Shown piece after piece: positions 1 to 64,000 of a DNA stretch of 64,000 bases. Position 1 is the stretch's first letter, and the number at the start of each line of letters is the position of its first letter. The stretch lies in the NCBI GenBank assembly GCA_963727055.1, contig CAVSEN010000002.1, forward strand, positions 305,859-369,858, in the 5' to 3' direction. Source of the stretch: an uncultured Chloroflexia bacterium. Lineage in GTDB: Bacteria > Chloroflexota > Limnocylindria > Limnocylindrales > CSP1-4. The position numbers were made by a program, and so were the translations under genes. The notes under the pieces are model-generated. The model had not been told where the DNA came from. It searched no databases and saw only the letters and a list, made by a program, of their open reading frames with translations.

Positions 1-319
1 GACCCGGAAGCGCAGGCCGCCGACATCGGCCACATCGCCGTCGCGCAGCGGGCGGTGGTCGTAGGCCAGGCCGCGCTCCGGCCCCGATCAGCTGCTCGGC
101 GCCGGTCCCCGCGGCGAGCTCCCGGCCACCCGAGACGTAGTCGTTGTGGAGGTGGGTCTCGATCACGTGGCTGATTCGCAGCCCACGCTCGCCGGCCGCC
201 TCGAGGTAGATGTCCACGTCACGCCGGGGGTCGATCACCGCGGCCACGCCGGCCTCCTCGTCCCCGATCAGGGTCGAGAGGTGGCCCAGGCCCTCGATCT
301 GGAACTGGCGGATGAACAT
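1..319 (-). CDS. MBL-fold metallo-hydrolase (persulfide dioxygenase/rhodanese-associated type), 5' part; runs off the window edge
   Basis: Manual translation from ATG at 319: MFIRQFQIEGLGHLSTLIGDEEAGVAAVIDPRRDVDIYL...VIETHLHNDYVSG, with the THxHxD metal motif; frame appears broken near 85. Confidence 0.8.
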   Translation of the reverse strand, partial: MFIRQFQIEGLGHLSTLIGDEEAGVAAVIDPRRDVDIYLEAAGERGLRISHVIETHLHNDYVSGGRELAAGTGAEQLIGAGARPGLRPPPAARRRCGRCRRPALPG

Positions 320-326
320 CGGCCGG

Positions 327-1076
327 CTACATCATCACCAGGCCGCCGTCGACCGCGAGCACCTGGCCGGTGATGTAGGCCGCCTCGTCCGAGGCCAGGA
401 AGGCGACGGCGCTGGCGATCTCGTCGGCCGTGCCGAAGCGGCCGAGCGGCGTGGCGGCCGTGATCTGGGCGAGGAGCGCCTCGGGCAGGTCCTGGGTCAG
501 CTCGGTCAGGACGAAGCCCGGCGCCACGGCGTTGGCGGTGATCCCCCGGCTGGCCAGCTCGCGAGCCGTCGCCTTGGTCAGCCCGATCAGGCCGGCCTTG
601 GCCGACGAGTAGTTCGCCTGGCCCGTCTGGCCGGCCTGGCCGGAGACGCTGGTGATGTTGATGATCCGGCCGCCCTTCGCCTTGAGCATCGGCCGGGTGA
701 CGGCCTTCGTGGCGTAGAACGCCCCGAACAGGTTCGTCTCGAGGACCTCGCGCCAGGCCTCGAGGCTCATCCGCATGATCAGGTCGTCGTGGGTGATCCC
801 GGCGTTGTTGACCAGGATGTCGACCTTGCCGAACGCCTCCAGCGCGGCCTTGACCAGGGCCTCGGCCGAGGCCGGGTCGACCGCATCGCCCTGGACGGCG
901 ATCGCCCGCCGGCCGAGCGCCTCGACGGCCGCCACGACCTCGGCCGCGGCGGCCGCGTTGCCCCGGTAGCTGAACGCGACGTCGGCGCCCTGGCCGGCGA
1001 GGCGGAGGACGATCGCCCGGCCGATGCCGCGCGAACCCCCGGTCACCACGGCGCTCTTGCCGGACAGATCGATCAT
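327..1076 (-). CDS. fabG: 3-oxoacyl-ACP reductase
   Basis: MIDLSGKSAVVTGGSRGIG, NNAGI, YSSAK (YxxxK) and GQVLAVDGG; C-terminal part of ORF 327..2384. Confidence 0.95.
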   Translation of the reverse strand: MIDLSGKSAVVTGGSRGIGRAIVLRLAGQGADVAFSYRGNAAAAAEVVAAVEALGRRAIAVQGDAVDPASAEALVKAALEAFGKVDILVNNAGITHDDLIMRMSLEAWREVLETNLFGAFYATKAVTRPMLKAKGGRIINITSVSGQAGQTGQANYSSAKAGLIGLTKATARELASRGITANAVAPGFVLTELTQDLPEALLAQITAATPLGRFGTADEIASAVAFLASDEAAYITGQVLAVDGGLVMM

Positions 1077-1111
1077 CGGCGGACCTCCTCGGGCTCGGGC
1101 TCGCCGGCGCG

Positions 1112-2311
1112 CTAGCGCAGGGCGGGGTGGGTGGCCGGCTCGGGCTCGCCGGGGACCACGTCGGACAGGTCGAGCTGGACCGGTCCCGGCCGGGCCAGGA
1201 TCTCGGCCAGCGCGTCGGGGATCGGGTCGACCGAGTCCCAGTCGAGCGGCGGCCGGATCCGGACCGCCTCGGGCGGGATGGCTTCGCCGAGGGCGCCCCG
1301 GACGGGATCGGCAGTCCACTGGATGGCGACCGCGCCCGAGGTGAAGCCGGCCCCGAAGGCGACGATCACGATCCGGTCGCCGATCTTGATCCGGCCACTG
1401 TTGGCGGCCTCGGCCAGGGCGATCGGGATCGAGGCCGCCGACGTGTTGCCGTAGCGGTCGACGTTCACGAACATCCGGTCCATCGGCAGGTCGAGGCCCT
1501 TGGCCACCGCCTCGATGATCCGGACGTTGGCCTGGTGGGGAATGATCAGGCTGATGTCGGCGGGCTGGAGGCCGGCATGCTCGATCGCGGCGAGGGCCGT
1601 GGTCGCCAGCGTCCGGGTCGCGAAGCGGTACGTCTCGCGACCCTCCATCCGGATGTAGTGCTCGCCCCGGGCGATGGTGGCCGTCGACGGCGGGCTCTTC
1701 GAGCCGCCCGACGGCAGCCAGATCATGTAGGCGCCCTGGGGCTCGGTGGTCAGCTCGATCCCCAGCCCGCCGCCGGGCTCGTCCGATGCCGACAGGACGA
1801 CGGCCCCGGCGCCGTCGCCGAACAGGATGCAGGTGTTCCGGTCGGTGTAGTCGAGGAACCGGGTCAGCAGCTCGGCCCCGATCACCAGGACGTGGCGGGC
1901 CATCCCGCTGGTGATGTAGGCCTGGGCCGTGGCATAGCCGTAGACGAAGCCCGAGCAGGCCGCCGCGAGATCCATCGCGACGGCCTTCGTGTTGCCGATC
2001 GCCTCCTTGACCAGCGCGGCGGTGGACGGCATCCAGTAGTCGGGCGTGAGCGTGGCGAGCAGGATCAGGTCGATGTCGTCCGGCTCGATCCCGGCCACGG
2101 CGATCGCCCGCAGGGCGGCGACCGCGGCCATCGAGGCGGTCGTCTCGTGAGCGGCGGCCACGTGCCGCTCGCGGATCCCCGTCCGGCTGACGATCCACTC
2201 GTCGGAGGTGTCGACCATCCGCTCGAGGTCGGCGTTGGTCAGGACGCCGGCCGGCGCGTAGCGGCCCCAGCCGGTGAGGTGCGCGTAGCGCGGGCGCGAA
2301 TCGGCGGTCAC
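1112..2311 (-). CDS. fabH: 3-oxoacyl-ACP synthase III with C-terminal extension
   Basis: DTSDEWIVSRTGIRERH, AACSGF, FGDGAGA, PHQANVRI, GNTSAAS. Confidence 0.95.
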   Translation of the reverse strand: MTADSRPRYAHLTGWGRYAPAGVLTNADLERMVDTSDEWIVSRTGIRERHVAAAHETTASMAAVAALRAIAVAGIEPDDIDLILLATLTPDYWMPSTAALVKEAIGNTKAVAMDLAAACSGFVYGYATAQAYITSGMARHVLVIGAELLTRFLDYTDRNTCILFGDGAGAVVLSASDEPGGGLGIELTTEPQGAYMIWLPSGGSKSPPSTATIARGEHYIRMEGRETYRFATRTLATTALAAIEHAGLQPADISLIIPHQANVRIIEAVAKGLDLPMDRMFVNVDRYGNTSAASIPIALAEAANSGRIKIGDRIVIVAFGAGFTSGAVAIQWTADPVRGALGEAIPPEAVRIRPPLDWDSVDPIPDALAEILARPGPVQLDLSDVVPGEPEPATHPALR

Positions 2312-2874
2312 AGCGGCTCCACCTCGATGAGCGGCTGCCGGGCCTTGACCAGCTGGCCGCTCTCGGCGACCACCCGGACGACACGGCCGGCCAGGTCGGA
2401 CTTGATCTCGTTGAACAGCTTCATCGCCTCGATCAGGCCGATCACCTGGCCGACCGCGACCTCGCCCCCGACCTGGACGTAGTTGGCCGAGCCGGGGGCC
2501 GGCGAGGCATAGAAGATCCCGGTCAGGGGGGCCTTGACCGACGGCCGGGCCGCCTCGGTCGGCGCTGCCGGTCCGCCCGCCCCCGGGCCAGGGCCGACCG
2601 GTACGGCCACCCCGCCCTGGCCCGGCTCGGCCGGGGCGGGTCGGATGGCGGCCGCCTTGCGCAGGATCAGGCCGGTCTCGCCGGCCTCGACCTCGAGCTC
2701 GGTCAGCTCGCTCCGCTCGAGCAGGACGGCCAGCCGGTCGACGAGGTCGAGCAGCGACCGGTCGGCCTCGCCCAGGTCGGGCACGACCGACAGCGTCCCG
2801 TCGGGCGCAGCCGGCAGGGCGACGGGCGCGACCGCGTCGGCGGCGGGCAGGTCGGGAGCGTGCTCGTCGGTCAT
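2308..2874 (-). CDS. accB: Acetyl-CoA carboxylase biotin carboxyl carrier protein
   Basis: MTDEHAPDL... start; Pro/Ala linker; intact biotinylation motif IEAMKLFNEI. Confidence 0.92.
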   Translation of the reverse strand: MTDEHAPDLPAADAVAPVALPAAPDGTLSVVPDLGEADRSLLDLVDRLAVLLERSELTELEVEAGETGLILRKAAAIRPAPAEPGQGGVAVPVGPGPGAGGPAAPTEAARPSVKAPLTGIFYASPAPGSANYVQVGGEVAVGQVIGLIEAMKLFNEIKSDLAGRVVRVVAESGQLVKARQPLIEVEPL

Positions 2875-4133
2875 CCGTCGAACCGGCTGAAGATCAGGGC
2901 GCTGTTCTGGCCGCCGAACCCGAACGAGTTGCTGAGGGCAGTCCGGACCTCGCGCCGGCTGGCGACGAGCGGCGTCAGGTCGAGGCCCTGGGCGAGCTCG
3001 TCGGGGCAGGTCAGGTTGATCGTCGGCGGGATGATCCCGGTCCGGATCGACTGGATCGTCGACGATCGCCTCGATCGCGCCGGCCGCTCCGAGGGTATGG
3101 CCGACCATCGACTTGTTGGCGGTGATCGCGACCTCCGGCGCCCGGTCGCCGAAGATCGTCCGGATCGCCATCAGCTCGGCCTTGTCGCCTTCCGGCGTCG
3201 ACGTCGCGTGGGCGTTCAGGTGGTCGATCGCCTCGGCGCCCAGGCCGGCCTTGTCGAGCGCCCGGCGAGCCGCCCGGACCGCTCCGCTGCCGCCCGGCGC
3301 GGGCAGGGTGATGTGCGACGCGTCGGCCGTGGCGCCGTAGCCGATCAGCTCGGCCAGGGGCTCGGCGCCACGGGCCAGGGCATGCTCGAGCTCCTCGAGG
3401 ACGATCATCCCGCAGCCCTCGCCGATGACGAAGCCGTCGCGGGCCGCGTCGAACGGGCGCGAGGCGCCGGCCGGGTCATCGTTGCGGGTCGACAGCGCCC
3501 GCATCGCGCAGAAGCCGGCGACGAGCGCCTCGTGGATGCCGGCCTCCGAGCCGCCGGCGAGCATCACCTCGGCATCGCCGCGGCGGATCATCTCCCACGA
3601 TTCGCCGATGGCATGACCGCCGGTGGCACACGCCGACACGATCGCGAAGTTCGGGCCGAGCGCTCCGAACGTGATCGACGAGCTGCCCGGCGCCCACGTT
3701 GGGGATCGCCATCGGGACGAAGAACGGGCTGATCCGATCGGGTCCGCGGGTGGCGTTGATCGTGATCTGCTCGCACAGCGTGTTCACGCCGCCCAGCCCG
3801 GTGCCCATGATGACCCCGGTCGCCTCGGCCAGGCCGCCCTCCAGGCGGCCGGGCAGGCCCGCCGAATCGAGCGCTTCGCGGCCGGCCACGAGACCGAACT
3901 GGGTGTAGCGGTCGGACCGCCGCAGCTCCTTCCGGTCGAGGACGTGGCTGGCGTCGAAGTCGACCACCGTTGCGGCGATCTTCGAGTCGACCCGGGCAGG
4001 GTCGAACGAGTCGATCGTGCGCACCCCGGAGCGGCCCGCGATCAGGCTCGACCAGGTCGCCTCGACCTCGATTCCGACGCGCCGACACGACGCCCATCCC
4101 GGTCACGACGACCCGCCGCTCGGAACGGCTCAA
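2871..4133 (-). CDS. fabF: 3-oxoacyl-ACP synthase II, split by about 3 frameshifts (probably sequencing errors)
   Basis: RRVVVTGMGVVS, DRISPFFVPM, SACATG, NAHATSTP, KSMVGHTLGAAG and NSFGFGGQN lie in different frames; breaks near 4075, 3685 and 3060. Confidence 0.9.
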
Positions 4134-4873
4134 CGGACGAGCTTCCCGTTCCGGACCGTCGCCGCCCGGTAGACATCGCCGGGCAGGCCGCGCGCGGAGA
4201 GCGCGTTGCTCACGGCCAGGGTGTCGAATTCGGTCCGCCGGATCTCGCCACCGACCACGTCGCCGTCGACGGTCACGATCGCCCACGAGGCGGTCGGCTC
4301 GCCGTCGAAGACGTAGCCGGCGCTGCCGTCGTTGACGATCAGCTTCCAGCCGAGGTCGCGGACCTCGGGCAGGTGGGTGTGGCCGCAGCAGATCACCCGG
4401 GCGTCGGTCCGCGAGGCGCGCTCGATCGACACGTTCGGATCGAGGCTGGCGTCGAAGCCGTCGGTCTGCGAGCCGGGCGAGGCGTGGGTCGCCAGGAGGA
4501 GCTGCTGGCCCACCCGCAGCCGTCGCTCGGCCGGCAGGCGCCGGAGCCAGTCGATCCGGGCGTCGCCAAGCTCGTCGTGGGCCCACTCGGCCGCCGCCCG
4601 GATCGATTCCGGGACGCCGTCCATCAGCGACGGGAAGGCGGCGGAGTAGTCGAAGTCGGCCACGGCGATGTCGGTGTTGCCGGCCACGACCAGGGCCCCG
4701 TCGGCCTCCAGCTCGCGGATCGCGTCGACCACGCCGGCCGGATCGGGCCCGTTGAGGACCAGGTCGCCGCAGATCATCAGCCCGTCCGGGCGCTCCTTGC
4801 GGATCGCGGCGCGGACGGCCTCGAGGGCCACGAGGTTGCCGTGGACGTCGCTCAGGACGGCGATCCGGGCCAT
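4130..4873 (-). CDS. Metallophosphoesterase (calcineurin-like, YfcE/MJ0912 type)
   Basis: SDVHGN, GDLV, GNTD, HASP and GHTH motifs. Confidence 0.9.
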   Translation of the reverse strand: MARIAVLSDVHGNLVALEAVRAAIRKERPDGLMICGDLVLNGPDPAGVVDAIRELEADGALVVAGNTDIAVADFDYSAAFPSLMDGVPESIRAAAEWAHDELGDARIDWLRRLPAERRLRVGQQLLLATHASPGSQTDGFDASLDPNVSIERASRTDARVICCGHTHLPEVRDLGWKLIVNDGSAGYVFDGEPTASWAIVTVDGDVVGGEIRRTEFDTLAVSNALSARGLPGDVYRAATVRNGKLVR

Positions 4874-5355
4874 CAGCGGAGCACCGATGCGTCCGGGATG
4901 ATGAAGCTCAGCGTCGCCTCGCAGGCGACCTCGCCATCGACGCTGGCGATCCCCAGGCCGCGTCCGAAGCGCCGGCCGAGCTTGTCCATCGTGACCTCGA
5001 GGCGGAGCGTGTCGCCGGGCGCCACGACCCGCTTGAAGCGGCATTCGTCGATCCCGCCGAACAGCCCGATCCGGTCGCCGAAGCCGGGCTGCTTGGCGAC
5101 GAAGACGGCCATCGTCTGGGCCAGGGCCTCGACCTGGATCACCCCGGGCATGACCGGCAGGCCCGGGAAGTGGCCCTGGAAGAACCACTCCGTCGCGGTC
5201 ACGGCCTTGATCCCCACGATCCGCCGGGCGGCCTCGTCGTACTCCACGATCCGGTCAACGAGCAGGAACGGCCAGCGATGCGGGATCAGCCCCTCGATCT
5301 CGCGGGTCGTATGGACGATGGCGGGCGGGGCGTCGGTCACGGGCAGCTCCATCAC
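4873..5355 (-). CDS. fabZ: 3-hydroxyacyl-ACP dehydratase
   Basis: IPHRWPFLLVDRI, FFQGHFPGLPVMPGVIQVEALAQ. Confidence 0.95.
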   Translation of the reverse strand: MMELPVTDAPPAIVHTTREIEGLIPHRWPFLLVDRIVEYDEAARRIVGIKAVTATEWFFQGHFPGLPVMPGVIQVEALAQTMAVFVAKQPGFGDRIGLFGGIDECRFKRVVAPGDTLRLEVTMDKLGRRFGRGLGIASVDGEVACEATLSFIIPDASVLR

Positions 5356-5426
5356 GGTATCTGGCGGCAGTGTGCCGGTCCGGCCTCGGGCCGTGCGGCG
5401 GATTCAATGCAGGTCTGCAACGCGGG

Positions 5427-6793
5427 CTAGCGAGCCGCGGCGGCCAGGAAGGCGGCCGAACCGACCCGGTCGACAGGTTCGTGGTCATCTCGCCGGCCAG
5501 GAAGGTCTCGTTGCGCAGGAGCGCCTGGTGGATCGCGACATTGGTCACCAGGCCCTCGACGACGAGCTCGTCCAGGGCGGCCAGCGAGCGGGCGATCGCC
5601 GCCGGCCGGTCCTGGCCCCAGACGATCAGCTTGCCCAGGAGCGAGTCGTAGAAGGGCGGCACGTCGTAGCCCGTGTAGAGATGGCTGTCCATCCGGACAC
5701 CGGGGCCGCCGGGGGCGAGGTAGCGCTCGACCACGCCGCTGCCCGGCCGGAAGTCGTGCTCGGGGTCCTCGGCGTTGATCCGGAACTCGAGGGCGTGGCC
5801 GCGCAGCTCGACGTCGGCCTGGCTGAAGCCGAGCGGCTCGCCGGCCGCGATCCGGATCTGGGTGGCGACCATGTCGATCCCGGTCAGCATCTCGGTCACC
5901 GGGTGCTCGACCTGGATCCGGCAGTTGATCTCGATGAAGTAGGCCTTGCCGCTCGGGTCGACCAGGAACTCCAGGGTGCCCACGTTCTCGTAGCCGGCGG
6001 CCACCACCGCCCGGATCGCGTGCTCGGCCAGGTCGGCCCGGGCTGCCGCGTTGAGCGACGGCGCGGGCGCTTCCTCGAGGAACTTCTGGTGCCGGCGCTG
6101 GACGGAGCAGTCGCGCTCGCCGAGGTGGACCCCATGGCCGAAGCGGTCGACGGCGACCTGGACCTCGACGTGGCGGTTGTCCTCGAGCCACTTCTCGAGG
6201 TACAGGGAGTCGTCGCCGAAGGCCGCCCGGGCCTCCGATCGGCAGATCTTGAGGGCCGCCTCGAGCTCGCGCGGCGTGCGGACCATCCGCATCCCCTTGC
6301 CGCCCCCACCGGCCGATGGCTTGATCAGGACGGGATAGCCGATCCGCTCGGCCTCCTCGAGCGCGTGCAGGTCGTCGCGGAGCATCCCGTTCGAGCCCGG
6401 GATCGTCGCCAGACCGTGCGATCCGAGCAGGTGGCGGGTCGCCTCCTTGCTGGCAAAGCGCTCGAGGACCTGGGGCGGCGGGCCGATGAACGTCAGGCCA
6501 TGGGCGCCGACGACCTCGGCGAAGCCCTCGTCCTCGGACAGGAAGCCGTAGCCCGGGTGGATCGCGTCGCAGCCGGCCACGATCGCGGCGCTGATCATCG
6601 CCGGCGCTGACAGGTAGCTCCGCTTGGCGTCCGCCGGGCCGATGCAGATCGCCTCGTCGGCCAGCTGGACGGCCAGGCTGTCGCGATCGGCCTCGCTGTA
6701 GGCCACGACCGCCTCGACCCCGAGGGTCCGGCAGGCGCGCAGGATCCGGACCGCGATCTCGCCCCGGTTGGCGATCAGGATCTTGGCGAACAT
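5427..6793 (-). CDS. accC: Acetyl-CoA carboxylase biotin carboxylase (frameshift near 5475; true stop probably 5427)
   Basis: KILIANRGEIA, HPGYGFLSE, GGGGKGM, ERDCSVQRRHQK, RIQVEHPVTE, YDSLLGKLI. Confidence 0.95.
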
Positions 6794-7317
6794 CAGGCCT
6801 CCCGTCCGGAGCGCTCGGCAGGCGCCGCGATCAGCTCGATCCAGACGAGCTCCTGGCCGTACTCGACCGCGTCGCCGTTCTCGACCATGCCGGCCCCGAC
6901 GATGCCGTTGACCGGGGCGACCACCTCCTGGGCGATGCCCAGCACGTCGACGCTGGCGATCCGATCGCCGGCCCGGACCCGCGAGCCGGAGGCGATCCCC
7001 GGGCGGGGATGGTAGATCCCCACCCCGGGCGAGGTCGCCGCCTCCCGGTACGGATCGGGGGCCGCCTCGGCCGCCGGGGGGTGGGCGTGCTCGACGTGGC
7101 CGGCAGCCGGCCGGGCGCTGCGGGCCGCACCCCGGGCACCTCCCGGGCCGGCCTCCGCCGGCCGGCGGAGGCGAACCTTCCAGCTCCCCTCGCGGACCTC
7201 GATCTCGGCCAGGCCCGTCGCGCCGAGCTTGGCGATCAGCGCCGGCAGGAGCTCATCGGCCAGTCCCTCGATCTGGGCGTGGTCGGCGAGCCGGGCCGCA
7301 TCATCGCGCTCGGGCAC
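6793..7317 (-). CDS. BCCP-like (biotinyl/lipoyl fold) protein lacking the biotin-accepting lysine
   Basis: AccB architecture (LAEIEVREGSWKVRLRR, linker, SPGVGIY, GDAVEYGQELV), but EAMK is replaced by DVLG. Confidence 0.85.
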   Translation of the reverse strand: MPERDDAARLADHAQIEGLADELLPALIAKLGATGLAEIEVREGSWKVRLRRPAEAGPGGARGAARSARPAAGHVEHAHPPAAEAAPDPYREAATSPGVGIYHPRPGIASGSRVRAGDRIASVDVLGIAQEVVAPVNGIVGAGMVENGDAVEYGQELVWIELIAAPAERSGREA

Positions 7318-7320
7318 GGA

Positions 7321-8335
7321 TCAAACCTCCTCGCGAGCCGGCGGCTCGTCGTGCGTGCGGGTGACTGGTTGCCCGGCGCCGTTGGTGGCCCGCGGCGATC
7401 CCCCCAGCAGGTTGCGCAGCCGGTCGGTGAATCCAGGTCGCTCGGGGATCACGACCGGCTCGACCTCGAGCGTGGTGAATGCACCGAGACCACGATAGCG
7501 GCGATACCGGGCGTCGATCAGCTGATCGAGCGGCTGCCGCTCGAGAGCGGCCAGGTGGCGCAGGACGGCGGCCTTGACCACGGCGGCCGTGGCGTGATGA
7601 TCGGTGTGCGCTCCACCGCGGGGCTCCTCGAGGACCTCGTCGACGACGCCCAGCTCGAGCTGGTCGGCCGCCGTCATCCGCATCGCGAGCGCGGCGGCCG
7701 GCGCCTGGTCGGGCGTCCGCCACAGGATCGAGGCGCAGCCCTCGGGGCTGATCACCGAGTAGACCGCATTCTCGAGGGCGAGGACGACGTCGCCGACGGC
7801 GATCGCCAGGGCTCCGCCCGAGCCGCCCTCGCCGGTGATCACGGTCACGATCGGGGTCCGCAGGCGGCTCATCAGGGCGATCGACCTGGCGATCGCCTCG
7901 GCAATCCCGCGCTCCTCCGACTCGGCGCCGGGATGGGCGCCCGGGACGTCGACGAAGGTCACGATCGGCAGGCCGAGGCGCTCGCCGAGCTCCATCACCC
8001 GCATCGCCTTGCGGTAGCCCTCGGGGTGGGGCATCCCGAAGTTGCGCCGGATGTTCTCGTCGGTCTCGGCGCCCTTCTGCTGGCCGACGACGACGACCCG
8101 CTGCCCGTCGATCCGGGCAAGGCCGGCGACGATCGCCGGGTCGTCGCCGAAGAACCGGTCGCCGTGGAGCTCGACGAAATCCTCGGCAATCAGGCCCAGC
8201 AGCTCGAGCGTCCGCGGCCGATGGAGGTTGCGGGCCAGCTGGACCCGGGCCCAGACGGCGGCCGTCGGATCAGCCGGCGAGGCCTCGGGCCCGGCCTCGG
8301 CCGTCCCGCGCCGGCCGGCCCGGGCGATCAGCCGG

Positions 8336-8343
<8 letters not shown>
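7321..8343 (-). CDS. accA: Acetyl-CoA carboxylase carboxyltransferase alpha
   Basis: ELHGDR, RNFGMPHPEGYRKA, GEGGSGGALA, YSVISPEGCASILW. Confidence 0.96.
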
Positions 8344-9280
<937 letters not shown>

Positions 9281-9281
<1 letters not shown>

Positions 9282-9815
9282 CAGGCCAGCCCGCCCTGTT
9301 CTCCCGGTCGACCGTGGGCCGCCCGGATGGCACGGACCATCGGGTCGACCGGTCGGCTCAGGCGCCAGGCGACGAAGACGGCGCCGGCCAGCGAGATGGC
9401 CGCCGAGGTCAGCGCACCGCCGATCAGCAGCGGCCGGGTCCGCGACGGGAACGGATCGTCGTCGTCGACGACCGGATGGGCCGGATCGAGGAGGTCGGAC
9501 GGTTCGAAGGCGGGCTCGATGACCACCCCGATCGGGCTGGGCGCGGGCGCGCCGGCGCCGGCCGTGGCCGACAGGCGCAGGCTGCCGGCGAGCTCATCCA
9601 GGCGCCGGGCAAGGCGCTCCTCGAACCGGAAGGACGGGTGGACCCGGGTCAGGCCGGCCGACAGGCGCTCGGCCGTCACCCGCAGGTCGGGATCGAGGCC
9701 GGCGTCGTACAGGGGCCGCGTCACCGCGCTCACGTGCCAGCAGGATCGATTCGAGGTAGCGATCGATCCGCAGGGCTTCGACCTCGGGCTCGTCGCGCCG
9801 GGGTTCGCTGGTCAC
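9281..9815 (-). CDS. Membrane-anchored hypothetical protein, probable anti-sigma factor (frameshift near 9735)
   Basis: Coupled directly downstream of the ECF sigma; PSFRFEERL segment and a single C-terminal TM helix (LLIGGALTSAAISLAGAVFVAW). Confidence 0.55.
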
Positions 9816-10433
9816 CAGCGCCGGCCGCCCAGGTCACGGGCCACGGCCCGCAGGCCCCGGTGGATCAGGACCCGGACCGCACCCTCGGAGCGCCCCAGGA
9901 TGCCGGCGATCTCGGCCGTCGACATCTCCTCGACGAAGCGCAGGACGAGCGCCCGGCGGCGCTCGGCCGGCAGGCGGGCGACCGCCGCCCAGGCCGCCGC
10001 CACCCTCGTGCCGGTCGGTCACCTGGCGCTCGATGTCGACGGCATCGGCGACGGTGGCCGCCGCCTCGAGCGGTTCGACCGGATGGCGCCGCCGTCCACG
10101 CCGGATGTTGGCCACGACGTTGCGAGCGATCCGGAACAGCCAGACCCGGAAGGTCGAGGCCCCGTCACCGTCGGCCGGCCGGGCCCGCTCCTCGAATCGG
10201 GGCAGGGCGCTGAGAGCGAGCAGGAACGTCCGCTCCGCCGCGTCTTCCGCGTCGTGGTGGTTGCCGAGCTCGTAGAAAGCGTAGCTGTACACCTGGGCCA
10301 GGTACTTCCGATAGAGGGCGTCGAACGCCGTGGGGTCGCGCAGGGCGGCCTCGACGAGCGCTCGATCGCGGTCGAGATGGACGAGACGGCGATCCTCCTC
10401 CGCCTCCACTCTGCTGAACACCGGCCGGGCCAT
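9812..10433 (-). CDS. ECF-type sigma-70 factor (frameshift near 10005)
   Basis: DAEDAAERTF and FRVWLFRIARN (region 2); LPAERRRALVLRF..EIAGILGRSEGAVRVLIHRGL (region 4). Confidence 0.9.
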
Positions 10434-10437
10434 CCTG

Positions 10438-11349
10438 TTACACCCGCACGACGGGCGAGACGGGCGCCGGCAGGCGCAGGTGGTGGATCTCGCCGACCAG
10501 GATCATCCGCTCGCCGCCCGGCGCGGCCGGATCCTCGATCACCAGCCCACCCGAATGGACGTCGACGCCCAGGGCGCGCGTCTCGGTCGCCTGTCCGTCG
10601 GGCAGCTCGAGGCGGACCGGGCGGCCGTTCGTCAGCTGGCGGTCGACCCAGTCGGCCACGTCGAAGTGACCAGCCCGCAGGCCCGCGATGCGCGTCTCCA
10701 GCCGGTCGATGAACGCAGCGAAGAGGGCCGGCAGGTCGACCGGCCGCCCGTTCGAGGCGACCAGCAGGCTGGTCATCGAGCCGGCCAGCTCGGGCGGGAA
10801 GTCGGCGGCGGCCCAGTCGGCGTTCAGGCCGAGGCCGACGATCACCCGCGGGTCGGCCGTCCCCAGCCCGCTCGTCTCGCCCAGCACGCCGCCCAGCTTG
10901 CGGACCTCGAGCGGAGCGGCGATCAGCCGCTCGGCCTCGGCACCACTGGCGTTCGCCAGCCGGGCCCCGCCGACGCCGGTCGTCTCGACGACCAGGTCGT
11001 TGGGCCACTTCAGTCGGATCGAGCGGTCGGGCAGGCCGCCGACCTCCTCGGCCGCATCGGCCATCGCCAGCGAGACGATCGCGGCGAGGCGCCAGGCCCG
11101 GTCGGGGGCGAGCCAGGTCGGTCGAAAGCCGATCGAGCACAGCAGCCCGGCCCCGGGCGGGGCCAGCCAGGTCCGTCCAGCCCGGCCGCGCCCGGCGGTC
11201 TGCTCGTCGGCAACGGCCAGGCAGACCTCGGGCGTCCCCTCGGCCAGCCAGGCCCGGACGACGTCGTTCGTCGACGCCACGCGCTCGAAGCGCTCCTGGC
11301 GGCTGACGAACGGCCGGTCCTCGACGGGCGTCGGCCCGAGCTCGCTCAA
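10438..11349 (-). CDS. birA: Biotin--acetyl-CoA-carboxylase ligase (no N-terminal HTH seen)
   Basis: STND, QTAGRGRAGRTW, KWPNDL, KLGGVL, GLGLN. Confidence 0.92.
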   Translation of the reverse strand: MSELGPTPVEDRPFVSRQERFERVASTNDVVRAWLAEGTPEVCLAVADEQTAGRGRAGRTWLAPPGAGLLCSIGFRPTWLAPDRAWRLAAIVSLAMADAAEEVGGLPDRSIRLKWPNDLVVETTGVGGARLANASGAEAERLIAAPLEVRKLGGVLGETSGLGTADPRVIVGLGLNADWAAADFPPELAGSMTSLLVASNGRPVDLPALFAAFIDRLETRIAGLRAGHFDVADWVDRQLTNGRPVRLELPDGQATETRALGVDVHSGGLVIEDPAAPGGERMILVGEIHHLRLPAPVSPVVRV

Positions 11350-12675
11350 GCGGCGCCGGACGCCGGACCGGCGCTCGCCTCGCCCTCGATCGTCTCCGGG
11401 CGCTCGAGGGCGAAGGCCGAGTGGAGGGCGCGCACGGCGGTCACGACCTGGTCCTCGGCGATGATGCAGGTGATCCGGACCTCGCTCGTCGAGATCATCT
11501 CGATGTTCACCCCGGCCTCGGCCAGGGCCCCGAACATCCGGGCCGCATAGCCCGGCGCGTTGTGGATGCCGGCTCCGACGATCGAGACCTTGGCCACGGC
11601 CGAATCGGCGGTCATCTCGCGGAAGCCGAGCTCGCGGATGATCGGCTCGAGGATCCGCTTGGCGCGGGCCAGCTCGACCTCGGCGATCGTGAAGCTCATG
11701 TCGGTCGAGCCGCCGTGGCCGACGTTCTGGACGATCATGTCGACGTTGATCCCGGCGTCGGCCAGGGGCGCGAAGATCTGGTGGGCGACGCCCGGCCGGT
11801 CGGGCACCGAGACCAGGGTGATCTTGGCCACGTTCCGGTCGTGGGCCAGGCCGCGAACCTTGTTGCGCTGTTCCACGAACTGGTCCTCCTTGATCAGGGT
11901 GCCCGGGGCGTCCTCGAACGAGCTGAGGACCTCGATCACGACGCTCGTTGACCCAGCCCAGCTCGACTGCCCGGACCTGCATCACCTGGGCGCCCTGGTG
12001 GGCGAGCTCGAGCATCTCCTCATAGCCGATCACCGGCAGCTGCCGGGCATCGGCCACGATCCGGGGGTCGGCCGTGAAGATCCCCCGGACGTCGGTGAAG
12101 ACCTGGCAGCGGTCGGCACCCAGCCGGGCGGCCAGGGCGACGGCCGTCGTGTCCGAGCCGCCTCGGCCGAGGGTCGTCGTCTCGCCCTGCTCCAGGTTCG
12201 CCTGGCTGACGCCCTGGAAGCCGGCCACGATCACGACCCGCCCGGCTGCCAGCTCCTTGCGCACCCGGCTGGGATCGACGTTGGCGATCCGGGCTCGCCC
12301 GTGGCGGCCGTCGGTGCTGATCCCGGCCTGGGCGCCGGTCAGGCTGATCGCCGGCACGCCCAGGGCATGGAGGGCCATCGAGACGAGCGTCGCGCTCTGG
12401 TGCTCGCCGGTCGCCAGGAGCATGTCCAGCTCGCGTGAATCGGGGTCGTCGGTGATCGCCGCGGCAAGGGCCAGCAGCTCGTCGGTCGTGTCGCCCATCG
12501 CCGAGACCACGACCACGAGGTCGGAGCCGGTCGCTCGCTCGCGGGCGATCCGGCGCGCCACCCGGCGAATCCGGTCCGCGTCGCCGACCGACGAGCCGCC
12601 GAACTTCTGGACGACGAGGGGCCGCGCCGGCGTCGTGGACGGGTCGGCGTCGGTCTCGGATCTGGACCCCAACAT
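11346..12675 (-). CDS. lysC: Aspartate kinase (frameshift near 11945)
   Basis: VQKFGGSSV, VVSAMG, TLGRGGSDTTA and FTDVRGIFTADPR, then ACT domains and MISTSEVRIT in the second frame. Confidence 0.93.
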
Positions 12676-12682
12676 TCGGCCG

Positions 12683-12691
12683 ATTCTAGCA
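12683..12691 (-). promoter_or_regulatory. Extended -10 promoter (TGCTAGAAT) for a probably leaderless lysC operon transcript
   Basis: TGnTAGAAT ends 7 nt before the ATG at 12675; no SD sequence. Confidence 0.6.
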
Positions 12692-12769
12692 GCGGGATCA
12701 CCGGCCGCCCTCGGCGCCCTCGGCCGGCCGGCGCGCTACGCTGTCGTCCGCCCAGAACTGGAGGCCGCC

Positions 12770-13534
12770 ATGTGTTTCGATCTCGACAGCCAGCCCCCGA
12801 TCGAGCCGATCGCCGGTGGGGCGCTCGACCATGAGGACCTCGTCCTTGAGGCGGCCGACGGCAACCACTTTGCCGCGTTCCGGGCGCGGGCCAGCCGGCC
12901 GACGGGCGCGGGCATCGTGATCCTGCCCGACGTGCGCGGCCTGTACGCCTTCTACGAGGAGCTCGCCCTGCGCTTTGCCGAGGCCGGCATCGACGCCCTG
13001 GCGATCGACTACTTCGGACGGACGGCGGGCGTCGCCAGGCGCACGGCCGAGTTCGACTACATGGAGCACGTGCAGCAGGCCAGGCTGCCCGAGCTGCGCG
13101 CCGACGTGACCGCCGGGGCGGCCGAGCTGCGTCGCGACGGCCGGGTCCGGTCGACGTTCACGATCGGCTTCTGCTTCGGCGGGCGACTGGCCTACAGCAG
13201 CGGCACGTTCGGCCTCGACCTGGCCGGGACGGTCGCCTTCTACGGCATGCCGGCGACCGACCGACCCGGCTGGCCGGCCCCGGTCTCCGTGGCGCCGGCG
13301 ATGGCCAGCCCGGTCCTCGGCCTGTTCGGCGGCGCCGACCAGGCGATCCCGCCCGAAGCAATCGCCGAGCTCGAAGGAGCCCTCGGCGCGGCCGCCGTCG
13401 AGCACGAGCTGGTCACGTATCCGGGTGCCCCGCACAGCTTCTTCGATCGCAAGGCCGCCGACTTCGCCGGTCCGGCGGCCGACGCCTGGACCCGGACCCT
13501 GGCCTTCATCGCCGCCCATACCCCGCCGGCCTGA
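12770..13534 (+). CDS. Dienelactone hydrolase family protein
   Basis: GGAGG RBS; PDVRGL, GFCFGG nucleophile elbow, YPGAPHSF. Confidence 0.9.
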   Translation: MCFDLDSQPPIEPIAGGALDHEDLVLEAADGNHFAAFRARASRPTGAGIVILPDVRGLYAFYEELALRFAEAGIDALAIDYFGRTAGVARRTAEFDYMEHVQQARLPELRADVTAGAAELRRDGRVRSTFTIGFCFGGRLAYSSGTFGLDLAGTVAFYGMPATDRPGWPAPVSVAPAMASPVLGLFGGADQAIPPEAIAELEGALGAAAVEHELVTYPGAPHSFFDRKAADFAGPAADAWTRTLAFIAAHTPPA

Positions 13535-13543
13535 TCGCCGGGC

Positions 13544-14506
13544 TCAGGCGTTCGCGATCACCCGCGCTCCGGCGTTGCGGGGAGCGGCGATCGCCACCCG
13601 GCCGGGCACGTCGAGGTCGGCCGCCACGGCGCTGAAGGCGCCCTCGATCCGGCTCAGCGTGGCCAGCCCGTCGGAGAAGGCGATGACCGAGGATCCGGCC
13701 CCGGACAGGCAGGCACCCACGGCGCCGGCGTCACGGGCGGCCTGGACGAGGGCCGGGAACTGGGGATAGGCGGCTGCCCGATACGGCTCGTGGAGCCGGT
13801 CATGGGTCAGGGCGCCGAGGTGCTCGTAGGTGCCCGAGGCGATTCCGGCCACGCCGATCGCCAGGCGGCCCAGGTTGGCGATCGCGTCCTCGAGCGGGAC
13901 CTGGGCCGGCAGGACGTCGCGCATCGCCGCGGTCGACAGGCGCAGCTCGGGGATGAACAGGACGACCTTGAGGTCGCGCGGGACGTTGAACCGGATCGCC
14001 GTCGGCGGGCTGTCCGAGCAGTCGACGACGACGAACCCGCCGAGCAGGGCGGCGGCCGCGTTGTCGGCGTGACCCTCGATCCCCGTCGCGAGCTTGAGCA
14101 GGTCGGCCTGGCCGAGCGGGCCGCCGAGCAGGGTGTTGCCGGCCAGCAGGCCGCCGATCGTCGCGGCCGCCGACGAGCCGAGGCCGCGGCTGAGCGGGAT
14201 CCGGTTCTTCATCTTGATCTGCCAGCCGATGTTGTCGGGCAGCTCGCCCCGGACGGCGACGAGGGCCGCCTCGAGGCCCTGGACGAAGCGGTTCTGGCGG
14301 TCGTCGGACAGCTCGTTGGCGCCTTCGCCCTCGATCTCCAGCTCGATCGCGCCACGGCTCCAGCCGCGGACCTCGAGATCGATCCGGTCGACGAGGTCGA
14401 GCGCCAGGCCAAGGCAGTCATAGCCCGCGCCGAGGTTGGCCGACGATGCCGGGACCTCGACCGTCACCCGTCGCCCGTCGAGCTCCGCCAGCCAGTTCGT
14501 CACCAT
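13544..14506 (-). CDS. thrB: Homoserine kinase
   Basis: VPASSANLGAGYD, IPLSRGLGSSAA, EGHADN, DRLHEPYR, LSGAG. Confidence 0.95.
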   Translation of the reverse strand: MVTNWLAELDGRRVTVEVPASSANLGAGYDCLGLALDLVDRIDLEVRGWSRGAIELEIEGEGANELSDDRQNRFVQGLEAALVAVRGELPDNIGWQIKMKNRIPLSRGLGSSAAATIGGLLAGNTLLGGPLGQADLLKLATGIEGHADNAAAALLGGFVVVDCSDSPPTAIRFNVPRDLKVVLFIPELRLSTAAMRDVLPAQVPLEDAIANLGRLAIGVAGIASGTYEHLGALTHDRLHEPYRAAAYPQFPALVQAARDAGAVGACLSGAGSSVIAFSDGLATLSRIEGAFSAVAADLDVPGRVAIAAPRNAGARVIANA

Positions 14507-14510
14507 CGCC

Positions 14511-15596
14511 TCACCATCCCAGGGTCGCGGCCACCGCCGCCGGGGTCGGATCGGCGACGAGCAGGCTGCCCACGTTGGCGGCGGCCGTCGTCGGATCCTT
14601 CAAGCCCGAACCGGTCAGGACGCACACGATCGTAGCGTCACGATCGATCCGGTTCGCGGCCGCCAGCCGGCTGATGCCGGCCAGGCTGGCCGCTGACGAC
14701 GGCTCGCAGAAGACGCCCTCGAGCTGGGCCAGGTCGCGCCAGGCCGCCAGGATCTGGGCGTCGGACACCGCCTCGATCAGGCCGCCCGATTCGTCCCGGG
14801 CGGCGACCGCCTTGGTCCAGCTGGCCGGGTCACCGATCCGGATTGCGGTCGCGATGGTGTCCGGCGCCTCGACCCGGTGGCCGAGCACGATCGGGGCGGC
14901 GCCTTCGGCCTGGAAGCCGAACATCCGGGGCAGGGACGAGACCAGGCCGGCCGACCGGTAGTCGCCGAACCCGGCCCAGTAGGCGCTGATGTTGCCGGCG
15001 TTGCCGACCGGGATCGCCAGGATGTCGGGCGCCCGGCCGAGGTCGTCGCAGACCTCGAAGGCGGCCGTCTTCTGGCCCTCCAGGCGGTGCGGGTTGACCG
15101 AGTTGACCAGGGCGATCGGGTGGCTGGCGGAGTCGGCCAGCTCGCGCACGACCCGCAGCGCCTGGTCGAAGTTGCCCTCGACCGCGACGACCCGGGCCCC
15201 GGTCACCTGCGCCTGGAGCAGCTTGCCCGCCGCGATCTGGCCGCGGGGCAGGATGACTACGACCTCGAGGCCGGCCGCCGCGCCGTAGGCGGCCGCCGAG
15301 GCCGAGGTGTTGCCGGTCGAGGCACAGATCAAGGCCGTCGCCCCCGCCTCGATCGCCTTGCTCACGGCGACGACCATCCCCCGGTCCTTGAAGCTGCCGG
15401 TCGGGTTCTGGCCCTCGACCTTGGCGTACAGGTTGGCCAACCCGAGCGACGCACCGATCCGGCCGAGGCGGACGAGCGGGGTGAAGCCCTCCCCAAGGCT
15501 CAGGTCCGGGGTCGCCGCGGTGATCGGCAGGAACGCCCGGTAGCGCTCGGTCAGCCGTGGCCGGCCCGGCCCGATCCCGGCCGGCGTTGCGGTCAT
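14511..15596 (-). CDS. thrC: Threonine synthase
   Basis: NPTGSFKDRG, CASTGNTSASAAAY, NSVNP, PVGNAGNI. Confidence 0.95.
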   Translation of the reverse strand: MTATPAGIGPGRPRLTERYRAFLPITAATPDLSLGEGFTPLVRLGRIGASLGLANLYAKVEGQNPTGSFKDRGMVVAVSKAIEAGATALICASTGNTSASAAAYGAAAGLEVVVILPRGQIAAGKLLQAQVTGARVVAVEGNFDQALRVVRELADSASHPIALVNSVNPHRLEGQKTAAFEVCDDLGRAPDILAIPVGNAGNISAYWAGFGDYRSAGLVSSLPRMFGFQAEGAAPIVLGHRVEAPDTIATAIRIGDPASWTKAVAARDESGGLIEAVSDAQILAAWRDLAQLEGVFCEPSSAASLAGISRLAAANRIDRDATIVCVLTGSGLKDPTTAAANVGSLLVADPTPAAVAATLGW

Positions 15597-16868
15597 GCGG
15601 CGGCCTCGATCGGGTAGAGGGTCGCGTCGATGCCCAGGGCGGCCAGGCCGCCGCGCAAATCGTCGAGGGTCTGGCTCGTCGTCACGAACCCGTCGCCGGC
15701 TGCCGCGTCGAGGTCAAGCTGGTCGCGGATCAGCTGCTCGGGCAGGACCGACTGGAAGAACCAGCGGCGAGCCAGTCCGGTGTCCGGGGTGCAGGCGTCG
15801 GCCGCCCGGTCGGCAGCCGGCGGGAGGCCGGCCCAGGTGCTGCCGGCGCCGCGGGCGATCGCCAGCAGGTCGCCCAGGACGGCGCTGCTCGTCGGCCCGC
15901 CGCCGGCTCCCGGACCGCTCGAGCTCGAGCCGCCCGACCGGCTCCGCGTCGAGCTCGATCCGGTTGGTCGACCCACCGGTCCGCCCGAAGCCCGAGTCGC
16001 TGGGAACGGCAACCGGCTGGACCGAGGCCGCGATCGCCGGGGGTCCGGCTTCACCGCTCGGGCGGCCCTCGACGAGGAGCTTGAGACGAAGGCCGTGGAC
16101 GGCGGCCGCCGCGACCTCCTCGGCAGTCACCCCGCTGATCCCCGGCCGACCGAGGCCATGGGTCGTCGCCGGACGACGCTCGATCGAGGCCGGCCGAAGC
16201 CAGCCACCGAACGCGAGCCGGACGAGGATCACGAGCTTGTTCAGGGCGTCGTCGCCCTCGACGTCGCCGGCCGGATCGGCCTCGGCCTAGCCCGCCCGCT
16301 GGGCCTCGAGGAGGACCGCCTCGTACGCCCGCCGGTGCTCGGTCATCGCGCTCAGGATGAAGTTCGTCGTGCCGTTGACGATGCCCCGGACCCGCTCGAC
16401 CCGGTTGGCTGCCAGGTCGCTGCCCAGCGGGCCGAGGATCGGGATGCCGGCGGCGACCGCGGCCTCGAAACGGAGCGGCGCGCCGGTCGAGCGAGCGAGC
16501 GCCTCGAGGGCCGGCCCGTGATGGGCGATCACGTGCTTGTTGGCCGTGACGACCGGCTTGCCCGCGGCGAGCGCCGCCGCGATCAGCGTTCGGGCCGGCT
16601 CGTCGCCGCCCATCAGCTCGACGACGAGGTCGACCTCGGGCGACGCCACGAGGTGCGCCGGCGCGTCGGTCAGGAGGTCCTCGGGGATCCCGGCGGCGGC
16701 CGCCCGGGCCGGGTCTCGGACGGCCACCCCGGCCAGGACGAGGCGCCGGCCGTCGAACGGCGCCAGGCGCTCCGGGCGATCGATGAACGCCCGGGCGACC
16801 GCCGATCCGACCGTTCCGGCGCCGAGCAGGCCGACGCGCAGGGGCGGCTGGGGGGACGGGCTGGGCAT
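15593..16868 (-). CDS. hom: Homoserine dehydrogenase, interrupted by an in-frame TAG (16287-16289) and a frameshift (~15925)
   Basis: GAGTVG, VVTANK, FEAAVAAGIP, GIVNGTTNFIL, G*AEADP, GPGAGGGPTSSAV; lies upstream of thrC-thrB. Confidence 0.88.
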
Positions 16869-16969
16869 GGCCCGAATGGTAGCCGACGCTCGCGCCCGGA
16901 CGCGACCTGGACGACGCCATTCGTCCCCCGTCGTTCCTGCCGCGCGAGCGGCCGCTACACTCCCGGGGA

Positions 16970-17989
16970 ATGGCCCTCGAGCTTGCTCCCTCGCCCCTGC
17001 TGATGCCCCTGGCCGGCGATCGGCCGCGGATCTTCAGCGGGATCCAGCCGTCCGGGATCGTCCACCTGGGCAACGACCTGGGTGCCGTCCGGAACTACGT
17101 CCGGCTCCAGTACGACTACGACGCGATCTACTGCATCGTCGACTACCACGCCCTGACGACCACCCACGACGGCAACCTGCTCCGGGAGCGGACCCGGGAG
17201 ATGGCGGCCTCGCTCCTGGCTCTCGGCCTCGATCCGGAGCACTGCACCCTGTTCGTCCAGAGCGATCGGCCCGAGCACACCGAGCTGGCCTGGCTGCTGG
17301 CGACCGTGACCCCGGTCAGCTGGCTCGAGCGGACGCCGACCTACAAGGAGAAGAAGCTCAACCAGCCCGACGACGTCAACCACGGGCTGCTCACCTACCC
17401 GGTCCTCCAGGCGGCCGACATCGTCATCTACAAGGCGACCGTGGTGCCCGTCGGCCGCGACCAGGCCGCCCACCTCGAGCTCAGCCGGGAGATCGTCCGG
17501 GCCTTCAACGCCCGCTACGGCGAGACGTTCCCCGAGCCGCAGGCCGCGTTCACCGACGCCCCGGTCGTGCTGGGCACCGACGGCGTCAAGAAGATGAGCA
17601 AGTCGATCGGCAACACGATCGACATCTTTGCCGCGCCCGAGGTGATCCGCAAACAGGTGATGTCGATGGTCACCGACACGAAGCGGATCCTGCGCACCGA
17701 CCCGGGCCGGCCGTCGGTCTGCAACGTGTGCCAGCTCCACCGCCACTTCGGCCCGGACTACGAGGAGATCTGGGAGGGCGAGCGAACCGCCCGGACGGGC
17801 TGCGTCGACACGAAGCGGCTGCTGGCCGAGCGGATCATTGCCCACTACGCTCCGGCCCGGGAGCGCTACCTCGAGCTGATCGCGCGGCCCGACCAGGTCG
17901 ACGAGATCCTGGCCGCGGGGGCCGCCCGGCTGAAGCCGCTGGCCGAGGCGACGCTGGCCGAGGTCCATGCGAAGATGGGGCTCCGCTGA
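16970..17989 (+). CDS. trpS: Tryptophan--tRNA ligase
   Basis: FSGIQPSG, HLGN, YPVLQAADI, VPVGRDQ, KMSKS. Confidence 0.96.
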   Translation: MALELAPSPLLMPLAGDRPRIFSGIQPSGIVHLGNDLGAVRNYVRLQYDYDAIYCIVDYHALTTTHDGNLLRERTREMAASLLALGLDPEHCTLFVQSDRPEHTELAWLLATVTPVSWLERTPTYKEKKLNQPDDVNHGLLTYPVLQAADIVIYKATVVPVGRDQAAHLELSREIVRAFNARYGETFPEPQAAFTDAPVVLGTDGVKKMSKSIGNTIDIFAAPEVIRKQVMSMVTDTKRILRTDPGRPSVCNVCQLHRHFGPDYEEIWEGERTARTGCVDTKRLLAERIIAHYAPARERYLELIARPDQVDEILAAGAARLKPLAEATLAEVHAKMGLR

Positions 17990-17999
17990 GGGTCAGCCC

Positions 18000-19286
18000 A
18001 TGACCGAACCGGATCGGCACGAAGCGCGAACGGCCGCGGACGACAGCCGGGCGACCACGGTTGCCGACGTGGCCGGCAGCCTGAGCCGGACCCTCGGCCG
18101 CGACCCACGCTGGTTCGGGGCCCTCCTGGTCAGCGCCACGGTGATCGCGGTCTACTTCGCGATCGCGGTGGTCGGCACGGCGATCTTCGCCTTCGGCGAC
18201 ATCGTCCTGATCTTCTTCCTGGCCTGGCTGATCGCGTTCATCGTGACCCCGTTCGCATCGGCCCTGAAGCGCCTGGTCCGGCCGCTGCCCCAGGCCGCCG
18301 CGGTCCTGATCGTGTACGTCGTGGCGATCGGCTGCCTGCTCCTGGCGATCTTCGTCGTGGCGGCCAACCTGGCCAGCTCGATCGGCCAGTTCGTCCAGTC
18401 GATCCCCGAGATCGAGCAGAACCTGGGCCAGTACCTCGCGCCGTGGCAGGAGCGGATCAACAGCCTGGGCCTGTCGGTCGACCTCGTCGCGCTGGTCCAC
18501 TCGGTGCTGGGCAACCTGCAGGCCGGCGCGGTCGACCTCGTCGGACCGATCCAGCAGGTCGCGGTCGCCAGCATCAGCGTGATCGGCACGGTCCTGATCA
18601 TCTCGATCCTGTCGATCTACATCGCGATCGACCGCAAGCGGATCCTGGCCTTCCTGTTCCGGCTGACACCGAGCGCCTACCGGACCGAGGCGGAGCTCCT
18701 GCGGGTGAGCATCAACCGGTCGTTCGGCGGCTTCCTGCGCGGCCAGGTGATCATGGGCGCGGTCTACGCCGTGATCACCTTTGCCGTCTCGATCGTGTTC
18801 GGGCTGAAGCTGGTGCCGATCACGGCCACCGCGGCCGGGGTCCTGATGGCGATCCCCTTCTTCGGCCCGTTCGTGGCCTGGCTGCCGCCGGTCCTGGACG
18901 CGCTGATCTTCACCCCCGACGCGCTGCTGCCGGTCCTGGTCCTGGCCGGGATCGGCTGGTTCGTGGTGATGAACATCCTCCAGCCGCGGCTGATGGCCGG
19001 GGCGGTCGGCCTGCACCCGATCGTGGTCCTCGGCTCGGTCCTCGTCGGGGGCAAGATCGCCGGCGTCGCCGGGGCGATCTTCGGGATACCGATCGCGGCG
19101 ATCGTGACCGCCTTCTTCTGGCACTACCTCGAGGAGCAGAGCGGCGAGACGGTCACCCAGCGGGCGGCGCGGCGGGTCGAGCGGCGCGAGGGTCGACCGG
19201 TGCGGGTGCCGACCGAGCCGCGGCCGGGAATCGATCCCGACGTCGAGGACGAGGGGCTCAGCGCCGGCGTCTCTTCCAGTCGCTGA
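18000..19286 (+). CDS. AI-2E (PerM) family transporter
   Basis: Multi-TM protein with GFLRGQ, IPFFGP, NILQPRLM, GLHP and GAIFGIPIAA. Confidence 0.9.
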   Translation: MTEPDRHEARTAADDSRATTVADVAGSLSRTLGRDPRWFGALLVSATVIAVYFAIAVVGTAIFAFGDIVLIFFLAWLIAFIVTPFASALKRLVRPLPQAAAVLIVYVVAIGCLLLAIFVVAANLASSIGQFVQSIPEIEQNLGQYLAPWQERINSLGLSVDLVALVHSVLGNLQAGAVDLVGPIQQVAVASISVIGTVLIISILSIYIAIDRKRILAFLFRLTPSAYRTEAELLRVSINRSFGGFLRGQVIMGAVYAVITFAVSIVFGLKLVPITATAAGVLMAIPFFGPFVAWLPPVLDALIFTPDALLPVLVLAGIGWFVVMNILQPRLMAGAVGLHPIVVLGSVLVGGKIAGVAGAIFGIPIAAIVTAFFWHYLEEQSGETVTQRAARRVERREGRPVRVPTEPRPGIDPDVEDEGLSAGVSSSR

Positions 19287-20892
19287 GGATCTCCCGGGCG
19301 GCGTTCTGGCCGGGGATCCCGGTGATCCCGCCGCCGGGATGGGCCCCGGACCCGGCCAGGTAGAGGCCCTCCAGCGGCAGCCGATAGCGGGCACTGCCGA
19401 GCAGCGGCCGCCACAGGAAGAAGCTGTCCAGGCTCGGCTCGGCGTGGTAGGGATGGCCGCCGGTCAGGCCGTACTCGCGCTCGAGGTCGAGCGGGGTCAG
19501 GACCTGCCGGCCGACGACAAGCTTCGTGATTCCCGGCGCGTAGCCCTCGAGGGTTGCCAGGGCCAGGTCGCCCAGCTCGTCGCGGCGGGCCGGCCAGGTC
19601 CCTTCGCGCAGGGCATACGGCGCGTATTGGAGATGGATGCTCATCACGTGGCGGGCCGCCCGTCGGGCGCCGGCCTTCGGCTCGTCGACGAGGGTCGGGT
19701 CGACGAGCGACGGGATCGTCGCCTCGAGGTACGGGGCGGGGCTCGGATCGCCGTACTTCGACGCGTCGAAGGCCCGCTCGACATAGTCGATGCTCGGGGC
19801 GATCACGATCCGGCCACGGAGCAGGTGCTCCGCATCGGGGCCGGCGCCCGCCGCGCTGAAGGCCGGCACGCCGGCGAGGGCCAGGTTGACCTTGGCCACG
19901 GTGCCCGGCGTCCGGATGTTGCTCGCCCGCCAGCGCAGCCCGGGTCCGATCTCGACCGGGTCGACCAGGCGGGTCAGGACCTGCTTCGGGTCGATCCCGG
20001 CAACGACGATCCGGGCCCCGATCTCCTCGCCTGAGGCGAGCACGACGCCCGTCGAACGGCCGTCGCGGCTGGTGACCTGGACGACGTCGGCACCCGTCCG
20101 GATCTCGCCGCCGGCCGCCCGCAGCGCTGCTGCCAGGGCCGCCGAGACCGCGCCCGGACCGCCCCGGGCATAGACCGTCTGGCCCGCAGCCCCGCCGTCG
20201 TTGCCGGCCGAATCGGCCAGGAAGACGGCGGTCGTGCCGGCCGACCAGGGGCCCATCGCGGTGTTCGCGATGCCCCGCGTGGCGAGGATCCCGCGCAGCG
20301 CGTCGGTCTCGAACGACTCGGCCACGAAATCGGCGATCGCCATCGGCAGGACGCGCAGGATCGAGCGGGCGTCCTGCCGGCCCAGGCCCCGGAACGTGCG
20401 GGTCAGCTTCAGGCCGGTCAGCGCGTCGCCCAGCCCGGGCGCGTTGATGTCGGGCGGCGCCGAGCCGCCCAGCTCGGCCAGCAAGCGGCCCAGCGAGCGG
20501 ACGAGGCGATCGAAGGCGGGATAGCTCGTGGCATCGTGGCCGGATCGTGCCCGGAGCCCGTCGGCGGTCCGCTGGACGTCGTCGTAGAGGGTGATCGCCG
20601 AGCCGTCGGGGGCCGGCGCGAAGACCCGCACCTCGGGCGCGATGAAGGTCAGCCCGTGACCCCGCAGGCCGAGCTCGCGGACGACCGACGGCTTGAGCCG
20701 GCCGACCGTGTGGGCGACGGCCGGCACACGGACGCCGGCCTTCAGCTCGTGCGTGTCGGCGATCCCGCCGACCTGCTCGCGCCGCTCGAGGACGACGGTC
20801 GACAGCCCGGCCCGGGCCAGGTAGGCGGCGGCAACCAGGCCGTTATGGCCGGCGCCGACGACGATCGCGTCCCAGGTCTTCGCGACGGCCAT
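19258..20892 (-). CDS. Phytoene dehydrogenase-like FAD oxidoreductase (COG1233), copy 2
   Basis: GAGHNGLVAAAYLA Rossmann motif; TPLDLE; GAHPGGGITG. Confidence 0.9.
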   Translation of the reverse strand: MAVAKTWDAIVVGAGHNGLVAAAYLARAGLSTVVLERREQVGGIADTHELKAGVRVPAVAHTVGRLKPSVVRELGLRGHGLTFIAPEVRVFAPAPDGSAITLYDDVQRTADGLRARSGHDATSYPAFDRLVRSLGRLLAELGGSAPPDINAPGLGDALTGLKLTRTFRGLGRQDARSILRVLPMAIADFVAESFETDALRGILATRGIANTAMGPWSAGTTAVFLADSAGNDGGAAGQTVYARGGPGAVSAALAAALRAAGGEIRTGADVVQVTSRDGRSTGVVLASGEEIGARIVVAGIDPKQVLTRLVDPVEIGPGLRWRASNIRTPGTVAKVNLALAGVPAFSAAGAGPDAEHLLRGRIVIAPSIDYVERAFDASKYGDPSPAPYLEATIPSLVDPTLVDEPKAGARRAARHVMSIHLQYAPYALREGTWPARRDELGDLALATLEGYAPGITKLVVGRQVLTPLDLEREYGLTGGHPYHAEPSLDSFFLWRPLLGSARYRLPLEGLYLAGSGAHPGGGITGIPGQNAAREILSDWKRRRR

Positions 20893-20893
20893 C

Positions 20894-22489
20894 TCAGGCC
20901 ACCTTCCGGCCGGTCGCCCGGAGCACTTCCATCGCCGCGATCCGCCCGTTGGCGCCCATGATCCCGCCGCCCGGGTGGGTCGCCGAGCCGCACAGCCAGA
21001 GGTCCCGGATCGGGGTTCGGAACCGGGCGTAGCCGGGCATCGGCCGGTTGAAGAAGAGCTGCTCGAGGCTCAGCTCGCCCTGGAAGATGTTGCCCTCGGT
21101 CAGCCCGAAGCGACGCTCGATGTCGAGCGGGGTGAGCACCTGGCGGTGGAGGATGATGTCCCGGATGTTCGGGGCGACCTCGGCGATCCGGTCGATCACG
21201 GCGTCGCCGAACGCCTCCCGGTTGTCGTCCCAGCTGCCGAGCGCCGGATCGAGGTGGTACGGCGCGTACTGGACGAAGCAGCTGATCACGTGCTTGCCGG
21301 GCGGGGCCATCGACGGGTCGACGAGGGTCGGGATGATCATGTCGATGTACGGCCGGCGGCTCCAATGGCCGTACTTGGCGTCGTCGTAGGCGCGCTCCAT
21401 GTCCTCGATCGAGGCGCTGTAGCTGATCGCGCCGCGCAGGTGCTCGCCCTCGCCCGGCAGGCAGCTGAACTCGGGCAGCCGGTCGACGGCCAGGTTGACC
21501 TTGCCCGACGAGCCCCGGAACTTGAACCGGCGGACCTCGTCCTCGAACTCGGGCTCGAGCGAGCCCGGCTCGAGCAGGCCGAGGTAGGTCAGCCGTGAGT
21601 CGACCGACGACAGGACGTGGTGGGCGTAGATCTCCTCGCCGTCCTCGAGCGCCACGCCGACCGCCCGTCCGTCGCGGGTCATGATCCGGGCGACCGGCGC
21701 CTCGAGCCTGATCTCGGCGCCCTGGGCCCGGGCCGCGCCACCGATCGCGTTGGAGACGCCGCCGGTGCCACCGCGCGGGATGCCCCACGCCCGGAACGCC
21801 CCGTCGATCTCGCCCATGTAGTGGTGGAGCAGGACGTAGGCCGTGCCCGGCGACTGGACGCCCTGGTACGTGCCGATGATCCCCGACGCCGACATCGTGG
21901 CCATCAGCGGGTCGGTCTCGAACCACTGGTCCAGGAAGTCGGCGGCGCTCATCGTCATCAGCTGGACGAAGACGGCCTGCTGCTTCTCGGGCAGCCGCTG
22001 GAACGAGCGGGCGAGGCCGGCCAGGGGCGTGAACTGGCGCGGGTCGAAGCCGGTCGGGTCGGGCGGCACGATCGACAGGATCGGCTTGATGAAGCGGGCC
22101 ATCTCGACCATCAGCTGGCCGTATTCCTCGTACGCCTCGGCGTCGAGCTTCGACCAGCGGCGCAGCTCGCGGAGCGTCCGGCCGTGGTCGTTGACCCGCC
22201 ACAGGTAGTCGCCCTGGAGCGGCGTGAACGTCCCGTCGAGGGGCAGGATGTCGAGGCCGTGGGCCGGCAGGTCGAGCTCGCGGATGATCTCCGGGCGGAG
22301 GAGGCTGACGACGTAGGACGCGACCGAGAAGCGGAAGCCGGGGAAGATCTCCTCGGTCACCGCCGCGCCGCCGAGCAGCTCGCGCTTCTCCAGGACGAGG
22401 GTGCTCATCCCCGCCCGGGCCAGGTAGGCCGCGCTCACCAGGCCGTTGTGGCCGCCGCCGATGATCACCGCGTCGTAGGTCTTGGCCAC
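20894..22489 (-). CDS. Phytoene dehydrogenase-like FAD oxidoreductase (COG1233/PYROXD2-like), copy 1
   Basis: GGGHNGLVSAAYLA, SYVVSLLRPEII, TAYVLLHHYMGE, GNIFQGEL, THPGGGIMG; GGAGG RBS before GTG. Confidence 0.9.
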   Translation of the reverse strand: MAKTYDAVIIGGGHNGLVSAAYLARAGMSTLVLEKRELLGGAAVTEEIFPGFRFSVASYVVSLLRPEIIRELDLPAHGLDILPLDGTFTPLQGDYLWRVNDHGRTLRELRRWSKLDAEAYEEYGQLMVEMARFIKPILSIVPPDPTGFDPRQFTPLAGLARSFQRLPEKQQAVFVQLMTMSAADFLDQWFETDPLMATMSASGIIGTYQGVQSPGTAYVLLHHYMGEIDGAFRAWGIPRGGTGGVSNAIGGAARAQGAEIRLEAPVARIMTRDGRAVGVALEDGEEIYAHHVLSSVDSRLTYLGLLEPGSLEPEFEDEVRRFKFRGSSGKVNLAVDRLPEFSCLPGEGEHLRGAISYSASIEDMERAYDDAKYGHWSRRPYIDMIIPTLVDPSMAPPGKHVISCFVQYAPYHLDPALGSWDDNREAFGDAVIDRIAEVAPNIRDIILHRQVLTPLDIERRFGLTEGNIFQGELSLEQLFFNRPMPGYARFRTPIRDLWLCGSATHPGGGIMGANGRIAAMEVLRATGRKVA

Positions 22490-22532
22490 GGGTCCTCCGC
22501 TCAGGCTCACCCCACCGGACGTGCCGCGGCAC

Positions 22533-22983
22533 TATGCACGGTGGAAGAAACGTATGCAGTCTAGCGGCCCCGGATGGGCGCCGTGGCGGGGTCCGTTCGC
22601 TGATCCGTGGCGCGGCCCTGGTCCGGGCCGGGGCCGTTGCTCCGTGCCGGCCCAGTGCGGCGGAGCTGGAAGGGCGGTGGTGCTGGCCGAGTGGGCGGCC
22701 CGAGATTCGTCGAAATTCCGCCACCAGACGCGTTGGCATCAACGTTGGCCCGACTCGGGGTGGCGGGGGCCAGCTTCCCGGCGCAGCCACGCACGAATCG
22801 CTTCGCGCGACCGACTCGCCGGCCCCAGTGCCCGCGATTCCTCCCTGCAACGCGTCCCCCGGCGGAATAGCGACGAAGTCGCCCACGGGCGCCTTGCGCC
22901 ACGGAACGCCCTGGGCGCCAGAACGCGGGCGGTCGGGCAGATCCCCTGACGACCATCCGGGCTGCATACGGAATCTGCATACT
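22533..22983. promoter_or_regulatory. Divergent promoter region with four TGCATA boxes (two at each promoter)
   Basis: TATGCA at 22533 and 22553; CTGCATAC at 22962 and 22975; proximal copies overlap -10-like CATAGT/CATACT. Confidence 0.5.
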
Positions 22984-23026
22984 TGACCCGGCCGGGACCC
23001 GCCGGCCACCTCAAAGGAGCCAGGAC

Positions 23027-24220
23027 TTGAGCGTCGGCACCGCGTTCCATCCCCGGACCGAGCCCCACAACCGGAAGATGCAGTGGCGGGAGTGGTCGGG
23101 CTACTTCGCGGCCAGCGTCTACGCCGACTTTCACGACATCGAGTACAACGCGATCCGCGAGCAGGCCGCCCTGATCGACGTCTCGCCCCTCTACAAGTAC
23201 GAGGTCCACGGCCGCGACGCCGAGCGGCTGGTGGACCGGGTGATCACCCGCGATGCGACGAAGCTCAAGGTCGGCCAGGTCTACTACAGCCCGTGGTGCG
23301 ACGAGGACGGCAAGGTCGTCGACGACGGCACGATCCATCGCCTTGGCGCGAATCACTTCCGCTGGACGGCCGCCGACCCGCAGTACCGCTGGCTGCGCCT
23401 CAACTCGAGCGGCCTCGATGTCGAGATCGAGGACACCAGTGAGACGACCGCGGCGCTCGCCCTCCAGGGCCCCCTCAGCCGGGCCGTCCTCGAGGCGGCC
23501 TCGGGCGAGGACTTCGCCGACCTGCGCTACTTCCGGCGGCGGGCGACCACGATCGCGGGGATCCCCATCGACGTGAGCCGGACCGGCTACACCGGCGACC
23601 TCGGCTACGAGCTGTGGGTCGCGGCCGACCGGGCGCTCGAGCTGTGGGACGCGGTCGTCGGGGCGGGCAAGCCGTTCGGGATCCGGCCGGCGGGCATGAT
23701 CGCCCTCGACGTCGTGCGGCTCGAGGCCGGCCTGATCCTGCTCGAGGTCGACTACACCAGCGCCCGCCACGCGATGAACGCCGAGCAGGCCTACTCGCCC
23801 GGCGAGATCGGGCTGGGCAAGCTCGTCGACTTCGAGAAGGGCGACTTCGTCGGGCGGCGGGCATTGCTCGAGGAACGCCGCCGGGGCGGCCCGCGCCGGC
23901 GACTCGTCGGCCTCGAGATCAGCTGGCCGGACATCGACGGGATGTACAACGCCCAGGGCCTGCCGCCGACCGCGCCGGCCGTGGTCGATCGCTCGGCCGT
24001 GCCCCTCTTCGACCAGGGCGGCCGCCAGGTCGGCCGGATCACCAGCCACGGCTGGAGCCCGATCCTCAAGAAGCCGATCGCGCTGGCCTCGGTCCCGCCC
24101 GCCTTCGAGCGGCCCGGCACCCGGCTCCAGGCCGAGTGGACGGTCGAGGCCCGCCGTGGCCGGGTCGGCGCGACCGTCGTCCAGACGCCCTTCCTCGACC
24201 TGCCCCGCAAGCGCGCCTAG
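23027..24220 (+). CDS. GcvT-family aminomethyltransferase / THF-dependent demethylase-like protein
   Basis: AALIDVSPL, VVDDGT, LALQGP, SRTGYTGDLGYEL, RLEAG; AGGAG RBS before TTG. Confidence 0.9.
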   Translation: MSVGTAFHPRTEPHNRKMQWREWSGYFAASVYADFHDIEYNAIREQAALIDVSPLYKYEVHGRDAERLVDRVITRDATKLKVGQVYYSPWCDEDGKVVDDGTIHRLGANHFRWTAADPQYRWLRLNSSGLDVEIEDTSETTAALALQGPLSRAVLEAASGEDFADLRYFRRRATTIAGIPIDVSRTGYTGDLGYELWVAADRALELWDAVVGAGKPFGIRPAGMIALDVVRLEAGLILLEVDYTSARHAMNAEQAYSPGEIGLGKLVDFEKGDFVGRRALLEERRRGGPRRRLVGLEISWPDIDGMYNAQGLPPTAPAVVDRSAVPLFDQGGRQVGRITSHGWSPILKKPIALASVPPAFERPGTRLQAEWTVEARRGRVGATVVQTPFLDLPRKRA

Positions 24221-24236
24221 CCTCGCGGTCGGCGCC

Positions 24237-24306
24237 CCGTGCTGACGGCGGCGTACCGTGCTGACGGCGGCGTACCGTGCCGCGCGGCGTACCGCGGCGT
24301 ACCGCG
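24237..24306. repeat. Short tandem repeat (19-bp CCGTGCTGACGGCGGCGTA x2, decaying into GCGGCGTACC units)
   Basis: Read directly, just after the GcvT-like stop codon. Confidence 0.8.
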
Positions 24307-24602
24307 CCAGTCGGCCGATGTGGCGCTTCGCGCTTTGCAGCCCGGAGTGCCGCGGCGGATCGGCCAATGTCGCGCCCGGTAGGACAACTGGCGCCTTCTG
24401 GGTGAGGCGCTGGGCTACCAGACGCACGAAGTAGGCGCGAGAGGCTACCCGCACGAGCGAAGCGGGTCCAATCGGCGAAGGTCGGCCTGCCGAGAGCCCC
24501 GAATTGCGGGTTTGTCCCACCGGGTGTGACAAGCGCCACGCCGAGGCGCCCGCTGGAGGCGTAGCGCCGGCCCGGCGATTGACGGGGGTAGGATCAAGGG
24601 CA

Positions 24603-25007
24603 ATGTCGAAGCGCCCGTCGCCTGGAACCGTCATCCAGATCTCACTTCCTAACGGGCGATTTGCGTACGGCCGGACCCATCGTGACGCTGGGATCGCCAT
24701 CTACCGCGAGACGAGTGATCAACCTGGCTCACCACCGATCGGGTCTCGCGACTACCTCTGCAGTGTCGGCGTCGAGGACGATCTCTTCCATTCGCCACTG
24801 GTGCGGATCGCAGGGCGGGACGACTTTGTCGACCCAGAGGATGGCTGGCTCGGACCGATGGGCGTGCGGGACGTGATCACGGGCAGATATCAGGTCTATG
24901 AGCGAGGCCGGCTGCGCCCATCGACCGCAGCTGAGGCAGCGCACTTGGAGCCTGCTGCTGTGTGGGCAATCGAGCATCTCGTCGATCGGATCAGGCGGCC
25001 GCAGTAG
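24603..25007 (+). CDS. Immunity protein 26 (Imm26)-like protein
   Basis: PGTVIQISLPNGRFAYGR N-terminus and LEPAAVWAIEHLVDRI C-terminus resemble Imm26; visibly lower GC3 than neighbours. Confidence 0.65.
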   Translation: MSKRPSPGTVIQISLPNGRFAYGRTHRDAGIAIYRETSDQPGSPPIGSRDYLCSVGVEDDLFHSPLVRIAGRDDFVDPEDGWLGPMGVRDVITGRYQVYERGRLRPSTAAEAAHLEPAAVWAIEHLVDRIRRPQ

Positions 25008-25351
25008 CGGGACCCTGGAGTGCCAAGCCGGGCCGGCCGATGTTCAGGCGCGGGTACTCCGTGCAACAAACGCCTGGTTGGGTGCCTCACCCGGTCCGAG
25101 CTTCGGGCCCCAACTCGTCAGGCCAACGGACTGATCAGCCGAAAACGACTAACCGCGCCGGACTTGAGGCGCTCAGACCTCGTTCAAGCAGGCGAACTCC
25201 GGCCGCCGAGCCCCGGATGCCCCGTCTTGTTGCATGGCGTACCCGCAGCGAAGGCGCACCGCGGGAAGGAGCCGGAAGACACGCCTCGAGCGAGGCAGCG
25301 GGACCAACCGCCAGGACAGCCGCAAGAACGACCGCGCGAGTACCATCAGCG

Positions 25352-25516
25352 GACAACTGAATAGCGCCGTTCGACCCAAGGGAAGCCGGTGGAATTCCGG
25401 CGCTGTCGCGCAACTGTCAGCGGGGAACGGCCGGCCAGGATGCCACTGGGCGAGGCCCGGGAAGGCGGCCGGACGTGTCGATCCGCAAGCCAGGAGACCT
25501 GGTCGATCGGGTTGTC
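25352..25516 (+). ncRNA. Cobalamin riboswitch
   Basis: AGGGAAGCCGGTGGAATTCCGGCGCTGTCGCGCAACTGT, GCCACTGGG..GGGAAGGC, B12-box AGCCAGGAGACCTG; closing stem GACAAC/GTTGTC; TACCAT -10 at 25341. Confidence 0.95.
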
Positions 25517-25597
25517 ATCCCACCCGCGCAGATCGGTAGATGAACCTCTGACGGCAGGTTTCCGCGGTGTGGGCCGTTCGTCGTCGGAGGAACCTCC

Positions 25598-26768
25598 GTG
25601 GGTCGACTCAGGTGGGCCAGCGCGATACTGGCCCCGGGCGTGCTCCTGCTCAGTGCCTCGGCCGCGTGGGCGGCTCCCGATCCGGCGACGTGCGCCCTGC
25701 GCTACCTCGCCGCCCAGCAGTCGGCCGACGGCTCGGTCGGCGGCCAGCCCGGGATCACGGCCGACTACGTCTTCGGTGCCGCGGCAGCCGGTTTCGACCC
25801 GACCCTCCTGGCGAAGTCCGGCGGCAGCTCGGCCGTCGATTACCTCGGGACGGCCATCGGCGGCTCGCTCGACAACGCGGCGCTCGTCGCCAAGACAGCC
25901 CTGGCCGCAGTCGACTCCCGGCTCGACCCGACGAGCCTGGGCGGCCACGACCTGCTGACCGCCCTCGACGCCACCTACGGCTCGACGAGTCATGCCTACG
26001 GCGATGGCGAGACGTACACCCAGTCGCTCGCGATCCTGGCCCTCGTGGCGTCCGGGGACGCGGGCCACCCCGTCCCGGCCGCGGCCGTCAGCGAGCTGAA
26101 GGCGGTCCAGGACAGCGACGGCTCATGGGACTTCCAGGGCGTCAGGGACGCGGCCGGGGGCGGTGATACGAACTCGACCGCCGTCGCCATCGAGGCCCTG
26201 ATCACGGCCGGTACGCCGTCGGGCGACGCCATCGATCACGAGCGCCCTGGCCTACCTCCATGCCCAGCAGCTGAACGACGGCGGCTTCCCGTACAGCGAC
26301 ACGTTCGGGCCGCCGTTCAGCGATCCCGACTCGGACGCGAACGTGATCCAGGGCCTCGTGGCCGCCGGCGAGGATCCCTCGGCCCCGGCCTGGACGAAGG
26401 GCGGTCACACGGCGCTGACGAACCTGCGCACGTTCCAGGACGCTGCCAATGGCGGCTTCACGTTCCCCGGCAATCCGGGCCCGGACGCGTTCACCACGAG
26501 CCAGGTCCCGGCCGGCCTCGCGCAGGTGCCGTTCCCCGGCCGGACGACCTGGACGACGGGCGCCACCCTGCCCTCGGGCGTGTGCGCCGCCGTCGCCCCG
26601 TCGCCATCGGGCAGCGCCCGCCCGATCGCCACCCCGCCGGCGACTGCCACCGGCGCACGACCCGGGCCGGCGCCGGCCGATTCGGGCTGGCTGCCGCTCC
26701 TCGCCCTGCTGGGCCTGGCCGGCGTGACCGTGACGGCCCGAGCCCGGTCGAGGCGGCTCCCACGCTGA
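25598..26768 (+). CDS. Surface protein with prenyltransferase/squalene-oxidase (alpha6/alpha6 barrel) repeats, B12-regulated (frameshift ~26240)
   Basis: Signal peptide; QSADGS, QDSDGSW, QLNDGGF and QDAANGGF repeats with DTNSTA/DPDSDA; C-terminal TM plus basic tail. Confidence 0.8.
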
Positions 26769-27634
26769 GCCTCCGTCGGCTGGTCCTCGCGGCGGTCGTC
26801 GCGATCGCCGTCCAGGTCCCGATCACGGCGATCGCCTGGTCGGGGCCGGTGGCCCCCTGCGCCGCGGCGGGCGGCAGCCACCATGTCGCGCTCGTCGTCC
26901 AGCACCACGACGGGTCCGTCGTCACGCGCTGCATCTCGTTCAGCGAGCCGCAGCTGACTGGTGAACAGGTCCTCGCTCGATCCGGGGTCGAGTACCAGGC
27001 CGTCCCCTACGGCGGCGGCCTGGGCGACTCGATCTGCCAGATCGACGGCGAGCCGGCCGACTACCCGCCGGCCTGCTGGACGGGGTCCAGCGACTTCTGG
27101 GCCGTCTTCGTCGCTCGCCACGGCGGGGCGTGGGCGGCGTCCAGCCTGGGGGCCTCGACCCAGGTCTTCCGTGATGGCGACTCCGAGGGCTTCCGCTACG
27201 AGCCGCCGGCCCAGCCGATCCCGCCAACCGCGAGCGGCAACTGCCCGACCGCCACCGCGGCACCGAAGCCAACTCCGACGCCGATGCCCACGCCGCGGCC
27301 GACGCCGGTCGCGTCGAGCCGGCCGACGAGCGGCCCGACTGCTCGCCCGTCGGCCGAATCGACCACCACGACCCAGACCCCGCCGGCGCCCAGCGCCGGC
27401 AGCGCCGGCAGCGCCGGCGAGCCCGGGGCTTCGGTCGGGACCTCGCCGGGCGGTGCAGTGCTCGGCCTCGCATCGACGCCGGCCGCATCCTCGGGCGCCG
27501 CTCCAGCCGCGGTCGATCCGCCGGCAGGCGGCGACTCGGGCGGAAGCGCTCCTGCCCTCGTGGTCGCAATCGTTGCCATCGCCGGCCTCGGGGCGTTGGC
27601 CGTGATCCGGCGCCGGCCGGCTCGGCCGCGGTGA
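26765..27634 (+). CDS. Surface protein with transcobalamin C-terminal-like (DUF4430/SCO2322-like) domain
   Basis: Signal peptide; ICQIDGEP...FWAVF...W..SSLGA...DGDSEGFRY; Pro/Thr stalk; C-terminal TM plus RRR. Confidence 0.7.
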   Translation: MSLRRLVLAAVVAIAVQVPITAIAWSGPVAPCAAAGGSHHVALVVQHHDGSVVTRCISFSEPQLTGEQVLARSGVEYQAVPYGGGLGDSICQIDGEPADYPPACWTGSSDFWAVFVARHGGAWAASSLGASTQVFRDGDSEGFRYEPPAQPIPPTASGNCPTATAAPKPTPTPMPTPRPTPVASSRPTSGPTARPSAESTTTTQTPPAPSAGSAGSAGEPGASVGTSPGGAVLGLASTPAASSGAAPAAVDPPAGGDSGGSAPALVVAIVAIAGLGALAVIRRRPARPR

Positions 27635-28446
27635 ACGCCCGGGCCCTGATCCTGTGGTCCCTCGGCGGCCTCGTCGTCGCCCTGTCGACCACGAACCCGA
27701 TCGTCCGGGCGCTCATCGCCCTGATCGCGATCAACGTCCTGCGCACCTGGAGCCGGCCCGACGTGAGCCTCGGCTTCCTGCTCCGGGCGATCACCTTCAC
27801 GACGCTGGCCGCGGTCGTCCTCAACCTGCTCGTCGGCCATATCGGGACGACCCGCCTGTTCGCCTTGCCCGACGCGTGGCCGGTCCTCGGCGGCCCGTGG
27901 ACCGTGGAGTCGATCGCCTACGGCCTCGACACCGCCCTCGGTCTGGCCGCGGCGGTCCTCGTCGTGGCGCCGCTCTCGTTCGTGCTCGAGCCGCACGAGC
28001 TCGTCGACGCCCTGCCCAAGCCGATCGAGCGGGCCGGGATCGTGGTCGCGGCGGCGCTCAACCTGGTGCCCGGGATCGGCCGCTCGTTCGGCCAGGTTCG
28101 CGACGCCCAGACGATGCGCGGCTGGCGGCCGTCGGGCCTGCGCTCGTGGTCGGAGGTGATCGTGCCCGTGGCGATCACGGCTGTCGAGGGCTCGCTCGAG
28201 CTGGCCGAGGCGATGGAGTCGCGGGCCTTCGGCTCCGGCCCTCGGACCCGCTATGCGCCGAGCCGCTGGACCGCCTGGGACAGCGTGATCGTCGCGGCCT
28301 CGATCGCGGCGATCGTGATCGCGATCTGGGCCCGGGCGAGCGGCCAGGCGCTCGACTGGTATCCCTATCCGACCCTGAGCATGCCCGCCGTCAGCTCGGT
28401 GATGCTCGCGGCCAGCCTGCTGCCCGCCGTGGCGATCCGCCGATGA
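27631..28446 (+). CDS. ECF transporter transmembrane T component
   Basis: Multi-TM with AQTMRG and LAEAMESRAFG coupling motifs. Confidence 0.88.
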   Translation: MNARALILWSLGGLVVALSTTNPIVRALIALIAINVLRTWSRPDVSLGFLLRAITFTTLAAVVLNLLVGHIGTTRLFALPDAWPVLGGPWTVESIAYGLDTALGLAAAVLVVAPLSFVLEPHELVDALPKPIERAGIVVAAALNLVPGIGRSFGQVRDAQTMRGWRPSGLRSWSEVIVPVAITAVEGSLELAEAMESRAFGSGPRTRYAPSRWTAWDSVIVAASIAAIVIAIWARASGQALDWYPYPTLSMPAVSSVMLAASLLPAVAIRR

Positions 28447-29909
28447 CGGTCGCGGTCCAGCCGCCGCTTGCCCGGCTCGAGCGGCTGTCGTACTGGTATC
28501 CCGGCGACGTCCCGGCGCTGATCGACGTCGACCTCGTGCTCCGGCCCGGCCTCACCCTCGTCGTCGGGCCGTCGGGCGGCGGGAAGTCGTCGCTGCTCCG
28601 CCTGTTCAACGGGCTGATCCCCCACTTCCACGGCGGCCGGATCGGCGGCAGTGCGATCGTCCTCGGCCACGACGTGGCCCGGACGCCGACGCGCACCCTC
28701 GCCCGGGAGGTGGGCTTCGTCTTCCAGGACCCGGAGCACCAGGTCGTCTACGGCAGCGTCGAGCGCGAGGTGGCGTTCGGGCTGGAGAACCTCGGCTTCG
28801 AGCGCCGGGAGATGGTCCGCCGGGTCGGCCAGGCGCTCGAGCGGCTGGGCCTTGCCGGCCTGCGCCAACGGCAGGTCGCGACGCTGTCCGGCGGCGAGCG
28901 GCAGCGGGTCGCGATTGCCTCGGTCGTGGCCATGCGGCCCCGGCTGATCCTGCTCGACGAGCCGACCTCCGAGCTCGACCCGGCCGGCGCGGACGCGGTC
29001 GTCGCGGCCTGCCTCGATCTCGAGTCGACGGGCACCGCGATCCTCGTCGCCGAGCATCGGCTCGAACGGCTCCTGCCGGCCGCCGGCGGGTTCGTCCGGG
29101 TCGAGGCCGGCCGGGTGGACGGCAGCGCAGCACGACCCGAGCTCGGCCGGCCGCCGGCGAGGTCGACGGCGGCGGTGCGCCCGGAGGCCGAGGTGGCCTG
29201 GTCGATCAGCGACGTCGTCGGCGGACCGGCCGGCATCGCCCTGCTCGAGTCCCGGGCCCTGGCCGGACGCGCCGGTGAGGTCGTCGCCGTGACCGGCCCG
29301 AACGGCAGCGGCAAGACGACGCTCCTTCGGCTGATCGCCGGACTGCTCGAGCCGCTGTCGGGCGCAGTGGAGCGCCGCCCCGGACGGGTCGCCTACCTGC
29401 CCCAGGACCCAGGCGCGCTCCTCCACCGGCCGAGCCTGGTCGCGGAGGTCAGCTGGACGCTCGAGCGTGCCGCCGGCCACCCCGCGGGTCCGGCACGAGC
29501 CCGGAGGATGGACAGCCTCGACCAGCGGGCGCGGACGGCGCTGGCCGAGTTCGGCCTCGACGGACTGGCCGACCGCGATCCGCGCGACCTGAGCGCCGGC
29601 GAGCGCCAGCGGGGCGCCCTGGCCGTGATCCTGGCCGGCGGACCGAGGATCGCCCTGCTCGACGAACCGACCCGGGGAATGGACACGTTCGCCCGTCGAT
29701 CGCTCGCCCGGGTCCTCAACCGGCTGCGGGCCGACGGCTGCTCGATCGTCGTCGCGACCCACGACGAGGACCTGGTGGCCGAGATTGCCGACCGGGTCGT
29801 CAGGATCGACGCTGGCCTGGTCGTCGAACGCAGCCGCGAGACCGGCCCGGGCGGCGAGGCGCCCAGCGCCGCCCCGGTCGGCTCGAGCATCCCGGACGCC
29901 GTCCGATGA
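28443..29909 (+). CDS. ECF transporter fused double ATPase
   Basis: Two Walker A motifs (GPSGGGKS, GPNGSGKT), VFQDPE, LSGGE/LSAGE, LLDEPT x2. Confidence 0.92.
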   Translation: MTVAVQPPLARLERLSYWYPGDVPALIDVDLVLRPGLTLVVGPSGGGKSSLLRLFNGLIPHFHGGRIGGSAIVLGHDVARTPTRTLAREVGFVFQDPEHQVVYGSVEREVAFGLENLGFERREMVRRVGQALERLGLAGLRQRQVATLSGGERQRVAIASVVAMRPRLILLDEPTSELDPAGADAVVAACLDLESTGTAILVAEHRLERLLPAAGGFVRVEAGRVDGSAARPELGRPPARSTAAVRPEAEVAWSISDVVGGPAGIALLESRALAGRAGEVVAVTGPNGSGKTTLLRLIAGLLEPLSGAVERRPGRVAYLPQDPGALLHRPSLVAEVSWTLERAAGHPAGPARARRMDSLDQRARTALAEFGLDGLADRDPRDLSAGERQRGALAVILAGGPRIALLDEPTRGMDTFARRSLARVLNRLRADGCSIVVATHDEDLVAEIADRVVRIDAGLVVERSRETGPGGEAPSAAPVGSSIPDAVR

Positions 29910-30685
29910 CGCCATTCGCGCTGGCCGCGGCCTCGATCGTCGGCGGCCTGCTCTTCCTGCTGCCCTACCTCGGGATCGAACCGCCGGGCGGCTCGATCCC
30001 GGCCTCGGCCGCGCTGGCCACGATCGTCGCCCTGGCCTCCATCGAGGTCGGTGCCCGGCGCCTGGATGCGAAGGGGATCGCCCTGCTCGCCGCCCTGGCC
30101 GCCCTCGCCGCCGGGATGCGCCTGGCGCTCGTCACCGGGATTGCCGGCTTCAGCCCGTTCTTCTTCCTGGTCCTGTGCGCGGGCTACGTCTTCGGGCCGA
30201 GCTACGGCTTCCTGACCGGGACCGTGGCGATGCTCGTCTCGGCGATCGCCACCGGCGGCCTCGGGCCGTGGCTGCCCTACCAGATCTTCGCCGCCGGCTG
30301 GATCGGGCTCGGGGCCGGCCTCGTCAGCGGCGGGCTCGAGCGACGCCCATCGCGGCGAGACATCGCCCTCCTCGCGGCGTACGGGCTGGTCGCCGGGTTC
30401 GCCTATGGTGCGGTCATGGACCTCTGGGACTGGGCCCTGTTCCAGGGCACGCCCGGGATCGGCTATGTCGGCGGACTGGGCACGGGCGAGACGATCGTCC
30501 GCTTCGGCCAGTTCTACGTCGTGACCTCGGCCGGCTACGACGCCTTCCGGGCGATCGGCAACGCGGCGATGGTCATTGCCCTCGGGCCGCCGGTCCTGGC
30601 CTCGCTCGGGCGCCTGCGCGCCCGCGCGTCGTTCCGGTTCGTCGACCCGGGCGGCCGACCATCAGGCGCCGGCGAACCGGCGTAG
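29906..30685 (+). CDS. ECF transporter S component (CbrT-like, cobalamin)
   Basis: Hydrophobic protein with GYVFGPSYGF and GGLGPWLPYQ; last gene of the B12-riboswitch operon. Confidence 0.85.
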   Translation: MTPFALAAASIVGGLLFLLPYLGIEPPGGSIPASAALATIVALASIEVGARRLDAKGIALLAALAALAAGMRLALVTGIAGFSPFFFLVLCAGYVFGPSYGFLTGTVAMLVSAIATGGLGPWLPYQIFAAGWIGLGAGLVSGGLERRPSRRDIALLAAYGLVAGFAYGAVMDLWDWALFQGTPGIGYVGGLGTGETIVRFGQFYVVTSAGYDAFRAIGNAAMVIALGPPVLASLGRLRARASFRFVDPGGRPSGAGEPA

Positions 30686-31789
30686 CCCGTCGAGCGCCGC
30701 GGGCAGGTCGCGCCGGCCGAAGCCGACCCGGACGTGGTTGCCGGGCTGCCCGAAGTGGGACCCGGGCAGGAGCAGGACGCCTTCGGACGCGACGAGCTCC
30801 GCCGCGAAGCGATCGGCATCCCAGCCGGCGAACCGGCCGCCAAGGGTCAGCTCGGGATAGGCGACCGAGCCCGCCCGCGGGCGGACCCAGGTCAGCACGT
30901 CGGGACGTTCCGTGACGAACGGGTCGAGGACGGCCAGGTTGTCGGCGATGATCCGGCGCGATCGGGCCAGGACCGTCGCCTTCGCCCGCAGGCCGATCAG
31001 GCTGAGGATCTCGGCCGGGGCCGAGGCGCAGATCGTGGTGTAGTCCTTGAATCGGGCGCACCGATCGAGCAGGTCGGAGTCACGGGTTGCCAGCCAGCCG
31101 ATCCGCAGGCCGGCCATCGCGAACGACTTGGACATCACGCCCAGGCTGATCCCGCGGCTGAGCGCGTCGGCGCCGGCCGGCAGCCGGTCGGCCTCGTCGT
31201 ATTCGAGCAAGCGGTAGACCTCGTCGGAGAAGAGGGCGATGCCCGCCTCGGAGCACAGCTCGACGAGGGCCTGCCACTCGGCGCGGGTCGGCAGCATCCC
31301 GGTCGGGTTGTGCGGGGCGTTGACCACGACCAGCCGGGTCGTGGGCCGGATCGCCGCCCGGATTCGGTCGACGTCGAGGGCCCAGCCGTCGGCCTGCCGC
31401 AGCTCGTGCAGGCTGACCTCGGCGCCGGCGGCGCGGGCGACCTCGTGCAGGCTCTGGTAGCCGGGCCAGGCGACGATCGCGTGATCGCCCGGCCCGAGGG
31501 CGACGTTGAGCAGGCAGAAGATCGCCTCCTCGGCGCCGGCAAAGACGAGGACGTCGTCCGGCGTGATCGTCTCGTACAGGCCGGCGATCTCGGCCCGCAG
31601 GAGGGGGTGCCCGCGCGACTCGGTGTAGCCGAGGCGGAGGTCACGCCACAGGCCGGCGGTCTCCTCGTCGGCCAGGGCCAGCAGCTCGGCCATCGGATAG
31701 CCCTCGAGGTCCGAGGCACACAGCAGGTGCCGGACGGCGAACTCCCAGCGGGCGAAGTAGCGCTCGAGCGCGAAGTCCGCGATCTGCAC
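30662..31789 (-). CDS. Class I/II PLP-dependent aminotransferase
   Basis: NAPHNPTG, SDEVY, MSKSFAMAGLRIGW. Confidence 0.92.
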   Translation of the reverse strand: MQIADFALERYFARWEFAVRHLLCASDLEGYPMAELLALADEETAGLWRDLRLGYTESRGHPLLRAEIAGLYETITPDDVLVFAGAEEAIFCLLNVALGPGDHAIVAWPGYQSLHEVARAAGAEVSLHELRQADGWALDVDRIRAAIRPTTRLVVVNAPHNPTGMLPTRAEWQALVELCSEAGIALFSDEVYRLLEYDEADRLPAGADALSRGISLGVMSKSFAMAGLRIGWLATRDSDLLDRCARFKDYTTICASAPAEILSLIGLRAKATVLARSRRIIADNLAVLDPFVTERPDVLTWVRPRAGSVAYPELTLGGRFAGWDADRFAAELVASEGVLLLPGSHFGQPGNHVRVGFGRRDLPAALDGLRRFAGA

Positions 31790-31804
31790 CGGTCGCGACG
31801 CGTC

Positions 31805-32524
31805 CTAGTTGATCGCGTGGAGGGCGCCGGTCAGGGCCAGGAACGTCGCCTGGTCGAGGCCGTTGCCGATCGCCAGCCAGCTGGGCTTCTCGCCTTTGGC
31901 CACGACCAGGGCGAAGCCCGCCGAGGTCTGGACGAGATCGCCGGTCAGGTCACCGAATGGCCCCGACCCGCTGGCGCTGCCGGCCGGCACGCAGCCCGAG
32001 CCATCGGGGCAGAACGAGCCCTCGTCGAGCTCGAACGTGGCGCTGTCCGACTTGCGCCGGAAGCTGATCGTGATGTGGCCGCCATTGGCCAGCCGGTACG
32101 TCCCGGACACGAGCGACCAGCCGGCCGGCAGGACGGCACAGTAGACCGGGTAGTCGACCGACCCGGCGAACGATTCGTAGAAGTCCGGGGTGTCCTTGGC
32201 GCCGGAGCAGATCGACGCCGCGCTGGACGGGCTGGGTGACGGCTCGTCAGAGCTCGTCGGCGTCGGCTCGCTGGTCGGGCCGGTCGAGCCGGACGGACCC
32301 GGGCCGAGCGACTCCGAAGGCGACGGGCCGCTCGAGCTCGAGGGGTCGGGGCTGCCGCTCGGGCTCGCGCTCGGCGCCTCGCTGGCCGCTCCGCTGCCCG
32401 GCGCGCTGCTTCCCGGCCCGCTCGAGGACGTGCCGAACCCACAGGCGGACAGCACCAGCAATCCGGCCGAGAGCAACAGGGAGAGCCGGACGGTCCCGGC
32501 CGTCCGTGGGCGCATGGGCGTCAC
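31805..32524 (-). CDS. Lipoprotein of unknown function with Ser/Pro linker
   Basis: Lipobox LSAC; Ser/Pro-rich stalk; globular domain with 4 Cys (YPVYCAVLPAGW). Confidence 0.75.
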   Translation of the reverse strand: MTPMRPRTAGTVRLSLLLSAGLLVLSACGFGTSSSGPGSSAPGSGAASEAPSASPSGSPDPSSSSGPSPSESLGPGPSGSTGPTSEPTPTSSDEPSPSPSSAASICSGAKDTPDFYESFAGSVDYPVYCAVLPAGWSLVSGTYRLANGGHITISFRRKSDSATFELDEGSFCPDGSGCVPAGSASGSGPFGDLTGDLVQTSAGFALVVAKGEKPSWLAIGNGLDQATFLALTGALHAIN

Positions 32525-32721
32525 GCGCCAAGCCTAGCCGCAGCCGGTGACAGCGGTCAACGAGCCGGACCGCTCCGGTCTCCTCGATCGCGCCAAACCG
32601 GCGAATACGTGGCCGGTAAGGGCCGCCTGCGATCCTCCGCCGATCGTGATCCCGCCCGGCCGCCTCCCCCGTTCCAGCCCGCCCGCAGCTCCGCCGCGAC
32701 AGTCGCCGGAGGAGGTTCCCC

Positions 32722-33486
32722 GTGGGTTCTCGCGTGCGGTCGATCCGGTCGGCCGCCCTGTCCCTGCTCGTCCTGCTCGCCCTGCTCGGGCCGGCCACGC
32801 GGCCGGTCTTCGCGGCCTACCAGGCCAGCGCCGATTCGAACGTGTCGGCCTTCCGGCGCCCGTGCGTCGGCTTCACCGACGACCACCCGGCCCGCCTCCT
32901 GTCGCTCGCCGTCGCGGGCCTGCGCGCGCTCGGCTACAGCGTCACGGGCTATTCGGGTGCGGCGTTCACCCGATCCTCGGTCCTGGCCCGGACCGTGAAC
33001 GACTACGGCTTCTACGTCCATTCGCACGGCGACGAGTACTGGGACGCCGCGGCCCAGCGCCGCTACAACGGCTTCCGCGAGGACTCCGGCGACTGCAGCC
33101 AGGCCGTCGTCTTTTCGCCCCAGATCGCCGCGGCCCGGGCCGGCCGGTTCACCAATCTCGTCGTCGTCTCGACCTGCCACAACGCCGATCCGGCCACGAC
33201 CCTGCCGGCGGCCTTCGGGATCGGCCGGACGAAGGTCGCGACCGGGGCGAGCCACTTCTACCTGGGCTACGTGGGGATCGCCTACGACAACGACGAGCAG
33301 GCGTTCGAGACGGCCTTCTGGGCGGCGCTCGAGCGTGGCCTGAGCGTCGGCGCGGCGTTCGACCTGGGCCAGGCCCAGAACTTCAGCCACCCGCTCGATG
33401 CCGACTGGTGGGGCACGTACACGTGGTCGGGCCGGGCGGGCGCCGTGCAGGGCTGCACGAACTGCCTCGCGGCGGACCGGCAATGA
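32722..33486 (+). CDS. Secreted protein with caspase/gingipain/CHAT-like His-Cys motifs
   Basis: GGAGG RBS; signal peptide (VFA); FYVHSHG, LVVVSTC, YLGY, FWAALERGLSVGAAF. Confidence 0.6.
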   Translation: MGSRVRSIRSAALSLLVLLALLGPATRPVFAAYQASADSNVSAFRRPCVGFTDDHPARLLSLAVAGLRALGYSVTGYSGAAFTRSSVLARTVNDYGFYVHSHGDEYWDAAAQRRYNGFREDSGDCSQAVVFSPQIAAARAGRFTNLVVVSTCHNADPATTLPAAFGIGRTKVATGASHFYLGYVGIAYDNDEQAFETAFWAALERGLSVGAAFDLGQAQNFSHPLDADWWGTYTWSGRAGAVQGCTNCLAADRQ

Positions 33487-34349
33487 GCGGCGGGGCCCGG
33501 GCGCTGCGGGTCGCCGTGGCCGGCGCCCTGGTGATTGGAGGCGGTTCGGTGCTCGCTGGGTGGACTCGACCGACGCTGCCGGCGGCAGCGGCCCAACCGG
33601 CGGCGGCGAGCGCCGTCCTGGCCGCGGATCTCGACCTGCGCCTGGGCCTGCCCGCCCCGTCCGGCCGCCGCGCGGAACGGCTGGCCGACGCCGCGACCGG
33701 GCTGACCGTCGACGAGGTGACCGACCTGGGCGCCGACGGGATGCCGATCGCGATCTCGCGGTTCGACCTGGCCGGCGGGCTCGTGTCGTCGGTCCGGCTC
33801 GGGTTCGCGCCGGCGACCGGACCCGCGATCTCGGCGTCGAGCGCGGGGGCCGCCGCGGCCGCGGTCCTGGCCCGGCTCGCGCTGCCGGCGAGCGGGACCC
33901 CGGCAACCTCACCGCGGGCGAGCGGCGGCTGGGTCGTGCACTGGACCCGGATCGTGGGCGGCGTGCCCGTCCCGGGGGACGGCGTCAGCGTCCAGCTGGC
34001 GACTGACGGCACGTTCCATGCGATCGTCCGAACGGAGCATCGGCTCGGCGCCATGCCTTCGGTCCCGCTCGGTGCGACGGATGCCCGCCGGCTCGCCAGT
34101 GCCCGCCTGGACGAGTGGCTCAGCCCGGACCTCCGGCCGGACGCGGCGATCGCCAACGTCGGCCTGGCCTGGGTCGCGCCCAACGACACGTTCGGCGACC
34201 CGGTCCCGGCCGACTCGGCCGGCCTCCTCCACCTGGCCTGGATCGTGCGGGTCACGACGAGCGGGGCGCTGGCCGACCGCGTCGCGGGCCTCGAGCTCGC
34301 GTTCGACGCCGGCGACGCTGCGCCGCTCGGCGGAGACGTGCTCGAGTGA
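33483..34349 (+). CDS. Secreted protein with FTP/PepSY (YcdB/YcdC)-like propeptide features
   Basis: WTRIVGGVPVPGDGVSVQL, LAWIVRV, FDAGDAAPLGG; ATGA overlap with the upstream gene. Confidence 0.55.
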   Translation: MSGGARALRVAVAGALVIGGGSVLAGWTRPTLPAAAAQPAAASAVLAADLDLRLGLPAPSGRRAERLADAATGLTVDEVTDLGADGMPIAISRFDLAGGLVSSVRLGFAPATGPAISASSAGAAAAAVLARLALPASGTPATSPRASGGWVVHWTRIVGGVPVPGDGVSVQLATDGTFHAIVRTEHRLGAMPSVPLGATDARRLASARLDEWLSPDLRPDAAIANVGLAWVAPNDTFGDPVPADSAGLLHLAWIVRVTTSGALADRVAGLELAFDAGDAAPLGGDVLE

Positions 34350-35362
34350 TGCGCGGGGTCCTCCTGGTCGGCCTCGGTCTCGGCCTGGTCTGCGCGGCCT
34401 GCGCGCCCCAGGGTCCCGTGCCGAGCACCACGCCCATCATCCCGCCGGCGTCGACCGGGCCGCCGGCAACCGGTGGGTCGCCGCCCCGCTTCCCGGAGCT
34501 GGTCGCCCTGGTCGGGACCGTCGGTGCGATGCACCTCGTCCGGGCCGGGCTCGACGACCGGCTCGACGCCGCCGCTCCGGGTGCGCCGGCGGATGCGGCC
34601 TGGCTGTCGAGCGACGGGTCCGCGCTCGTCATCACGGGCCTCGATGGGCGACTGGACCTGGGCCAGGCGACACCGGCGGGCGAGCCCATCACCTGGGCGC
34701 CGATGCCGGGCGATCCCGGCACGACCCATCCGACGCGCGCGTTCGGGACGATCGAGCCCGCGCCCGCCTCAACCGCCGGTGAGGTCGATCAGCTGGATCG
34801 CCGGGTGGCGGTCGTCGAGGGCGATCCCGGTTCGGGCGAGCCGGGCCGCCTCGTCGTCGTGCGCCTGGCCGGCGGATCGAGCCAGGTCTTGCCCCTGCCG
34901 ACGCCGGCCGAGAGTGCCCCCGCCTGGCTGCCCGACGGACGGGTCGTGGTGATCGTCCGCGACCGGACCGACCGGCCGTCGACCCTGCTCGTGAATCCCT
35001 CGACCGGCGAGACTCGGCCGGGCCCGGCCCACCCGCTGCGAACCGTGGCGATCGCCGGCGGCGTCGTCGCGGAGACCGCCGACGACGGCACGCTGCGAGT
35101 CGAGGCAGTCGCGGCCTGGCTGGCCGGAACGCTCAGGGCGCCCTCGCTCGAGCTGGGCCCGGACGAGGCGATCCTCCAGGCCCAGCCGTCGCCTGCCGGC
35201 GACGAGGTCGCCGTCGTGATCGCCGATCCGGCCGGCGACGCGGCCTCGATCCAGGTGCTCGCCAGGACCGCTGGCTCGTCCGGCGGCTGGCATGCGATCG
35301 CCCGGTTCGATCTCCCGCGTGGAGCGAACCGGGCGGTCGTGAGCTGGCTGGTGGCGCGTTGA
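34349..35362 (+). CDS. Lipoprotein with TolB/LpqB-like beta-propeller features
   Basis: Lipobox CAAC; SSDGSAL, PAWLPDGRV and PSPAGDEVA blade-like motifs. Confidence 0.6.
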   Translation: MRGVLLVGLGLGLVCAACAPQGPVPSTTPIIPPASTGPPATGGSPPRFPELVALVGTVGAMHLVRAGLDDRLDAAAPGAPADAAWLSSDGSALVITGLDGRLDLGQATPAGEPITWAPMPGDPGTTHPTRAFGTIEPAPASTAGEVDQLDRRVAVVEGDPGSGEPGRLVVVRLAGGSSQVLPLPTPAESAPAWLPDGRVVVIVRDRTDRPSTLLVNPSTGETRPGPAHPLRTVAIAGGVVAETADDGTLRVEAVAAWLAGTLRAPSLELGPDEAILQAQPSPAGDEVAVVIADPAGDAASIQVLARTAGSSGGWHAIARFDLPRGANRAVVSWLVAR

Positions 35363-35374
35363 CGCGCCGGGATT

Positions 35375-35650
35375 TCAGGCGGAGACGGCCTGCGGCTCGT
35401 GGGTCACGAGGAAGTCCGGTTCAGCGGGCACCATGACGCCCAGCATCTTGTGGATCGTGAGGAGGTGCACGCAGCTACCCCAACTCTCGAAATAGTGGCA
35501 GGTGCAGCGCCACTGTCCGGCGTTGAGGCTCACGTGATGGGTGTCGTTGTCGCCCCGGAAGGTGAGCGAGAGCTGGTCAATCGAGACGCGGTCGAGCTCG
35601 CGAGCGTAGCGATTTGCCTTCTCGACCTTGCCGATGAGCGAGCTGTGCAT
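35375..35650 (-). CDS. Small SWIM zinc-finger protein
   Basis: CTC-x7-CVH motif; MHSSLIGKVEKANRYA; AGGAG RBS. Confidence 0.8.
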   Translation of the reverse strand: MHSSLIGKVEKANRYARELDRVSIDQLSLTFRGDNDTHHVSLNAGQWRCTCHYFESWGSCVHLLTIHKMLGVMVPAEPDFLVTHEPQAVSA

Positions 35651-35758
35651 GCTCCTGGACCTCCATCGCCCTGACCTGGGGCGCTGTCGAGGCCGCCGTC
35701 CGATCCTGCACGATCGACCGGTGATGGCGGTCGCTGGAGCGACCATACACCCGACGGT

Positions 35759-36169
35759 CTAGGGGGCGCTCGTTCCCTCCCGGCCGTAGTCATCCTCGAT
35801 CCGGATGACGTCGTCGAGCTCCGGAGTCGAGACTTCGACGAGCTCGGTCCGATCGATTGCCTCGAACCGATGGACCCGTCCGGTGGGCACCCGGCGGTGG
35901 TCCCCGGGACCCATCTCGATCTGGGCGATCGTCCCGTCGGGCGCCTCGAGATGCAGCCGCAGCCGCCCGGAGATGACCAGGATCGACTCGTCCTTGCGGA
36001 CGTGCTTCTGGAGCGACAGGCGGCGTCCCGCCTCGATCACGATCAGCTTGCCGACGTAGTGATCGGTATGGGTCCAGATCAGCTCATGGCCCCAGGGCTT
36101 GTCGACTCGCCGGGCGACCTCGACCCCCGCGGCGGCGTCGCCGGCCGCCGCGTCGCGCTCAGGCAGCAC
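35759..36169 (-). CDS. Cupin protein (mannose-6-phosphate isomerase type II C-terminal-like)
   Basis: KPWGHE, RLSLQKH, VHRF, EVSTPELDDVIRIEDDYGR. Confidence 0.85.
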   Translation of the reverse strand: MLPERDAAAGDAAAGVEVARRVDKPWGHELIWTHTDHYVGKLIVIEAGRRLSLQKHVRKDESILVISGRLRLHLEAPDGTIAQIEMGPGDHRRVPTGRVHRFEAIDRTELVEVSTPELDDVIRIEDDYGREGTSAP

Positions 36170-37640
36170 GGACGAGTGCCTCGCCGGCCTTGACCATCGC
36201 GTCACGCGCGTCGGCGGTGACCGCCTCCGTGTAGACCCGGACGAGCGGCTCGGTGCCGCTGAACCGGATCAGCAGCCACGAGCCGTCGGGGGTGAAGAAC
36301 TTGAAGCCGTCGTTCGTCGTCAGGGCGTCGGTCCGCACCACCGGCTCGCCGGCGAGCGATTTCGGCGCGTTCGCCTTGAGCTCGACCAGCAGCCGGTCCT
36401 TGAGCGCGGGATAGGCGCCGGCGTCGACGTGGACGTCGATCCGCCGGTAGAACGACGGGCCGGCGAGCTCGTGGAAGGCGGCCAGGGCCTTCGACACCGG
36501 CCACCGCCCGGCGGCCTTCTCGCGCAGGAAGAGGTCGAGCAGGAGCAGGTCGGCGTAGATCCCGTCCCGCTCGGGCAGGTGCATCCCGAAGCCGTAGCCG
36601 CCCGACTCCTCGGCGCCCATCATCGCCCCGGTCTCGATCATCTTCGGGCCGATGTACTTGAACCCGACCGACGTCTCGAAGACCGGGATGCCGTAGTGCT
36701 TGCCCAGCCGGAGGGCCATCGAGGTGTTGTTGACGCTCTCGACGATCGGGTCGCGCCAGCCGCGATGCTCGGCCAGGTAGTACATCAGCAGCCCGGTCAC
36801 CTCGAGCTGGTGGATGAAGTTGCCCTGCTCGTCGGCCGCCCCGGCCCGGTCGGCATCGCCGTCGAGCAGGAGGCCCAGGTCGTAGCCGCCGCCGGCCAGG
36901 ATCCCGAGCGCCTCGTCGACGTTGGGCCGGATCGGCTCGGGGTTGATCCCGCCGAAATACGGATTGCGCTCGCTGTGGATCTCGCGCAGGCGGACCTTGC
37001 CGCCGGCCAGCAGGCGGGGCAGCCAGTCGGCCCCGGCGCCGTACATCGGGTCGACCAGGATGCTGACGTCGGCCGCCTTGAGGGCGTCGATGTCGACGGT
37101 CCGCCGGACGTAGCGCTCGTAGCCCTCGTAGGGGTCATACCAGTCGACCAGCCCGGCGGCGTCGGCATCGGCAAACGGCCGGCGCTCGATCGCGGTGCCG
37201 CCGTTCGTGGCGATCGTCGCCTCGAGGACGGCCAGGATCTCGGGCCCGGCGGCCGAGCCGGTCGGCGCCTTGACCTTGAACCCGTTGTCGGTCCACGGGT
37301 TGTGGCTGGCGGTGATCACGATGCCGGCGGCGCTCCCCCGCTCGACCACCTCATACGACGACATCTGGGTCGGGACGGCATGGCGGGCGAAGGCGACCGG
37401 GATGTCCTGGGCCAGGAGGACCTCGGCGGCTGCGGCGGCGAAATGCTCCGAGGCAAACCGGCGGTCGTAGGCGATCACGACACCCTTGGCCTGCTCACCG
37501 CGCTTGACGACGTAGCGGGCGACGCCGTCGGCGCAGCGTCGAACGTTCTCGAACGTATAGTCGTCGGCGACGCGCGATCGCCAGCCGTCCGTCCCGAAGA
37601 CGATCTTCGATGGCTGGGGCACCTGGCTGATCGTGGTCAC
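36159..37640 (-). CDS. Phosphoglucomutase/phosphomannomutase
   Basis: FGTDGWR, ITASHNP, DGDADR, GAEESGG, RFSGTEP. Confidence 0.95.
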   Translation of the reverse strand: MTTISQVPQPSKIVFGTDGWRSRVADDYTFENVRRCADGVARYVVKRGEQAKGVVIAYDRRFASEHFAAAAAEVLLAQDIPVAFARHAVPTQMSSYEVVERGSAAGIVITASHNPWTDNGFKVKAPTGSAAGPEILAVLEATIATNGGTAIERRPFADADAAGLVDWYDPYEGYERYVRRTVDIDALKAADVSILVDPMYGAGADWLPRLLAGGKVRLREIHSERNPYFGGINPEPIRPNVDEALGILAGGGYDLGLLLDGDADRAGAADEQGNFIHQLEVTGLLMYYLAEHRGWRDPIVESVNNTSMALRLGKHYGIPVFETSVGFKYIGPKMIETGAMMGAEESGGYGFGMHLPERDGIYADLLLLDLFLREKAAGRWPVSKALAAFHELAGPSFYRRIDVHVDAGAYPALKDRLLVELKANAPKSLAGEPVVRTDALTTNDGFKFFTPDGSWLLIRFSGTEPLVRVYTEAVTADARDAMVKAGEALVRAA

Positions 37641-38707
37641 GGATGGGCCTCCGGGCTTGAGCATCGGGCAAGGAGCGAATCGATCCGGGCCTGGAGCGGG
37701 CGAGCGCCGCGGAGCACGGCGACGGGACCGTCGAGGGGCACCATCGTAGCGTTCCCGCCGCCGGTCGAGGCCAGCTCGCCAGCGGACGCCCGCCAGACGA
37801 CGAGATCGTCGCTCGTCGCGTCGAACGGCTGGCCGGCGGGCGCGATCGTCGCCTCGACCCCGGGCATGCCCAGCTCGCCGAGAAGCGAGGTCCAACTGCC
37901 CAGGTCGTTCCAGCCGACATCCATCGCGCCCATGACGACGAGGCCCTGGGCGGCCGCCGGCTCCATCACCGCGTAGTCGATCGAGATCGACCGGATCGAT
38001 GGGTAGACCTCGGCAAGCCCGCCGGCGCCGAACCCGAGCATCACCGCGTCGAGCACGTCTGGCGCGAACGCCTGGAGCGCGGCCCGGATCGATCGACGCC
38101 GCCACATGAACATGCCGGCGTTCCAGGCCACGCCCGGCTGGCGAAGGAGCACCTCGGCCAGCTCGCGCGACGGCTTCTCCTGGAACGCCTTCAGCCGATA
38201 GGCATCGAGCCGGCGGGTCTGGCGCTGCTCGAGGTCGGGGATCAGGTAGCCGTACTCGGTCGCCGGCCGGCTGGTCTGGACGCCGAGGGTCACGAGCGGC
38301 GCCTCCAGGCCGAACGCACCAAGGGCGAGCTCACGCTCGGCATCGGCAAGGATGGCCGCGAACAGGCTGGCCCGTTCCACGGTCTGGTCGGCGGGCAGGA
38401 CGAGCATCACCTCGTCGTCGGGCCGCTCGATCGCGACCGTTGCCAGGGCGATCGCGGCGGCCGTGTTGCGCCCCTGGGGTTCGGACAGGATCGTCGCGTC
38501 CGGGAGCTGATCGGCGACGAGCCCGGCGTAGCGCTGGTCGGTCACGACGAAGACAGAGGCCGGATCGACGAGGCCGCTCAGCCGATCGGCGCTCAGCTGG
38601 AGCAGCGTCCGCTCACCGAGCAGCGGCAGGAACGGCTTTGGGCAGGCGGGCGACGACAGCGGCCACAGCCGGGTGCCGCCACCGCCGGCCATGATGACGG
38701 CGTACAC
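37637..38707 (-). CDS. manC: Mannose-1-phosphate guanylyltransferase
   Basis: MAGGGGTRLWPLS, PKPF, EPQGRNTA, FQEKP, WNAGMF, SIDYAVME, GWNDLGSW. Confidence 0.92.
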   Translation of the reverse strand: MYAVIMAGGGGTRLWPLSSPACPKPFLPLLGERTLLQLSADRLSGLVDPASVFVVTDQRYAGLVADQLPDATILSEPQGRNTAAAIALATVAIERPDDEVMLVLPADQTVERASLFAAILADAERELALGAFGLEAPLVTLGVQTSRPATEYGYLIPDLEQRQTRRLDAYRLKAFQEKPSRELAEVLLRQPGVAWNAGMFMWRRRSIRAALQAFAPDVLDAVMLGFGAGGLAEVYPSIRSISIDYAVMEPAAAQGLVVMGAMDVGWNDLGSWTSLLGELGMPGVEATIAPAGQPFDATSDDLVVWRASAGELASTGGGNATMVPLDGPVAVLRGARPLQARIDSLLARCSSPEAHP

Positions 38708-38985
38708 CGCGGGATTCTACCCGGGCGGAATGGCCGGCGGCACCTGCCCGGGCCGGGGATCGTTGCGTTCGCGCGACAACGATGGTCGGGTTCCCCGCCC
38801 GCCATTCGTGCCAAATCGCGAGTTTCGTCGCGCGTATGGTCGTCGGAACCGCCGCCCCGGGGCGCGAGCCACGTGACGACCCGCGGCTTGAGCACGAATC
38901 GAGGTCGAGCAACAACGGCGCAACGCGCTTCCAGGTCGATCCGGGGCGGCGAGCCGCCATACGCGCGGGTGGAGTCGCAATTTGT

Positions 38986-39036
38986 CAGGAACGTCGGCCT
39001 GGCAGGAACGTCGGCCTGGCAGGAACGCCGGCCCGG
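38986..39036. repeat. 17-bp tandem repeat CAGGAACGTCGGCCTGG x3
   Basis: Read directly, downstream of the metK stop. Confidence 0.85.
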
Positions 39037-39099
39037 CGGAACGGCGAAGCGGGCGGAACGGCGAGCGGGCACTGCGCCGGGCCGCGGAGCCCGGAACCC

Positions 39100-40326
<1,227 letters not shown>

Positions 40327-40408
40327 TGGGCTCCTGCGGTGCTCGGGCAGGGTAGCACGAGGGCCGCCCGTGGCCGGCCCGACCGGTGCGACCCGGAACC
40401 GGAACCCG

Positions 40409-42631
40409 CTACTCGGCCTCGAGGACGAACAGCTGGGCCCAGTAGTCGCCGTGGGTCGCCGCCTCGTGCCGCTCGACATCGAGGAAGAGGCCGACCTCGG
40501 CCAGCTCGTCGCCGCCGCGGACGACGCTGTTGATCCGCGCGATCGTGCCGGCCCGGGCCGGCCACGGCGTGACCCGGTAGCGCAGCGCGGGGTCGAGGCC
40601 GCGCAGGCGGAGGCGGTTCACGCCCGGGTTCGGCCGGTTCAGGGTCCGGTAGAAGCCGACGATCGCCTGCCGGCGGTCGTCGCTGACAGTCAGCCAGGCC
40701 GTCTCGTTGCCGCCGGCCTCGAATGGGCTGCGCAACCGGACGAACCGGCCGCGCTGGAGGAGGTCGCGGTGGTCCTTGTAGAAGGCGACCTGGCCGGCGA
40801 CCTCGGCCCGCTCGGCGGGCGTCAGTCTGGTGGCGTCCAGCTCATAGCCGAAGACGCCGAAGAACGCGACGGCCGCCCGGGTCGCGATCGGCGCCAGGCG
40901 GCCGGTCTGGTGGTTGGGCACGGCCGAGACGTGGGCGGCCATCGAGCTGAGCGGGTAGACCAGCGAGGCACCCCACTGGATCCTGAGCCGCTCGATCGCG
41001 TCGGTGTCGTCGCTCGTCCAGGCCTGCGGGGCGTAGGCGAGCATCCCCGGATCGAACCGCCCGCCGCCGCCCGCGCACGACTCGAACAGGATCTCGGGGA
41101 ACGCGGCCGTCAGCCGGGCGTAGAGGTCGTAGACGCCCAGGATGTAGCGGTGGAAGAACTCGCCCTGCCGGTCGGCCGGCAGCGCGGCGCTCCATGGCTC
41201 GGTGATGTTCCGATTCATGTCCCACTTGACGTACGAGATGGGCGCGCCGGCCAGGACGGCGGAGAGGGACGTGAACAGGTGCTCGACGATCTCGGGTCGG
41301 GACAGGTCGAGGACGAGCTGCTGGCGGCTCTCGGTCCGCGGCCGGCCGGCGATCCCGACCGCCCAGTCGGGGTGGGCCGCGAACAGCTCGCTCCGCTCGC
41401 TGACCATCTCGGGCTCGATCCACAACCCGAAGCGCAGCCCGAGCGCCTCGATCCGCCGGGCGAGGCCGTCGATCCCGTTGGGCAGCTTGCGCCGGTCGAC
41501 GGTCCAGTCGCCGAGCGAGGTCGTGTCGTCGTCGCGGGCGCCGAACCAGCCGTCGTCGAGCACGAACAGCTCGATCCCGAGCTCCCGGGCGACCGTCGCG
41601 ATCTCGACCAGCCTGGCCTCGTCGAAGTCGAAGTAGGTGCCTTCCCAGTTGTTGATCAGGACCGGCCGGGGGCGGTCGCGCCAGACCCCCCGCGCGAGGC
41701 GTTGGCGATAGAGCGCGTGGAACGCGGCGCTCAGCGGCTCGAGCCCGGCCCTGGAGAAGGCAAGGATGGCTTCCGGTGTCTCGAAGGTGGCGCCCGGCTC
41801 GAGCAGCCAGCCGAAGCCGTCGGGATTGATCCCGAGCCGGACCCGGGTTGTCCCGTACAGGCCGACCTCGGCCTCGGCCAGGAAGTTGCCCGAGTAGACG
41901 AGGCTCAGGCCGTACGCCTCACCGGCCGTCTCGGTCGTCGTCGCCCGGCGGAGGATGACCGACGGATCGTGCTCGTGGCCCGATGCCCCCCGCCCGCTGG
42001 CGGTCGACTGGCGGCCGGGCGCCAGGCGCCGTTCGATCACCTGGCGCTCGCGGGCCCACGCCCCGCTCAGCTGGATCCGCAGCCAGTCGGCGTCGGGCAG
42101 GTCGAGCACGGCGCTCATCGCCGTCGTGATCCGCAGGCGATCCTGGCTCGCGTTGCGCACCTCGGCGTGGCGAGCGACGATCGGCAGGTCGGCGAAGATC
42201 GTGTAGGCCAGGCTGACCTCGATCCCGCTCTGGCGGTCGACGAGCTGGATCTCGACGGTCGTGGCCTCGCCCGCCGATTCCGCATAGGTCGAGGGCAGGT
42301 GGCTGATCGGCGCCTTGCCGGGGAAGATCCGGTGGCCGGCATATTCGAGGCGCAGGACGCTCGAGCCGTCGGGCTGCTCGACGACCAGGGCCGGCACCCG
42401 GAAGTCGCCGCCACCGGCCGTCGGGTACTCCAGGGCGACCGGGTCGTCGAGCCGGTTTGCGAAGCCCGGGAAGCCGCCCCGGCCGAGGTGTCGATAGGAG
42501 CGGCCGGCGGCCAGCGGGGCGCCGAAATGGACCTGGCCGAGCGAGCCATCCTCCAGGACCCGGATGACGTAGCTCAGCTGACCGTTATGGAGATGGAGCT
42601 GGCGAGCCGAGCCGTCCCACTCGATCGGCAT
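40409..42631 (-). CDS. Alpha-galactosidase (GH36)
   Basis: [53 protein letters not shown]. Confidence 0.95.
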
Positions 42632-42633
42632 CG

Positions 42634-45690
<3,057 letters not shown>

Positions 45691-45733
45691 TCATTCGAAC
45701 GGCGGCACCACGTCAACGGTAGCGGATCACTGC

Positions 45734-45749
45734 TGCGATCGATTTGCGA
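45734..45749. promoter_or_regulatory. Putative LacI-family operator
   Basis: Imperfect CG-centred palindrome TGCGATCGATTTGCGA upstream of lacZ, next to a TACCGT -10-like hexamer. Confidence 0.35.
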
Positions 45750-45826
45750 TCGAGCGGGTCCACGGTGGATCGGTGCCGAGGCTATCGGCGCAGTCACCCA
45801 CAGGCACTTACCAGGAGACTATCTCG

Positions 45827-46492
45827 ATGCATCGCTTCGTCCGAGTCGCGGGAGTCGGCCTGATCGCCGCCACGTTCACCCTGGCTGGTTGCTCGGGCGG
45901 CTCGACCGGTACGCCGGCCGCCGGGTCGTCGAGCACAGACAATTCGTCGACGCTGCCGGATGCCTCGGCCGCCCCCACGGGCGGCGCGACGGCCACCTGC
46001 AAGCAGCTGACGTTCGACCAGCTCCAGCCCCTGCTCAAGGACCCGATCACCCAGGTGGAGGTCAAGGCGTTTGGCCTCAGCGGCAGCGGCCAGGAGTGCC
46101 GGTTCGAGGCCGCCGACAAGGGCGTGAACGTCGACGTGCTGGTCGCCGGTGGCTCCGACGGCACGGCCCAGTACAACAGCGACGTGTCGGAGTTCGCCAG
46201 CCCTGCTCCGCTGGCGGGCGTCGGCGACAAGGCCATGTGGGACAGCAACAACAAATCCGCGCTATTCGCGGCCCTCAAGGGTGACGTCTACTGCAGCACG
46301 AGCGTGGATGGGGAAAACGTGCCCGGCGTCGGGGCGCTCATGGATGCGGCCAACAACACGCTCCGGATCGGCGACAAGAACTGGCAGATCATCGCCAACG
46401 CACTGGCCACGGTCTGCAACCGGATCTACGGCAGCGGCAACACGACCGTCGACCTGAGCGGCCTGTCGGCTCCGCCGTCCACCGCTCCATAG
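45827..46492 (+). CDS. Lipoprotein of unknown function (DUF3558-like features)
   Basis: AGGAG RBS; lipobox LAGC; C..LT, C.F and GVGDKA motifs. Confidence 0.7.
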   Translation: MHRFVRVAGVGLIAATFTLAGCSGGSTGTPAAGSSSTDNSSTLPDASAAPTGGATATCKQLTFDQLQPLLKDPITQVEVKAFGLSGSGQECRFEAADKGVNVDVLVAGGSDGTAQYNSDVSEFASPAPLAGVGDKAMWDSNNKSALFAALKGDVYCSTSVDGENVPGVGALMDAANNTLRIGDKNWQIIANALATVCNRIYGSGNTTVDLSGLSAPPSTAP

Positions 46493-46514
46493 GCGACGGC
46501 GCTACCCTCGCGGG

Positions 46515-47372
46515 GTGGACGCCGACCGGAACGTTGATCCCGATGTCCGACCCGCGTCGCCGGCCGAGGCGGCCGACGTCCGGGCGATGCATGCGGCGAC
46601 CGGCGCCGCCTGGGACGAGGCGGCGGAGCGCTACGAGGGCTGGCTCGAGGAGGCGATCGAGCTGATCCGCTCCGGCGGCAGCAACCTCTTCCCGGAGGAG
46701 GTCGAGCTGCTCGGCGACCTCCACGGCCGCTGCCGCCGGGCGGTCCACCTCCAGTGCGCGGGCGGGCGGGACACGCTGTCGCTCTGGCGGCTCGGGGCCG
46801 AGGAGGTCATCGGCGTCGACCTCAGCCCACGGATGATCGACCTCGCCGAGCGGCTGACAGTGGCCACCGGTGCCCCGGCCCGCTGGATCGTCTCGGACGT
46901 GCTCGACACGCCGCACGCTCTGGATGCCGGCGCGGACCTCGTCTACACCGGCCGCGGCTCGCTCCTGTGGTTGCAGGACCTCGACGCCTGGGCCGCCGTC
47001 GTGGCCCGGCTGCTCGTCCCGGGCGGCCGGCTCGTCCTGTTCGAGGGCCACCCGTTCGAGTGGCTGGTCGACGGCGACGAGGACGGCTGCTGGACCCTGA
47101 CCGACTACGACTACTTCGCCGGCCCCGAGGCATCGCGCGGCTGGTCGCCGGGCTTCATCGACCACCTGTCGATCCCCGACGGCGAGCAGCACTGGAAGTT
47201 CTCCCGGGCCTGGACTCTGGGCGAGGTCGTCACGGCCGTCGCCGGCGCCGGGCTGCGGGTGGAGCGGCTGGTCGAGTCCCCGCGCGACTGGTGGGGCGGC
47301 CACGGCGATATCCGGGCCGAGGAGCGCGGCCGCCTGCCCCTGTCCTTCGGCCTGGTGGCGACGCGGTCGTAA
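46515..47372 (+). CDS. Class I SAM-dependent methyltransferase
   Basis: VHLQCAGGRD, GVDLS, DLVYTG, LVPGGRLVLFEGHP. Confidence 0.88.
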   Translation: MDADRNVDPDVRPASPAEAADVRAMHAATGAAWDEAAERYEGWLEEAIELIRSGGSNLFPEEVELLGDLHGRCRRAVHLQCAGGRDTLSLWRLGAEEVIGVDLSPRMIDLAERLTVATGAPARWIVSDVLDTPHALDAGADLVYTGRGSLLWLQDLDAWAAVVARLLVPGGRLVLFEGHPFEWLVDGDEDGCWTLTDYDYFAGPEASRGWSPGFIDHLSIPDGEQHWKFSRAWTLGEVVTAVAGAGLRVERLVESPRDWWGGHGDIRAEERGRLPLSFGLVATRS

Positions 47373-47420
47373 GCCGCCTCGCCCAGCGTCGAAGGGCGGG
47401 GCAGCCACCGCCCGCTTGCC

Positions 47421-47461
47421 CGGCGAACGTGCCCTTGCGCGGCGAACTTGCCCTTGCGCGG
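47421..47461. repeat. 19-bp tandem duplication CGGCGAACKTGCCCTTGCG x2
   Basis: Read directly, after the methyltransferase stop. Confidence 0.75.
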
Positions 47462-47725
47462 TTCGATTCCGGGTGCATGGTCGCTGTGAGCGCATGAGCA
47501 GGACCCCAGGGTCGGATCGGAGGCCAGCGCGGCCGGCGATCGGCAATCATTGGCCCGCGCCACGCTCAGCCGAACGACGGATTGCCCCGATCGAGCGCGG
47601 TCGCACGGCAGGGATCGGCGTTACGGCTCTGCGTTGTGCTCACGCCGACCATGCACGAAGAATCGTCGAGGCGAAGGACCGGCCGGCACGCAACCAGTAG
47701 CATCGATCCGAATGGAGGTACAGGC

Positions 47726-48260
47726 GTGCGAAAGGTCGTCGTCTACGAGCTGTTGTCCATCGACGGGGTGGCCGAGGCCCCGGATACGTTCTTCGGCTGG
47801 GACGACTCGCTGGACCCCAGCCTTGCCGCGGTGATCGCGACACAGGACGCGGTCATCCTGGGCCGCCGGAGCTACGGCGAATGGGCGCAGTTCTGGCCGG
47901 GCAGCCAGATCGAGCCGTTCTCGACGTTCATCAACGGGGTCACGAAGTACGTCGCGACATCGACGCCCCTTGACCGGGATTGGGCCAATGCGACAGCGAT
48001 CAAGGGCGGGCTGCTCGAATTCGTCCGGGATCTCAAGCAGCGGGACGGCGGCGATGTCGGCATCCACGCGAGCATCTCGGTCGCCCAGGCACTGCTCACC
48101 GCGGGGCTGGTCGACGAGCTCAGGCTCGTGATCGCGCCGGTGATCGCCGGCCGCGGACGACGGCTGCTCGACGGCTTGCCATCGATTCACCTCGAAATCG
48201 ATCGGAGGCGAGGTCTCACCGACCGGCTACCTGATTCTCGGCTACCGCGTGGTCCAGTAG
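47726..48260 (+). CDS. Dihydrofolate reductase/RibD C-terminal family protein (frameshift ~48196)
   Basis: GGAGG RBS; LSIDGV, ILGRRSY, KYVATST, GLVDELRLVIAPVIAGRGRRL; corrected end GYLILGYRVVQ*. Confidence 0.85.
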
Positions 48261-48301
48261 GGAGCGCGAAGGGCCCCGGCCAGGGCCACCGGCGCGGACC
48301 C

Positions 48302-49582
48302 TCAGGTGCCGTGCTGCCAGGAGGCCATGTAGGCGACCTGCTCGGGGGTCATCGGGTCGAGGGTGATCCCGAGGGCCGCCAGCTTGAGCCGGGCGACCTC
48401 GGCGTCGATCGCCTCGGGCACGACGTAGACCCGCGGCTCGAGCTCGGCGTGGTGGAGTGCGACGTACTCGGCCGACAGGGCCTGGTTGGCGAAGCTCATG
48501 TCCATCACGGCCGCCGGGTGACCCTCGGCGGCGCCGAGGTTGACCAGCCGGCCCTCGGCGATCAGGTTGACCCGCTTGCCGCCCAGGTCGAACTCCTGGA
48601 CGTTGTCGCGCACCTCGCGGACGTGGCCCTCGGCCATCTCGCGCAGGGCGGCGAGGTCGAGCTCGGCGTCGAAGTGGCCCGAATTGGCCATGATCGCGCC
48701 CTCTTCCATCGCCGCGAAATGCTCGCGCCGGAAGACGTTGATGTTGCCCGTGGCCGTGATGAACAGCTGGCCCCAGCCGGCGGCCTGGCCGGCGGTCATC
48801 ACCTGGAAGCCGTCCATCAGCGCCTCCAGCGCCCGGATCGGGTCGACCTCGATCACCGTGACGTGGGCACCGTGGCCGGCCATCCGGGCGGCGATGCCCT
48901 TGCCCACCCAGCCGTAGCCGGCGACCACGACCCGCCGGCCGGCGATCAGGATGTTCGTCGCCCGCAGGATCCCGTCGAGGGTCGACTGGCCGGTGCCGTA
49001 GCGGTTGTCGAAGAGGTGCTTGGTCTGGGCCTCGTTGACCGCCACGACCGGGAAGCGCAGGGCGCCGTCGGCGGCCATCGCCTTGAGCCGGATCACGCCG
49101 GTCGTCGTCTCCTCGGTCCCGGCCAGGACCTCCTTGAGCTGGTCGGGTCGGTGCTCGTGGAGCAGCCCGACGAGGTCGCAGCCGTCATCCATCGTCATCT
49201 GGGGATGGGTGTCGGCGACCTTGTTGAGGTGGGCGTAGTACGTGTCGCGGTCCTCGCCGTGGCGGGCGTAGCAGCTGATCCCGTAGGCGGCAACCAGCGC
49301 GGCAGCCACGTCGTCCTTGGTCGACAGCGGGTTCGAGGCGGCCAGGGTCACCTCGGCACCACCGGCCTTGAGCGCCCGCATCAGGTTGGCCGTCTCGGTG
49401 GTGACATGGAGGCAGGCACCGATCCGCAGGCCGGCCAGCGGCTGCTCGCGCTCGAAGCGCTCGCTGATCAGGCGCAGGACGGGCATCTCGCGGGCCGCCC
49501 ATTCGATCCGGCGGACGCCTTCGTCGGCCAGTCCGAGGTCGACGACGTCGTGGGCCGGCAATGGGCGGGTGGGGGCGGTCAT
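48302..49582 (-). CDS. ahcY: Adenosylhomocysteinase
   Basis: [55 protein letters not shown]. Confidence 0.97.
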
Positions 49583-50451
49583 CAGAGGTCGGTCTCCTTG
49601 CGGGCTGAGAAGAAGCGGCGAAGCGGACCGGGCAGTCCGGGCCAGGCAGCCCCGACCCGATGGACGAGGCGCTCCTCGAAGCGGATGTGCTCCTGGTAGC
49701 CGAGCCGGCGGTAGGCCTGCAGGGCCGGCGGGTTGTCGGCCCGGACGTTGAGCACCACCTGGTCGCAGAAGCGGAGCAGCTCCGCGGTCACCGCCCCGGT
49801 CGTGGCGGTCGCGTAGCCCCGGCCACGGTACTCGACCTGGGTCAGGACGTTGCCGACGACGGCCAGCCGGGCGCTCGAGCTGATCACGTGGGTCCCGGCC
49901 GCGGCGACCAGCCGGCCGTTCACCCGGACCCCGTAGTAGACCCCGCTGGCGATCGCACCCGAGCCGAGCCACGAGGCGAACCCGAGCTGGTACAGCCGGT
50001 TCAGCTCGCCGACCTCGATCGGCAGCAGCCGGCGGGTGTCGGCCGGGTAGGGCCGGAACGTCGAGCGATCGACCCACATCCGGACCATCTGCGGCCCGGG
50101 ATCGACCCGGTAGCTCGCCTCGACCGCGGGCAGCGCGGCGGGCAGCGCGGCGACGTACGCGGCCCGTGGCTTGACCAGGTCCCGCAGGGCGGCCTCGATC
50201 CCGTCGGCGCGGCCCATCACGAACAGGGGCTGGGGCGACAGGCCGGCGTACTCGAGGGCAACCGCGACGAGGTCCGAGCCGACGAATGCGCCGCCCCACC
50301 GGGTCCGGCTGAACTCGCGATCGTCGAGGTCGCAGATCGCGTAGGCGGCGAACAGCCGATCCTGCTCCAGGAACTGGCGCAGCAGGACGCGGTCGGTCGT
50401 GGTCCGGGTGACGAGGCCGGCATCCCGCCGGGCGGCGACGATGCTGGCCAT
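49582..50451 (-). CDS. GNAT family N-acetyltransferase
   Basis: [16 protein letters not shown] and [13 protein letters not shown]. Confidence 0.88.
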
Positions 50452-51921
50452 CAGCCGCCCACCTCGAGCGGCGCCGACGCCGAGGGCCCCGCGCTGCGGG
50501 CGAGCTGGGCTCCGGCGTCGCGCTCGGCCTTTGCCGTAAGGGCGGCCTGGAGGGCCGGGCCGAAGGGCGCCCGGAGGGCTCCCTCCTCGGTGACGATCGC
50601 CGTGATCAGCTCGGCCGGGGTCACGTCGAAGGCCGGGTTCCAGGCCTTCCCGAAGCGCGGCGCGATGCGCACCCCGGCGAGCATGGAAGACCTCGTCCTC
50701 GGAGCGGATCTCGATCGGGATCGACGTCCCGTCGGGGGTTGCCGGGTCGACCGAGCTGAGCGGCGCGCAGACGTAGAACGGGACGCCGTGGCGGGCGGCC
50801 AGGACCGCGAGGGGGTAGGTCCCGATCTTGTTGGCCGTGTCGCCGTTGGCGGCGATCCGATCGGCGCCCACGAGCACGGCGTCGATCCGGCCCGAGGCAA
50901 GCAGCGAGCCCGCGGCACCGTCGGCGATCAAGGTGTAGGGCACGCCGGCCTGGACGAGCTCCCAGGCCGTCAGCCGGGCACCCTGGAGGTAGGGTCGGGT
51001 CTCGTCGACGAAGACCTCGAGGCGGCGGTTGGCGGCCCAGGCCGCCTGGACGATCCCGAGCGCAGTGCCGAACTGGCCGCAGGCGAGCGGCCCGGTGTTG
51101 CAGTGGGTCAGCAGGCGCAGCTCGCGGTCGACGGCCGGCAGGAGGGCCAGGCCATGCTCGGCCAGCGCCCCATGGTCGCGGGTCGCCTCGAAGCAGATCG
51201 CGTCGGCCTCGACCCGCAGCACGCCCGCGACCACGTCGCCGTTGTCGGCCAGGTCCCCGAGGCGCTCGATCCGGGCGAGCATCCGGTCGATCGCCCAGGC
51301 GATGTTGATCGCCGTCGGACGGCTCTCGCGGAGCTCGGTCGCGGCCCCCCGGATCCGGGCCCGGCGCTCCGCGTTGGCGCGGTCGCGCGAGTGCTGGGCG
51401 GTCAGGGCCAGGCCATAGGCGGCGGCCTGGCCGAGGGCCGGGGCGCCCCGGACGACCATCTCCCGGATCGCGACCGCGACCTCGCCGCCGTCGGCGCACG
51501 AATACTCGACCAGCTCGCCGGGCAGCCTGCGCTGGTCGACGAACAGGATCCGGTCGTGGTCCAGGCGGAATGCGGTCCGGAAGCCACGCGATTCGCCGGC
51601 GGCCGGGTTGGCCAGGGCCGGGGCTGCGACAGGCAGGCCGGGAACCGGGGCCATCGGATTGACGTTCGGCGCCGGAGCTGCGCCGCTGAGCGCCGCCTCG
51701 GGATTGAGCAGCACGCCGGCGGCATCCGCGGCGGCCCGCTGGAGCGCGCCGGCGGCACCGGCCGCCGTGGCCGCGGAGTGGATCACCTCGGCCGCGAACT
51801 GGCGGAAGAAGCGCCGCCGGCCGAGGTCGACGTCATCGGCCGGGGCCGCCGGGCTGGGCGCCGCGGGACCGGGCCCGGGATCGGCCGGGACGGCGGGATC
51901 GTCGTTCGTCGGGTCGCTCAA
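50451..51921 (-). CDS. mtnA: S-methyl-5-thioribose-1-phosphate isomerase with long N-terminal extension (frameshift ~50685)
   Basis: [48 protein letters not shown]. Confidence 0.92.
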
Positions 51922-51932
51922 CCTGGTCTGGC

Positions 51933-52454
51933 TCAGTAGCGGACGACGCTCTCGACCCGCAGGCCCTGGAGCCGGTCGCGGCCCTTGAGGAATTCGAGCT
52001 CGACCAGGAAGCCCAGCCCGACGACCTCGCCCTGCAGCCGTTCGACGAGGTCGATCGTGCCCCGGACCGTGCCACCGGTGGCCAGCAGGTCGTCGACGAC
52101 CAGCACCCGCTGGCCGGGCTGGATCGCATCGCGATGGATCTCGAGCGTGTTCGAGCCGTACTCGAGGGCGTACTCGACGGTGATCGTCTCGGCCGGCAGC
52201 TTGCCCAGCTTGCGGACCGGCACCAGGCCGGCGTTGAGCAGGTAGGCCATCGGTGCGCTGAAGATGAAGCCGCGCGACTCCATGCCCACGACCAAGTCGA
52301 TCTTGTCGTCGCGCCAGGGCGCGAGCATCAGGTCGATCGACTCGCGGTAGGCCGCCGGATCCTTGAGCAGGGTCGTGATGTCGTAGAACAGGATGCCGGG
52401 CTTGGGGAAGTCGGGAATCTCGCGAATTCGTGCGCGGAGTTCCTCGGCGGACAT
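51933..52454 (-). CDS. apt: Adenine phosphoribosyltransferase
   Basis: PDFPKPGILFYDIT, ESRGF, RKLGKLP, YALEYG, VDDLLATGGT. Confidence 0.97.
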   Translation of the reverse strand: MSAEELRARIREIPDFPKPGILFYDITTLLKDPAAYRESIDLMLAPWRDDKIDLVVGMESRGFIFSAPMAYLLNAGLVPVRKLGKLPAETITVEYALEYGSNTLEIHRDAIQPGQRVLVVDDLLATGGTVRGTIDLVERLQGEVVGLGFLVELEFLKGRDRLQGLRVESVVRY

Positions 52455-52520
52455 TTCGGCTTGGAGCCTCCGGTCAGGATGGGCGTCTCGATCGCGCGGG
52501 CAGCGCGCAGCCGTTGCAGT

Positions 52521-53929
52521 CTACCGCGCCTCCAGCGCCGTGCGAATGGGCGCTCCCTGCCCGCGCAATCGGCCGGTCAGGAGCAGGCCGACGCAGCCGA
52601 CCAGGGCGCCGACCGCGAACGTCCCGGCCAGGCCGACCCAGCCGGGTTGGCCGGCCCCGGCCGCGAACGCGATCACCGCCCCGCCGGTGCCCGTCCCGAG
52701 CGCGGTCCCCAGGACATCGCTCAGCTGGAGGGCGGCGGTGGCCATCCCCTGGCCGTCGGGCGGCGCCTCGGCCAGGACGACGAGGGACAGCGGTGCGTAG
52801 CCGAGGCCCATGCCGATCCCGGCGATCCCCCAGGCCAGCGACGCGACGACGATCGGGACGCTCGGCGACAGGACGAGGGCGAGCAGGGCGATCGCGATCA
52901 GGAGGATCGCGAAGCAGGCCGTGACGAACCGGCCGGCGCCCAACCGGATCACGTAGCGGGCCTGGATCCAGGCGGCTCCGGTCCAGGTCAGCGTCGCCGC
53001 GGTCAGGGCGATGCCGGCCGCGCTGGCGTCGATCCCCCGCCAGCCGATCAGCAGGAGCGGGACATAGGCATCGACACTGAAGAAGGCGAATGTCAGCACG
53101 CCCCGGATCAGGATCGCCGCGGGCAGGCCCCGCCGGGCCGAGAGCGTGCCCGCCGGGGTGAGCGCCCGGTAGGCGGGCAGGCCGATCGCAATGCCCAGAG
53201 CGACCAGGACCAGGCCGGGGAAGAGGCTGGCGGTCGTCAGGCCGACCAGCAGGAGCCCCGCGGCCACGGCCAGGACGACCGCCCCGAGCAGCCGTCCGCG
53301 TTCGCTCGCGCTCGACCGGGCGACGCTCGCCGGGCCGGCAGCGACGCGGGCGAGGGCCGGGATCGTCAGGACCATCGCGATCGCGACCAGCGGCAGCAGG
53401 CCGAGGAAGACGACCCGCCAGCTGAGGTGCTCGGCGATCAGGCCGCTGAGCGCCGGGCCGATCACCCCGGGCAGGACCCAGGCGGTCGACAGGACGGCGA
53501 ACATCCTCGGCCGGAGCGCCTCGGGCAGGGCGCGGGCGATCGCCACGTAGGCCACCGGCGCGATCCCGCCGGCGCCGAAGCCCTGGAGCAGGCGGCCGCC
53601 GATCAGGATCGGCATCGAGACGGCCGTCCCGCCGATCAGCAGGCCGAGCGCGAAGAGGCTCAACCCCAGGCTGAACGGGCGGATCAGGCCGCCCCGGTCG
53701 ATCAGCAGGCCCATCGCCACGATCCCGACGAGGTCGCCCAGGAAGAACAGGCTGAAGACCCAGCCGTACAGCTCGATCCCGCCCAGCTCGCGGGCCACGA
53801 TCGGCATCGCCGTGGCGACGGCGAGCGATTCGAAGGCGACCAGGGTGATCGTCAGGACCAGCCCGAGGGTCAGGCTCCGGCGGCCCGCCGAGAACAGGCC
53901 ACCGTCGCCGACCGCCTGCGCCGCCCCGG

Positions 53930-53933
<4 letters not shown>
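52521..53933 (-). CDS. MFS transporter (14-TM DHA2-like)
   Basis: LVAFESLAVATAMP, GRLLQGFGAG, WVLPGVIGP, SWRVVFL. Confidence 0.88.
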
Positions 53934-57757
<3,824 letters not shown>

Positions 57758-57761
<4 letters not shown>

Positions 57762-58456
57762 CGCTCGCCGTCGGCAGCCGGGTCGACCGGCCGCGGCTTG
57801 CGCCAGCCGGTCTTCGTGCGCCGGACGCCGTCCTCGCCCGGCGGTCCGTCGACCTCGCCCGGGGCGGCCTGGCGCTCGGCGTCGGCCGGCCGGAGCTGGA
57901 AGCTGTTGAACCGGTTGGCCGCCTTGTTCGTCCCTTCCCGGGCCCACGCCTCGACTCCATCGGCGGCGGCTCCGAGGAGCTCGTCCATCCGGCCCTGCTC
58001 GTCGCGGCTGAAGGCCGACAGGACGTGGTCGAGCGCGCCGTGCTCCGGATCGCCGATCCCCACCCGGAGACGACTGATCTGCTCGTTGGACAGCTCGTCG
58101 ATGATCGAGCGCAGGCCGTTATGGCCGCCGGCGCTGCCGCCCTCGCGGAAGCGGAGCTTGCCGAAAGGCAGGGCGAAGTCGTCGGCGACGACCAGCAGGT
58201 CGACCAGCGGAGCGTGCTCGCGGGCGAGCACCTTGCGCACGGCCAAGCCCGAGTCATTCATGTACGTCAGCGGCTTGACCAGGATCAGGTCGAGCCCGTG
58301 GAACCGGCCCTGGACCACCGAGCTCGCGTCGCGCGTCCGGCCGCGGCCCGACCAGCCGGCCCGGTCGGCGATCCGGTCGAGGACCATCCAGCCGACGTTG
58401 TGGCGGGTCTGCGCGTATTGGGCGCCCGGATTGCCCAGGCCGACGACGATCTTCAC
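57758..58456 (-). CDS. pth: Peptidyl-tRNA hydrolase
   Basis: VGLGNPG, TRHNVG, KPLTYMNDSG, GGHNGLRSI, RLRVGI. Confidence 0.96.
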
Positions 58457-58577
58457 CGACGCTCCGTTGCGCTGCTCCGTGGCATGCCGAACGGCGTGCT
58501 CCGCGCCTCCGCGCGTGCACGCTGACAGGACCCGTGCCGTCCGCGGCGGGCCCGAGGGGATGGTATCAGCGTCGCCG

Positions 58578-58794
58578 CGTCGGCCGCAGCTGCGGGGCTC
58601 GGCGGCGAGGATTTCAGGCTCAGGTGCCCGCGGCGAGCCGCGGGCGATCGATCTGCGCGGGGCACCGAGACCGAACCTGGGCACGGGTCCGTCGGGCGCC
58701 GTTGTTTCCGATTAGCGACCCGCGTGCCGGGGCTGGCAACCCCGGGAATTCGTCACCCAGCGCATGGAGTGCTGTTGGCGAAATCCGGCCGACG
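58578..58794. ncRNA. Candidate structured non-coding RNA, family not recognised
   Basis: Nested complementary arms (CGTCGGCCG/CGGCCGACG, GGATTTC/GAAATCC, GGTGCCC/GGGCACC, CCGGGGCT/AACCCCGG, GGCACG/CGTGCC) with A/U-rich joiners in a gene-free gap. Confidence 0.4.
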
Positions 58795-58868
58795 ACCGGC
58801 GGCGAAGTCCGGCGACGGCCCGGAGCGGAGCCCGCGGCCGAGCCCGGAGCGGAGCCCCCCGGCGTCGC

Positions 58869-59090
58869 TCAGGGTTGCTTCGCCGGACCCTTGCCGAGGC
58901 GGTCGATCACCCGCCGGGCCAGGCCGGGCGGCTCGGGCTCGGGGACCCGGTCGGAGTCCTCGGGCTCGACCGGCGCATCGTGGTACTCGTCACTCAGGGT
59001 ACCCATCGGCACCGGGATCATCGAGTACGAATCCGGGTTGAGGAACGCCCCCGCGTTGCGGACCGCCTGCTTGCGCTTCGGCTCGCCCAT
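58869..59090 (-). CDS. Small hypothetical protein (73 aa)
   Basis: AAGGAG RBS before ATG; MGEPKRKQAVRNAGAFLNPDSY; high-GC3 codons. Confidence 0.55.
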   Translation of the reverse strand: MGEPKRKQAVRNAGAFLNPDSYSMIPVPMGTLSDEYHDAPVEPEDSDRVPEPEPPGLARRVIDRLGKGPAKQP

Positions 59091-59206
59091 CGTGCTCCTT
59101 CGATTCCCGCCGGCTGGGTGGGAACCCGGGTCAACGCTGCGCGGTCGGGAACGGCCTGTCAAGGTCCGTCCGGGCCGATTCCGGCCGTCCGGATCAGCTC
59201 CCCGGC

Positions 59207-59626
59207 TTAGCCGCCGATGATGCAGACGTGGAAGCGGTCGTCCACGCCAACGCCCCCACCCAGGTTGCTGAGGACGTCGCCCTCGCGCGCCACGATCGAG
59301 CCGTCGCGGCCGACGAGCTGCGCCTGGCCGTTGATCCGCCAGGCCGCCCAGCCACTCGGCCAGACGACCTGGATCGGATCGCCGGTCGCGACGGACTGCA
59401 GGATCAGGTTGTCGCCCGAAGTCGCGACGCGGGCCGGCAGGAGGAGCGCCAGCTCGCAGCCCATGGTCGGGAGCAGGTGGGGTGCCTCAGTGCTGATCTG
59501 GAGCCGGGTTGCGCCGGCGGGCAGATCCGGTCCGGGTCCCAGCGGGCTGAGCTTGAGAGCAGCGAGTGCAAGCAGGGCGACGACGACGATCAGGACCCCG
59601 GCGACCAGCCGCCTGCGCTGCCGCAC
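59207..59626 (-). CDS. Membrane-anchored hypothetical protein
   Basis: N-terminal TM; VVWPSGW and VAREGD motifs; two Cys; follows ybeY. Confidence 0.65.
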   Translation of the reverse strand: MRQRRRLVAGVLIVVVALLALAALKLSPLGPGPDLPAGATRLQISTEAPHLLPTMGCELALLLPARVATSGDNLILQSVATGDPIQVVWPSGWAAWRINGQAQLVGRDGSIVAREGDVLSNLGGGVGVDDRFHVCIIGG

Positions 59627-59630
59627 GTCG

Positions 59631-60212
59631 TCATCCGCCCCGGGCGAGGAGCCGCTGTTCCAGGGCGCGCATCGACGCCTCGTCGGCGGGCTCGGCATGG
59701 TCCCAGCCACAGATGTGCAGCGTCCCGTGGGTGACGAGCAGGCGCAGCTCGTCGGCCGCCGACCAGCGGACGTCGCCGGTCTGGCCGCCGCGGCCGGCCT
59801 CGGCCTGCTCGATCGCCCGCTCGACCGACACGACGATGTCGCCCAGGTGCGGCCGCCGCCCGGGGGGTAACGCGAACCGGGCACCGGCTCGAGCCGCCCG
59901 GCCGCGAGGGCGGGCCGGCCGGCCCGCCTGGGCCGGAAACGATTCGGGCGACAGGAGCGGGAACGACAGAACGTCGGTCGGCCCGTCCTTGCCCATGTGG
60001 GTCGCGTTCAGGCCGGCCAGCTCGGCGTCGTCGGCCAGGATCAGCCCGATCGAGGCCGGCCGGGGCGCGCCGGCGACATCGAGCGCGGCAGCGACGGACC
60101 GGGCCAGGGCCCGGAACGGGACGAGACGCCGGACCCCCGGCCGATTCGCGATGTCGACGCGCCACGGGCCGCCGTAGAGGGACCGGGCTTCGGCGAAGGT
60201 GCTAGGCACCAT
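59631..60212 (-). CDS. ybeY: rRNA maturation RNase YbeY
   Basis: PTDVLSFP, LGDIVVS, HGTLHICGWDH. Confidence 0.93.
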   Translation of the reverse strand: MVPSTFAEARSLYGGPWRVDIANRPGVRRLVPFRALARSVAAALDVAGAPRPASIGLILADDAELAGLNATHMGKDGPTDVLSFPLLSPESFPAQAGRPARPRGRAARAGARFALPPGRRPHLGDIVVSVERAIEQAEAGRGGQTGDVRWSAADELRLLVTHGTLHICGWDHAEPADEASMRALEQRLLARGG

Positions 60213-62463
60213 CGCGGTCGGCGCCGCCATCGATCGTGCCGCCCGCGGCCGTGCCGCCCGCCGAGGAGACGCCACCCGAGGAGCCGCCACCCACCGAGCC
60301 GCCAGCCGGCGCCCCTCCGGCGGCCGCGCGTCGCGACTCGAGCTCGACGATCTTCGACTGGGGATAGGCGATCCGCTGGTGGTACATCCCGAGGAGCTGG
60401 GCCACGAAGGCCTCGCGGATCCGCTCGAGGTCGCGCAGGGTCAGGTCGCACTCGTCGAACTGGCCATCCTGGAGGCGCTCGTCGATGATCCGGTTGACCA
60501 TCGCCCGGATCGCCGGCTCGTCGCGCGACGACAGCGAGCGAACCGAGGCCTCGACCCCGTCGGCGAGCATCAGCAGGGCCGCCTCGCGCGTCTGGGGCTT
60601 CGGCCCGTTGTGGCGATAGAGCCGCTGGTCGATCGCGTCGGCCGCCTTCTGGCCGTCGACCGTCTCGAGCCCGCCGTACGGCGCCGCGGCCTCCTCCCGC
60701 GCCTTCGAATAGAAGTAGCTCAGCGGGGCGGTGCCATGGTGCTGGGGGATGAACGCGATCAGGGGCTTCGGCAGGTGGGCCCGGTAGGCGATCTCGATCC
60801 CGTCCCCGACGTGCTCCTTGAGGATCGTCGCCGAGACGTCCGGGTCGAGCTCGTCGTGGACGTTGTCGCCACTCGCCTGGTTCTCGATGAAGGCCTGCGG
60901 GTTGGCCAGCTTGCCGACGTCGTGGTAGTAGGCCGCCACGCGGGTGATCAGGGGGTCCGCGCCGATCGCCTCGGCCGCGCGCTCGGCCAGGTTGCCGACC
61001 ATGATCGAGTGGTGGTAGGTGCCCGGCGTCTCGATCAGCAGCCGGCGCAGGAGCGGCTGGGACGGATTGGCCAGCTCGAGCAGCTGGAAGATCGTCAGGA
61101 TCCCAAACAGGTTGCCGATCACCGCGAAGCTGCCCACCGCGGCCACCGCCGCGCCGCCTGCCGATGCCGCCGAGGCGCCGTACAGCTGGAGGACGCCGGT
61201 GATGTCACGCTCGCCGAGCAGCGAGAAGGTCGACACGACGAGGGCATTGACGATCAGGATCGCGATGGCCGCCTGGACGAACGAGTTCAGCCGGTCGCCG
61301 CGCCGGACGGCGACGATCCCGGCCAGTCCGCCCAGGAAGATGTAGGCGGTGATCTCGAGCGAGTTGCCGTTGACCGCCCCGCCGATCACCGCGATCACGG
61401 CCGTCAGGACGACCGCGGCGCTGGCGTCGAGCAGGATCGCGATCAGGATGCCCGCCGCAGCGGTCGGCACGAAGAACGGCAGGACCGAGCGCCCGGCCGT
61501 GATCTTGAGGACGAACGTGGTGAAGACCAGCAGGAGGCCGATCAGGACGAGCACGTTCGTGCGGTGCCAGAGGGTCGGCCGGAAGCGCCAGATCCAGGCC
61601 AGGACGAGGCCGACGATCAGGATCGCCAGGAGGCCCCAGCCGGCCAGCTTGGCCAGGTCGGCCCGGGCATCGGTCAGGCCGAAGGCCTGGATCTTCTCGA
61701 GCTCGAGTGGGCCGATCGGGTCGCCCCTGCGGACGATCGTCTGGCCCTGGCTGAGGGCGACCGTGACCGCTGGGACCGCGGCGGCTGCCTGCTGCCGGGC
61801 GATCGTCGTGAGCTCGGCGCTGTAGGCCGAGTTGGCGGTCAGCACGGGTCCGATGAGCTCGGCGACGAGCTGGCGTTCGGACGCCTGCAGGCCGCCCAGG
61901 ACGAGGCCGGCCAGGTTGGCCCGGGTGCTGTCGAGGTCGGTGTCCCGGAGCTCGGACGACTCGAGCTGTGCCAGGAGGCGGCGGGCCTCGTCGCGGACGG
62001 CCGGCCAGCGCTCGGGGGTCAGCGCCTGGAGCGTGGCCTGCGCCTCTTCCGCGAGCCCCGGGATTGCATTCTTCAGGAGCGACTTGCGAGCCGTGTCGGT
62101 GAGCGTTGCCGAGAACGCGGCGTCGACCGGGGCGATCTCGGTGTTCAGCTGGACCGTGGCCGCCTGGGCGACGGTGTCGCCCTTGGCCGGGGTGTAGTCG
62201 TACTGGGGCGCAACGGCCGCGCTGGCAGCGTCGCGGGCCTGCTGGGTCAGGGTCGCGCTGGTGAACGTGGTGGCCCGCGGGGCGACGACATCGGTGGTGG
62301 CGACCTGGCCGAGGGTCACGTCGAGCCGGGTCGGCACGATGTCCGAGCCGAGGACCGCGGTCAGGGCCACGATCAGCAGGATCGACGAGATGAGGAGCCG
62401 GACGAGGTCGCGCCGGGTGAACGGCGTCGCTCGCGCCGGACGCTGGACCAGCATGCCGTTCAT
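60202..62463 (-). CDS. pgpH: 7TM-HD family phosphohydrolase (c-di-AMP phosphodiesterase PgpH-like)
   Basis: Extracellular domain plus 7 TM; PGTYHHS, YYHDVGK, QHHGT, LMLADGVEA, YHQRIAYP. Confidence 0.88.
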   Translation of the reverse strand: MNGMLVQRPARATPFTRRDLVRLLISSILLIVALTAVLGSDIVPTRLDVTLGQVATTDVVAPRATTFTSATLTQQARDAASAAVAPQYDYTPAKGDTVAQAATVQLNTEIAPVDAAFSATLTDTARKSLLKNAIPGLAEEAQATLQALTPERWPAVRDEARRLLAQLESSELRDTDLDSTRANLAGLVLGGLQASERQLVAELIGPVLTANSAYSAELTTIARQQAAAAVPAVTVALSQGQTIVRRGDPIGPLELEKIQAFGLTDARADLAKLAGWGLLAILIVGLVLAWIWRFRPTLWHRTNVLVLIGLLLVFTTFVLKITAGRSVLPFFVPTAAAGILIAILLDASAAVVLTAVIAVIGGAVNGNSLEITAYIFLGGLAGIVAVRRGDRLNSFVQAAIAILIVNALVVSTFSLLGERDITGVLQLYGASAASAGGAAVAAVGSFAVIGNLFGILTIFQLLELANPSQPLLRRLLIETPGTYHHSIMVGNLAERAAEAIGADPLITRVAAYYHDVGKLANPQAFIENQASGDNVHDELDPDVSATILKEHVGDGIEIAYRAHLPKPLIAFIPQHHGTAPLSYFYSKAREEAAAPYGGLETVDGQKAADAIDQRLYRHNGPKPQTREAALLMLADGVEASVRSLSSRDEPAIRAMVNRIIDERLQDGQFDECDLTLRDLERIREAFVAQLLGMYHQRIAYPQSKIVELESRRAAAGGAPAGGSVGGGSSGGVSSAGGTAAGGTIDGGADRDGA

Positions 62464-62470
62464 CGGCGGT

Positions 62471-62923
62471 TCAGGCCCGGCCGGCCAGGCGCGCGGCGAC
62501 GATCGAGCTGACGACCTTGCCGTCGGCCCGGCCGCGGGTGTGGGGTGCCAGCCAGCCCATGACCTTGCCCATGTCCCGGGGCGTCTCGGCACCCGTCGCG
62601 GCAACGGCCTGGTCGACCAGTCCGGCCAGCTCGGCCGAGCTCAGCTGCTCGGGAAGGAAGTCGGCGAGGATGGCGATCTCGGCTTCTTCCTTCGTGGCCA
62701 GGTCCTCGCGACCGCCCGCCCGGAACGCTTCGACCGACTCGCGACGGGTCTTGACCTCGCGCGAGACGACCGCCAGCAGCTCCTCGTCGGTCAGCGGCTG
62801 GCCGCTCTTCTTCTCGAGGTTGTAGGCGGCGTTGTGGACCATCCGAAGGGTGTCGCGGCGCAGCGAATCACCCGACCGCATCGCAGCGATCGTCTCGGCC
62901 TGGAGGCGTTCCTTGAGGGTCAC
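62471..62923 (-). CDS. yqeY: GatB/YqeY domain protein
   Basis: RRESVEAF..GGREDLA.KE..EI, LPEQLS, DMGKVM, GRADGK. Confidence 0.92.
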   Translation of the reverse strand: MTLKERLQAETIAAMRSGDSLRRDTLRMVHNAAYNLEKKSGQPLTDEELLAVVSREVKTRRESVEAFRAGGREDLATKEEAEIAILADFLPEQLSSAELAGLVDQAVAATGAETPRDMGKVMGWLAPHTRGRADGKVVSSIVAARLAGRA

Positions 62924-62975
62924 CGGTTGCTGGCACCTCGGGCGGGTCGCCCGGTGCGGAGCGAGGTCGAACGAC

Positions 62976-63161
62976 CTAGCTCTGCGACGTGCGGGCGGCC
63001 TTCTTGCGCTTGGCTTCCTTGCGCTTGCGCTTCACGCTCGGCTTCTCGTAGTGCTCGCGACGGCGAGCCTCGGCAAGGATCCCGCTCTGCTGGATCTTCT
63101 TGTTGAAGCGGCGGAGGGCGCTCTCGAAGGTCTCGTTCTCACCCACGCGGACTTCTGCCAA
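62976..63161 (-). CDS. rpsU: 30S ribosomal protein S21
   Basis: [10 protein letters not shown]...[16 protein letters not shown]; GGAGGTG RBS before TTG. Confidence 0.96.
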
Positions 63162-63323
63162 TTCCCGGATCACCTCCTACGGCCAGGGTCGCAGTGCACT
63201 CGTCGGGCTCGTGGCCGATGGGGCCCGAGGAGGTGTCGGCGGCGTGCCACCACGCTCGTCGAACGGCTGGCGGAGCATAGTCGAGCCCTTCGGACCGGTC
63301 AACCGAGGTGCCGTGGCGCGGCC

Positions 63324-63440
63324 GGGTCCCATGGGCCCGGTGCCCCCGGTAGTCGCGGCAGGGTCCCATAGGCCCGGTGCCCCCGGTAGTCGCGGCAGGG
63401 TCCCATGGGCCCGGTGCCCCCGGTAGTCGCGGCAGGGTCC
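63324..63440. repeat. 37-bp tandem repeat x3 (GGGTCCCATRGGCCCGGTGCCCCCGGTAGTCGCGGCA)
   Basis: Copies start at 63324, 63361 and 63398, with a partial copy at 63435; no spacers. Confidence 0.92.
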
Positions 63441-63873
63441 ACCCGTCCATTCTTCCGGTTTACGCCTGGGTGTGGTGGTAAGCAAGGATTCGGCCCGGAA
63501 CGGCGACCTGCCGCGGGCTCGCCCGGGCGCGGGCTGCCCGGCCACGCACGAATCCGGTCCGAACGCGCCGGCTCGAGCCGGAATGAGCCCCAGATCCGTT
63601 CTTACGACCACCTGGGCTGGTATTCCGGAAGGAATGAGTTCAGCCAGCCGGCACAAACCGCCGACCCGGGTCAATTCGTGCCAAATATGAGTGGACGCAG
63701 TGTTGGGCCGAGACTCGGCCCGGAATCGGGGTCGGCGGACCGGCCGCGCCGACGATCCACGCACGAATTCACGCTGCCGAGCCCTGCTTCGACCCGATTC
63801 GGGCGGCGGATCGCCTCCAACACCACCCGGGCTGATATTCGCCAAATTCGAGGCACCCACGCGCCACCCACGC

Positions 63874-63953
63874 GCCACGGACCGGGCCGCAGCCACGGAC
63901 CGGGCCGCAGCCACGGGCCGGAGCCGCAGCCACGGCCCGGAGCCGCAGCCACG
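63874..63953. repeat. 18-19-bp tandem repeat x4 (GCCACGGACCGGGCCGCA-like)
   Basis: Read directly; copies at 63874, 63892, 63910 and 63929. Confidence 0.85.
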
Positions 63954-64000
63954 CCGCCGATCGCCCGCCGATCCTCGACACGCCGGAGGTGCGGGACACG

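What the first reader, a model, noticed from the sequence alone, without database searches (positions are those of the whole stretch)
6793..7317. Non-biotinylatable BCCP paralogue (BADC-like) in the accB slot of a bacterial acc operon
Seen: between accA and accC, where accB normally sits, is a 174-aa protein with full BCCP architecture. Its hairpin reads GDRIASV-DVLG-IAQEV (codons 6937-6948), whereas the canonical accB 4 kb downstream reads GQVIGLI-EAMK-LFNEI. The C-terminal domain has no Lys at all, the 'thumb' is shortened, and the ORF is intact and stop/start-coupled to accC, so this is not a single-base error. Known: plant plastid heteromeric ACCase has lysine-less BCCP paralogues (BADC1-3) that modulate BC-BCCP assembly; from memory they carry a D/E-x-x-G hairpin (DQFG) and are regarded as plant/algal. 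Inference: a bacterial BADC-like scaffold or regulator of ACCase, either homologous or convergent.
Basis: partly seen in the sequence, partly recalled or inferred. Interest (0 to 1): 0.8.

Follow-up and report, generated by a model that had tools for sequence, protein, structure and literature searches.

The report
Lysine-less biotin carrier paralogue in Chloroflexota
Between accA and accC this soil or freshwater bacterium encodes a well-conserved copy of the biotin carrier protein that has lost the lysine that carries biotin, so it probably serves acetyl-CoA carboxylase as a structural or regulatory subunit, much like the BADC proteins so far described only in plants and algae.

Summary
Window 6793..7317 (minus strand) encodes a 174-aa protein, X, with the full BCCP layout. 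Its hairpin reads D-V-L-G where BCCP has E-A-M-K. There is no Lys after residue 47, and the thumb is 6 residues shorter.

It is not an error or a relic. None of 270 relatives has the Lys and 264 keep [DEN]-x-L-G. The order accD-accA-X-accC-fabZ-phosphoesterase-fabF-accB(EAMK) is kept wherever the 80 related loci reach. An X gene was found in all 45 sampled genomes of the class (Limnocylindria). dN/dS is 0.22-0.30 in both folded domains.

A fold of X with AccC passed its controls (0.76 against 0.00). It places the family's most conserved motifs on biotin carboxylase. A solved E. coli BC-BCCP complex exists, so this pass may reflect likeness only.

New here: lysine-less BCCPs form one lineage across several Chloroflexota families, elsewhere placed after efp. 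One is a RefSeq protein of Thermogemmatispora. The Lys-bearing AccB of these genomes has lost the VEYGQ motif that X keeps.

Most likely X is a non-catalytic ACCase subunit, BADC-like in function. Descent shared with plant BADC was not testable. Seven full-text searches found no bacterial report.

The parts
6793..7317 (-). X: a 174-aa BCCP paralogue without the biotinyl lysine. This is the finding.
   Evidence: ORF and translation. Pfam and NCBIfam matches. Relatives. AF2 model with mean pLDDT 86.6.
7165..7302 (-). X N-terminal domain, residues 6-51: a long helix followed by two strands (alpha/beta/beta).
   Evidence: AF2 gives helix 6-34 and strands 38-43 and 46-51, with pLDDT 86-94. Mean identity is 73% over 235 full-length relatives. 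dN/dS is 0.22-0.24. The same motif is described for the E. coli BCCP N-terminus (passages of PMC11160672).
7048..7164 (-). X linker, residues 52-90: Ala/Pro/Gly/Arg-rich and predicted disordered.
   Evidence: pLDDT 59-68. Mean identity 38%. dN/dS 0.57-0.67.
6832..7047 (-). X C-terminal pseudo-biotinyl domain, residues 91-162: a barrel-sandwich fold with a shortened thumb.
   Evidence: pLDDT 97-98. Foldseek best hit 1bdo, TM 0.81, rmsd 1.8 A, 32% identity. Mean identity 65%. dN/dS 0.23-0.30.
6937..6948 (-). Hairpin tip D124-V-L-G127, in the place of E-A-M-K.
   Evidence: D124, L126 and G127 are at least 90% conserved in 142 diverse relatives. V125 and L126 lie in the predicted AccC interface.
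7321..8343 (-). accA, carboxyltransferase alpha.
   Evidence: Pfam ACCA, 380.5 bits. It lies directly upstream of X in 77 of 80 related loci.
8336..9281 (-). accD, carboxyltransferase beta with an N-terminal Zn ribbon. The reading frame is broken near 8968-8985 in this assembly.
   Evidence: Zn_ribbon_ACC and Carboxyl_trans. The two parts are in one frame in relatives.
5427..6793 (-). accC, biotin carboxylase. Its start overlaps the X stop. The frame slips near 5475 in this assembly.
   Evidence: Pfam Biotin_carb_N, CPSase_L_D2 and Biotin_carb_C. Its C-terminus compared with orthologue L010. It lies directly downstream of X in 77 of 80 loci.
4873..5355 (-). fabZ.
   Evidence: Pfam FabA, 106.2 bits.
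4130..4870 (-). Metallophosphoesterase, a conserved member of the cluster.
   Evidence: Pfam Metallophos_2. It is present between fabZ and fabF in the related loci that reach it.
2925..4127 (-). fabF, in several frames in this assembly. Bounds are approximate.
   Evidence: Ketoacyl-synt and Ketoacyl-synt_C pieces.
2308..2874 (-). Canonical accB, 188 aa, with an EAMK hairpin and a full thumb.
   Evidence: Pfam Biotin_lipoyl 51.7 bits and TIGR00531 98.2 bits. Sequence. It is present downstream in all 62 related loci that have at least 5.2 kb beyond X.

Best explanation
X is a non-biotinylatable paralogue of the biotin carboxyl carrier protein. [quoted passage not shown]

Shown by the data:
- X has the whole BCCP architecture but no acceptor lysine.
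- X is translationally coupled between accA and accC in a fatty-acid-synthesis operon that also carries a normal accB.
- Both folded domains, and the hairpin tip itself, are under purifying selection.

Inferred:
- The C-terminal pseudo-biotinyl domain docks on the N-terminal domain of biotin carboxylase. It uses the face formed by the SPAVG strand, the DVLG hairpin and the VEYGQ strand. That would be the kind of non-catalytic resting site at which E. coli BCCP is seen on BC and the AccD zinc finger.
- The N-terminal alpha/beta/beta domain co-assembles with the like domain of AccB.
- X would then hold BC, CT and the carrier together, and so set how much AccB has access. The Lys-bearing AccB, which has lost the VEYGQ motif, would do the shuttling.

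Whether the net effect is activation ('glue') or inhibition ('decoy') is not decided.
For: Architecture:
- TIGR00531 is matched end to end.
- The family profile hits full-length E. coli BCCP 4hr7_B at E 5e-19.
- The AF2 model shows an alpha/beta/beta N-domain, a disordered linker and a barrel at pLDDT 98.
- Foldseek's best hit is 1bdo at TM 0.81.

No acceptor lysine:
- 0 of 270 relatives have K at the biotinyl column, and 264 of 270 read [DEN]-x-L-G.
- 192 of 235 full-length relatives have no Lys anywhere in the C-domain.

Operon membership:
- The start is 3 nt after the accA stop and the stop overlaps the accC ATG.
- accA lies directly upstream in 77 of 80 loci and accC directly downstream in 77 of 80. 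All genes are on one strand in 80 of 80.
- An EAMK accB lies downstream in all 62 loci with room for it.
- An X gene follows accA in every sampled genome of the class: 43 of 45 at E<=1e-30, and the other 2 as divergent Q-S-L-G-type copies.

Selection (NG86, 59 close pairs / 2221 pairs):
- X 0.36 / 0.40.
- X N-domain 0.22 / 0.24, C-domain 0.23 / 0.30, linker 0.57 / 0.67.
- accB 0.41 / 0.41, accC 0.21 / 0.20.

Binding model:
- X with AccC scores ipSAE 0.76 against a best control of 0.00. That mark was reached by 58 of 80 solved complexes and 2 of 110 mismatched pairs.
- The runs share at least 67% of their contacts, and the partner's pLDDT is at least 67.
- The interface is X 98-101, 125-126, 128, 150 and 152-155 with AccC 34-98. 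Most of those X positions are at least 90% conserved in the family.

Division of labour:
- The VE[YF][GD] motif is kept in 25 of 27 X rows and 19 of 21 other lysine-less rows.
- It is lost in 15 of 15 class AccBs.
- It is also lost in 4 Lys-bearing AccBs from three other genomes that also carry a lysine-less copy.

E. coli precedent: a non-catalytic BCCP site on BC and AccD, and an oligomerising BCCP N-terminus (passages of preprint PMC11160672).
Against: - No experiment exists. Binding, stoichiometry, lack of biotinylation and any effect on activity are all inferred.
- The complex prediction concerns a family whose complex is solved (4HR7), so the pass may come from likeness and does not show that this copy binds. 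My own alignments were used, so the calibration counts hold only roughly.
- I did not test X with AccB, or X with AccD; the cap was one job.
- The relatives outside the class sit after efp with no acc gene within the 11-14 kb fetched around them. The lineage as a whole therefore does not need acc linkage and could have another role.
- The VEYGQ contrast rests on few, related genomes, and one genome (G203) has a Lys-bearing copy that keeps the motif.
- dS is probably underestimated at this divergence and GC content, so the dN/dS values are best read relative to the neighbouring genes.
Confidence: 0.6

Rival explanations
1. X is a competitive decoy, as in the 'negative regulator' model of BADC. 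It occupies the BCCP site(s) on biotin carboxylase without delivering biotin and so throttles malonyl-CoA synthesis, perhaps in response to a signal such as pH, PII or acyl-ACP.
For: The architecture and the predicted BC interface are the same as for the best explanation. The hairpin keeps the acidic and hydrophobic positions of E-A-M-K and changes only the Lys ([DE]-x-[LM]-[GRNQ]), as a mimic would. Plant BADC has been described as binding BC and blocking BCCP access (passages of PMC13585458, and PMC11926652).
Against: X is translationally coupled inside the operon that makes the enzyme, so it is probably made in step with the enzyme's subunits. That is an odd design for an inhibitor (inference). 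The Lys-bearing AccB has lost the motif that lies in the predicted interface, so the two copies may not compete for one site. The authors of PMC11926652 themselves argue for 'glue' rather than inhibition in plants.
Confidence: 0.2
2. X has a role outside catalysis by ACCase. It might act as an autoregulator of the acc/fab operon through its N-terminal domain, as proposed for the E. coli AccB N-terminus. Or it might be a sink or adaptor for BirA or PII. In this reading its place in the operon reflects co-regulation only.
For: The N-terminal domain is the best-conserved part, at 73% mean identity. The E. coli BCCP N-terminus is discussed as a regulator of expression (section heading and passage in PMC11160672). 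Efp-linked relatives have no acc neighbours. A birA-like gene lies 3.5 kb away.
Against: The C-terminal domain and its hairpin are as constrained as the N-domain. The conserved C-domain motifs fall in the predicted BC interface. No DNA-binding family was found. With M-K replaced, recognition by BirA is unlikely (inference).
Confidence: 0.1
3. X is a decaying remnant of an accB duplicate, or an assembly artefact, and has no function.
For: The window assembly has frameshifts in several neighbouring genes, and the genome scores 65.8% complete. X scores below the curated BCCP cut-off.
Against: The frame is intact here and in the relatives listed. At least 485 genome stretches encode a relative. 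X was found in all 45 sampled class genomes. dN/dS is 0.22-0.30 in the domains against 0.57-0.67 in the linker. The hairpin is conserved in 264 of 270.
Confidence: 0.03

Closest known systems
Plant and algal BADC proteins (BADC1-3 of Arabidopsis; a BADC-like protein of Chlamydomonas)
   Same: Both are BCCP homologues that lack the biotinylation motif or Lys and are therefore non-catalytic. Both coexist with true BCCP in a heteromeric ACCase. BADC is reported to bind BC and BCCP (passages of PMC11926652, PMC12706156, PMC13585458 and the abstract-level listing of 10.64898/2025.12.30.697075). X shares the lysine loss and the coexistence, and it has a predicted BC interface.
   Different: X is bacterial, operon-encoded and translationally coupled to accC. 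PMC11926652 calls BADC 'unique to the plant htACCase'. X has a shortened thumb. Common descent with BADC was not tested, because no plant sequence was obtainable. In my tree X groups with other Chloroflexota lysine-less proteins, which suggests an independent bacterial origin but does not prove one.
Canonical bacterial BCCP (AccB; E. coli 1BDO / 4HR7; TIGR00531)
   Same: The domain order is the same: an N-terminal alpha/beta/beta domain, a Pro/Ala-rich linker and a C-terminal barrel-sandwich domain. X keeps the SPxVG and VE[YF] motifs.
   Different: X has no biotinyl Lys (D-V-L-G). Its thumb is 6 residues shorter. It scores 48.9 bits against a cut-off of 115.2. It cannot carry carboxybiotin.
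Non-catalytic epsilon subunits of actinobacterial acyl-CoA carboxylases (AccE/PccE type)
   Same: Both are small non-catalytic subunits said to act as 'glue' for holoenzyme assembly (cited in a passage of PMC11926652).
   Different: From my own knowledge, not tested here: epsilon subunits are not BCCP homologues, and they bind the carboxyltransferase side of fused BC-BCCP enzymes.
Efp-linked lysine-less BCCP-like proteins of other Chloroflexota (including Thermogemmatispora sp. WP_376793653.1)
   Same: They belong to the same lysine-less lineage. It is one side of a branch against the Lys-bearing BCCPs, with SH-aLRT 96 after the hairpin columns were removed. They have the same alpha/beta/beta N-domain pattern and the VEYGQ motif.
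   Different: They are shorter, at about 140-165 aa. Their hairpins read DVLG, EVLR, ETLG, EALG, EAMR or EALN. They lie in a pepP-efp-X'-xseA context with no acc gene nearby. Sources annotate them only as 'BCCP' or 'hypothetical'.

Membership tests
BCCP / AccB (TIGR00531, functional biotin carrier) | Biotinyl-domain fold (barrel sandwich) | tested here: met
   Pfam Biotin_lipoyl 25.7 bits against a cut-off of 22.1. AF2 C-domain pLDDT 97-98. Foldseek 1bdo TM 0.81, rmsd 1.8 A.
BCCP / AccB (TIGR00531, functional biotin carrier) | Acceptor lysine in the (E)-A/V-M-K hairpin | tested here: not met
   The hairpin reads D-V-L-G, and there is no Lys after residue 47. 0 of 270 relatives have K at that column.
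BCCP / AccB (TIGR00531, functional biotin carrier) | N-terminal alpha/beta/beta domain followed by a Pro/Ala-rich linker | tested here: met
   Helix 6-34, strands 38-43 and 46-51, low-confidence region 52-90. The family profile aligns to 4hr7_B from its residue 28.
BCCP / AccB (TIGR00531, functional biotin carrier) | 'Thumb' protrusion between strands 2 and 3 | tested here: not met
   There is a 6-residue deletion relative to the window's AccB in all 31 X rows. The profile is gapped in the same place against E. coli BCCP.
BCCP / AccB (TIGR00531, functional biotin carrier) | Score above the curated equivalog cut-off | tested here: not met
   48.9 bits against 115.2. The window's true AccB also misses the cut-off, at 98.2 bits, so this row alone is weak.
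BADC-type non-catalytic BCCP paralogue (by function) | BCCP homologue without the biotinylation motif | tested here: met
   The definition is as given in passages of PMC11926652 and PMC12706156.
BADC-type non-catalytic BCCP paralogue (by function) | Coexists with a catalytic BCCP and a heteromeric ACCase in the same organism | tested here: met
   accD, accA, accC and an EAMK accB lie in the same cluster. The same holds in 58 of 80 loci that hold the full set, and accB is present in all 62 with room for it.
BADC-type non-catalytic BCCP paralogue (by function) | Binds biotin carboxylase and/or BCCP | tested here: inconclusive
   This rests on prediction only. X with AccC scores 0.76 against a best control of 0.00. 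The mark was reached by 58 of 80 solved complexes and 2 of 110 mismatched pairs. A like complex (4HR7) is solved, so the pass may reflect likeness. X with AccB was not run.
BADC-type non-catalytic BCCP paralogue (by function) | Not biotinylated in vivo, and changes ACCase assembly or activity | not testable with these tools
   This needs a streptavidin blot or mass spectrometry, and enzyme reconstitution.
Plant/algal BADC family (by descent) | Groups with plant BADC rather than with bacterial BCCP in a phylogeny | not tested
   No plant BADC sequence could be obtained. The PDB search listed none. The Atlas gave only Chloroflexota clusters. The papers on BADC evolution were not held.

The most novel reading that the evidence does not exclude
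Chloroflexota have split the BCCP job between two proteins. An old lineage of lysine-less BCCPs, found in several families of the phylum, keeps the surface that docks on biotin carboxylase and serves as a fixed structural subunit of ACCase. The Lys-bearing AccB has given up that surface and is a pure swinging carrier. This would be the first bacterial counterpart of plant BADC. It would show that the heteromeric ACCase has an obligatory 'structural BCCP' position, the non-catalytic site seen in E. coli filaments, which evolution has twice filled with a dedicated pseudo-carrier.
Probability: 0.35. Interest if true: 0.8.

Novelty: new variant of a known kind. Interest (0 to 1): 0.68.

Why it matters
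Heteromeric ACCase is the committed step of fatty-acid synthesis and a target for antibiotics, herbicides and engineering. How its four subunits assemble is only now being seen.

Non-catalytic BCCP look-alikes (BADC) are treated in the papers I could read as a plant and algal invention, and their mode of action, glue or brake, is disputed.

A bacterial, operon-encoded counterpart would give a simple system for settling what a lysine-less BCCP does. It could be expressed in E. coli, and a relative exists in a cultured genus. It would also show that this solution arose outside plastids.

There is a practical point as well. Hundreds of database entries named 'acetyl-CoA carboxylase biotin carboxyl carrier protein' in Chloroflexota cannot carry biotin. 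Pathway reconstructions that count them as AccB are therefore wrong.

Tried and rejected
- Plant BADC comparison: no plant BADC sequence could be obtained from any tool, so there is no joint phylogeny.
- Papers not held: Salie 2016, Shivaiah 2020, the 2024 Phil Trans paper on the evolution of ACCase regulatory subunits, and Broussard 2013. What they say on BADC origin or the 4HR7 interface I know only through other papers' passages or from recall. Supplements were not consulted.
- Protein Atlas: it listed only unnamed Chloroflexota clusters and ran no structure search.
- Expression: two soil metatranscriptome runs held 5-6% of the sampled words. When laid, they gave contigs mostly under 95% alike, on accC and accA. 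Over X there was only shallow cover of the N-domain part (depth 6.6-19 in bins 7117-7318). These are contigs of relatives in RNA libraries that may hold DNA, so I draw no conclusion on transcription.
- Assembly error as an explanation of the missing Lys: rejected, because orthologues from other assemblies agree.
- The idea that X descends specifically from the efp-linked 'standard' accB while the EAMK copy is an acquired replacement: the tree is unrooted and short (156-165 columns), so it cannot tell.
- Further complex predictions (X with AccB N-domains; X with the AccD zinc ribbon): not run, because the cap was one job.
- Whether the predicted X-AccC interface equals the 4HR7 site: I could not check this residue by residue.
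Full report
WHAT IS THERE. On the minus strand the window carries a tight fatty-acid-synthesis cluster:
- accD (9281..8336, with a Zn ribbon)
- accA (8343..7321)
- X (7317..6793)
- accC (6793..about 5427)
- fabZ (5355..4873)
- a metallophosphoesterase (4870..4130)
- fabF (about 4127..2925)
- a canonical accB (2874..2308)

X starts with GTG 3 nt after the accA stop, behind a GAGGAGG. Its TGA shares a base with the accC ATG. X is 174 aa. Its only lysines are K30 and K47. The hairpin reads D124-V-L-G127 (6948..6937), where the accB of the same cluster reads E-A-M-K. The thumb is 6 residues shorter than in that AccB and in E. coli BCCP.

X matches Pfam Biotin_lipoyl just above its cut-off (25.7 against 22.1 bits). 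It matches the BCCP equivalog TIGR00531 over positions 8-155 of 156, but at 48.9 bits against a cut-off of 115.2.

IS IT REAL? The assembly is error-prone. accD, the 3' end of accC, fabF and the aspartate kinase/birA region are frameshifted compared with relatives, and the genome of 3 contigs scores 65.8% complete. X, however, is intact and colinear with relatives from other assemblies.

A word-indexed search gave 2246 proteins at E<=0.001 among 4085 candidates, of which 120 were listed. A full HMMER scan of 1.84 billion representatives gave 1820 at E<=0.001, 276 at E<=1e-10 and 29 at E<=1e-30, of which 150 were listed. In the 270 sequences I held, none has Lys at the biotinyl column and 264 read [DEN]-x-L-G. 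The tally was DVLG 182, DMLG 44, DLLG 14, DCLG 9, EVLG 6, NVLG 4 and a few others; the remaining 6 rows are gapped or out of frame.

Of the 235 full-length rows, 192 have no Lys anywhere in the C-domain. Mean identity to X is 73% in the N-domain, 38% in the linker and 65% in the C-domain.

SYNTENY AND RANGE. Of these, 485 encode a relative, and the best 80 were kept. All 80 are Chloroflexota MAGs, many titled Candidatus Limnocylindrales or Limnocylindria. One is titled Candidatus Eisenbacteria, and a few carry other Chloroflexota class names.

Counts over the 80 loci:
- accA lies directly upstream of X in 77.
- accC lies directly downstream in 77.
- On each side, the other 3 have X at a contig end.
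- All cluster genes are on one strand in 80.
- An EAMK accB lies downstream in all 62 that have at least 5.2 kb beyond X.
- The full set of genes is present in 58.

I then sampled 401 genomes of the phylum. The X profile hit 23 of 23, 4 of 4 and 16 of 16 genomes of three families of the class at E<=1e-30, and 0 of 2 in a fourth family at the E<=1e-20 cut. Those two genomes do have a divergent copy right after accA. One was read and has a Q-S-L-G hairpin. The other is a profile match placed just after accA, whose hairpin I did not read. So an X gene was found in all 45 sampled class genomes. In one family fabD sits between X and accC.

SELECTION. I computed Nei-Gojobori dN/dS on codon alignments of the locus genes, over 2221 pairs and over the 59 closest pairs.

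| Gene or part | dN/dS, all pairs | dN/dS, closest pairs |
|---|---|---|
| X (whole) | 0.40 | 0.36 |
| accB | 0.41 | 0.41 |
| accA | 0.27 | 0.29 |
| accC | 0.20 | 0.21 |
| X N-domain | 0.24 | 0.22 |
| X C-domain | 0.30 | 0.23 |
| X linker | 0.67 | 0.57 |

dS is likely underestimated at this divergence, so the comparison with the neighbouring genes is the sound reading. X is as constrained as the true carrier, and both of its folded domains are constrained.

STRUCTURE. The AF2 model, built with 142 relatives, has mean pLDDT 86.6. It shows a helix at 6-34, strands at 38-43 and 46-51, a low-confidence linker at 52-90 and a barrel at 91-162 with pLDDT 97-98. Foldseek's best match is the E. coli biotinyl domain 1bdo (TM 0.81, rmsd 1.8 A, 32% identity). 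The family profile finds full-length E. coli BCCP (4hr7_B) at E 5e-19.

A preprint on E. coli ACCase filaments (passages read, PMC11160672) reports three relevant things. The first 30 residues of BCCP are predicted to form an alpha/beta/beta motif. That motif may oligomerise into a hub. [quoted passage not shown]

BINDING MODEL. I had one complex job. I used it for AccC (residues 1-440, alignment of 35) with X (alignment of 142). The score was 0.76 and the best of 3 controls was 0.00. That mark was reached by 58 of 80 solved complexes and 2 of 110 mismatched pairs. The runs share at least 67% of their contacts, and the partner's pLDDT is at least 67.

The confident contacts are X 98-101, 125-126, 128, 150 and 152-155 with AccC 34, 49-53, 59, 64-73 and 98. 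On the X side these are the SPAVG strand, the hairpin tip and the VEYGQ strand, whose positions are mostly at least 90% conserved in the family.

Three caveats apply. A like complex is solved, so the pass may be memory of 4HR7. My own alignments were used, so the calibration counts hold only roughly. And the score is not a measurement.

A WIDER LINEAGE. Outside the class, the 16 weak hits were a mix. Of the 7 short stretches fetched first, 4 were lysine-less and 3 had EAMK. Eight wider loci from eight genomes were all lysine-less, reading DVLG, EVLG, ETLG, EALG or EVLR. They had no acc, fabZ or phosphoesterase gene in the 7-14 kb fetched.

In the 4 loci scanned with Pfam, EF-P lies directly upstream in 4 of 4. 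Exonuclease VII large subunit lies downstream in 3 of 4. An M24 peptidase lies before efp in the 2 loci examined for it.

Of five such genomes, 4 have accA elsewhere; the fifth is 76% complete. Separate Lys-bearing small BCCPs were read in G161, G071, G068 and G203.

A profile of these efp-linked proteins found 777 proteins at E<=0.001, of which 120 were listed. Of the 70 not seen before, 48 lack M-K. Over 158 proteins from the two searches the hairpins were DVLG 74, EAMK 41, EVLR 18, ETLG 7, EALR 3 (2 of them with a K one position later), and EVLG, EAMR, ESLG, EVMR, ETLR, EALG, EVFR, EALN and ETLQ at 1-2 each.

One of these, with an EALN hairpin, is RefSeq WP_376793653.1 of Thermogemmatispora sp., named 'acetyl-CoA carboxylase biotin carboxyl carrier protein'. 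An EALRK protein comes from an Armatimonadota MAG.

In a maximum-likelihood tree of 89-90 rows, the 47 lysine-less rows are one side of a branch against the 42 Lys-bearing rows. Support is SH-aLRT 97, and 96 after the nine hairpin columns are removed. The acc-linked X rows form a group with support 98-99. The tree is unrooted, short and sampled mostly from this phylum. It is compatible with one old loss of the lysine but does not prove it.

DIVISION OF LABOUR. The VE[YF][GD] motif lies in the predicted BC interface. Its distribution:
- kept in 25 of 27 X rows;
- kept in 19 of 21 other lysine-less rows;
- kept in 19 of 19 Lys-bearing BCCPs of unknown taxa;
- kept in 4 of 8 Lys-bearing BCCPs of other Chloroflexota;
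- absent from 15 of 15 AccBs of this class;
- absent from 4 Lys-bearing copies in three genomes (G161, G071, and G068/G203) that also have a lysine-less paralogue.

One exception is a second Lys-bearing copy in G203, which keeps the motif. The sample is small and the genomes are related, so this is a lead. It does suggest that X kept the docking face while AccB kept the lysine.

MECHANISM. Most likely (0.6), X is a non-catalytic ACCase subunit. Its pseudo-biotinyl domain sits on BC, perhaps at the non-catalytic BCCP site together with the AccD zinc ribbon. Its N-domain joins the AccB N-domains. It thereby organises the complex or meters the carrier's access.

Shown: the architecture, the loss of the lysine, the operon coupling, the conservation and the constraint. 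Inferred: the binding, the site and the effect.

Rivals are a competitive brake (0.2), a role outside catalysis such as operon autoregulation or a BirA or PII adaptor (0.1), and a dead relic (0.03, contradicted by the conservation).

COMPARISON AND NOVELTY. X works like plant BADC as the papers I read describe it: a BCCP homologue without the biotinylation motif that binds BC and BCCP (passages of PMC11926652, PMC12706156, PMC13585458 and PMC11889953). PMC11926652 calls BADC 'unique to the plant htACCase'.

X is not a functional BCCP, because the defining lysine was tested and not met. Membership of the BADC family by descent could not be tested.

Seven full-text searches returned only plant and algal BADC work and no report of a bacterial lysine-less BCCP. 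The library lacks most subscription papers, including the three most relevant to BADC evolution. I therefore rate the finding a new variant of a known kind, with interest 0.68.

Noticed in passing
window 8968-8985 (accD), about 5475 (accC 3' end), 2925-4127 (fabF), 10438-12675 (ask/birA): Reading frames are broken in several conserved genes that are intact in relatives. The genome is in 3 contigs and scores only 65.8% complete. This looks like indel errors of a long-read assembly rather than gene decay.
   Followed up: partly
window 10438-11330, minus strand: A biotin-protein-ligase (BPL_LplA_LipB) reading frame runs on from a frameshifted aspartate kinase in one 745-aa ORF. It lies 3.5 kb from the acc cluster, so the organism has the enzyme needed to biotinylate its true AccB.
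   Followed up: partly
window 4130-4870, minus strand; the same place in related loci L008-L086: A calcineurin-like metallophosphoesterase is a fixed member of the cluster between fabZ and fabF in the related loci that reach it. Its role in a fatty-acid-synthesis operon is unexplained.
   Followed up: no
L100, L102, L103, L105 (other Chloroflexota families): Lysine-less BCCP-like genes sit in a pepP(M24)-efp-X'-xseA arrangement. This is the place where accB-accC follows efp in many bacteria (that comparison is recalled). No accC is present there.
   Followed up: partly
L096-L099 (a sister family within the class): fabD (Acyl_transf_1) is inserted between X and accC, so the stop/start coupling of X to accC is not universal in the class.
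   Followed up: partly
window 2308-2874 and accB of the related loci; L108, L109, L110, L112: Lys-bearing AccBs of genomes that also hold a lysine-less paralogue read EAMK[LV]FNE and have lost the VE[YF]G motif near the C-terminus. That motif is kept by other BCCPs and by X.
   Followed up: partly
proteins P0399, P0401, P0440 (P0440 is from an Armatimonadota MAG): A BCCP-like group has the hairpin E-A-L-R-K, with the lysine one position later than usual. Whether it can be biotinylated is unclear. It hints that lysine-shifted or lysine-less carriers exist outside Chloroflexota.
   Followed up: no
window 9284-10433, minus strand: An ECF-type sigma factor (Sigma70_r2) is followed by a 150-aa protein with no family match, possibly its anti-sigma factor. 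The pair lies directly upstream of accD.
   Followed up: no
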